A stretch of DNA of 64,000 bases, taken from NCBI GenBank assembly GCA_000165345.1, contig CM000436.1, positions 1 through 64,000 on the forward strand, read 5' to 3'. Made by a program: the position numbers and the translations under genes. Positions 1-64,000 of the stretch are shown here, one piece after another; the stretch's first letter is position 1; the number at the start of each line of letters is the position of its first letter. The notes under the pieces were generated by a model. It was not told the origin of the DNA. It saw only the letters and a list, made by a program, of their open reading frames with translations, and searched no databases.

Positions 1-20317: not shown

Positions 20318-21592
20318 CTAAGAGAATAATGAAAGGGACAAAGTCCAACCAGAAACATTAATAAGTGGTTTCACCCTGAGTAAGGAAACAAAGTGTGGAT
20401 ATTGAGTATCTTCTATCTTAAGTTTAGATCTCTCAAATTTATTTGACCTTTTGAAATAGCTGAATAAGGACGAATTAATAGAGAAAATTCTTGATACAGC
20501 AATATCTTTGGAGAATGTGAATGAAGCAAAAGAGCAAGTATTGGATTTAAAAATAGAATTTTCGTCAGTTGCTCCAAAGCTTGTTCTAGGTTTACTAGAA
20601 GCTCCAACAATCTGGAAATAGGAATTAAAATCTTCTGGCACAAGAATTTCAGAATGATGGTCATGACCAGAAATAATAAAATCCACTCTATATTTCTTAA
20701 TAAGTGGGAGAAGGATACTTGCAAGTCTTGTATGAGGTCCATGAAGGCCACTAGAGTAAATTGAATAGTGAGTGACGAGGATAATCCAATCAACGTTTTC
20801 AAAAACTGCGGCCTTTAATGTTTGTTCAATAAACTCTAGTTGTGAATATTTATAAGAAATAGAAGTCTTCTTGAAAGGATCTTGCGTTAAAGTCCAACTA
20901 TCGATGTATATAAATACAGCAGTGGAATTAACCTGCTTTTCAGAGAAATATTCAGAAATGGAGGTTTTATAACTAAGGTCCTCATTCCAGGAATTGTTTC
21001 TATTGACCATCGTATTTAAGTTATCAACTATTTCATCCAAGCAATCAATTTCGCAACTAGTGGAATTTTCAGTTTTGGAAGAATTAAAATGAAAACTATT
21101 ATTCGCTGAAATTTCCCCTAAGCCTGATTTTTCAAAAAGAGATGGCAAACTAACTTCTGATGTAAAAGTCACTTTTTCATACCACCAGTATCCTGGAAGA
21201 TACCAACGAGTATTATTAGCGTAATTTGTCCTATCAATTTGAGCTGTAGTACTTCCTCTCCAATCGTGGTCTCCTAAGCAAGAATGAACTTTTAAATGCT
21301 TGCTTAATTTTCCAAAAGGTTCCTCCAATATTTCTGTCCACGCAGCATCTTCCACAGATTTCACCCCCCTCTGATAAAAGTTATCTCCCACCGAAATAAT
21401 AAACTTAGGGTTCATAGCAGATTCTAAACTGCCCATTTTTGTTGTTACATTCACAAGGCACTCCGTCTTTTCACCCCAATCCCCAATTGAAAAAACAGTT
21501 AGCTCACACAATGAGTATCTTAATATGCTGACAATAAATATTGTTGCAAGCCCAAAATACTTGCTACGAATATTCATTTGCTGCCCTATCAT
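20318..21592 (-). CDS. Calcineurin-like metallophosphoesterase of the tartrate-resistant / purple acid phosphatase (ACP5-like) type, with an N-terminal signal peptide.
   Basis: Motifs appear in canonical order: GDWG, GDNFY, LGDHDW, VTHYSIYSSGLHGP, GHDHH. Confidence 0.75.
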   Translation of the reverse strand: MIGQQMNIRSKYFGLATIFIVSILRYSLCELTVFSIGDWGEKTECLVNVTTKMGSLESAMNPKFIISVGDNFYQRGVKSVEDAAWTEILEEPFGKLSKHLKVHSCLGDHDWRGSTTAQIDRTNYANNTRWYLPGYWWYEKVTFTSEVSLPSLFEKSGLGEISANNSFHFNSSKTENSTSCEIDCLDEIVDNLNTMVNRNNSWNEDLSYKTSISEYFSEKQVNSTAVFIYIDSWTLTQDPFKKTSISYKYSQLEFIEQTLKAAVFENVDWIILVTHYSIYSSGLHGPHTRLASILLPLIKKYRVDFIISGHDHHSEILVPEDFNSYFQIVGASSKPRTSFGATDENSIFKSNTCSFASFTFSKDIAVSRIFSINSSLFSYFKRSNKFERSKLKIEDTQYPHFVSLLRVKPLINVSGWTLSLSLFS

Positions 21593-21765
21593 CCTGATAA
21601 CTTTGAAATAAGAATTTCAATCATGCAAATTTTGTACTAACAAATTTGACTAAGAAAATATAAATATAATTTGTTTGATTGATTGTAAAAATGAGCTTAT
21701 TTATTTAATTATAATTCTTATTTATTTCACGTCTTACATGCTCAACTTTTTTGCATTTTATTAGT

Positions 21766-21776
21766 TGGCGCCACCA
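21766..21776. promoter_or_regulatory. TTGGCGCCACC palindrome-containing element in the divergent promoter region between the acid phosphatase and amino-acid transporter genes.
   Basis: GGCGCC palindrome within the 440-bp intergenic region shared by divergently transcribed genes. Confidence 0.4.
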
Positions 21777-22032
21777 CTGACATTATCTGGATTAATTGGT
21801 ACTTATTTGGGCGGGAATGCATTCTAGCCACTGAAAAAATTCAAAAACTGTAAATACAAAGTTTGGTGTGAAAATAACTGTTAATATAAGAGTAATTTCA
21901 TATTTACTGAAATTGTAAATCATAAATCTAGAACTGAATTTTTACTTTATAAACAATTATTTTAAAGTTTAACTTAGAATTAACAAAGTTTAATTCTATT
22001 TATAATTAATTTTTAAAGACCATTAGTTTAAT

Positions 22033-23466
22033 TTGCAAATTTTCTATAAGAAAATGAATTCAAATATGAGCAAGCCTCTTTTGGAGATTAGAGGCAATGG
22101 ATGTCGTAATCTTTCAAGGAGTTCAATTTCAAGTTATAAAACTATGAATCGAACACAATCTTTGGCTATTTATGGTCTTTTTGAAGATGAACCAGAAACA
22201 CTTCCAGGACTTGGTGGTGCAATTCAAGGATCTTCTTTAAGTGAGGCAGTTTCAGCAATGGTTAATACTATGCTTGGAATTGGTACTCTAGCTATACCTT
22301 TGGCGTATGCAGCTAATGGTTTATTACAAGGAATATTACTTACAATCTTTTGTGCATTTTTATCATCTCTTTCACTCTATCTCTTATCCTCAATAGCAAT
22401 GGAATATGGTGATGATGTCAGCTTTTATTCAGTTACTGCTAACCATATGCCCGGGTTAAAGTTGATTGTTGATAGTGCAATCGTTATCAAATCTTTAGGA
22501 GTATCTACTTCATATCTTATGGTTGTTGGAGATTTAGTATACTCATTATTCTTCTATAATAATTCTTTTGGGATTGATCCAAAGGTTCTGAGAGCCATTG
22601 TTCTATTAACATCAGTTGTTTTTTTTATTGCTCCAGCATCTTTTCCTCATAAACTAAAATCTATGAAATATACTAACTGGCTCAGTGTTATTTGCATATT
22701 ATATGTGGTTGCTGTTGTATTCTTCAGACTTATGTATAGTGTAAGAACAACGTATTTGCCTGGGCTTGAAGAACAACCTGCCTTTTTAACAGGGAACTTG
22801 GATTATTTCAGTACACTTTCACTTCGTAGAACACTTGAGACTTTTCCTATACTCATTTTTGCATTTACTTGCCAGCAAAATATATTTACAGTATCAAATG
22901 AACTTCACAACAGAACCTTGAATAGACTTTCTAAGATTATTATTATTTCCATTGGAACAGGTGTTGTTGTTTATTCTATCATTGGAATTTCTGGATATCT
23001 ACTTTTTGGTCGTCTAATCAACAAAGCAAATGTATTGGAATTATTTAAAACTAATACTTTGGATATTTTTATTGCAAAATTCTTCATTGCAGTATCTATG
23101 GTATTTTCCTTCCCCATTCAATGCCATCCATGTAGAAGATCTTTATCAATTTTACTTTACAGTGGTGTAACTGAAATGGAACCTAAAGCAGAAAAAAGAG
23201 CTTTGAATCTTATTACAGTTTTTATTCTTGTTTTAACAACATCTTGTGCCATTTACTTTACAAATCTTGGCCTTGCTTACGAACTTGTTGGTACAATTTG
23301 CAGCAACACCACTGCCTTTATTATACCTTCTCTTTTATATATTAAGGTGTTTGATCACAAAGGACTAACAATTGAAAAACTCCTTGCATTCTTTTTACTC
23401 ATTATGGCTGTTTTGATTCTTATATTGTGTTTGAGTGCGATTTTTATCGGGTTATTGAGAAAGTAG
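22033..23466 (+). CDS. Amino acid transporter of the Aa_trans / SLC38-AVT family (PF01490-like), a multi-pass membrane protein.
   Basis: 477 aa with about 11 hydrophobic helices. The N-proximal motif LAIYGLFEDEPE...SLSEAVSAMVNTMLGIGTLAIPLAYAANGLLQG is typical of Aa_trans proteins. Confidence 0.75.
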   Translation: MQIFYKKMNSNMSKPLLEIRGNGCRNLSRSSISSYKTMNRTQSLAIYGLFEDEPETLPGLGGAIQGSSLSEAVSAMVNTMLGIGTLAIPLAYAANGLLQGILLTIFCAFLSSLSLYLLSSIAMEYGDDVSFYSVTANHMPGLKLIVDSAIVIKSLGVSTSYLMVVGDLVYSLFFYNNSFGIDPKVLRAIVLLTSVVFFIAPASFPHKLKSMKYTNWLSVICILYVVAVVFFRLMYSVRTTYLPGLEEQPAFLTGNLDYFSTLSLRRTLETFPILIFAFTCQQNIFTVSNELHNRTLNRLSKIIIISIGTGVVVYSIIGISGYLLFGRLINKANVLELFKTNTLDIFIAKFFIAVSMVFSFPIQCHPCRRSLSILLYSGVTEMEPKAEKRALNLITVFILVLTTSCAIYFTNLGLAYELVGTICSNTTAFIIPSLLYIKVFDHKGLTIEKLLAFFLLIMAVLILILCLSAIFIGLLRK

Positions 23467-23663
23467 TGCTAAAATACTCATTTCATCTAGATTAACCCCT
23501 CTCAAGTAATATTATAATATAATAAACTAATAGTCTAGATTAGTTTACTAAAATAAGACATTTTCTAACAAAATATTTTGATTAAATAATCTTATAAACT
23601 CTAAGTCGGTAATTGTCTAACTAAAACCAAGTGTTTACTTTTTTTTTGATCATTTTTTACTAA

Positions 23664-26513
23664 TCAAACAGATAATGCCTTTGATATTTCAGTCAGATTC
23701 GAATTTGAAAGAAATAGACTGAAAAGTACAAATGTGTATTTAAGTTCATTGACTTTTTTTGCAAGATTATCATCAAAAAGAAGTCTAGCGTTACCTGAAA
23801 ATGGATTCGAGTTCAATAAGTCTTCTAGTGAGGGTATTATTATCTCGCTATAAATTAAAGGCTTGATTATAACTTCTGTAAGTTCTAATTTTATGTCATT
23901 AATCATTTCTTCTTTTAGTTCTCTAAGCATTACTATTGGTCCGTCATACATAGTAGAAATATATTCCATTTTCTCTTTTTTCTCTTCTTTGAGATTTGGT
24001 TTTGATTCTTGGAAGTCATTATATAATTTAGACTCGGATATGAGTGAACTATTGGCATTAATATCTTGGCCTAAATTGACTATAGTAAAGTAAACAATAT
24101 CAACGGACTCTAATAATATTGAAGCCATTGGAATCATAGGGCCTACCTTATGTCCAATTCTATTCCATTCTCCTCTAACATAATTAATGAACTCTTTAAC
24201 AATGCTTTGTTCAACAATAGGGACAGAAAAGGTTTTTGTGAAAACCTTTGGTGGGTAATAATCCAATTCAATCTTAATTTCATGGAACTTGGCTAAAATT
24301 ATATCTTTGATCCTATATTTACCTCCTTCGTCATTATCCAAATAATATTGGCTCTTCTCGAAAGATTTACAAGAATCTACAAGCAGCATTACCTTTCCTG
24401 AAAATGCATTCAAAAGTTCAACTGTTTCTATTGAGTAACCCAAAACTAAAATAAGATGACTAATTCCCTGATTCCCAGTAGATGAAGACTTAATAGGCAT
24501 TATCAAAGTCTGGCCATTTCTTGATAAAGAGTCATTCGAAATATAAACCACAGTTTCTGAAAACCACTTCAAAATTATATTCTGATCAGAAGAACCACAG
24601 TGGGAACAAATAGATGAATATAAATCATGTATTGACCTTTTCATATTAAATTTATCTATATAACTGGAAATCAAAGATTCTGATAGGTATCCCAAAGTCT
24701 GCCCTGCAATATATATACGATTAAGGATGCAATACCAATCTAATATTCCACACTCTGATGGGAAAGTCGATGGCTTATTAAACATTTCAAGGTACTCAGA
24801 ATCTGGATTTCCCATAACCAATGTGAAAGCAGATTTTGCCCAACTGACAGCAGTTTTTGAAAGATCCTCCATCTGTAGAATATTATTATCCTCGTCAAAT
24901 AACCCATCTATTGAACTTTTCTTTGTTAAAACTAACTTGTTAACATTTAAGTTTGTTATTAAGTCGAATGGAATAAACATTGAAGTTTCTTCATCTATAT
25001 CTTTCCATTGTCTATAAACCAATAATAAATGTTCTATCAACTTCTCAAATATACAGTCTGTCTTGTTATCTCTGATAGCTGCTCCATCTTTATATAAGGC
25101 TCTTCTTAGGAAGATTCTTAGTGCGTTCTGAAGATTGTAGATTAAAGTAATGCTCAGAATTTTCTTTGGTTCAACTAAAACAATTTTATTCATCTCTTCT
25201 ATATACTTTTCTTTATCTATATAAGATGGAATATGCTTACTCGTATATGTTTTTATAGCATCGTTTTCCTCAATATTTTTTATTTTCATAAAATTTTTAT
25301 TTAAATCATTCCAAAGGTTATTCAAATATTCAGAATGAGATTTGAATAATGAAAAATATGTCTCAAGAAGCCACTCTGGTTTTTCGATGTTCGAAAGAGA
25401 ACTATTTCTCGAAAAAAACAAAGGCTTGACCTTGTTTGCAATATCAGTTCCGAGCCTAGAAATTATTTCCTCGCAAACATTAATCTTTGAAATCTTGTAG
25501 TCATTACTCAATTCTATACTTGCTGAACCATTTAGCTCCCTACATTCAAATCCTAATTCAATACAAATAGAAGCTAATACAAGCAAAATGCCAATAGAAT
25601 GAGAAATTCTCTCGTTTTTTTCTAGTTTAGAAAGAACTGGAGGGCCGTCAAAAGCACATTGTGGAGATTTTCTGCTAAGAACTTGCTGTACAATTTTATC
25701 AAGCTGGCCCCAATCGCAATAATTCTTCAAAAACAAAGTAATCTGGTTAATTAAAATCTCTAAAATGTAATCCAAAATCCTTGAAATCTCACTGTACATA
25801 GAATTCTTTATGTTTAATTTAACATTTCTTCCATTTTCAATCAAGTTTATTTTTAATGTACAATCTTTTAAGTTAGATAATAAAGTATATATTTCCGAGC
25901 TTTTCAGGCTTTTTGATTTTTTCATTAAATCAGAAACTTGTTCAATTTTGTTTGATAATACAAGCAACTCCTTGAGATAATCACTCACCTGGGTTAAAAC
26001 CTCCATTTTCTTTAAATCCAAGTAATTTATCTTATCTAATATAGATTCTTCACGGAAGTTTAAACCATCAAGCCTTTGTACTAAAGAATTTATCCTTATC
26101 ACTACTTTATCCAACATTGAATCGTTCATGATAATGTTATTTGAATAATCAACTTTAGCATCCAAAAGCTTATTTTGAAGTTCATTCAATCTTTCATTTG
26201 CCACCACTTCCCTAGCTCTTATGAGATCCTTAACCTCTGCTACCCATTCCCTTATACTTGGTCTTCTTTTACGTGGGGAAGTTCTAATTGCATTGGTAAT
26301 CTCACGGATCAAGATTTTAAGTTCTTTCTTTGAAGATAAAGCATTTTCTTCCAGTGATTTGGGTTTAATTACTGCTAATTTTTTAGAAATTGAGTGCCTC
26401 TTTAATAGTAAAGGTATAATATTTGTTCTACAAAATTCCTGTCTTTCTCGAAATTCAATGCAACAGGCTATGAATGAACGAGTTGGAGGTTTGAAAGTGA
26501 GGTTTTTCAACAT
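23664..26513 (-). CDS. Large alpha-helical hypothetical protein, 949 aa, possibly a vesicle-tethering (CATCHR-like) subunit.
   Basis: Intact ORF with coiled-coil-rich composition. I recognise no diagnostic motif. Confidence 0.5.
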   Translation of the reverse strand: MLKNLTFKPPTRSFIACCIEFRERQEFCRTNIIPLLLKRHSISKKLAVIKPKSLEENALSSKKELKILIREITNAIRTSPRKRRPSIREWVAEVKDLIRAREVVANERLNELQNKLLDAKVDYSNNIIMNDSMLDKVVIRINSLVQRLDGLNFREESILDKINYLDLKKMEVLTQVSDYLKELLVLSNKIEQVSDLMKKSKSLKSSEIYTLLSNLKDCTLKINLIENGRNVKLNIKNSMYSEISRILDYILEILINQITLFLKNYCDWGQLDKIVQQVLSRKSPQCAFDGPPVLSKLEKNERISHSIGILLVLASICIELGFECRELNGSASIELSNDYKISKINVCEEIISRLGTDIANKVKPLFFSRNSSLSNIEKPEWLLETYFSLFKSHSEYLNNLWNDLNKNFMKIKNIEENDAIKTYTSKHIPSYIDKEKYIEEMNKIVLVEPKKILSITLIYNLQNALRIFLRRALYKDGAAIRDNKTDCIFEKLIEHLLLVYRQWKDIDEETSMFIPFDLITNLNVNKLVLTKKSSIDGLFDEDNNILQMEDLSKTAVSWAKSAFTLVMGNPDSEYLEMFNKPSTFPSECGILDWYCILNRIYIAGQTLGYLSESLISSYIDKFNMKRSIHDLYSSICSHCGSSDQNIILKWFSETVVYISNDSLSRNGQTLIMPIKSSSTGNQGISHLILVLGYSIETVELLNAFSGKVMLLVDSCKSFEKSQYYLDNDEGGKYRIKDIILAKFHEIKIELDYYPPKVFTKTFSVPIVEQSIVKEFINYVRGEWNRIGHKVGPMIPMASILLESVDIVYFTIVNLGQDINANSSLISESKLYNDFQESKPNLKEEKKEKMEYISTMYDGPIVMLRELKEEMINDIKLELTEVIIKPLIYSEIIIPSLEDLLNSNPFSGNARLLFDDNLAKKVNELKYTFVLFSLFLSNSNLTEISKALSV

Positions 26514-26895
26514 CTATCAACCACTAAGTATCTTTATATTATTAAAATTGCATTATTCTCTTCAGATTTTATTTTTTCATACTTTTTTATTTACCGTCTG
26601 AATTTACTCCATTAAAATTGCATTATGAAACCCCGCTAAATTCACTCAAATACTATAGACTCAAATTTGAATCCAAGATCAAAAAGATTCTTAAAATAAG
26701 TGATTAATTAGCTTATTAGGACTACTTTATTCCTAAACTACTTCTAATGTTGTTTCTATCAGGTAGATGGGCTATATTTCACTAATTTTTATAAAATTTA
26801 TAACTTTACAAAAAGCAGTATCAGTATTGTTATAGGATTAATCTGCGTGATAAATCTCTTGAAATATAGAAATCAATTCTCAAATATTCCTCTGC

Positions 26896-29800
26896 CTAGT
26901 CCCACTCTTTAAATATCCAACCACTACGTTCAATTGCTCCTAAAATATTATTTAAGAAAGATACAGATTTGAGCTCAGATAAATAGTGACCTTTGTTAGA
27001 GTCTATTGATCTTCTAGGGAAAATAGGGCTTTTCTTATTAGAAAGAATCTCAATATCACGGTGGAAAACCACTGTGAGAATCAGCTGGTCAAATAGCTTC
27101 TGGATATTAATGGATCTGTACCTTTTTAAAAGCTCCCTGTTATTACAATGATGAACGGAAAAGATGTCCAATCCAAAGTTGTCTTTATCAAACGAGCAGT
27201 ATTCAGGAAGAAATCCTATAAGCTGAGAAATATCCGTTTTACCTTGTTCTTGAGATTCTTTGTCTCGACAATTTTCCATTAAAGGTGAATTATTGTAGTG
27301 GCTTGGATCAAAAACTAACCAGTTCTGTAATACAACTTCTATCTTTGAAATTACCTGAGATATACTTTGGTTTACATTATCAATCTGTCTATCCAAGTTT
27401 AATTGCTGAAGAGAGCTTCTTCTTTGATTATTGGATGCAGGAGATGCAAACTTATTGAAAGGTGATGAAAGTAAGCTGCTTCCAGGAGATATGACGGGGC
27501 TTTGAAAATGCTCTCTATGTTTATTAGAGCCTCCTAACCCAAATTGATGAAGGTTTTCATTATTAAAAACATCTTGTTCTGATTGTTTAACACAATCCCA
27601 AAGCCTCTCTACAGAGTCATGATAAATTTTTACTAAGCCTAGTACTTTAAAGAATGTAAGCTGTGAACTTAGAAATCTAATTGGAGAAAATGGAATAAAT
27701 ACATTTTGCACTCGAATAAAGTTCCCTATTGAGAATATACTTGCTAGATTTTGCTCCCAATTTGAAGCTTGAAGGATTCCATGAGATTCTTTTAACTTTG
27801 AAATTTTATATCTGCTGTAATTTGGACTAATATTCTCAGTATTAGACGCCAATACAGTAATTAGTCTGATCATAATTGGTTCTAAAACTAACGGAATGAT
27901 AAATTCGAATATACATGCATTAGATCGTGTAACGTTCAATACAAATTGGTGATATTCAAGGGTGACAATATCGTGAGATCCAGAAAGTTTTGTAATTTCC
28001 AGTGCAAACAATAATAGACAAAGAGGGTTTAGCTGACTCAGGAAGAATAACCCAATAACCACTTCACTTGTTGTTTGATTACAAGGATTTTCAGATAGTA
28101 GATTTTGTTCTAGAGACTTGAGTGATTCTTCCAAATAATTAGAACTGTGGCTTACTACCCCTCCTCCATTTAATCCTGTGTGTTTGTGATTTATATATTG
28201 CAGAACCTTGAAGATTAGTTCAGATGAAGGAGAATAGTCTTGCCTAATTATCAGAAACTGAAAAATAGTTCCAAAAAGTAAAACAACGAATTCCAAATAT
28301 GAAATCAAGGAATCTATATGTTCGGGAGAATTGCCTCCATCTCTACTGAATAGAGTATGTATTTCCCCATATAGTTGGTCTTGTAATGTCATAGTAACTT
28401 GCATAGTTTCTGTAGGGAACTGAGTAATTAGATTATAAACCAATTTTTGAAAGCTTGGGATCTCTAAATTAGCTTGATGAGTTGAAAGTATTTTAAGTAT
28501 ATATTCCAATTTAAATTCTTCAGATGAATACTCTAGCATTATCAGAAATACATCCAAGGACTGACTGTTGCTCTCAAGAATATAATTCAAATATTGTGAG
28601 ACAAACCTATCTTTTTGGTTCTTGGAAAGATTATGTAAAGGATGCATAGAAATAGAATCAGAGAGTATTTCTAATTGAATGCTAGCTTGGGAAGGCTCCA
28701 AAGTATCAAAGTAATCCATAGAAGGCAATGAAGCCAAAGTGAACTCGTCAAAGATATTCACTGAGTAATTTTTGATATTATGCTTTTGAGAATTTTCAAC
28801 TTCAAGATGGGCAATTGTAATCTGAGAGATAAACGCTTTAAGAGAGCCAAGAGTTGAAAACTCATTTGACAATGTCGAAATATAATTCATAAAGTTTTCA
28901 AGAGCTCGAACAAGGTCATCTGCACGTTCTCTAATGTTCAATGCAGAGACAATAATTCCCAAATATACTTGGAAAAAATGGCCTTCAAACGATGATTTAC
29001 CTTCATCAAAATTTAAACATGCAATAGAATCAATTAAAGAATCAATTAGCTGCTTCTCTAGTTCCATCATATTGATTACGCCTTTGGTATCCTGGTCGTA
29101 GCAAAAGCAGTTGCTATTATAACCAATAATATCTGTCTCATTATCTTTATCTAGTATTGAGGCATTTCCCAAATCAATCCTTGTTTGAATACTATTGATC
29201 AAGTTATATTCAGAAATAGATTCACAATCCTCTGGTAAATAATAGCTTGTAAGTTCTGGATACAAATCCTGTGTTAATAGTTGCAACCTATTAAATAAGG
29301 AGTTTTCCAACTTCTTCTCATGGTATGTTTTTCCGAGGAAAATATGATTTCTTCCTGACTGAGTTCTAGATTCCAGAAAGTCTGCCCAGCCGTTAAATAT
29401 ATTGATTTTCTCAGTGTGGAAAAGTGCAAACAACTTGTCAAAGTTGTCTCCTGCCATTGAATAAAGTTGGTCAAAGTCCCCACATAAGATTGAATAGAAA
29501 GAAAGCTCCCATTCTCCTAGTTTATTTTCCAATTTTGTATTTTGATTTCTATTTTCAGATATCAATTGTCTTAGAAAATGGAAAAGCAGTGGCCTATTTA
29601 TATTACCTTCAGATTCAATTTCAACCTCTTCAGAATTTGTGGAGTCTTCAGAAGATGGAAATATTAAACTTCTCTCCATCAGGTCAATATATTCGAAAGA
29701 GACCTTAAACAAAGCATCATTTAAAGCTAATTCCCTATTTATTAAGCTCATAGAATTTACAGGTTGCCCTTCATTTGCTTTCCCAGTTAAAACCCCGTCC

Positions 29801-30660
29801 AATTCCATTGCATCATCCTCTTCATTATAATTAATCCACATATCATCAACTTTTGGTAGAACATCAATAAACTCTGAAAGATCTACATAGTGGTCACTTT
29901 GTTTCTCTGGATACAGATACGAATCCATTCCATCCACAAGGCATATTATCCAGTGAGCCTTTGCTCTCTCTCTAAGAAATGCATCCAGTTGCATTCTACA
30001 GCCTTTTCTAAGTAGCATAAACGCTACTTTAAATACCTCTTCGACACTTTCCCTATCTGATTGAGAAATTGCTGACTTGTCAACATTCAATGCCCAATCT
30101 AGACTATAAAATCGTTTTTGATTTTTTAAAGTTTTCCATAAAATCCTTGATTCTGGATAATCCATATAGTAAGTTTCTTTGAACACAATATCGTTCTGTT
30201 TACATGGATTCACTCTCGATTCCCATCTAAGCCATCTCAATACCCCCAAAACAACTCTGAAGATTGGAGAATATGCCATAGCATATCTCGAAACTTCACC
30301 TTCTGACATTTCTGGAATACTCAATAGCTTTCTATAACCATTCCCACCGCCACCAATATCAGTTCTAAACGTAAAACTTGCTTCAATCATGTTTCTCAAA
30401 CCCTCACCTATTAACTCATTAATTGAAAGACACCAAAGTAACTTCCAACAGCTCAAAATATAAAACAAAGGCATTGTTGAATCACTAGGCTGAAAACCTG
30501 AATCATCTGAGCATCTTTGAATATATTCAAAAGCGGATAATTCTAGGTAGTTTGCCATAACTCTGACCCTCTCAAAGCTTGCTAGCCGTGATCCGGAGCT
30601 GTCATTGCTCTGACTGCTTCCTGAAGGAGAAAGGTTTTGAGACATGGTGAGCTCGATCAA
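26896..30660 (-). CDS. Large hypothetical protein, 1254 aa, helical and possibly a scaffold or nucleoporin-like protein.
   Basis: Intact 3.8-kb ORF with an N-terminal Ser-rich region and no recognised catalytic motifs. A GGCGGGAAC E2F-like element lies at 30788-30798 upstream. Confidence 0.55.
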   Translation of the reverse strand: MIELTMSQNLSPSGSSQSNDSSGSRLASFERVRVMANYLELSAFEYIQRCSDDSGFQPSDSTMPLFYILSCWKLLWCLSINELIGEGLRNMIEASFTFRTDIGGGGNGYRKLLSIPEMSEGEVSRYAMAYSPIFRVVLGVLRWLRWESRVNPCKQNDIVFKETYYMDYPESRILWKTLKNQKRFYSLDWALNVDKSAISQSDRESVEEVFKVAFMLLRKGCRMQLDAFLRERAKAHWIICLVDGMDSYLYPEKQSDHYVDLSEFIDVLPKVDDMWINYNEEDDAMELDGVLTGKANEGQPVNSMSLINRELALNDALFKVSFEYIDLMERSLIFPSSEDSTNSEEVEIESEGNINRPLLFHFLRQLISENRNQNTKLENKLGEWELSFYSILCGDFDQLYSMAGDNFDKLFALFHTEKINIFNGWADFLESRTQSGRNHIFLGKTYHEKKLENSLFNRLQLLTQDLYPELTSYYLPEDCESISEYNLINSIQTRIDLGNASILDKDNETDIIGYNSNCFCYDQDTKGVINMMELEKQLIDSLIDSIACLNFDEGKSSFEGHFFQVYLGIIVSALNIRERADDLVRALENFMNYISTLSNEFSTLGSLKAFISQITIAHLEVENSQKHNIKNYSVNIFDEFTLASLPSMDYFDTLEPSQASIQLEILSDSISMHPLHNLSKNQKDRFVSQYLNYILESNSQSLDVFLIMLEYSSEEFKLEYILKILSTHQANLEIPSFQKLVYNLITQFPTETMQVTMTLQDQLYGEIHTLFSRDGGNSPEHIDSLISYLEFVVLLFGTIFQFLIIRQDYSPSSELIFKVLQYINHKHTGLNGGGVVSHSSNYLEESLKSLEQNLLSENPCNQTTSEVVIGLFFLSQLNPLCLLLFALEITKLSGSHDIVTLEYHQFVLNVTRSNACIFEFIIPLVLEPIMIRLITVLASNTENISPNYSRYKISKLKESHGILQASNWEQNLASIFSIGNFIRVQNVFIPFSPIRFLSSQLTFFKVLGLVKIYHDSVERLWDCVKQSEQDVFNNENLHQFGLGGSNKHREHFQSPVISPGSSLLSSPFNKFASPASNNQRRSSLQQLNLDRQIDNVNQSISQVISKIEVVLQNWLVFDPSHYNNSPLMENCRDKESQEQGKTDISQLIGFLPEYCSFDKDNFGLDIFSVHHCNNRELLKRYRSINIQKLFDQLILTVVFHRDIEILSNKKSPIFPRRSIDSNKGHYLSELKSVSFLNNILGAIERSGWIFKEWD

Positions 30661-30909
30661 GTATCTTTAACTACTTATTGCTCCCAAGTTTTTTAAACTG
30701 TCTCTTCCTCTCTTCTAATGAAAACCAATATATTGCTCCCAGTAATTAATTTTTATTTGCTTCCTTTTGCCTTAAACATATTCCTAGAAGGCGGGAACTT
30801 TGACCGGGCCCGTGTGGGGCATAATATAATGATTTAAAGATTTTGAATTCAAAAAAGAAAGTAGCAAAGCTTTAAATAAAAAAAGAAGAAATAAGAAAAG
30901 AATATAGAT

Positions 30910-31317
30910 ATGTTAGGGGTTACGAAACTTCCAGGTCATGGTTCGTCAACAAACGATCAGAATTCAAAAGATGATCCATCAAAGAGAGTAAACAACTGCC
31001 AGGTACAAAGTCCTGAGTTATATAAGAGATTTCTGGTTAGCACTGGTGTTTATGCGCTATTTGGTACAATTATTTCTGGAACTATTGGATCTATTGCATT
31101 AAAATCTCCAATATCAAGAAGGTTTGCGTTGGGAGTGGGTTTTGGAGCAGGATTGGGTTGGGGTGTCAAATCTGCCAATGATTTTATTAAATATACTGAG
31201 AAGAGGAACTTTGTCCCACCATTTCCTAAATCATCTGATGAGTGGATAGATAAAGGCGTTCTTACATTCCAGAAGTTCAAGAATGCTTTAAAGAATGCAG
31301 TTGATAAGAAGGAATAA
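30910..31317 (+). CDS. Small membrane protein, 135 aa, with a glycine-zipper motif (GVGFGAGLGWGV).
   Basis: ORF with one or two hydrophobic segments and a GxGxGxGxG motif. Confidence 0.4.
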   Translation: MLGVTKLPGHGSSTNDQNSKDDPSKRVNNCQVQSPELYKRFLVSTGVYALFGTIISGTIGSIALKSPISRRFALGVGFGAGLGWGVKSANDFIKYTEKRNFVPPFPKSSDEWIDKGVLTFQKFKNALKNAVDKKE

Positions 31318-31447
31318 ATTAATTTCTGCATTATTAGTTAAGGGCTTTAAACAACAATTGAGTAGAAACAGCTCAAAAGATTCTTTTATTAGGTCTTTAA
31401 GACCCAAATTTCCGAGTAAATTGCTTGGGCCTACAATACGATCAAAA

Positions 31448-32073
31448 CTAATCTTCAATAAAAGCTTGAACTACTTTTTTACACTTTCCTATACATACAA
31501 GCTTAGATTTGCTTCCATCATTAACTATATTGGATTCTCTATTTTGTGTCTCTGAGTGGGGCTTTATTTCTGAACTGCTGTTAGCTCTGTTTTGATCGCT
31601 CATTTCCACGTCTTTATCATCATTTAAATCGCTATGTAGATGATTCTCATTTATCCCTGTTTTTGGTTTTCCATCCGATGAATCTTTATTTGTAGGTTCA
31701 GTATCAGCAAAAAATAAGCATGTTCCCACAGTCTCCATGTTTTTTCCCTGAAGCTTCAACGTCATAGATTCTTGTTCAGGATTATCGAGGGGCTGGACTA
31801 CCAACTCAAAATCCATTTTTTCATCATTCTCCTGGAAGTTCTAAATTTAATTAAAAAAATTAACTTTTACTTGGTTCAACTTACTATATTTTCAATCATT
31901 ACCTTCATTCCCTCAAAAATTTCAAATCTAGATAGTTCTGGAATATCAACAAATACTATTTCATCCTCTACTATTTGTTGATCTGGAGATAAATCAGTTA
32001 TCATCTTTGTAGAGGAACTTTTCTCCCACCTTGAGATGTTGAACTTGTCTTTATTTGAGAGTTCTACCTCCAA
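31448..32073 (-). CDS. Putative 2-exon gene of about 190 aa. Exon 1 is 32073..31885 and exon 2 is 31840..31448. The 44-nt intron spans 31841-31884 and runs GTAAGT...TTTAG.
   Basis: Two adjacent same-strand ORFs become one frame-continuous protein when joined through the GTAAGT donor and AG acceptor. The alternative GTAATG donor is also in frame. There is no homology assignment. Confidence 0.35.
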
Positions 32074-32372
32074 ATTCTATTTTTTCCAGGCTTTTTTTCT
32101 TAATTTATTTTTCAAAACTTTAAATCATATTCAGTTGTAGGCAATTCGGTACCCGCAATAAAAAAACATAAAAATTTACTTGGTCACTTTGAATCTTAAA
32201 ATTTTAGTTGATTGAATAAATAAAAATTTTGAGAAATATAAAATATTTAAAAAATATAATTTGCATAGAGTGTAAAATAAATACGTCAACTTAGCTCAAA
32301 AAACCAAATATTACAAGGTTAATATAAATATAATGCTTATAAAAAGAAAAAAAGAAAGTACAAAACAAAGAA

Positions 32373-33722
32373 CTATTCAGCTTTAACAAAAGAGTTATTC
32401 AACTGGTAATCTTGGGTTTCCTCACCAATAAGCTTCTTAGTTTCCAAGATGAGATCCTGAACCTCTCTAATCTCTGGAAGAAATTCTTTATATTTTGAAG
32501 CATGATAATTCTTCCTAATCATTTTAAAAGCTTCCAAACTGCTATAATACTTGTTAGTAAGTGGATCTAAATACTTGGCAGGAACGCCATAAACGCTACA
32601 TATTGGTGGATAATTACCATCTTCCTTTTTGGCATGCAAATTAGTATTTGAATCCTTTTTTTGGTCTAAATGTTGAGGAATATTCCCATCAGTATATATA
32701 ATCATCTCCCTACAATATTCATCACTATTAAGTATTTCATCAGAGTTGTTTTTTTCTGATTCCATAAGACGGTAAGATGACCAAGATATATAAATGTTAA
32801 GAGAACCAGATTGTAGTTGTTTTCTTATACTAGCAGAAGTGTTGTCCAAATATCTTTTATGCTCTTCAAATGCCTCCAATTGATTTAAGCTTTCTATATT
32901 CATTTTCTCAATTTCCTTGCAGGCTTCAAGTCTTTCTTCCTGAGTCATAACTGTTTTTGCTTGTTCTTTAGAAGTTGAACTCTTCTTTAATCTTTTTCTG
33001 TTTGTCCTGTCTTGGGCCTCCTCATCTCTCCTTTTAATGGATTCTTGTAAATCTTGCTTCTTTTGAGTTGTGGATGCTCTAACTGACATTGTTCTAGGTT
33101 CCAGCGCAGCTGGGCTCTTCTTCACAATACCAGTCTTCTTTATCCCGCTTGCTTTTTTCCTAGCCTTTTTAAGCATTTCCTTCTGAGCAGACTTTAAAAA
33201 TAATGATGGGTCCTTATACTTTCCGCTAAACATTCGTTTAGGTTTTTTAGGCTTTTTACCATCGATCACGTCATCATCATCGTCATCTTCCGCCATAGCC
33301 TCCATCTCCTCTTCCATCCCATCATCAGATTGGCTATCATTCTCAGAATCTGTGCTTGTGTCCTCACCTCCCAGTATCTCAAGCTCAACCTTCTCATCCT
33401 CTGAAGACCATCCACTGTCTTCCTCCTCTTCTTCCCATGTATCATGGCCCCAAAATTTAACATCTTTTTCCTCCTCTTCACCTAAAAGCTGTGTGTATCT
33501 TTTCCCTCTAGAAGCTCTCTCTGGAAGGACTTTTTTTTCTAATTCTTCATCCTCCTCACTACCTTCCTCACTGCTCTCATCACCCTCATCATCTGTAACC
33601 TCATCTTCAATTTCATCAATATTCATCTCAACTTCTCTAACATCTTCATCTACGTCATCTCCACTTGCCTCTCCCTCGTCAAAATCACAGTCATGATTAC
33701 TCTTTTGATATTCCTGAGTCAT
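32373..33722 (-). CDS. YL1 / Swc2 / VPS72-like protein, a SWR1-type chromatin-remodelling complex subunit. It has an acidic N-terminus, basic middle and YL1_C domain.
   Basis: There is a D/E-rich N-terminus. The C-terminal motif CSVYGVPAKYLDPLTNKYYSSLEAFKMIRKNY matches the YL1 C-terminal domain consensus (C..G.PA.Y.DP.T...Y..LEAFK.IR). Confidence 0.6.
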   Translation of the reverse strand: MTQEYQKSNHDCDFDEGEASGDDVDEDVREVEMNIDEIEDEVTDDEGDESSEEGSEEDEELEKKVLPERASRGKRYTQLLGEEEEKDVKFWGHDTWEEEEEDSGWSSEDEKVELEILGGEDTSTDSENDSQSDDGMEEEMEAMAEDDDDDDVIDGKKPKKPKRMFSGKYKDPSLFLKSAQKEMLKKARKKASGIKKTGIVKKSPAALEPRTMSVRASTTQKKQDLQESIKRRDEEAQDRTNRKRLKKSSTSKEQAKTVMTQEERLEACKEIEKMNIESLNQLEAFEEHKRYLDNTSASIRKQLQSGSLNIYISWSSYRLMESEKNNSDEILNSDEYCREMIIYTDGNIPQHLDQKKDSNTNLHAKKEDGNYPPICSVYGVPAKYLDPLTNKYYSSLEAFKMIRKNYHASKYKEFLPEIREVQDLILETKKLIGEETQDYQLNNSFVKAE

Positions 33723-33760
33723 CCTTGTTATAAGTAATATTATTATTATAGACCAACAAG

Positions 33761-33777
33761 GGTGGCGCCTGCGCCAA
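33761..33777. promoter_or_regulatory. Double E2F-like element GGTGGCGCCTGCGCCAATG, 40-55 bp upstream of the YL1-like gene start.
   Basis: TGGCGCC and GCGCCAA cores overlap. Confidence 0.45.
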
Positions 33778-34480
33778 TGTGCGTTTAGTCAACGACTTTT
33801 CATTTAGAAGCCACAAAAGTAGAAATAAATTCTGGAAAGCAACAAGGCAGCGAAAGAATAAAATTAGTGGATAATTTGCAATTAAATTTTAAAAGCTGTC
33901 AATTTTTCCAGTATTTGCAGCAATTTTAAGTCAAGAATTTAGTTAATGCCTTTGTGGGGAAAGAAGCGCAGTTTCGTAAAGTAGGTCTAAAGACTAAAAT
34001 AATAAGAAAATAACATCTTAGCATAAGTGAGAAACAGAGCTGGAATTGAAATTGATGTAATTAATTCTATCATAATTTCTATTTTTGAGAAGAAAACCTA
34101 GGAAAAAATTATAAATTTCTATTAATTATTCCGTATCTTACTAGTTAGTACCGCTAAAATTGGAAAGGGTTCAGCATGTAGGAAAACAGTTAGAGGGAAA
34201 CGGGGGTGAAAAGGAATAAATTAGTAAATGTCGTCGTAAATAAAGGATTGAATGAAAATTTTGAGAATTTTAAGATGAAATAATAACAATAATTGGTTTT
34301 TTTGACCTTACATAAACTCTTAAAGCTGGTGATTGAAATCATTATAAATAATTGTTTGTATATTGAATAGAATTGTTAACCTTTTGAAATGATAAGTTAT
34401 AACTGACCAGCTTGTTTAAAGAAAACAAAATATAAAAATAAAAAAGAAACTAAGAAAAATACTAACGCTTCTTTAATAGA

Positions 34481-37400
34481 ATGGGTGAGACTCCAGATAC
34501 TGGAAGTTCCAGTAAACAATATCTAGGCAATGAACTAGTATTAAACAGTGAAAATCAGCAATGGAATATTGAAAACACTACAGGACAAGATTCTGGAATT
34601 CACATTTTAAAACAAGGATGTTCTGCAAATTCTGATTTGAGAACAATTAACAAAGGATGCCAAATTGGACTGTATGGCTCGAATCCTTGTTCATATAGAG
34701 GGAACTACGAAAATATTGATAATAAACAGGATATTTGTATAAAAGGAGGAATTGATCAAAACAAGCAATTTGAAATCGTAAGTTCAGGATATGTGACCCC
34801 AAGAACGGAATATGTTTCTCAAACCCCAGAAGTATCGTCTTCTGGAGAGAATTACAGTTTCCATTCAGTCCAATCCCCAACAGGAATTGGTCTAAGTACA
34901 ACATATTTGAATTATAAAGCTTCTGCGCAGATATCTGAAGCTGATTTAACTTGCAGGATATACGGTGGTACAGCTAGTAATCATAACAGCAATGCCAACA
35001 GTCCCATTGATCCAAATAATACTCTAACTGGTTTGGTTCATAACACTGGAGAGGAGCTTAAATCCCCTTCAATTCCTCGAGCAGTTGAACAAGAATATTC
35101 CTATGGTAGTAATACTAGAAGAGAAAGGGTTTATTCGGATTATAGGGCTGCAACAGAGAAAGATGTTTGTTTGTACAATCTTGAGGAGTCCGCCAACCAC
35201 TCTGCTGTGATTGAAGTTTCGGAGGATGGTGGAGTTAGAGGAAATGATACCGGATTTGGTGCTGGAATTGGAGTTGGAGCTCTTTCTGAAACTGGAAATG
35301 GGTTCAAGTCTCTACCAACTAATTATCATTATAACAATTATTATTGTAATTCAAACTCTATACAACCTTGCATTGAGCCCTCAGAAGGCTCTTCAACGTA
35401 TATTTACGGCGTCTCAGATGTTAATAGAGAGGTAAATTGCTCCTACCAGCCAGCTTTCGCTGAATATGTTGAATATAATGCTCCAAAAACTGGTAGCTAC
35501 GTAAACGATGAGGTTAGGGCTAAATCGTGTACAGAGTCTATACGAGAAAATGTGCATAGTGTAGGAGGGATCATATCTTATGGCCAAAATGCCAATAATT
35601 ACACGGAAAATCATTGTAATTACTATCCAATTTACGGAAGTTCCACCCCTCCTTCCCACCTTAGCCCTAACCATCAAACAATTCAAATTGCCCCGCTAAG
35701 AGGAATAGACCTCAATTCTGAGAATGTTTCTCAGTATCAAACTGAGCAAATCAATGAAACCTATGAAAGATTTGTGCATACAAGCATGCCAACAGCAGGA
35801 AGGGTATCAGGAGTCACTGGTTTGCCTGCTCCTCCGACTTTAGCCACTCCTCCAGGTTTGGCAACACCTCCGAGTGTCCCAGTACTGCCTGGAATTAATG
35901 GATTCCATGCAACTATTATTACAAATTCTCTCCATGGCTTCACAACGTATCAAGTTGGAGCAGGTCAAATTGATAATGCAGATGAACACTTTGCAAGAAA
36001 GCGAAGAAGACCAGGAACCGTTGGGAATGATCGAAACTTTTATATCGTAGACTTCATTTGTGAGATTCCTGTGAATATCAAGACCTTGTTTATGAAAATT
36101 GTGAAAGAATCCGCAGAAGGATCAAGGATCCTCAGAGAATTCTCCCTAGGGTCTCTTGCTATGAGAAGATCTGGAAACCTTACTCCAACCGTAATAAAAT
36201 GCTTCTTCCACAGCTACAGAGATGGAATCTCAAGACTTCAGTGCAAGTCAAAACGCCATGAGGGACGCCCGTTTTTATTTGTAATTAATGAGACAAAGCT
36301 ATCGCGACCATGGGTTTTTTGTCCAAATATTAAGTGCATTAAGAGAGCAAAAAGCTCTGGTAAATTGAAAGGAAGGATCAAAGTGTACGAGTATTGTCCA
36401 GGATCAGATAAGATGATCTTATCTCCAAGGTTCTTGAAATGTGCGAGAGGTTTTTTAACATCAGACTACTACTTTTGTGCAACCCTATGTCCTCAACAAA
36501 AGTATGCAGATCATGAATCCAATTTCTGGGGGGAAGACTTTACTACAGGATTTGGTGGAAATCTAATTCAAGAAACTCTTACTAGTGAGACTGAAAACGG
36601 AGGAAGTGGCCTCGCTCTTGCTGATTACATTCTCTTTTGTAATTCAAAGCACCAATTTGTAGCCACTTTTCGTAGATTCTCTATTGGCGCCAGACCAAAA
36701 ACTCCCCCCGTAAAGAATTCCTCCTACGTAAATACGAGCTCTCCTGATGAGATCTTTGGTGATGAAGCTGAAATATGCCTTGTCAACATTATGACTTCTG
36801 TAATCCGTAGTCTTGAAGGTTCCAATGAACCTACAATATATACTTCAACTGACAAATTTATTCAGGAAGTCTCGATAAATCCTGGAGGAGCAACAATTAC
36901 CCAACCCAACAGTTATAATAGACAAATCATGCAAACAATTAATCCTAGGGATTACCCATTTGGGAATCCATCCAGAGGAAATAATATTTCAACTGAACCT
37001 GATGAAACTAATCTTGTTGGGACAAACTCGGAATCTACATTAAGAAGGAGGGCTGAAGGAATTGTAGCATCAAGCAAATGGAATGAGAGTCCTAACTCTT
37101 CCCTTTCTGGAGCTCAAGGTTTTCAACAACTTTCTGATCCCAGTGGAGGGCAATATATCTATAATTCAGAGGACTTTGTCGGAGTTAAGAAGGATGAGAG
37201 AGCGAGCATATATGTTCCGAGTTCGAGTTTGGAAATTGAAGATCCGTTTTCGAATAAGCTTGAAACTTATTCTACAGGTTATACTGATGAAGACTCATTT
37301 TCTACTTTTAATGATTCTGGAGCCCAATTATCTTTTAGTTTTGATCCACAGGATGCCTTAGTTGTTGAGTCATCCACTAATTGGGTTTTAGATGTTTTGC

Positions 37401-37666
37401 TCAATAAGACATCAGAAAATCAGACCTATACACAGAATCAGATTCAAAATCCCCAAGGCTTACAATCTCATCAGCATAGAAATTTCTCAAATGACTTAAC
37501 TCCATTTGATCATTCTTATGATACTTCAACACTTAAGAATCAGAGCAACTCCACTATGAGCGCTAACCAGAATCCTAATATTGTTGACAATCTTGTAACT
37601 AATAACGATGGATTTGATTACGAAAATGAAAACATCTCTACAGGAAATGACAATAATTCCTATTGA
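34481..37666 (+). CDS. Large low-complexity (Asn/Ser/Gly-rich) hypothetical protein, 1061 aa. It has a basic Cys-rich central block (RKRRRPG...CPNIKCIKRAK...CPGSDK...CATLCPQ), possibly nucleic-acid-binding.
   Basis: Intact ORF with a nuclear-localisation-like RKRRRP and a clustered Cys/His block. A TACTAAC-like branch-point motif and AG lie immediately before the ATG, so a 5' exon is possible. Confidence 0.5.
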   Translation: MGETPDTGSSSKQYLGNELVLNSENQQWNIENTTGQDSGIHILKQGCSANSDLRTINKGCQIGLYGSNPCSYRGNYENIDNKQDICIKGGIDQNKQFEIVSSGYVTPRTEYVSQTPEVSSSGENYSFHSVQSPTGIGLSTTYLNYKASAQISEADLTCRIYGGTASNHNSNANSPIDPNNTLTGLVHNTGEELKSPSIPRAVEQEYSYGSNTRRERVYSDYRAATEKDVCLYNLEESANHSAVIEVSEDGGVRGNDTGFGAGIGVGALSETGNGFKSLPTNYHYNNYYCNSNSIQPCIEPSEGSSTYIYGVSDVNREVNCSYQPAFAEYVEYNAPKTGSYVNDEVRAKSCTESIRENVHSVGGIISYGQNANNYTENHCNYYPIYGSSTPPSHLSPNHQTIQIAPLRGIDLNSENVSQYQTEQINETYERFVHTSMPTAGRVSGVTGLPAPPTLATPPGLATPPSVPVLPGINGFHATIITNSLHGFTTYQVGAGQIDNADEHFARKRRRPGTVGNDRNFYIVDFICEIPVNIKTLFMKIVKESAEGSRILREFSLGSLAMRRSGNLTPTVIKCFFHSYRDGISRLQCKSKRHEGRPFLFVINETKLSRPWVFCPNIKCIKRAKSSGKLKGRIKVYEYCPGSDKMILSPRFLKCARGFLTSDYYFCATLCPQQKYADHESNFWGEDFTTGFGGNLIQETLTSETENGGSGLALADYILFCNSKHQFVATFRRFSIGARPKTPPVKNSSYVNTSSPDEIFGDEAEICLVNIMTSVIRSLEGSNEPTIYTSTDKFIQEVSINPGGATITQPNSYNRQIMQTINPRDYPFGNPSRGNNISTEPDETNLVGTNSESTLRRRAEGIVASSKWNESPNSSLSGAQGFQQLSDPSGGQYIYNSEDFVGVKKDERASIYVPSSSLEIEDPFSNKLETYSTGYTDEDSFSTFNDSGAQLSFSFDPQDALVVESSTNWVLDVLLNKTSENQTYTQNQIQNPQGLQSHQHRNFSNDLTPFDHSYDTSTLKNQSNSTMSANQNPNIVDNLVTNNDGFDYENENISTGNDNNSY

Positions 37667-37904
37667 GTAATTAATTGTCTCATTCTTGACGGAATTCAGT
37701 CCAACTTTGATCTTGTGGTTACACAAATGCCAAAAGCGAGGATAAGCTAAAGCGTCTGGCACTTCCTATCAACATCTCAGTAAATAATAATCAACATGCA
37801 GATCACCTTACGCTATTTAAATTCAAATACATACTTATTAAGCCAGCATTTTTCTCAATCCTCAGGCTTTGAAGATGTTACAAATTACCTATAACTATTA
37901 CAAT

Positions 37905-37928
37905 TATATATATATATATATATATATA
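37905..37928. repeat. (TA)12 microsatellite.
   Basis: Perfect dinucleotide run in an intergenic region. Confidence 0.9.
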
Positions 37929-38921
37929 AATATATACATCCTTACAATTGTCGCCTTGTATGCTATATTAGCCATATTTATCAATCTTCAATCGAATATT
38001 TGCAAAGTAGAAAATCAATAGAGCAACTCTCTGATCTCCTGGATATTCTATTGTAGTTTGATTAATGGACGCTTTGATAGTAGAAAATGGGATTATTAAT
38101 TATATCTTTCAATCAATGTTCATTTGTATCTCTTTTTTTTGTCTGATCTATTTGTTTCCCGAAAGGTAGTTTCTTTTAGGTTGGTTATATATATTAATGT
38201 TTGTCTTGATATTTATTGCAAATTTGTTCAGGTAAAATAGCCAAGTACATATTACATAATCTTATTCCTCGAATACAGTTTCATATTCATAGTTCTCGTC
38301 TCAAATAGTTCTAGAAAGCTACTATTACATATTATTACAATTATTACAGTAACAAATTTGGTTTTTACTGCTAATACTATTTTGAAACTATTATAACTCA
38401 ATTACTATTTGAAAGTGTCGTTACCAGACCCTAAATCTAGAGTTACTACTACTTCCTAGAGCTCCTCCAAATAGTGCTCAATGATGCTTTAACCCCTATT
38501 AACTTAATAAGCATCCCTTCTCATCTTTCCCCCACTCTCTAATCTTTAAGATTAACTGTTTATTTTGAAAACGACTCTCATTACAATTGAATTGAGAGTC
38601 ACCGCCAAAACTTATAACTGGTACCGGGTACATAAAAATAACAAGAAATTATTTGAGTAAAAAAAAATCCTCAGAATATAACTGGTAGATAATTAATTAA
38701 CCCACACTGACACACATCGTACTGCAAAGTTATATATAATCAAAATAGAGGAAAAATCTCTATTTTATGTGATATTGAAGCTACAAAAAGTAGCAGTTTT
38801 ATTTAGTATTGCTTTCAGAATTTGTAAATAAATTGCTATTTTCAACCAGAAATATTAGCTTAAGCAGAATTTTAATGGAAATAAATATCAGAACTAGAGT
38901 TTGATGGATTAATTATTTAAA

Positions 38922-40388
38922 ATGTTTCAAAAAATCCTTACTTTTACTACCCTATTAATCTCTCTCTTAATCATATACATTAATGTTTCATGGAGTAACA
39001 AATACATTACCCCAGAAAAATTTTCTGAAACACACCCAGACTCAGCTATGATGAAGTTAGTTTCTCCTGAAAATAGTGTTCCAATAGATATTCCTGATTT
39101 ACCAGCCTCAAACATTACAAAAAAATACTGTCCTATTTATGGGCTTAATATGAAGGGACTATTTTGTTTGGGATGGAATAGTATTAAGATTAAAAAGGCT
39201 GATTCTTGGCAAGAATGTGCATCTCTTTGTATGGACTATGTTGCATTCTTCTTTATTAAGTGTAAGAAATGGAGCTATGATGTAGAAAAAAAGAAATGTT
39301 TGATCAAAAGTGGGGATAGATTATGCAAGTACCCTGATGAAAATTATATATCAGGTCTAAAAAATGCTTCGGAGGTTGGTCCTTGCTCTACTACATGCAA
39401 AGTTGGCGACTGGAGTGCTTGGACTCCTTGTAGTTCTTATTGTGCTGGAATCACTCAAAGAGTAAGACATGTCATTAGATCTCCAGTTTATAAGTCTGAA
39501 ATCTGCCCAAGGTTGATTGAAACCGCTATGTGCAAGGGAAGTCCTGATTGTCCTTCAAATTGTCCAAATTACCATGTGGTTGGTCTTGGATGGGGATGTA
39601 AGGTAGAAATGAATAGAGGAGGTGGAACAATGAGAAAATATGTTAATACTTGGCATGAGTGTCTTGGCCTTTGCAAAATTACTGAGAATTGTACTTATTG
39701 GTCATTCCAAGGGATCTCTGGAGTTGAAACTTGTTTATTAGTTATTGGTGAGGTTGGATGTACATATCACGCTCTTGGATGGATATCTGGAGATGTTAAT
39801 GTTGTTGCAATAGATTGTCCCGTCAAATGTTTTGTAGGTGAATGGTCTAACTGGTCAAAATGTCCAAATGACGATGTTTGTACACAAAACTCCATGTCAA
39901 AGAGAAGTAGGCCTCTTATTTCTACTCCTCCAGATATGAATCAAAAAATGTGTCCTCACCTTACTGAGAGCATAATGTGCGAATGTGCTACAAAAATTAC
40001 AAGAAATACAGCCTTTGATGACTATAATAGAAACTTAATCTCCTACAATAACTCTACTACTCAAGATTCTCTTCAAAATGATCCAGAAATTAGAGCAATG
40101 TCAGCATCGGCTAATAGAATGTCTAGGTCTAAAATGGGAGCATACTCAACTGAAAACCTTCTTAAAAACCTTTATTTTGATTTTAGAGAAAACTATCAAA
40201 TTTTAAATGATCAAAATCATTCATATCCTAGAACGCAAGTTGATGAAGAAAGTCAGAACGAAGATTTTACATTGAGAAAGGGAATAGATAACTCATATGA
40301 TATTCACTTTGCTCTATCATCGTACTTGCTTGGAGTTAACTATACAAACTTCCGAAATTCTACATTAGATCCAAATTTGTTCAACTAA
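38922..40388 (+). CDS. Secreted adhesin-like protein with two PAN/Apple-like domains and two thrombospondin type-1 (TSP1) repeats. It is micronemal-protein-like.
   Basis: The signal peptide is MFQKILTFTTLLISLLIIYINVSWS. The TSP1 motifs are WSAWTPCSSYCAGITQRVR and WSNWSKCPNDDVC. The two Apple-like domains are Cys-patterned. Confidence 0.7.
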   Translation: MFQKILTFTTLLISLLIIYINVSWSNKYITPEKFSETHPDSAMMKLVSPENSVPIDIPDLPASNITKKYCPIYGLNMKGLFCLGWNSIKIKKADSWQECASLCMDYVAFFFIKCKKWSYDVEKKKCLIKSGDRLCKYPDENYISGLKNASEVGPCSTTCKVGDWSAWTPCSSYCAGITQRVRHVIRSPVYKSEICPRLIETAMCKGSPDCPSNCPNYHVVGLGWGCKVEMNRGGGTMRKYVNTWHECLGLCKITENCTYWSFQGISGVETCLLVIGEVGCTYHALGWISGDVNVVAIDCPVKCFVGEWSNWSKCPNDDVCTQNSMSKRSRPLISTPPDMNQKMCPHLTESIMCECATKITRNTAFDDYNRNLISYNNSTTQDSLQNDPEIRAMSASANRMSRSKMGAYSTENLLKNLYFDFRENYQILNDQNHSYPRTQVDEESQNEDFTLRKGIDNSYDIHFALSSYLLGVNYTNFRNSTLDPNLFN

Positions 40389-40750
40389 AGTTTAAATGTG
40401 GAGCATCTACATTTTTTTGAGCTTAATATTTTTAATATTAATTTTGTTAATGTTAATTAAGATAATTCAAAAAAAAGTGTATTAAACCACGCTGATAACT
40501 TACTTCCAAGTTAATAGATTATTCAAGGGAACAAATCTTCCCATTACTAACTTTATTATCTCTTGGGAGCAAACACCTGAAATATATGAAGATGTCACAA
40601 ATTCTTCTTTTATCTCAAAGCTAGAATAATTTTGTTTAAAGAAATAGAAAAGTTAATAAATGTTTATAATTAAATAGAGATTCCCCAAATTCTGTTCGCA
40701 CTTTTTTTTATAAATTTTGTATAAATCTATAGTGTTTATTTTAAACCAAC

Positions 40751-42280
40751 TTACCTCTGAATAAAATCAGGGGGTATTTGTATATATTCTAATCTTAATG
40801 ACTTTAGATAATTTTGAAAATTTGTTTTAATTTCTTCAGAATCTTTAATTAATCCTTTATCAATATGGATATAGTCCAAGAAGTCTAGAAATAAAAACTC
40901 TATAAGCTGGGACTCTTGAGAAATATCTTCCAAAAAAACTTCCACAAGTCTTTCTGTTAGAGCTGGATCCACATTACTAATTTTGTTATGTATTTCTCCC
41001 CACCTAAAGGATGTATTTTTGAATTCTATGAATCTTAAACAGTATAAATGTCTACAAACAAATTGAACCAATTCGTCAGAGATATTGAGATCGAAATCAG
41101 AATTGGAGATATTCATTTTTCCAGTATTACTATTAGAAATCCGGGAAACGTCCAAAGTATACTGCTCATGAAATATCTTTTGGAGTTGAAGATAAGAAAC
41201 AGTTTCACAATGCATTTCTGGTAGCTCTTTGTTGACAGGAAGTCTTCCAAAGTCGTTCAGAAACTTGTAAATCCAACTTAACACTATTTGATATTTTACA
41301 TTAATAGTAGAAAAAGATCTTTTATTTAAAGAAAACTGGCCATTAAAATTACTATACAATTTCTGAGATTCAAGTAATTGAAATATTTGATCTCCAAGAA
41401 GATCTTCAGGATCTGAAAACACCAAATATTGATATCTTTTTGCTTCAATATAATTTGGAAAATCATAATCTTTTAGAATTTGTTCCAAACTATCTTTAAA
41501 TCTCTTTTTGAGATTCTCTCGATCCATCCCAAACTCCGATCCTCGAAACAAACCGGCATTTAACCCAATATAAACCAACAATATTGGAAATGGTATTTTA
41601 GACAAAAAATCATTTAATCCAGATGAGCTATCTTCCAACTCTTTAAAATCAATTTCAGAAGCAAGATTGATTAATGATTCAATTGGCTTAAAAAGCTGAA
41701 GTCCGTGAAGCTTTGCAAGGTTCTTGCTTTCAGCAGAAAGATCAAAAGTTACATACATTTGATTTGTACTAAACACCTGATATTGTCCAAGTTCGCCCCT
41801 TGACTTGAGGCTTATTATAAAACAACTTGAGATTCCTTGACCATTTTTCGCCAAATTGTACACATTTTCAACAATATTACCAGGGAGATTACAACAAACA
41901 ACTACGCTGTACTCTAAAGGATGGGAGTTTAGAGGTTCGTTCATGAGAGTCTCCAAATATTTTTCTGGAGACTCCAATACACATTTAATTCTGATATTAA
42001 CTTGCAGACTTAACAAAAAATCTTTTAGTAGATATATTTTGGGCTGATTTACAATGTTTGTTTTCTCACCATCAAGGCTAAGGCATACACCATAATCTTC
42101 CTCAGTAGCGATTTGGCAGTCCACCAATACTATCTCTCCAATTCCGGAAGATGCTAACGAGATTGCCAATTCTGAGGTTAATATAGAAGACGACCCTAAA
42201 ATTAATATTTTAGAGTTTTTTAAAGCTTCTTCCCCCACTACACCCCATATAAGTCTTTCTCTAGACCTAAATTGGTCCAT
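40751..42280 (-). CDS. NAE1: NEDD8-activating enzyme E1 regulatory subunit (APPBP1/NAE1/ULA1-like), with a ThiF/E1 fold.
   Basis: The N-terminus RERLIWGVVGEEALKNSKILILG...LASSGIGEIVLVD...EEDYG aligns with APPBP1 [25 protein letters not shown]...LPGIGSFTIIDG..GEDAG. At 509 aa it fits APPBP1 rather than the roughly 350-aa SAE1. Confidence 0.65.
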   Translation of the reverse strand: MDQFRSRERLIWGVVGEEALKNSKILILGSSSILTSELAISLASSGIGEIVLVDCQIATEEDYGVCLSLDGEKTNIVNQPKIYLLKDFLLSLQVNIRIKCVLESPEKYLETLMNEPLNSHPLEYSVVVCCNLPGNIVENVYNLAKNGQGISSCFIISLKSRGELGQYQVFSTNQMYVTFDLSAESKNLAKLHGLQLFKPIESLINLASEIDFKELEDSSSGLNDFLSKIPFPILLVYIGLNAGLFRGSEFGMDRENLKKRFKDSLEQILKDYDFPNYIEAKRYQYLVFSDPEDLLGDQIFQLLESQKLYSNFNGQFSLNKRSFSTINVKYQIVLSWIYKFLNDFGRLPVNKELPEMHCETVSYLQLQKIFHEQYTLDVSRISNSNTGKMNISNSDFDLNISDELVQFVCRHLYCLRFIEFKNTSFRWGEIHNKISNVDPALTERLVEVFLEDISQESQLIEFLFLDFLDYIHIDKGLIKDSEEIKTNFQNYLKSLRLEYIQIPPDFIQR

Positions 42281-42538
42281 TATAGTGCTTTTTTATCCTT
42301 CTTTATTGTTTGCAGTACTCTTAGTTTTTTCCTTTTCTCCTAGGCTTTTAGGAAACACTATTTTTTAAATTAACTCTAGTAGGAATAAACCTGTTTTCTA
42401 AAAATATTTTCTCAAACGTTTTGATCACACTTTCTCTCTCTAGTGTGCCTCATTTTAAGATTTTTTACGAAACTTTTAATTCTCTCTAATTCAGCTCTGC
42501 CTGTTCCTTCATCTTGAATAATCATAATTAAACAACTG

Positions 42539-42555
42539 TTGGCGCCGGCGCCAAC
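42539..42555. promoter_or_regulatory. Tandem palindromes TTGGCGCCGGCGCCAAC in the divergent NAE1 / RPC2 promoter region.
   Basis: Two adjacent GGCGCC hexamers forming a 17-nt perfect palindrome between divergently transcribed genes. Confidence 0.5.
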
Positions 42556-42847
42556 ATGTCTTTTTTGCCTTTTAGAGGTAAATCAATTAATAAAGAGAGT
42601 AAAAACAATGTTCTTTTCTTATTCCTTCTAAATTGAAAGAATAGAAAGAATTGAGGAGAGCTACTAACTTTAATTAACGAGATCTTAAATCGCTGGCCTT
42701 TGTTTTTTTTAAGCTCAACTAAGAAGTTTCAATTTTCTAGTTACTATAATAACTAAGATATAGTCAATAAATGAAAAATTGATTGCAAATAGTGAGTATA
42801 TTTTGTCTTGAATATAATATATAATTCATTTGAAAGGAGCTGAAAAA

Positions 42848-45800
42848 ATGTCAGGTGAAAAGAAAGTTAGATTTTCTGATAATGACTTCATTGAAGTGGA
42901 TACAATCCAAGTAAAAGATGAGGAAATGGAGGACTTTCAAAGTAAAGTGGAAGAAGTCGCTAAGCTTGATGGAAACGGTACTAAAATGATGAACATTGAT
43001 GTAAATATGAATTTAGATACGGATTTAGATGATTTAAAAGAGAAGAAAACTTGTCTAATAAATGACACAGAGAAATCATCTTCCCAAGGTCTATTTGATA
43101 CTAAAATGGAGATTGAAGAAAGTAAAAATGATAAGTTGGATGACTTATTGAAACCAGTTAATACTATGAAAGATAAGTGGAGACTTCTTCCATATTTTTT
43201 GAAGACTGAAGGCTTAGTTAAGCACCATATTGATTCCTATAACTACTTTGTGACCACGGAAATACAAAGTATTGTTCGAGCAAATGCTAACCGAATGATC
43301 AGAAGTGACGTGGATCCCTCATTTTTTATAGAGTTCTTGGATGCTAGGGTTGGAATGCCAAAGCTTGAGGAAAATATGATTACTGTTGACTTGACTCCTA
43401 TGATGTGTAGGATGAGAGATATTACTTACGCCGCACCAATCTTTGTAGATGTTGACTATGTAAGGGGAAACACTGTTGTCAGGAAGAAGAACGTAGAGAT
43501 TGGTAGGATTCCTGTTATGTTAAGATCTAAAGTATGTATTTTGCATGGAAAAACTGCAGCTGAAATGGTAAAGCTTAATGAATGTCCTCACGATCCAGGT
43601 GGTTATTTTGTAGTTAAAGGAACAGAAAAGGCTATTTTAATGCAAGAGCAGCTTAGTAAAAATAGAATCATTGTAGAATTAGACAATAAACACAACTATT
43701 GTGCAACAGTTACGTCTACAACTGCTGAAAGTAAAAGCAGAACTCTTGTAGTCTTTAAGAACGGAAAGTTGTATTTACGTCACAATTCATTTTCTGATGA
43801 AATACCTCTCTGTATTGTGCTTAAAGCAATGGGAATTGAAACTGAACAAGAAATATTCTTTATGATTGGAAACGAGCCTCATCACCAAGAAGGAATTATA
43901 AACTCCCTTCAAGAGGTACATCAAGAAGGGATTTTCACTCAGAGACAAGCACTACTTTTTATGTCAAAGAAAGCCAAATCTAAGTTTAAATCAACTTTTG
44001 GCTCTAGTCGAGGTTTTGATAAATCTAATGCGGAAGAAAGTGCTGAGAATTCTGGCTTTACTGAATTTGGAGGCTCAAAAAGCTCATTATGTGGCACTAG
44101 TATTGATGATGTTCTTGAAACCCTAAATAGGGTATTACTTTCACATATTGGAACTATTTATACTGATCTCCATCCAAAAGCCTTATTTCTCTGTTTAATG
44201 GCAAAAAGAGTTTTGGATGCTTCTGAAGATAATTCTCTACTGGATGACAAAGACTATTATGGTAATAAAAGGATTGAATTGGCTGGACAACTTATTTCTA
44301 TCTTATTTGAAGACCTTTTCAAGAGATTTTCAGTTCTTACTAAAAAACAAATCGATCAAACTTTGATTCGTTATTTCCAAACAAGAGATGCCAGTAAAGC
44401 AGGCACAGGAAGAGACGATTCAAACTCGACATATCCTGATTGCTTTAGAAACCTTCCAACTGATATTATTACAAGAGGAATGCAAACTGCTCTTAGCACT
44501 GGAAACTGGTCAATTAAACGTTTTAGAATGGAAAGGAGTGGAATGACACAAGTTCTAACTAGATTTTCATATATCGCATCTCTTGGAATTATGACACGAG
44601 TTGACTCCCAATTTGAAAAGGCTAGAAAGGTTAGTGGTCCTAGAGCTCTACAACCTTCTCAATGGGGAATTTTATGTCCTTGTGATACTCCAGAAGGAGA
44701 ATCTTGTGGATTAGTAAAGAACTTAGCTTTGACTACTCATATTACTACTGATCATTGTCCACAATATCTAACTAGTTTATTATTTACATTAGGAGTTCAA
44801 GATATTTCATCATGTTCATATCTCGACTTTAATACTAAACAATCTGAAAAGTTATCAAACGAAGATTTGAAAAACGAATCTTCTGGAAAGAATAATGTAA
44901 AAAAGCACTATTATGTATCTATTAATGGTTCTCTTTTAGGAGTTCATAGAAAACCTGAGTTACTTGCAAGCCAGCTCAGAAATTTGAGAAGAAAAGGGTT
45001 TATTGGACAATTTGTATCCATTTTTTGTAATCATATCCATTCGTCTGTTCAGATTGCCACAGATGGAGGAAGACTTTGTAGGCCCTTGATTATCGTAGAT
45101 CAAGGAGTTCCAAGATTAAAAGAAGAACATATTGAACAGTTAAAAAGAGGTGAAATCATTTTTAGCGATTTTATTTCTCAAGGTATTTTAGAATGGATTG
45201 ATGTAAATGAGGAGAATAACTTATTAATAGCTCTTAGAGATGAAAACTTAACAAATGAGACCACACATTTGGAAATTGATCCTCTTTCAATCTTGGGAGT
45301 TGTTAGTGGATTGATTCCTTATCCAAATCACAATCAGAGTCCAAGAAATACTTATCAATGTGCTATGGGAAAGCAAGTTATGGGTTCTGTAGGATTTAAT
45401 CAATTCCTGCGTTGTGATTCTGTTTTGTATCTTTTGGTTTACCCTCAAAAACCTCTTTGCAAAACTAGAACTATAGAAATGATTAACTTTGAGCAACTTC
45501 CTGCAGGTCAAAACTCTTCTGTTGCTGTAATGAGTTTTGCGGGCTATGATATTGAAGATGCTATTGTTATGAACAAAGCTTCTGTAGATAGAGGGTTTGC
45601 TAGATGTTTTGTAATGAAAAGACAAACAATAGAATTGCAAAAACTACCAAATGGACTCTCGGAAAGAGTAGTTAGACCTATATCAGTAGGATCAGGCAAT
45701 ACTGGAAATAGACGATTTTCATTTAAAAATGATAGTATATTAGATAATGATGGAGTATGTAATGTAGGTGTACAAGTTTCTGAGGATGATATTATCGTTA

Positions 45801-46711
45801 ATAAAATGTCTCCTATAAATACAAGAGAATATGTTGGAGACCCATCTCAATTTGACCTTTCTGAATATAAACCTTCTCCAGTAAAATATAAAGGTCCAAC
45901 ATCATCTTATATAGATAGAGTTATCCTTACTGAAAATGCAGATGGAAACCAAATCTACAAAGTAATTACTAGACAAACAAGAAGACCAGAACTTGGTGAC
46001 AAATTTAGTTCCAGACATGGACAAAAAGGAGTTGTTGGATTAATCATTTCTCAAGAGGATCTTCCATTTTCAGAAACTGGATGGTGTCCAGATCTTATTA
46101 TGAATCCTCATGGTTTCCCATCTAGAATGACTGTTGGAAAGTTACTTGAACTTATTTCTAGCAAAGCAAGTGTCTTAGATGGAAATTATAGATATGGTAC
46201 AGCCTTTGGAGGCACTCCTCTTGAAGAATCTGCTAAATGTTTAGTAGAACATGGATTCCATTATTCTGGAAAGGAGTATCTTACATCAGGAACCACAGGA
46301 GAAGCAATTGAAGCCTATATTTTTGTTGGGCCTATTTATTACCAAAAATTGAAACATATGGTTCTCGATAAAATGCATGCAAGAGGAAGGGGTCCTAGAC
46401 AAATTCTTACCAGACAACCCACTGAAGGAAGATCTAAGGATGGAGGACTACGTCTTGGTGAAATGGAAAGAGATTGTTTAGTAGCTTATGGAGCAAGCAA
46501 CCTTCTAATTGAAAGACTTATGTTGAATTCAGACGTTTTCGAAACTAATGTATGTAATCAATGTGGTCTTTTTGGTTATAATAATTACTGTCACTATTGT
46601 AAAAGTTCTCAAGATGTGTCTATTATTAGACTTCCTTATGCATGTAAGCTATTGTTCCAAGAATTACAAGCAATGAATGTTTGTCCTAGAATAAGAACTA
46701 GTATTAAATAA
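42848..46711 (+). CDS. RPC2: DNA-directed RNA polymerase III second-largest subunit (RPC2/Ret1-like).
   Basis: Shows GDKFSSRHGQKGV and GEMERDCLVAYGASNLLIERLMLNSDVFE. The C-terminal zinc ribbon CNQCGLFGYNNYCHYCKSS...IRLPYACKLLFQELQAMNV matches the yeast Ret1 tail (CDKCGLMGYSGWCTTCKS...IPYAAKLLFQELLSMNI) better than RPB2 or RPA135. The ORF track starts at a TTG at 42830; the first ATG is at 42848. Confidence 0.85.
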   Translation: MSGEKKVRFSDNDFIEVDTIQVKDEEMEDFQSKVEEVAKLDGNGTKMMNIDVNMNLDTDLDDLKEKKTCLINDTEKSSSQGLFDTKMEIEESKNDKLDDLLKPVNTMKDKWRLLPYFLKTEGLVKHHIDSYNYFVTTEIQSIVRANANRMIRSDVDPSFFIEFLDARVGMPKLEENMITVDLTPMMCRMRDITYAAPIFVDVDYVRGNTVVRKKNVEIGRIPVMLRSKVCILHGKTAAEMVKLNECPHDPGGYFVVKGTEKAILMQEQLSKNRIIVELDNKHNYCATVTSTTAESKSRTLVVFKNGKLYLRHNSFSDEIPLCIVLKAMGIETEQEIFFMIGNEPHHQEGIINSLQEVHQEGIFTQRQALLFMSKKAKSKFKSTFGSSRGFDKSNAEESAENSGFTEFGGSKSSLCGTSIDDVLETLNRVLLSHIGTIYTDLHPKALFLCLMAKRVLDASEDNSLLDDKDYYGNKRIELAGQLISILFEDLFKRFSVLTKKQIDQTLIRYFQTRDASKAGTGRDDSNSTYPDCFRNLPTDIITRGMQTALSTGNWSIKRFRMERSGMTQVLTRFSYIASLGIMTRVDSQFEKARKVSGPRALQPSQWGILCPCDTPEGESCGLVKNLALTTHITTDHCPQYLTSLLFTLGVQDISSCSYLDFNTKQSEKLSNEDLKNESSGKNNVKKHYYVSINGSLLGVHRKPELLASQLRNLRRKGFIGQFVSIFCNHIHSSVQIATDGGRLCRPLIIVDQGVPRLKEEHIEQLKRGEIIFSDFISQGILEWIDVNEENNLLIALRDENLTNETTHLEIDPLSILGVVSGLIPYPNHNQSPRNTYQCAMGKQVMGSVGFNQFLRCDSVLYLLVYPQKPLCKTRTIEMINFEQLPAGQNSSVAVMSFAGYDIEDAIVMNKASVDRGFARCFVMKRQTIELQKLPNGLSERVVRPISVGSGNTGNRRFSFKNDSILDNDGVCNVGVQVSEDDIIVNKMSPINTREYVGDPSQFDLSEYKPSPVKYKGPTSSYIDRVILTENADGNQIYKVITRQTRRPELGDKFSSRHGQKGVVGLIISQEDLPFSETGWCPDLIMNPHGFPSRMTVGKLLELISSKASVLDGNYRYGTAFGGTPLEESAKCLVEHGFHYSGKEYLTSGTTGEAIEAYIFVGPIYYQKLKHMVLDKMHARGRGPRQILTRQPTEGRSKDGGLRLGEMERDCLVAYGASNLLIERLMLNSDVFETNVCNQCGLFGYNNYCHYCKSSQDVSIIRLPYACKLLFQELQAMNVCPRIRTSIK

Positions 46712-46739
46712 ATTAAATTCTAAGGTTTAAAACTCTATT

Positions 46740-49700
46740 TTAGTTAATTGATTCTAAGATTTCTTCTATTTCCTTTTCTAATTCTTTAATAGAAGCAACA
46801 CAAATATTTTTCCATTCTTTTTTCCCTGAATTACCTTGTTTTGTTTCATCTTCTTGGTATATTATAAGTTTTGATAATAATTCTATAGAGATTTCTTGAT
46901 GTCCCGTGGGTAAATAAAAGTCTCCCATATTAATCCACTTTGAAAACTCATATTCAACTTGTTTTAACTCATTATCACTTAAACAGTTTTCTACCTGTTC
47001 TATGATTTCCCTTCCTTCCTGTTCAAATAAAGCTTGAAACCAAGTTACAACAGAAGAAGATGGTAAGACTATAGAAAAATCATCTTGGTTCAGTTTCTTT
47101 AAAATTTCTAAATATTTGTTTAGAAATGTCTTTATTTTAATGATCAAAGAAGATTTACCAATTTCTAGAGAAAAATCTGCTTTTTTTCTTGTTTCATTTA
47201 AGACTAAATTTCTTAAAATATCCCAACTCTTAAATAATCGTGTATTTACTAGATTTCTAGCATTTCCATACTCTAAGTTATATGTATAGTTGTAAGGTAA
47301 CAAAGAAAGTACTAATAAGTCAAATACTTGATGATTAAATTCATTGCTTTTTTCAAGAAGCTCCTCAAGTTTATTCAGGCTCATAATTTCAAGTTTCTTG
47401 TGATGTCTTAATATTATTGAAAAATCTGGAATTTGAATTTGATCTTCATTTTCACATATTTTGTGATCTCGAGTAAAATTTTTGAACAATTCAAAGTAAC
47501 TTGGGTGACTATATATTTGAGAATAAAGTTGATATTTGAAAATACGGAAAATTACCTTTGTTACCTTCTCAATCATGGTCTTGTCATCCTCATTTTCAAT
47601 TTGAATCTCTTTTCTAAGTCCATGAATTTCTATTAAAATCTCACAAAGCATGTCTATTAAATTTATATAGTAATCCATTTCTAGGCACTCCAATCCAAAA
47701 TTAATTATTGAGCTTCTGATCTCATCTTCAATCCAATTAATATGAGTATATATTAGTACAGAGAAATGTCTTTTCCCAATCAAGAATCTCATATTATTCA
47801 TAATTAATTCATAGCTTTCTTTAGAAATCCTTTCTTTTGCACTCGAGTCAGAGCCAAAACTTTTCAATGAAATTCCTTTGTGTATTAGTAATAAGTTTTG
47901 ATTTGACTTGATTACCATTTCCAATTGTATTTGATCATCTCCAAAAGATTCTAAAACTATTAGCTCATGAATTAGCTGGTAAACTCTGAGATAAACAAGC
48001 TGGTTGCAAGTTCCTTCTAAAATGGTATCTTCTTCAAGATTAAGATCTTTCTCAACTCTAAAGATATCTAAAAAGAATAAGTAAATCATCCCAACAAATT
48101 TAGTAAAGTTTGGTGGTTTATTCAACATAACAATATCATCATTTACCCCTTCTTTCTCTAGTTTAGATATTTCATTCTCAAAGTACCTTATTGATAAAGT
48201 TTGAAAATCCAGGTGTAAATCTTGTCTCAAGCTTGAAAATAAGACCTTTTTATCCAATAGAAACCACCTCAAAGATGAAACAGTCTCTAAAAAGAAGATT
48301 ACATTCTGCAAACTGGATTTATTAGATCTAGAAGAGTAAAAATAAACAAGAAGCTCAACAACGATTTCTGTAAAATCAGTAGAGTAATTAATAGAATTCC
48401 AAATTGAGACTAATGATGGTATATAATGAATTTTTTCAGTAAAAGTTGGAGTATGGTTTTTTTTAATAATATTCTGGATCAATATTTGAAGATTTTCAAA
48501 GTTAAAAACCTCCCTAATTTCATCATTTTTTATTTTGTGGTGGATATTCTCAATTGAATTAATCATGAAGAAGCCAATATAAGCAAAGTATCTTATGAGA
48601 CATAGTTCAATATCTTGAGAATTAATCATTATATCCAAGGTTTTACCACAAATAAGAATTAGATCTTGCTCATTCTTTTGAGACAAACACTGATTTTCGA
48701 AACCAGCAGTTTCTGTTAGTTTATAAAGCAAATAAAGATGAGAATGAGATAATTCTGAGCTTGATTTATCTAATTGTTTATTTGTATTTTCTAGAATTGT
48801 ATTCCAGATCCTTTCTTTAAATTCATTAGATAGTGATGAATATATTTGAATAAAGAACTCTAAAATATTAATAATGATACTGTTTTCTGGGTTTTTTGAT
48901 CCAAAGTTTAACAACATAACCATCATCTTATTTAGAGTAGTAGAAAACTTGGAAATGGATATTTTCTGTGAAGATACTGGAATCAAAGAAATAATGGACT
49001 TTAAAATCGAAAGAATTCGATTTAGGATACATGACTCAATATACATCAGATTTGCAATATAAGTTTCAAAACAACCCAAAATCAACGAAAGAATTTTGAA
49101 AATGAATTTGTTTACTTCTCCGAGAAGGTAAAGATCTGAGGCTTCTATTCCCAAATTTTCCTTATTAAAATTCCAAAAAGAGTATGCAATCATTTCTTGG
49201 GTTAATAAAGAATCAAATGTACTTACTTGAACGATTCTAGCTTGAATTGTCTCACAAATTTTTTCAATAATATCCAAATTAATAATAAATCTAACTCCTA
49301 ATATTGATCTTAATTGGTCTTCATTTGAATCAAATTCTTCTTCTGAGGAGTCCCTTTTGGTAAATATGAAAGGTTTTAATTGAATATATAGTATAAAAGT
49401 AGAAAGATTAAAACTATTATTTTCATCCAATAAGAACTTAGAAATTTCATTAATACTATTAGATTGATTGAAATCTATATTTTCTGGTTCTTTACTCAGG
49501 TATTTAATTGCTTTTATCAAAATAGAGTTAATTTTCCAAGGTTTCATAGCTTTAAGTGCTGATTTGAGAAATGATAGTGATATTTCATTATGAATTAAGT
49601 AGTTCTTTAAGATCCACTCAATCAAAATGATAATAAGTTTCTCATCTTGGTTTAGAATTAATACATAATCTTGTGTTGATAATTCCTCAAGTACTTTAGT

Positions 49701-52700
49701 TTGTCTGAGAATAAAACTGCTATTAATAATAAGAAGTCCTAAAAGATTTAAATATGGCATTCTTTTTAAAGGCTCTTGGGCAAGAATTTCTAGTGAATGA
49801 GTTTCAGAGAATATATTTGACGAGAAATAAATGTTTTTAATAAACTTCCAAAGACTAGAAAGGAAACCATCCTGATAGAAGAATATCTTGCAGGTATTTG
49901 GTATATATAATGTACCATAATAGTCAATAAATGAAATTTCGTGTAGCCTGGAATGGAATATCAGACTAAGAGAAACGCACATTAAAACATTAAAATTTGT
50001 GTAATTGTTAGTTTTTGGTTGTTTAAGATCCTCAAATGATTTTGGGTATTTCAGGAAAATCATGAAATTGTTATGAACTAATTCAATTAAATGGTTAAAT
50101 ATTTCAATATTCATGAGCTCTCTCAAACTATAGAAGCAAAGATACTCACCAAAGTAATTTAGAATAGATATACTTTTGAGAGTTAGTTGATATCTGGAAG
50201 AATCAATTTCAAATCCAAAATGTTTGTCAGATTCAACTTCAATAAAATTATTCTGAAAATTGATATCTTTTCTGACACGATAAATGAAGAATTTGTTCTT
50301 TTCTGAGATATTTCCATTAAAGTGATCTTTAAGGAAAACTTCGATAATATGAGAGAGGTCTTGGTCCATATTCTTTATCTTTGACTTGAGTATAGAAAAT
50401 AAGAAATATAAATCTGTCAAAGAATCTGAATCTTCACTTGACCTATTAGTACGTGAAAGTGAATAATTACTCCATGATATTAAGTATTCAAGTTTTTGCT
50501 TTGCATAGTAGTAATGAGAGAAGATGGATTTATTATTATGCAAGTAAGATAATAGATAAGCAAGAAGATTAAGTGTATAGTATCGAATAATGCAGGATTT
50601 GATTCTAGGTGGAAGCTTCTTTCCGTTATTTTGGCTTTGGTAGTTTATTTGTTGTTTCAAATCACGATACCTATATCCAAATAAAAATTTGATCAGAAAT
50701 GAAAATATATGGAATAGAAAATCTTGAGAATTATTAATTAGTTTTAGGTGTTCTTGATCAATTTGTGAGCTATTATTAGACACAAACATATTCAATTTAG
50801 TTATGATTTTCTCAGAAATATCCTTAAATAACCAAATAATGGATAATAGAGGTAAAATTGAGACATTATTTGGGGAAGATACCAGGCCTTTCTGAGCTAT
50901 CATGAACAATGATGGAGAAAGATCATTGTAAAATGGAAACAAATTCTGTATTTTCACATTTGAGTTTTCTTGTTGGTAGTATTGGGACTCTGAAGGTACA
51001 GATGACCAGAATTTATCAACATGGATTGACCTTTTAAGGAGTATTCTGAAGATGGTTTTGATGGTTTCATGAGAAAATAAGTTGTTTTGATCAAGAAAAT
51101 GACTTTCTGAAATAATATTAGAAAGCAACTGAGCAGTTTCTTTTCTAAAATAAACTTCCAGTTGTTGGTTTGAGGTGACCATTTTTTGGTTAATCAGAGA
51201 GGCAAATTCTGAATGAGGTAGCATAGATTCCATAAGTCCAAGCCTAGAAGTAGTATTATAGTCATTTTGAGTGGTAATATAGCTATTATATTTTGGAAGA
51301 GATAATATATCATTATTTGAGAATAAGGCTATGGATATATTGTTGTATTTTTTGATTTCGTTAATATTGGAAAGATTGGTTGAAGGAAAAACTTCAGATG
51401 GAACCTTCAAGTCTAACATTAGTATTTGATCTGATGCAACATCAGAAATAAGCATTGCCAGAGATCTATTTGAAATTGGAGGATGATTTATGTAAGAAAA
51501 TAGACTTTTGTTTAGTTGCTTATAAACTGAAAGCTTTAGAGACATGATTAATGCACTAATATGTACGGATTTTGAAAAGCAGTTCTGATCTCCAATAAAA
51601 GGGAAAATAAACTTTTCAATAGTTTGGAGAAAAACTTTCATATGATCATTGGATTTAGTTCCAGAAGGTGGATTAATTGTGTCTTTTGAGAATGAAGAGT
51701 TCCTGAGGTACTCTCCAACATCTTCGAGGGAGCTGGAAGGAGAACATAATATAGAGCCAAGCTCAGGATTAATTTCAGAGGCTGAGAAATCATTATTTGT
51801 TTCTGGGAAGAACTTTGTCCAGCTTAAAGGTATAAAAGGAAGTAAACATTCTATAATAGAGAAACAAGCCTTCATAAGAAACTTTTCTAGTTTATTATTC
51901 TCTGTATGAGATTTTTCATTTTGGTTAAGCATTTCTAAAAGTTCAATATAAAGATGGAAAGATTCAATAGTAGTCCATAATAGAGCTAGCCATCGTTTCA
52001 GATCCTTGAATAGAAGAATAACAGGGTTTTCTTTTTCGTCATCAAAGATGGTCCATGTTTCAGATTCATTACTTTCCATAAGAAGTTGAAGTCTTTCGCA
52101 TGATTCTGTTAAAGACTCAATAACTACGACAATTTTCTCTATTGTATAATTTGATAAAATACTTTTCCAGATTGGAACTAGTAGGTATAGTTTGGAAACT
52201 AAAGTTGTAGCTATGGAATCAATATCATTATTTTTATACTTGTTTAAGTAAAGAATATTAGTTAGCAAGTTTTGGATGAGGAGGAAAATATTGTTGAAAA
52301 TGAACAGCTTCTCATCGGAGTTTGTTGGATCTGAAAAGATTTGAATTTCTGGAGACTCAACCAGATAATAAATAATGTGGTTTAGAATTCCAATGGTAAT
52401 TAAAGGGTTTGAACAGGAATTGGAAATTCCTATTAAGAAATGTGAGTTATGGAGCAAAGCTTCGTGGAATTCAGTATTATTTGTTTCACTTTGACCGATC
52501 GGTATCTTTTCTTTGGTAAAGGATATAGAATTTAGTAGGATAGATTCAATATTTTCAACCAAAAGAAGATCATTATGATGATTATTACGTGGAAAATAGT
52601 ATTGGCTTATCAAGATAGCTGAAACATAACCAGAAAGATAACTGGTTAGAGGTATTTCAAAGTTCTCAGTAAGGGAAATTTGAAAAATCCATCTTAAAAA

Positions 52701-54194
52701 GAGCTCAAAAAACTCCTTGTTAAGCTTCCAAATCCAGTTGGTGGATTCTGAATATGAAACAAGTTCAAGAATACATTCCAGAGATATTCTTGGTGAAATT
52801 TTAGCAATTGGGTTAAGAAATTGCTCAAATTTGGTCCATACAACCTTTCCAGTATGTTCTAGCGCATTATTCTGTATGTATGAACTATCTTGAATATATG
52901 ATAGGACTATTACAAGAACTTTCTTGAGAATTTGAGTCCAAAGAAAGACCCAATGGTTATTAGTGAGCCATTGAAGGTTTTCAGTGATATGCTTCCTGAT
53001 AAAATGAGTTTGCAAATGTTCAAGAATAAGACTCCAGACACGCTCTAATTGAGATATAGTTGGGGTCTTTTGCAAAGTATGAGAGTCAATGATCTTGAGA
53101 ATTGAGCTACACAAGATGATTCTGAAATACTCTCCCTGTATAGGATAAGATCCAAGCCCATAAGAGGAAAACTGAATATTGGTGAGCCCTGAAATGTAGC
53201 TAATAGAGTCATAAAGCTCCGAATCCTTCTTAGAAGACGAGAATTGTGAGATTGTTGAGTTAGCAAGCAAACAGGAAATTGATTCTATCAAACCAGAAGT
53301 TTTTAAAGTGAAATTTTGGCTGGAACTTAGAGATGAAGATGTATTTACAATAAGTTGAAGTACTTCTTGCTTTCTGGTATTTGCGAGTTTTGGTTGCTGT
53401 ATTAGAATTACAGTAATAGATTGCATTGTACGCTCTAAATTAAAAGAATCATCAAATTCAAGTAAAATTCTTACTCCTGGAATGAGAGTATTTAGAAGCT
53501 GATCAGAAAGTGAGTATCCTGGGACACCTAAAGATAATACTGAAAGTAAACACTCATTTGCAGCATCTCTCATGCTTGTATCTACATGTATTAGAAGTTG
53601 AGGAAGACATCTAATCAGCCCAGGAAAGTGCTTTCTTGTTTCCAGGATCTCAAGCCTAAGGAGGGTTTGAACTATATATAAGGAATTGATTACATGGCTT
53701 GGTTGTATTTCTCTGGCTTGAGAACTGGTAATATCTAATATATTGCCACCATCTAATTTTGTACTAGATTCATTATCATTGTCGAATTGTGTTTGCCCAG
53801 ATTGTTGCTGTTCTATTCCAATGTTGTGATGTTTAAGCTTAGTTAAATCCATATCTTGAAGCTCAGTACCCGTAAATCTGTATAATATTAACATTGTCTC
53901 TTCAAGCAATCTACCGACGGATAGCTTTACATAACTATTTGTAAGTGAATAAAGATTCATCAACCACCTGAGTGCTAAAGCAGGGGGATTTGACTGTATA
54001 AATTGGGTAATCAGATACTCAAGTTGGATTATTGATGAATTTCTAAAGCCTTCCTCCAACATTGGTACTGTGTGGCTTAACCCACTTAGTTCTTTCATCA
54101 CCTCCCACCATTGCTCATTTGAGAGGACTCTAGGCGGAATTGTTGGACATAATAAGTACAATCCAGAAACATGGTTTCTGTACTTTTCCTCCAT
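46740..54194 (-). CDS. Giant helical-repeat (HEAT/ARM-like) hypothetical protein, 2484 aa.
   Basis: Single uninterrupted 7.45-kb ORF of Leu/Ile/Asn-rich helical composition with no catalytic motif recognised. A TTTTGGCGCTAAGA element lies at 54267-54280 upstream. Confidence 0.6.
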   Translation of the reverse strand: MEEKYRNHVSGLYLLCPTIPPRVLSNEQWWEVMKELSGLSHTVPMLEEGFRNSSIIQLEYLITQFIQSNPPALALRWLMNLYSLTNSYVKLSVGRLLEETMLILYRFTGTELQDMDLTKLKHHNIGIEQQQSGQTQFDNDNESSTKLDGGNILDITSSQAREIQPSHVINSLYIVQTLLRLEILETRKHFPGLIRCLPQLLIHVDTSMRDAANECLLSVLSLGVPGYSLSDQLLNTLIPGVRILLEFDDSFNLERTMQSITVILIQQPKLANTRKQEVLQLIVNTSSSLSSSQNFTLKTSGLIESISCLLANSTISQFSSSKKDSELYDSISYISGLTNIQFSSYGLGSYPIQGEYFRIILCSSILKIIDSHTLQKTPTISQLERVWSLILEHLQTHFIRKHITENLQWLTNNHWVFLWTQILKKVLVIVLSYIQDSSYIQNNALEHTGKVVWTKFEQFLNPIAKISPRISLECILELVSYSESTNWIWKLNKEFFELFLRWIFQISLTENFEIPLTSYLSGYVSAILISQYYFPRNNHHNDLLLVENIESILLNSISFTKEKIPIGQSETNNTEFHEALLHNSHFLIGISNSCSNPLITIGILNHIIYYLVESPEIQIFSDPTNSDEKLFIFNNIFLLIQNLLTNILYLNKYKNNDIDSIATTLVSKLYLLVPIWKSILSNYTIEKIVVVIESLTESCERLQLLMESNESETWTIFDDEKENPVILLFKDLKRWLALLWTTIESFHLYIELLEMLNQNEKSHTENNKLEKFLMKACFSIIECLLPFIPLSWTKFFPETNNDFSASEINPELGSILCSPSSSLEDVGEYLRNSSFSKDTINPPSGTKSNDHMKVFLQTIEKFIFPFIGDQNCFSKSVHISALIMSLKLSVYKQLNKSLFSYINHPPISNRSLAMLISDVASDQILMLDLKVPSEVFPSTNLSNINEIKKYNNISIALFSNNDILSLPKYNSYITTQNDYNTTSRLGLMESMLPHSEFASLINQKMVTSNQQLEVYFRKETAQLLSNIISESHFLDQNNLFSHETIKTIFRILLKRSIHVDKFWSSVPSESQYYQQENSNVKIQNLFPFYNDLSPSLFMIAQKGLVSSPNNVSILPLLSIIWLFKDISEKIITKLNMFVSNNSSQIDQEHLKLINNSQDFLFHIFSFLIKFLFGYRYRDLKQQINYQSQNNGKKLPPRIKSCIIRYYTLNLLAYLLSYLHNNKSIFSHYYYAKQKLEYLISWSNYSLSRTNRSSEDSDSLTDLYFLFSILKSKIKNMDQDLSHIIEVFLKDHFNGNISEKNKFFIYRVRKDINFQNNFIEVESDKHFGFEIDSSRYQLTLKSISILNYFGEYLCFYSLRELMNIEIFNHLIELVHNNFMIFLKYPKSFEDLKQPKTNNYTNFNVLMCVSLSLIFHSRLHEISFIDYYGTLYIPNTCKIFFYQDGFLSSLWKFIKNIYFSSNIFSETHSLEILAQEPLKRMPYLNLLGLLIINSSFILRQTKVLEELSTQDYVLILNQDEKLIIILIEWILKNYLIHNEISLSFLKSALKAMKPWKINSILIKAIKYLSKEPENIDFNQSNSINEISKFLLDENNSFNLSTFILYIQLKPFIFTKRDSSEEEFDSNEDQLRSILGVRFIINLDIIEKICETIQARIVQVSTFDSLLTQEMIAYSFWNFNKENLGIEASDLYLLGEVNKFIFKILSLILGCFETYIANLMYIESCILNRILSILKSIISLIPVSSQKISISKFSTTLNKMMVMLLNFGSKNPENSIIINILEFFIQIYSSLSNEFKERIWNTILENTNKQLDKSSSELSHSHLYLLYKLTETAGFENQCLSQKNEQDLILICGKTLDIMINSQDIELCLIRYFAYIGFFMINSIENIHHKIKNDEIREVFNFENLQILIQNIIKKNHTPTFTEKIHYIPSLVSIWNSINYSTDFTEIVVELLVYFYSSRSNKSSLQNVIFFLETVSSLRWFLLDKKVLFSSLRQDLHLDFQTLSIRYFENEISKLEKEGVNDDIVMLNKPPNFTKFVGMIYLFFLDIFRVEKDLNLEEDTILEGTCNQLVYLRVYQLIHELIVLESFGDDQIQLEMVIKSNQNLLLIHKGISLKSFGSDSSAKERISKESYELIMNNMRFLIGKRHFSVLIYTHINWIEDEIRSSIINFGLECLEMDYYINLIDMLCEILIEIHGLRKEIQIENEDDKTMIEKVTKVIFRIFKYQLYSQIYSHPSYFELFKNFTRDHKICENEDQIQIPDFSIILRHHKKLEIMSLNKLEELLEKSNEFNHQVFDLLVLSLLPYNYTYNLEYGNARNLVNTRLFKSWDILRNLVLNETRKKADFSLEIGKSSLIIKIKTFLNKYLEILKKLNQDDFSIVLPSSSVVTWFQALFEQEGREIIEQVENCLSDNELKQVEYEFSKWINMGDFYLPTGHQEISIELLSKLIIYQEDETKQGNSGKKEWKNICVASIKELEKEIEEILESIN

Positions 54195-54525
54195 CTATTG
54201 AGTTTATATTTCTCTATTTAGACTCGTTCAATTTTAAGAGCCTATTTTTTGACCTTTTGAATTGAGTTTTGGCGCTAAGACCAGTTAGAAGCGTTATATT
54301 GGAGGGGGAGTTTAGCATTAATAGAAATAGAATATGATAATTTAAGAGATAATAAGAATTAGAAGAGTTTTTGACTTGATGACTTATTTAGGATTCCAAA
54401 ATTTAAGCCAATATAAAATCTCGAATACTAGAGTTTCTCAAACATGATCTAGGAAATTTGGTGATTTGATATTTGTTTGGATTGAGCGAAAAATAAAACT
54501 TAAATATAAAGAATAAAAACTAGAA

Positions 54526-54543
54526 ATATATATATATATATAT
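54526..54543. repeat. (AT)9 microsatellite.
   Basis: Perfect dinucleotide run in an intergenic region. Confidence 0.9.
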
Positions 54544-54582
54544 CTAATAGTATTATTGTACGTTTTTATGAATGCGAGTTTC

Positions 54583-57096
54583 TTAGAATTTCTGAAAGTT
54601 TTTTACAAAGTCAAAGAAATAGTTTCTCTTTAAGTTTAAATTTTGGATTTCCTTCATTTGGTCAGGAGAAAGGGAGAACTCTTCCTGATCTGAAAGCTCC
54701 AAATCTGCCTCAATTGCCTTATTCAACATCCAGCTATTGTTTCTTTTTTTTCTTAGAATAGAGTGTCCAAGACCTTCAATTTCATTTGCAAGTTCTAAAC
54801 GTTGCTGTACATGCGATACTTGTGATGATAGTAAACCTTGAAGCTCATCTGGAATTCCGACGGATTCAAAGCTTAAGGAAATTGCTTTAAGATGTTTGGA
54901 ATATGCAGGAACATCTTTTGGAGTACAGAAAAGAACACATTCGCCTTGTCTGGAAGCTCTAGCAGTTCTTCCACTTCTGTGAATCATAAGTGAGATATTT
55001 CTTGGGGCTTGGAGGTGGACAACAACATCTACTTCTGGGATATCAAGACCTCTTGCTAAGACGTCTGTACATATAAGAATAGCAGAGTTAGATGATTTAA
55101 ACGATTCAATAGCTTGAATTCTCTGTTTTTGAGAGAGATTGCCATGTATTCCAATGATCTTGAGTGATTTTTCGTTACAAGCCTTACTACACTTTTTTCT
55201 TTTTTTTGGGCCAGGAAGCTCCTTTTCATGAGTATCTTTGCAAACAAGAACCAAAGATAAAAGAGGAGCTAGTCTATATACATATGATATGGAATTGACA
55301 AAGACTAGTATTTTCCCATTTTCAATATAACTTGGACAGAGAGAGCATTGCTGATTTCCTGCCTTGGTATCCCATATTGGAGCAAAGTATTTGAGTAGGT
55401 ATAAAACTAATCTCATTTCAAGTTCATCGCTTTCACATTTAATCATTGAAATTTTGAGTCCTTTTGGAAGCTGTATAATTCCATTTGGTTGGCTCATAGT
55501 TTGGACCTGCTCTCCATTTTCATCCAATAAAGACTTTGTCTTGAACCTGGATAAATCTATTATGAATAGCTGATTCTCCCTAAGTTTTACATACTGCATA
55601 ATACTCTGCATTGCTTTATTGGAATTTTCTGGCATTATAGATGTAACTTTATTATCTTGAATATCTTTTTTACCTTTTGATTGTTTACCTGTGTTTCTTG
55701 TATTAAGCTTAGAAAATCTTGGATGTAAGTGATTTGGCAGAGTCAGAGTAGCTGAAAATAAGTAGTTTTGAATCTTCCTGGGAGTTTTACTCTCCTTATT
55801 ATCAGAATAAATAAGCTGAAGAATTTGCTTTAATTCTCTAAAATGTCCCTGTTCGATTAGTCTATCAGCTTCGTCAAGTACCAAGAATCTTAGTTCATCA
55901 ATTGATAACGTTGTATTAACTTGTTTTCTAGAAGCTTCTCTTTCATCTCCAAACAAAGTTTCGTTCTCGTATTCCCCAAAAATTAAAGCAGATAGCCTTC
56001 CGGGGGTTCCAACAGCAACTTGTACTCTATTTGTTGCTATTAACCTTTCCTGTTTCTCTAAAGAAAGTCCTCCAACAAAAGCATGAATACCAAGACCTGT
56101 ATATTTACCTAAAGCTCTAAGATGATCCCTTACTTGAATGGCAAGTTCTCTACTTGGAAGTACAATGAGTGCTTGAAGAGCTTGATCAGATTTAAACGAA
56201 TTATTCTTTGAAACTTTACTATCTATATTTGACACACTTGTCATTTTAAATCCCATTCTCTCAAGTTCTTTGAAGCCTTCATCTTCCTCTATACCTAATT
56301 GGATATCTGGTTCTTCAAAGCCATCATCATATTCCTTAAGAGATTTTTGTTCAAGCTTTTCTCTTCTTCTTTGAGCTGAAAACATTATGTTTGCAATAAT
56401 TGGAATTCCATACGCTAAAGTTTTACCAGAACCTGTTTCTGCTGCTCCGACTATATCTTTTCTATCCCTGATTGCAGGAACCAAACATGCAGCTTGAATT
56501 GGGGTTGGGTTTAAAAACCCTAGCTCTGATAATCCTTTTAAAATGCTTGGGTGGATAACTAAATCTGGGGACTTTAGCTCTTCCATTTCTTCAGAAGATA
56601 ATTTTTTGCTCATGTTTTTAGTAGATTCATCAATAATATTTGTCCAGTTTGATAATTTTTGCTTTAAGTCATAGTATTCTTCCCAATATTCTTCTGGATC
56701 GAGGATCTGGTCATTCTGTTTAGAACTTATTTTCTGAGTCTTATTATTAATTTCTTTGTTTTCAATTAATGATTTTTTAGCTTTTTTCTGCTTCTTCGTA
56801 ATACTATCTGAGAGCTCAACCTCGCCTTTATTAATGTCTTTATTGGCTCTCTTTTTAGATTTCTTAACTTTACTAGGCTTCTCAACCCCCATTTTACTTT
56901 TATTAAAGTCAGAGTTTGATGTTAAGTTATTATCCTTTCCCAACTCATAAAAAGAAATATCAGTTGGGTCTGAAATTTCTTCAATCATGCTTACTCCATA
57001 TTTTGTGAATTCCGACAATAAGTCACTGCCTAACTCTACCTCCTTCCATTTCAGTCCTTTAGCACCCCCTCGGCTCTTATTCTTTGCAGACTTCAT
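54583..57096 (-). CDS. DEAD-box ATP-dependent RNA helicase, DDX24/Mak5-like. It has a Lys-rich N-terminal extension and a large insertion between motifs I and Ia.
   Basis: Motifs present: Q motif TPIQ, I AETGSGKT, Ia PSRELAIQV, Ib GTPGRL, II VLDEADRL, III SAT, V ARGLDIPEVD, VI HRSGRTARA. Confidence 0.85.
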   Translation of the reverse strand: MKSAKNKSRGGAKGLKWKEVELGSDLLSEFTKYGVSMIEEISDPTDISFYELGKDNNLTSNSDFNKSKMGVEKPSKVKKSKKRANKDINKGEVELSDSITKKQKKAKKSLIENKEINNKTQKISSKQNDQILDPEEYWEEYYDLKQKLSNWTNIIDESTKNMSKKLSSEEMEELKSPDLVIHPSILKGLSELGFLNPTPIQAACLVPAIRDRKDIVGAAETGSGKTLAYGIPIIANIMFSAQRRREKLEQKSLKEYDDGFEEPDIQLGIEEDEGFKELERMGFKMTSVSNIDSKVSKNNSFKSDQALQALIVLPSRELAIQVRDHLRALGKYTGLGIHAFVGGLSLEKQERLIATNRVQVAVGTPGRLSALIFGEYENETLFGDEREASRKQVNTTLSIDELRFLVLDEADRLIEQGHFRELKQILQLIYSDNKESKTPRKIQNYLFSATLTLPNHLHPRFSKLNTRNTGKQSKGKKDIQDNKVTSIMPENSNKAMQSIMQYVKLRENQLFIIDLSRFKTKSLLDENGEQVQTMSQPNGIIQLPKGLKISMIKCESDELEMRLVLYLLKYFAPIWDTKAGNQQCSLCPSYIENGKILVFVNSISYVYRLAPLLSLVLVCKDTHEKELPGPKKRKKCSKACNEKSLKIIGIHGNLSQKQRIQAIESFKSSNSAILICTDVLARGLDIPEVDVVVHLQAPRNISLMIHRSGRTARASRQGECVLFCTPKDVPAYSKHLKAISLSFESVGIPDELQGLLSSQVSHVQQRLELANEIEGLGHSILRKKRNNSWMLNKAIEADLELSDQEEFSLSPDQMKEIQNLNLKRNYFFDFVKNFQKF

Positions 57097-57215
57097 CTTT
57101 AATAATTAAAGGGATGGCTAATCCATCTAACAATTCTTTTGGTTCTATGCTTCCACTATTTTCCTCTTCTTTTCTTGACATTTTATAATTAAATCTATTT
57201 TTCGGTACCAATTCA

Positions 57216-57239
57216 GGCGCCAATAGTTGTGGCGCCTGT
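57216..57239. promoter_or_regulatory. Paired GGCGCC palindromes (AGGCGCCAATAGTTGTGGCGCCTG) between the DEAD-box helicase start and the U1 snRNA gene.
   Basis: Two GGCGCC sites 8 nt apart, about 120 bp upstream of the helicase ATG and about 60-85 bp upstream of the U1 5' end. Confidence 0.45.
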
Positions 57240-57299
57240 CGATGCCCATCATAAAACTGTGCTCATTTAAAATGAATAGAATTCTGAGGTTGGAAGTTT

Positions 57300-57460
57300 A
57301 AACTTACCTGGCCGGCGCTCGGGGTCGCTCAAGAATGACCCTGTCGTAATCCTGAGCAGGGCATTGCACTCCGCTGTCTGTGAAGGGTTATGGATTGATC
57401 AATGATCAATTCCAACGGCGAAATTTCTGGCAGCGGCGACCACGCCGGTGGTCGCCAACC
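57300..57460 (+). ncRNA. U1: U1 small nuclear RNA gene.
   Basis: The 5' end AAACTTACCTGG is complementary to the GTAAGT 5' splice site (human U1 is AUACUUACCUG). It has the U1A-binding loop CATTGCAC within GGCATTGCACTCCG and an Sm site AATTTCTGG at 57422-57430. A perfect 9-bp terminal stem GGCGACCAC-GCCG-GTGGTCGCC follows. The region is a GC-rich island in an AT-rich intergenic context. Confidence 0.75.
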
Positions 57461-57648
57461 AATAAACCAATGTATCACTAAGACCTAAGCTTTTGTGCCT
57501 TTTTGTCCCTAGTATGTTTGCGTTGTTGTAGGTACCTGCTTTTAGTAGTTTTCTGCCCTTGGTGGCGTGCGGTGGACGGTAGACTACAGTTGGGGGAGGG
57601 GGTAGGAAGGTTAGTCTATACTACTTACTACGGGGCTAAGCTACTTCA

Positions 57649-58063
57649 CTAGTCGTTCTTTTTGTCAGATGGCGAGTCCGAATTCTCGTCGGATGATTTA
57701 TTGGCTTCATTGAGGAACTCCTCGAACTTTGGAATGTACCTGTTGGGAAAACAAAAGAAGTAAATAATCACAGGGAATGAGTCTATCGAAGAACTTGCAG
57801 AAAATGAGAGAAACTTACCAGAAGATTAGTCCTGAAAAGATAACCAATAACACGGCCAAAGATAATAAGAGTTTAAGATGCAACATCTCATTGTATTGAT
57901 ACGCAATATAAGACGTTGTGAAAGAAACTAATGCCAAAAATAAACAAGTAAAATTGAGAATCTTAAGAATGAGTTTCTGGTCAATACCAAATACAGCCTC
58001 GATGAATTCTGCGACTCCACTGTCGCTAACGGAGTTTGTCTGTTTCTGCTCGCTTACTTCCAT
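57649..58063 (-). CDS. Small two-TM membrane protein of about 111 aa, spliced. Exon 1 is 58063..57829, the intron is 57828..57740 (GTAAGT...CCAACAG) and exon 2 is 57739..57649. Possibly signal peptidase complex subunit 1 (SPCS1/SPC12)-like.
   Basis: The ORF ends at a TAA that overlaps a canonical GTAAGT donor. Splicing to the AG at 57740 continues the frame as ...GLIFW|YIPKFEEFLNEANKSSDENSDSPSDKKND*. The topology and the (D)QKL..I motif resemble SPCS1. Confidence 0.45.
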
Positions 58064-58672
58064 TTTTTAAAAAATTTCTCGCTATTAGTCTAACAGTGTA
58101 CTTTGCATTCTGACACTCAAGAGATTCCCGCCATTTTGTTTGGCGGTAGCTAAGGTTGGAGCAATGGGTAATTACTATATTTGCATGCACATGCATTACT
58201 TGAGAGGAATAGATAGGAAATACATGCAAATCTTACAATTTGACACGCATTAGTAGTTTTGTAGAGTTTATTTAGAATAGAAAAAAATCAAGCTATATTT
58301 AAGTGAGTAATTCTCTGGATGATGTGGACGATTAAGAAAATAAAAGGGAGTGAATAGAAAACGGTAGATGTGTATAATTAATTCATAAAATGAATGAGAT
58401 AATGTATAATTTTGCTAGTAATTTTGGTATCAAGTTTCCAGAATAATTAAAAAATACAAGAAATATTGATATTAAAAAATGTCCACTTAAATAGACAAAA
58501 GAAGCCAAAGCTATTTATGCGTACTGTGGGGTTTCAAAAGAGGAGGTGGGATATGTCAAAGCAAAAAAAAAGGAAAATATATGAATATATGTATATATAT
58601 ATTTATATATATAAATAATTAAATATATAAATTTAGGAGAGGGAATACAAGGTTGTATGATAAGAAAGAAAG

Positions 58673-61600
58673 ATGTTGGTAATCAAAGAAGAGGATTACA
58701 ACTCTTTGTGGGCAGAACTACAATGGGATGGAGAGAAGTTTGATAAAGTTATGGGATATTTTCGTAAGTATGCAGGATTAGAGGAAGGATTGAGCAGAGA
58801 AAAGCTTTCTAAGTTATTGCTTGACTTAGGAAAAAGCTGTTATACAATTAGAGGAGGTGTGAGCTCAATGACAGAGAGAGGGGACCTATGCTGGATCATG
58901 AGTGGGACTGACATGTTAAGCGGCTCCCAGTTTATGTGTTTGGCAGGACTATTGGATAATTCGACTCCACATTCTACTAGCAGCCCAGCAGGATTGTTAA
59001 GATTGGAAATGATATTTATGTACTATGATAAAGGGAATAAAGGATACTGGAATATGTATGATTGGGAGCTTTTAATGAGAGATATTCAATACCCTGCAAA
59101 GAATGGTGAGAAGTTGGTCCCATATCCACTTGGAGCTGACCAATATATTAACTTTGAAACTTTGAAAAAGTTGGTGGATACAAGAAGGCTTAGAGGTACA
59201 TCTCAACTTTTGAGAGTTTCTTTTGAGTCAGGAAATCCAGAAAGGAAAGAAAACATAGAAATAATTAAAGATAGTAATATTACAGATAAAAAAGTAGATT
59301 CTGAGAACTTAATCTCTAATGTTAACAAGCCATTAAGTGATAATAATACATTTAGTTTGAAAGAAGGTAATGTAGAGTATATTAAATTGAGTGAAAAGAC
59401 AACATATTCACCAATAATCCAAAGTAGAGGTAAACCAGATGAAAAGTTTTCAAACAATGTAAATACCCATAAGTTGCAAGTTTTTTCTCCACGAAAGAAA
59501 GTGGCAGAAAAGAAATCCCCATCTAAAAAAAGGCTTCAAAAACAGAACTCTGGGATTCATGAGGGATTTGACGCGAGCCAAGATACATTGTCTCCTCGAC
59601 CGTTGACTTCTAGAGGGACCTTTTTTGATTATAATACAAAATCTTCAGTTTATCAAGATGGAGTTTCCTCTTATATGTCTAGAATCCCCGTTGTTTCAAA
59701 TGCTCTGGACTCAAATTATACACCAAGGTTAGCATTTAGAGGAAGTGTTGCACCAAATTCTTATTACACAGTAAATGATGGAAGGCAATTTATAGCTAAC
59801 CAAGTAACTCCGTCAGTTGTTCCAAATGCAATTCAGCATATACCTTACCAAATTCCTGTTAATGTATCATATCAGCAAATGCCAATTCAACAATTCATGA
59901 GGCCAACCTCAAATTATATCTCCCCACATATTGCAGCTCAAATAAATAAGGGAGTAATGGAGTCCGGATCTTTGGGCTCACCAATGATGAATTCTTCAAA
60001 TGCTGGAGCTGATGATCGAAGTGGAATGCAAAATTTCAACAAATTTCAAACTTTTGGACAATCACTTCAAAATATGGGTCAGTCAATCATATCCATGATT
60101 CCCAAAGTCTTTTCTGTGCCTAATATTACAGTAGGAGCAGGCAACTATTCTTATGTATCTCAGGATGATATTCAGAAGAGAGGTGGCAAAAGTTTGAATG
60201 ATGGAGTAATTAATCCTCATTTTCAGAGCTCTCCAAAGTCAATTATTAATACAAATGAACAACCGGATACAAATAGTATATATGGTTCAACTAGAAAAGT
60301 AAGTGATAACAGCAATTTCAACATGGGCGGTGAGACTATGAGTAATGGAATGATGCTTCCAAATTTCCACTCTACTTATTCAAATGAGAACTATCCAATG
60401 TCAATAGATTTATCAAAATTGAATGCTGTTACATTACCAGTGATTCCTGAGAGTGGTAGTAATTTCAATTCCTATCAAGTAGGAAAGGCTGGAGGTGAGA
60501 TAGTGATTAAAGAAAGTGCTAATGAGGTAGAGGATGTTAAACTAAACAAAATTATTAGTCATGAAATTAAATCAGAGATAGAAAATGGTACAAAAAAGCC
60601 AATTAGAATTGAGGAAGTAGATCATTTCTTCACTTTTATGGAACAATTACTATATAATGAAATAGTTGGCAGTGCTGGTCTTTTTGATAAGGTATTAGAA
60701 AGCCATGAATCCAACTTCCAACTTTCAGACAAAGAAGAGATGTTGATTGGCCCATTAATGCAGTTAACTACGATGGATCAGTTTGTGTTAACATTTGCAC
60801 TAAACTGCGTAGTTTCACATCAGAATTCTGGTAATTCATATAACCAAAATGAAGGAGTTCTTGGAAATGGGGTTTCAATTGATGTTGTTGGTGAGAAGAT
60901 TAATTCTCTTATAGATCTGTTCCATCGTATCTATAGGATTATGTTTCAGGATTTAAGAAACGAGGTTGAGAGGAATGGCGATGCTATATTGAGTTCAAAT
61001 AGTATAGATGACCAACAAAAGGTTCAAGATAAAGACCCATTTGTTGGATATGGTTTTCTTCCATATATTGTTAAGATGGTATGGGAGAAGGTTAGAGCAG
61101 CTCTAGAGGGAGACTTGGATATTATTGAAACTATTAAGGACATTTGTGTTGTTTATTATCATTATTTGTTGGAGTCGAATGGATCATTTGCCACCGAGAA
61201 TAACTCCGAAGAAAGTTCTCAAGCTCTAAAGTATAGTTCTATCGAGGAAATGATTGAAATTGTTAGGCAAAGATATGTTGTGGCTATGAAGATGTTATCA
61301 CTGAATAATTCTGCCAAGACTAATAGTGCAGAAGCGAAGAAGATTAAGAATCAGGCTTCAGTATTAAGACAAGAACCGGTACCAGATCCATCAATTTCAA
61401 AGATTACTCAGGCTCCTCATTCATTACCTAAACCACAAACTTGTATTGATTATTCTCATCTCCAAAATAAGGGTAAGAGTATTGGGCAGGTACAGAACCA
61501 AATTCGCTATGAAAACCAACTTAGAGGAGAAAATTTCAATTTAATATTGAAGGAAGTTAATAAGAGTGTCTTTGTACCTGTTGCAAAGAGTAGAGTCAGC

Positions 61601-64000: not shown

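Follow-up and report, generated by a model that had tools for sequence, protein, structure and literature searches.

Positions 57300-57458 (+) of the window, by which we mean the whole stretch of 64,000 nucleotides that was analysed (GenBank assembly GCA_000165345.1, contig CM000436.1, positions 1 to 64,000 of the forward strand), are almost certainly a functional, single-copy U1 small nuclear RNA (snRNA) gene of Cryptosporidium parvum. The Rfam U1 model (RF00003) matches this interval on the plus strand with 85.9 bits (E 7.2e-20) over model positions 1-166/166, and the ends of the gene given here are those of the Rfam alignment. An earlier note on this DNA, made from the letters alone, had placed a U1 snRNA gene at 57300-57460 and had named an Infernal search with the Rfam U1 model as the way to check it. 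The score obtained lies well over the gathering score of 69.5 bits, the whole model is covered, and the assignment is further borne out by covariation over ten species. RF00003 was the sole Rfam family over threshold across the 64 kb, and there is no counter-evidence to the identity of the locus as U1. In a permissive Rfam scan of the same 64 kb, just two further matches were returned, both sub-threshold and away from U1, namely ylbH (28 bits vs a cut-off of 50) and mir-633 (27 vs 90), and these were taken as chance.

The structure of the RNA was deduced from a ten-species alignment, from which RNAalifold, used without guidance, gives the canonical U1 architecture: a free 5' arm, helix H, stem-loops 1-3, a free Sm site and stem-loop 4. 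The 5' arm AAACTTACCTG (57300..57310, +; RNA AAACUUACCUG), the part of the molecule that pairs with the 5' splice site, is unpaired in the consensus fold and invariant in the 10 species, and its portion ACUUACCUG at 57302-57310 is complementary to the GUAAGU 5' splice site. The arm is followed by a four-way junction (57311..57419) with helix H (57311-57314 with 57416-57419), stem-loop 1 (57315-57347), stem-loop 2 (57348-57389) and stem-loop 3 (57391-57414). In U1, the loop of stem-loop 1 binds U1-70K and that of stem-loop 2 binds U1A, and the Sm ring is built on the Sm site. The loop of stem-loop 1, GCUCAAGAAU, is identical to the Rfam consensus GAUCAAGAAG (GAUCAaGAAG) at 8/10 positions in the cmscan alignment, and judged by its sequence it is of the U1-70K-binding type. 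The loop of stem-loop 2 contains the U1A-type motif CATTGCAC (RNA CAUUGCAC; 57362-57369), and the AUUGCAC that characterizes this type is found in it; two species carry CACUGCAC instead of CAUUGCAC. The Sm site was read from the sequence as AAAUUUCUGG (57421..57430) and is single-stranded in the consensus fold. Its core AATTTCTGG (57422-57430), unpaired between helix H and stem-loop 4, agrees as RNA AAUUUCUGG with the Sm-site consensus AAUUUNUGG, and 9/10 positions of the site are invariant, one G of the final GG being T in C. andersoni. Stem-loop 4, the terminal hairpin (57435..57456), is a perfect 9-bp stem formed by GGCGACCAC (57435-57443) and GTGGTCGCC (57448-57456) around the 4-nt loop GCCG. 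The U1A loop, Sm site and perfect terminal hairpin reported in the earlier note are thus each present where it had put them, and the four-stem folding that it had suggested as a check is obtained in the RNAalifold consensus.

As a single sequence, the RNA has a minimum free energy of -65.9 kcal/mol (z = -3.95), and 0/200 shuffles were equally stable. In this single-sequence fold, 57311-57315 pairs with part of the Sm site and helix H is not formed; the fold was dropped in favour of the comparative structure, in which the Sm site stays free. Compared with eukaryotic U1 as modelled in RF00003, the C. parvum RNA has the 5' arm, helix H, stem-loops 1-4, both loop types and the Sm site in common with it, and differs in having A rather than U at position 2, in 2/10 positions of the loop of stem-loop 1, and in its length of 159 nt against the 166 positions of the model.

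The ten loci were fetched via helicase orthologues and come from C. parvum, chipmunk genotype I, C. ubiquitum, C. canis, C. felis, C. bovis, C. ryanae, C. andersoni and two Logan assemblies. Gene order is identical in all of them (a 1,100-aa ORF, a small 111-aa gene and the helicase), and a full-length U1 over the Rfam gathering score is found in 10/10 (76.3-86.4 bits), always between the helicase and the small gene and on the strand opposite to the helicase. Mean column identity is 92% in the U1 body vs 42% in the upstream flank and 47% in the downstream flank. On the consensus structure, 99.1% of the pair cells of the alignment are paired, and six pairs are compensatory, with three each in stem-loops 3 and 4. 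None of 500 shuffles came up to the alignment in pairing, in compensatory counts or in covariation score, and pairing falls to 27-51% in slid controls, in which the 3' partners were moved by 1-3 columns. Covariation support is limited to stem-loops 3 and 4, because helices H, 1 and 2 hardly vary. With protein identity in the genus down to 49%, this invariance is itself a sign of constraint.

The divergent neighbour of U1 is a Mak5/DDX24-type DEAD-box helicase gene (54583..57096, -), an 837-aa ORF with DEAD and Helicase_C domains (PF00270 and PF00271), whose ATG (57096) lies 203 bp from U1 +1 (57300). The protein is 100% identical to Mak5 of C. parvum Iowa II and 85-49% identical in the other Cryptosporidium species; the helicase of C. 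andersoni is the one at 49%, yet the syntenic U1 is kept there. A 34-codon upstream ORF (MSRKEEENSG...; 57077-57181, -) overlaps the helicase ATG out of frame. Its ATG (ATGTCAAG) is conserved in 7/10 species and the length of its peptide is not, and the block around it, TTGACATTTT...ATTAAATCTATTTTTCGGTAC, is conserved; 57077-57181 (-) may be a regulatory uORF or the 5' UTR/TSS region of the helicase. Downstream of the helicase in C. felis (locus L005, 6700-10448) there are a 220-aa ORF, a protein kinase and an Rpb4-like gene where other species carry a 2,484-aa ORF, so that a synteny break of C. felis adjoins the conserved U1-helicase pair.

The convergent neighbour (57649..58063, -) encodes a 111-aa protein with two hydrophobic segments, for which no Pfam family scored above cut-off. 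The gene is annotated in 8 genomes as 111 residues over 415 nt, and a clean splice could be reconstructed for it, with a 79-nt intron at 57740-57818 and the donor G/GTAAGTTT. Between the 3' end of U1 and the stop codon of this gene, the spacer 57480-57650 matches no Rfam family, with E values of up to 10 allowed. The idea that this spacer holds a second structured RNA was considered and rejected (fold z +0.86 on the plus and +2.07 on the minus strand, poor conservation and no Rfam match), and the spacer is probably the 3' UTR of the neighbour. It is G/T-rich on the plus strand and lies inside the most G+C-rich 1-kb bin of the window (57001-58000, 41.6%).

The genome has a G+C content of about 30-35% and long uninterrupted ORFs. 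The first ~36 bases of the window are unrelated sequence; they are followed, up to about position 1600, by ~1.56 kb of a degenerate, error-ridden CCTAAA repeat, the complement of TTTAGG. The telomere repeats at the start, together with sequence identical to that of C. parvum, indicate that the window is a C. parvum chromosome end, and U1 lies ~57 kb from the telomere. Bases 1-36 align to the pUC19 polylinker (GCTTGC-TGCCTGC-GGTCGACTCT...), with a local score of 39 against 12.5 +/- 2.4 (maximum 24) for shuffles, and positions 1-1600 look like a vector or adaptor remnant followed by noisy long-read sequence at the end of the assembly. In addition, two islands with a G+C content of 17-20% in a background of ~31% (3001-5000 and 12001-14000), both without a long ORF, were seen in the subtelomeric intergenic DNA.

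Within the U1 snRNP, the 5' arm recognises introns at their start: by what is established for U1, its portion ACUUACCUG pairs with GUAAGU 5' splice sites, and this sets off spliceosome assembly. That the 5' end of the RNA pairs with the GTAAGT donors of introns in the window had been part of the original description; it holds in at least one confirmed case, the donor of the intron in the 111-aa neighbour. Position 2 of the RNA is A instead of the usual U. The U1 RNAs of Toxoplasma gondii and Plasmodium falciparum carry the same substitution at position 2, with nucleotides 3-11 as in other eukaryotes, and the recognition site matching them is CAG/GTAAGTT (PMC4474610). The A at position 2 is therefore an apicomplexan trait and nothing peculiar to this locus. 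The likeness of these RNAs to AAACUUACCUG of Cryptosporidium is a comparison that covers the 5' arm only. The A can add a pair with U at intron +7. In the window, T follows 15/27 GTAAGT sites, against 35% T overall, and GGTAAGTT is not significantly enriched (4 vs 2.28 expected). The bias toward T at +7 is a weak hint, from counts of letters, at extended pairing with A2. The argument for co-adaptation draws on the few real donors and on these 15/27 sites; it is weak, since the majority of GTAAGT sites are not used in splicing and GGTAAGTT shows no enrichment. Separately, putative introns that begin with GTAAGTT and would link neighbouring open frames were noticed at 62800 (+) and at 40754, 40503 and 31884 (-); these four candidate donors all carry T at intron +7, complementary to A2 of U1.

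The flanks of the gene hold two short elements at nearly fixed distances. On the upstream side, CCATCATAAAACTGTG (57246..57261, +; -54 to -39), a candidate proximal sequence element, has a CCATCAY-N6-GTG core that is invariant and starts exactly at -54 in 10/10 species, while the spacer around it can hardly be aligned; in the spacer of C. andersoni, nothing but this box aligns. The box has one match per locus upstream of U1 and one extra match in the ~100 kb of Cryptosporidium DNA that was fetched, and in the window it has a single exact match. Just downstream of it, the A/T-rich ATTTAAAAT (57265..57273, +; -35 to -27) may be, as a weak inference, a TATA-like element; the region is A/T-rich in most species and its sequence is conserved only partly. 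Beyond the gene, AATAAACCAATGTATCA (57461..57477, +), 3-19 nt past the Rfam 3' end, is a candidate '3' box'. It contains AAT(G/A)TATCA, which is found at +169 to +172 in 10/10 species and nowhere else in the window, and conservation collapses further downstream.

A box that is fixed near -55 and differs between taxa, with or without a TATA-like stretch, and a short element just past the mature 3' end make up the general layout of snRNA-type genes, from which we infer an RNA polymerase II snRNA-type promoter and a 3'-end signal (architecture as summarised in PMC9841428). RNA polymerase II would then transcribe U1 from a compact promoter of this type, whose specific element would be the -54 box, perhaps with the A/T-rich stretch near -30, and AAT(G/A)TATCA just downstream of the gene would direct 3'-end formation. 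Tentatively, as a possibility worth considering more than as an expectation, the -54 box and the element near +170 may be the Cryptosporidium snRNA-gene promoter element (the equivalent of the PSE/USE) and its 3'-end signal. The resemblance to animal and plant snRNA promoters (PSE/USE +/- TATA) and their 3' box is one of layout only, and the -54 box and the 3' element come from phylogenetic footprinting at one gene; since the ten sequences are related, their invariance within the intestinal clade is weaker evidence than it appears. A literature search returned no relevant description of an apicomplexan proximal sequence element. We know of no relationship between the vertebrate PSE and 3' box sequences and the -54 box and 3' element of Cryptosporidium.

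Metagenome contigs were also scanned for CCATCA-N7-GTG with the invariant U2 core 45-75 nt further on. The four matches were set aside as a test of the -54 box: they are U2 genes, almost identical to one another, from an unrelated eukaryote of ordinary GC, and the co-occurrence was put down to chance. These U2 genes (L011-L014; Ga0307513 and Ga0307517) score 113 bits and have a TATATAAA box ~30 nt upstream. A scan of the spacer for bacterial-type promoters and terminators found nothing, a result that has no bearing on a eukaryotic gene.

The divergent spacer between the helicase and U1 carries another conspicuous feature, AGGCGCC-N9-GGCGCCT (57215..57237), in which two E2F-like GGCGCC palindromes occupy 57216-57221 and 57231-57236. 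The earlier note had described a compact bidirectional control region with two GGCGCC palindromes that U1 shares with the helicase gene. The palindromes are there as described and are conserved, and the motif proves to be a generic E2F-like one, not one specific to U1. GGCGCC occurs 7 times in the window vs 0.58 expected (0/100 shuffles reach 7), and 6/7 copies are in divergent intergenic regions of protein-coding genes. An E2F-like motif, 5'-TGGCGCCA-3' with the core [C/G]GCGC[G/C], is the most abundant upstream motif of C. parvum, and an over-representation of such motifs was found upstream of 2,379 genes (PMC3734150); a preprint describes the E2F-like motif as the dominant one in C. parvum open-chromatin peaks, genome-wide (bioRxiv 2025.01.17.633476). 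Both GGCGCC sites fit the palindromic E2F-like core in a divergent intergenic region. They have this core and the divergent-spacer setting in common with the known upstream motif system, as do 6/7 of the window copies, and differ from it in that one of the flanking genes is an snRNA gene and not protein-coding; the sites are putative. Because the pair matches the generic core, it marks an ordinary divergent promoter region and not a U1-specific element. The palindromes are real, conserved and probably functional, judging from their enrichment and conservation, and they are generic; the two sites would probably serve the divergent spacer common to U1 and the Mak5 helicase.

Alternatively, the GGCGCC pair might be the U1 promoter itself, U1 and the helicase being co-regulated via one E2F-driven bidirectional element. 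The sites lie between two divergent genes and are conserved in most species. Moreover, the proximal GGCGCC is nearly fixed relative to the U1 start (at -69 in six loci and at -71 in L009), in contrast to the spacer on the side of the helicase ATG, whose length differs between loci from ~150 to 390 bp. Against this, the motif is a generic one found upstream of thousands of genes (PMC3734150), most of its copies in the window are in spacers between protein-coding genes, and copies are lost or degenerate where the -54 box is present in all ten loci: C. andersoni retains one degenerate copy only (GGCGGT), and L010, C. bovis and C. ryanae have one exact copy each. On these grounds we consider it rather unlikely, though still deserving serious thought, that the pair is the U1 promoter, and the -54 box, by its conservation and spacing, is the leading candidate for a promoter element specific to U1, ahead of the GGCGCC pair. 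A second E2F-like pair was seen as a tandem GGCGCCGGCGCC at 42541-42552, in the spacer between the ORFs 40751-42280 (-) and 42830-46711 (+), where it coincides with the chance sub-threshold match to ylbH.

The same upstream layout could suggest a type-3 (PSE + TATA) promoter at which RNA polymerase III makes the U1 RNA, which we regard as very improbable. A conserved box with an A/T-rich stretch near -30 does resemble type-3 promoters, which can drive either polymerase (PMC9841428), and C. parvum has a TTTT run ~33 nt past the hairpin. However, the downstream T-runs are not conserved, e.g. in C. canis and C. felis, and the 3' element that is conserved is not a T-run. In addition, an Sm site is the mark of snRNAs that are made by RNA polymerase II and are TMG-capped, and one is present here. 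RNA polymerase III is disfavoured because of the Sm site and the lack of conservation of the T-runs, and transcription by RNA polymerase II from an snRNA-type promoter is the reading we retain.

U1 pseudogenes are frequent in animals, and the locus might in principle be a pseudogene or a decaying extra copy rather than a working gene. There is nothing specific in favour of this, and several observations speak against it. The functional motifs are all intact. Column identity is 92% genus-wide, and the compensatory changes preserve pairing in stem-loops 3 and 4. The elements on the promoter side and on the 3' side are kept at fixed distances. In addition, Li, Baptista et al. 2022 (Microb Genom 8:000821, PMC9465071) applied Infernal/Rfam with the gathering cut-off to C. 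parvum IOWA-ATCC and reported precisely one gene for each of U1, U2, U4, U5 and U6; small-RNA-seq in that study retrieved every one of its 55 benchmark ncRNA transcripts, among them U1. A single copy, intact motifs, structure-preserving substitutions and conserved flanks practically exclude a pseudogene. Still less probable is a different Sm-class member of the clan, for example the minor-spliceosome RNA U11, which belongs with U1 to one Rfam clan (CL00005) and has the four-way junction in common with it: the 5' arm reads ACUUACCUG as in U1 and is the complement of GUAAGU, stem-loop 2 has the U1A-type loop CAUUGCAC, and the best and only clan match reported, after clan resolution, is U1 over the full model, so that U11 or any other clan member is excluded.

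The published U1 and the present one agree in organism, method and copy number, and nothing of substance is different. Since that study gives one U1 per genome and a full-length U1 is found here, the locus must be the published C. parvum U1; the 700 nt around it are identical to the C. parvum record CP029787.1. It had been remarked earlier that an snRNA is easily missed by protein-centric annotation. This is true in so far as the protein-only gene calls of the fetched loci list nothing at U1, and it does not hold in so far as the gene was already reported (PMC9465071). The words 'promoter' and 'upstream' have no occurrence in the main text of that paper.

Taken on its own, the locus is an ordinary housekeeping RNA gene that is already published. 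U1 is universal in intron-containing eukaryotes. Only the candidate -54 box and the candidate 3' element, as read from alignment of the ten loci, appear mildly new. The practical gain is a set of precise coordinates and a structure for U1 in this assembly, together with the placing of the GGCGCC pair as a generic E2F-like motif. Meanwhile, the -54 box and the 3' element are candidates for the promoter and 3'-end signals of Cryptosporidium snRNA genes. If this is true, the two elements would be usable to find further small RNA genes transcribed by RNA polymerase II, and they could drive guide RNAs or other small RNAs in transgenic lines of this genetically difficult parasite.
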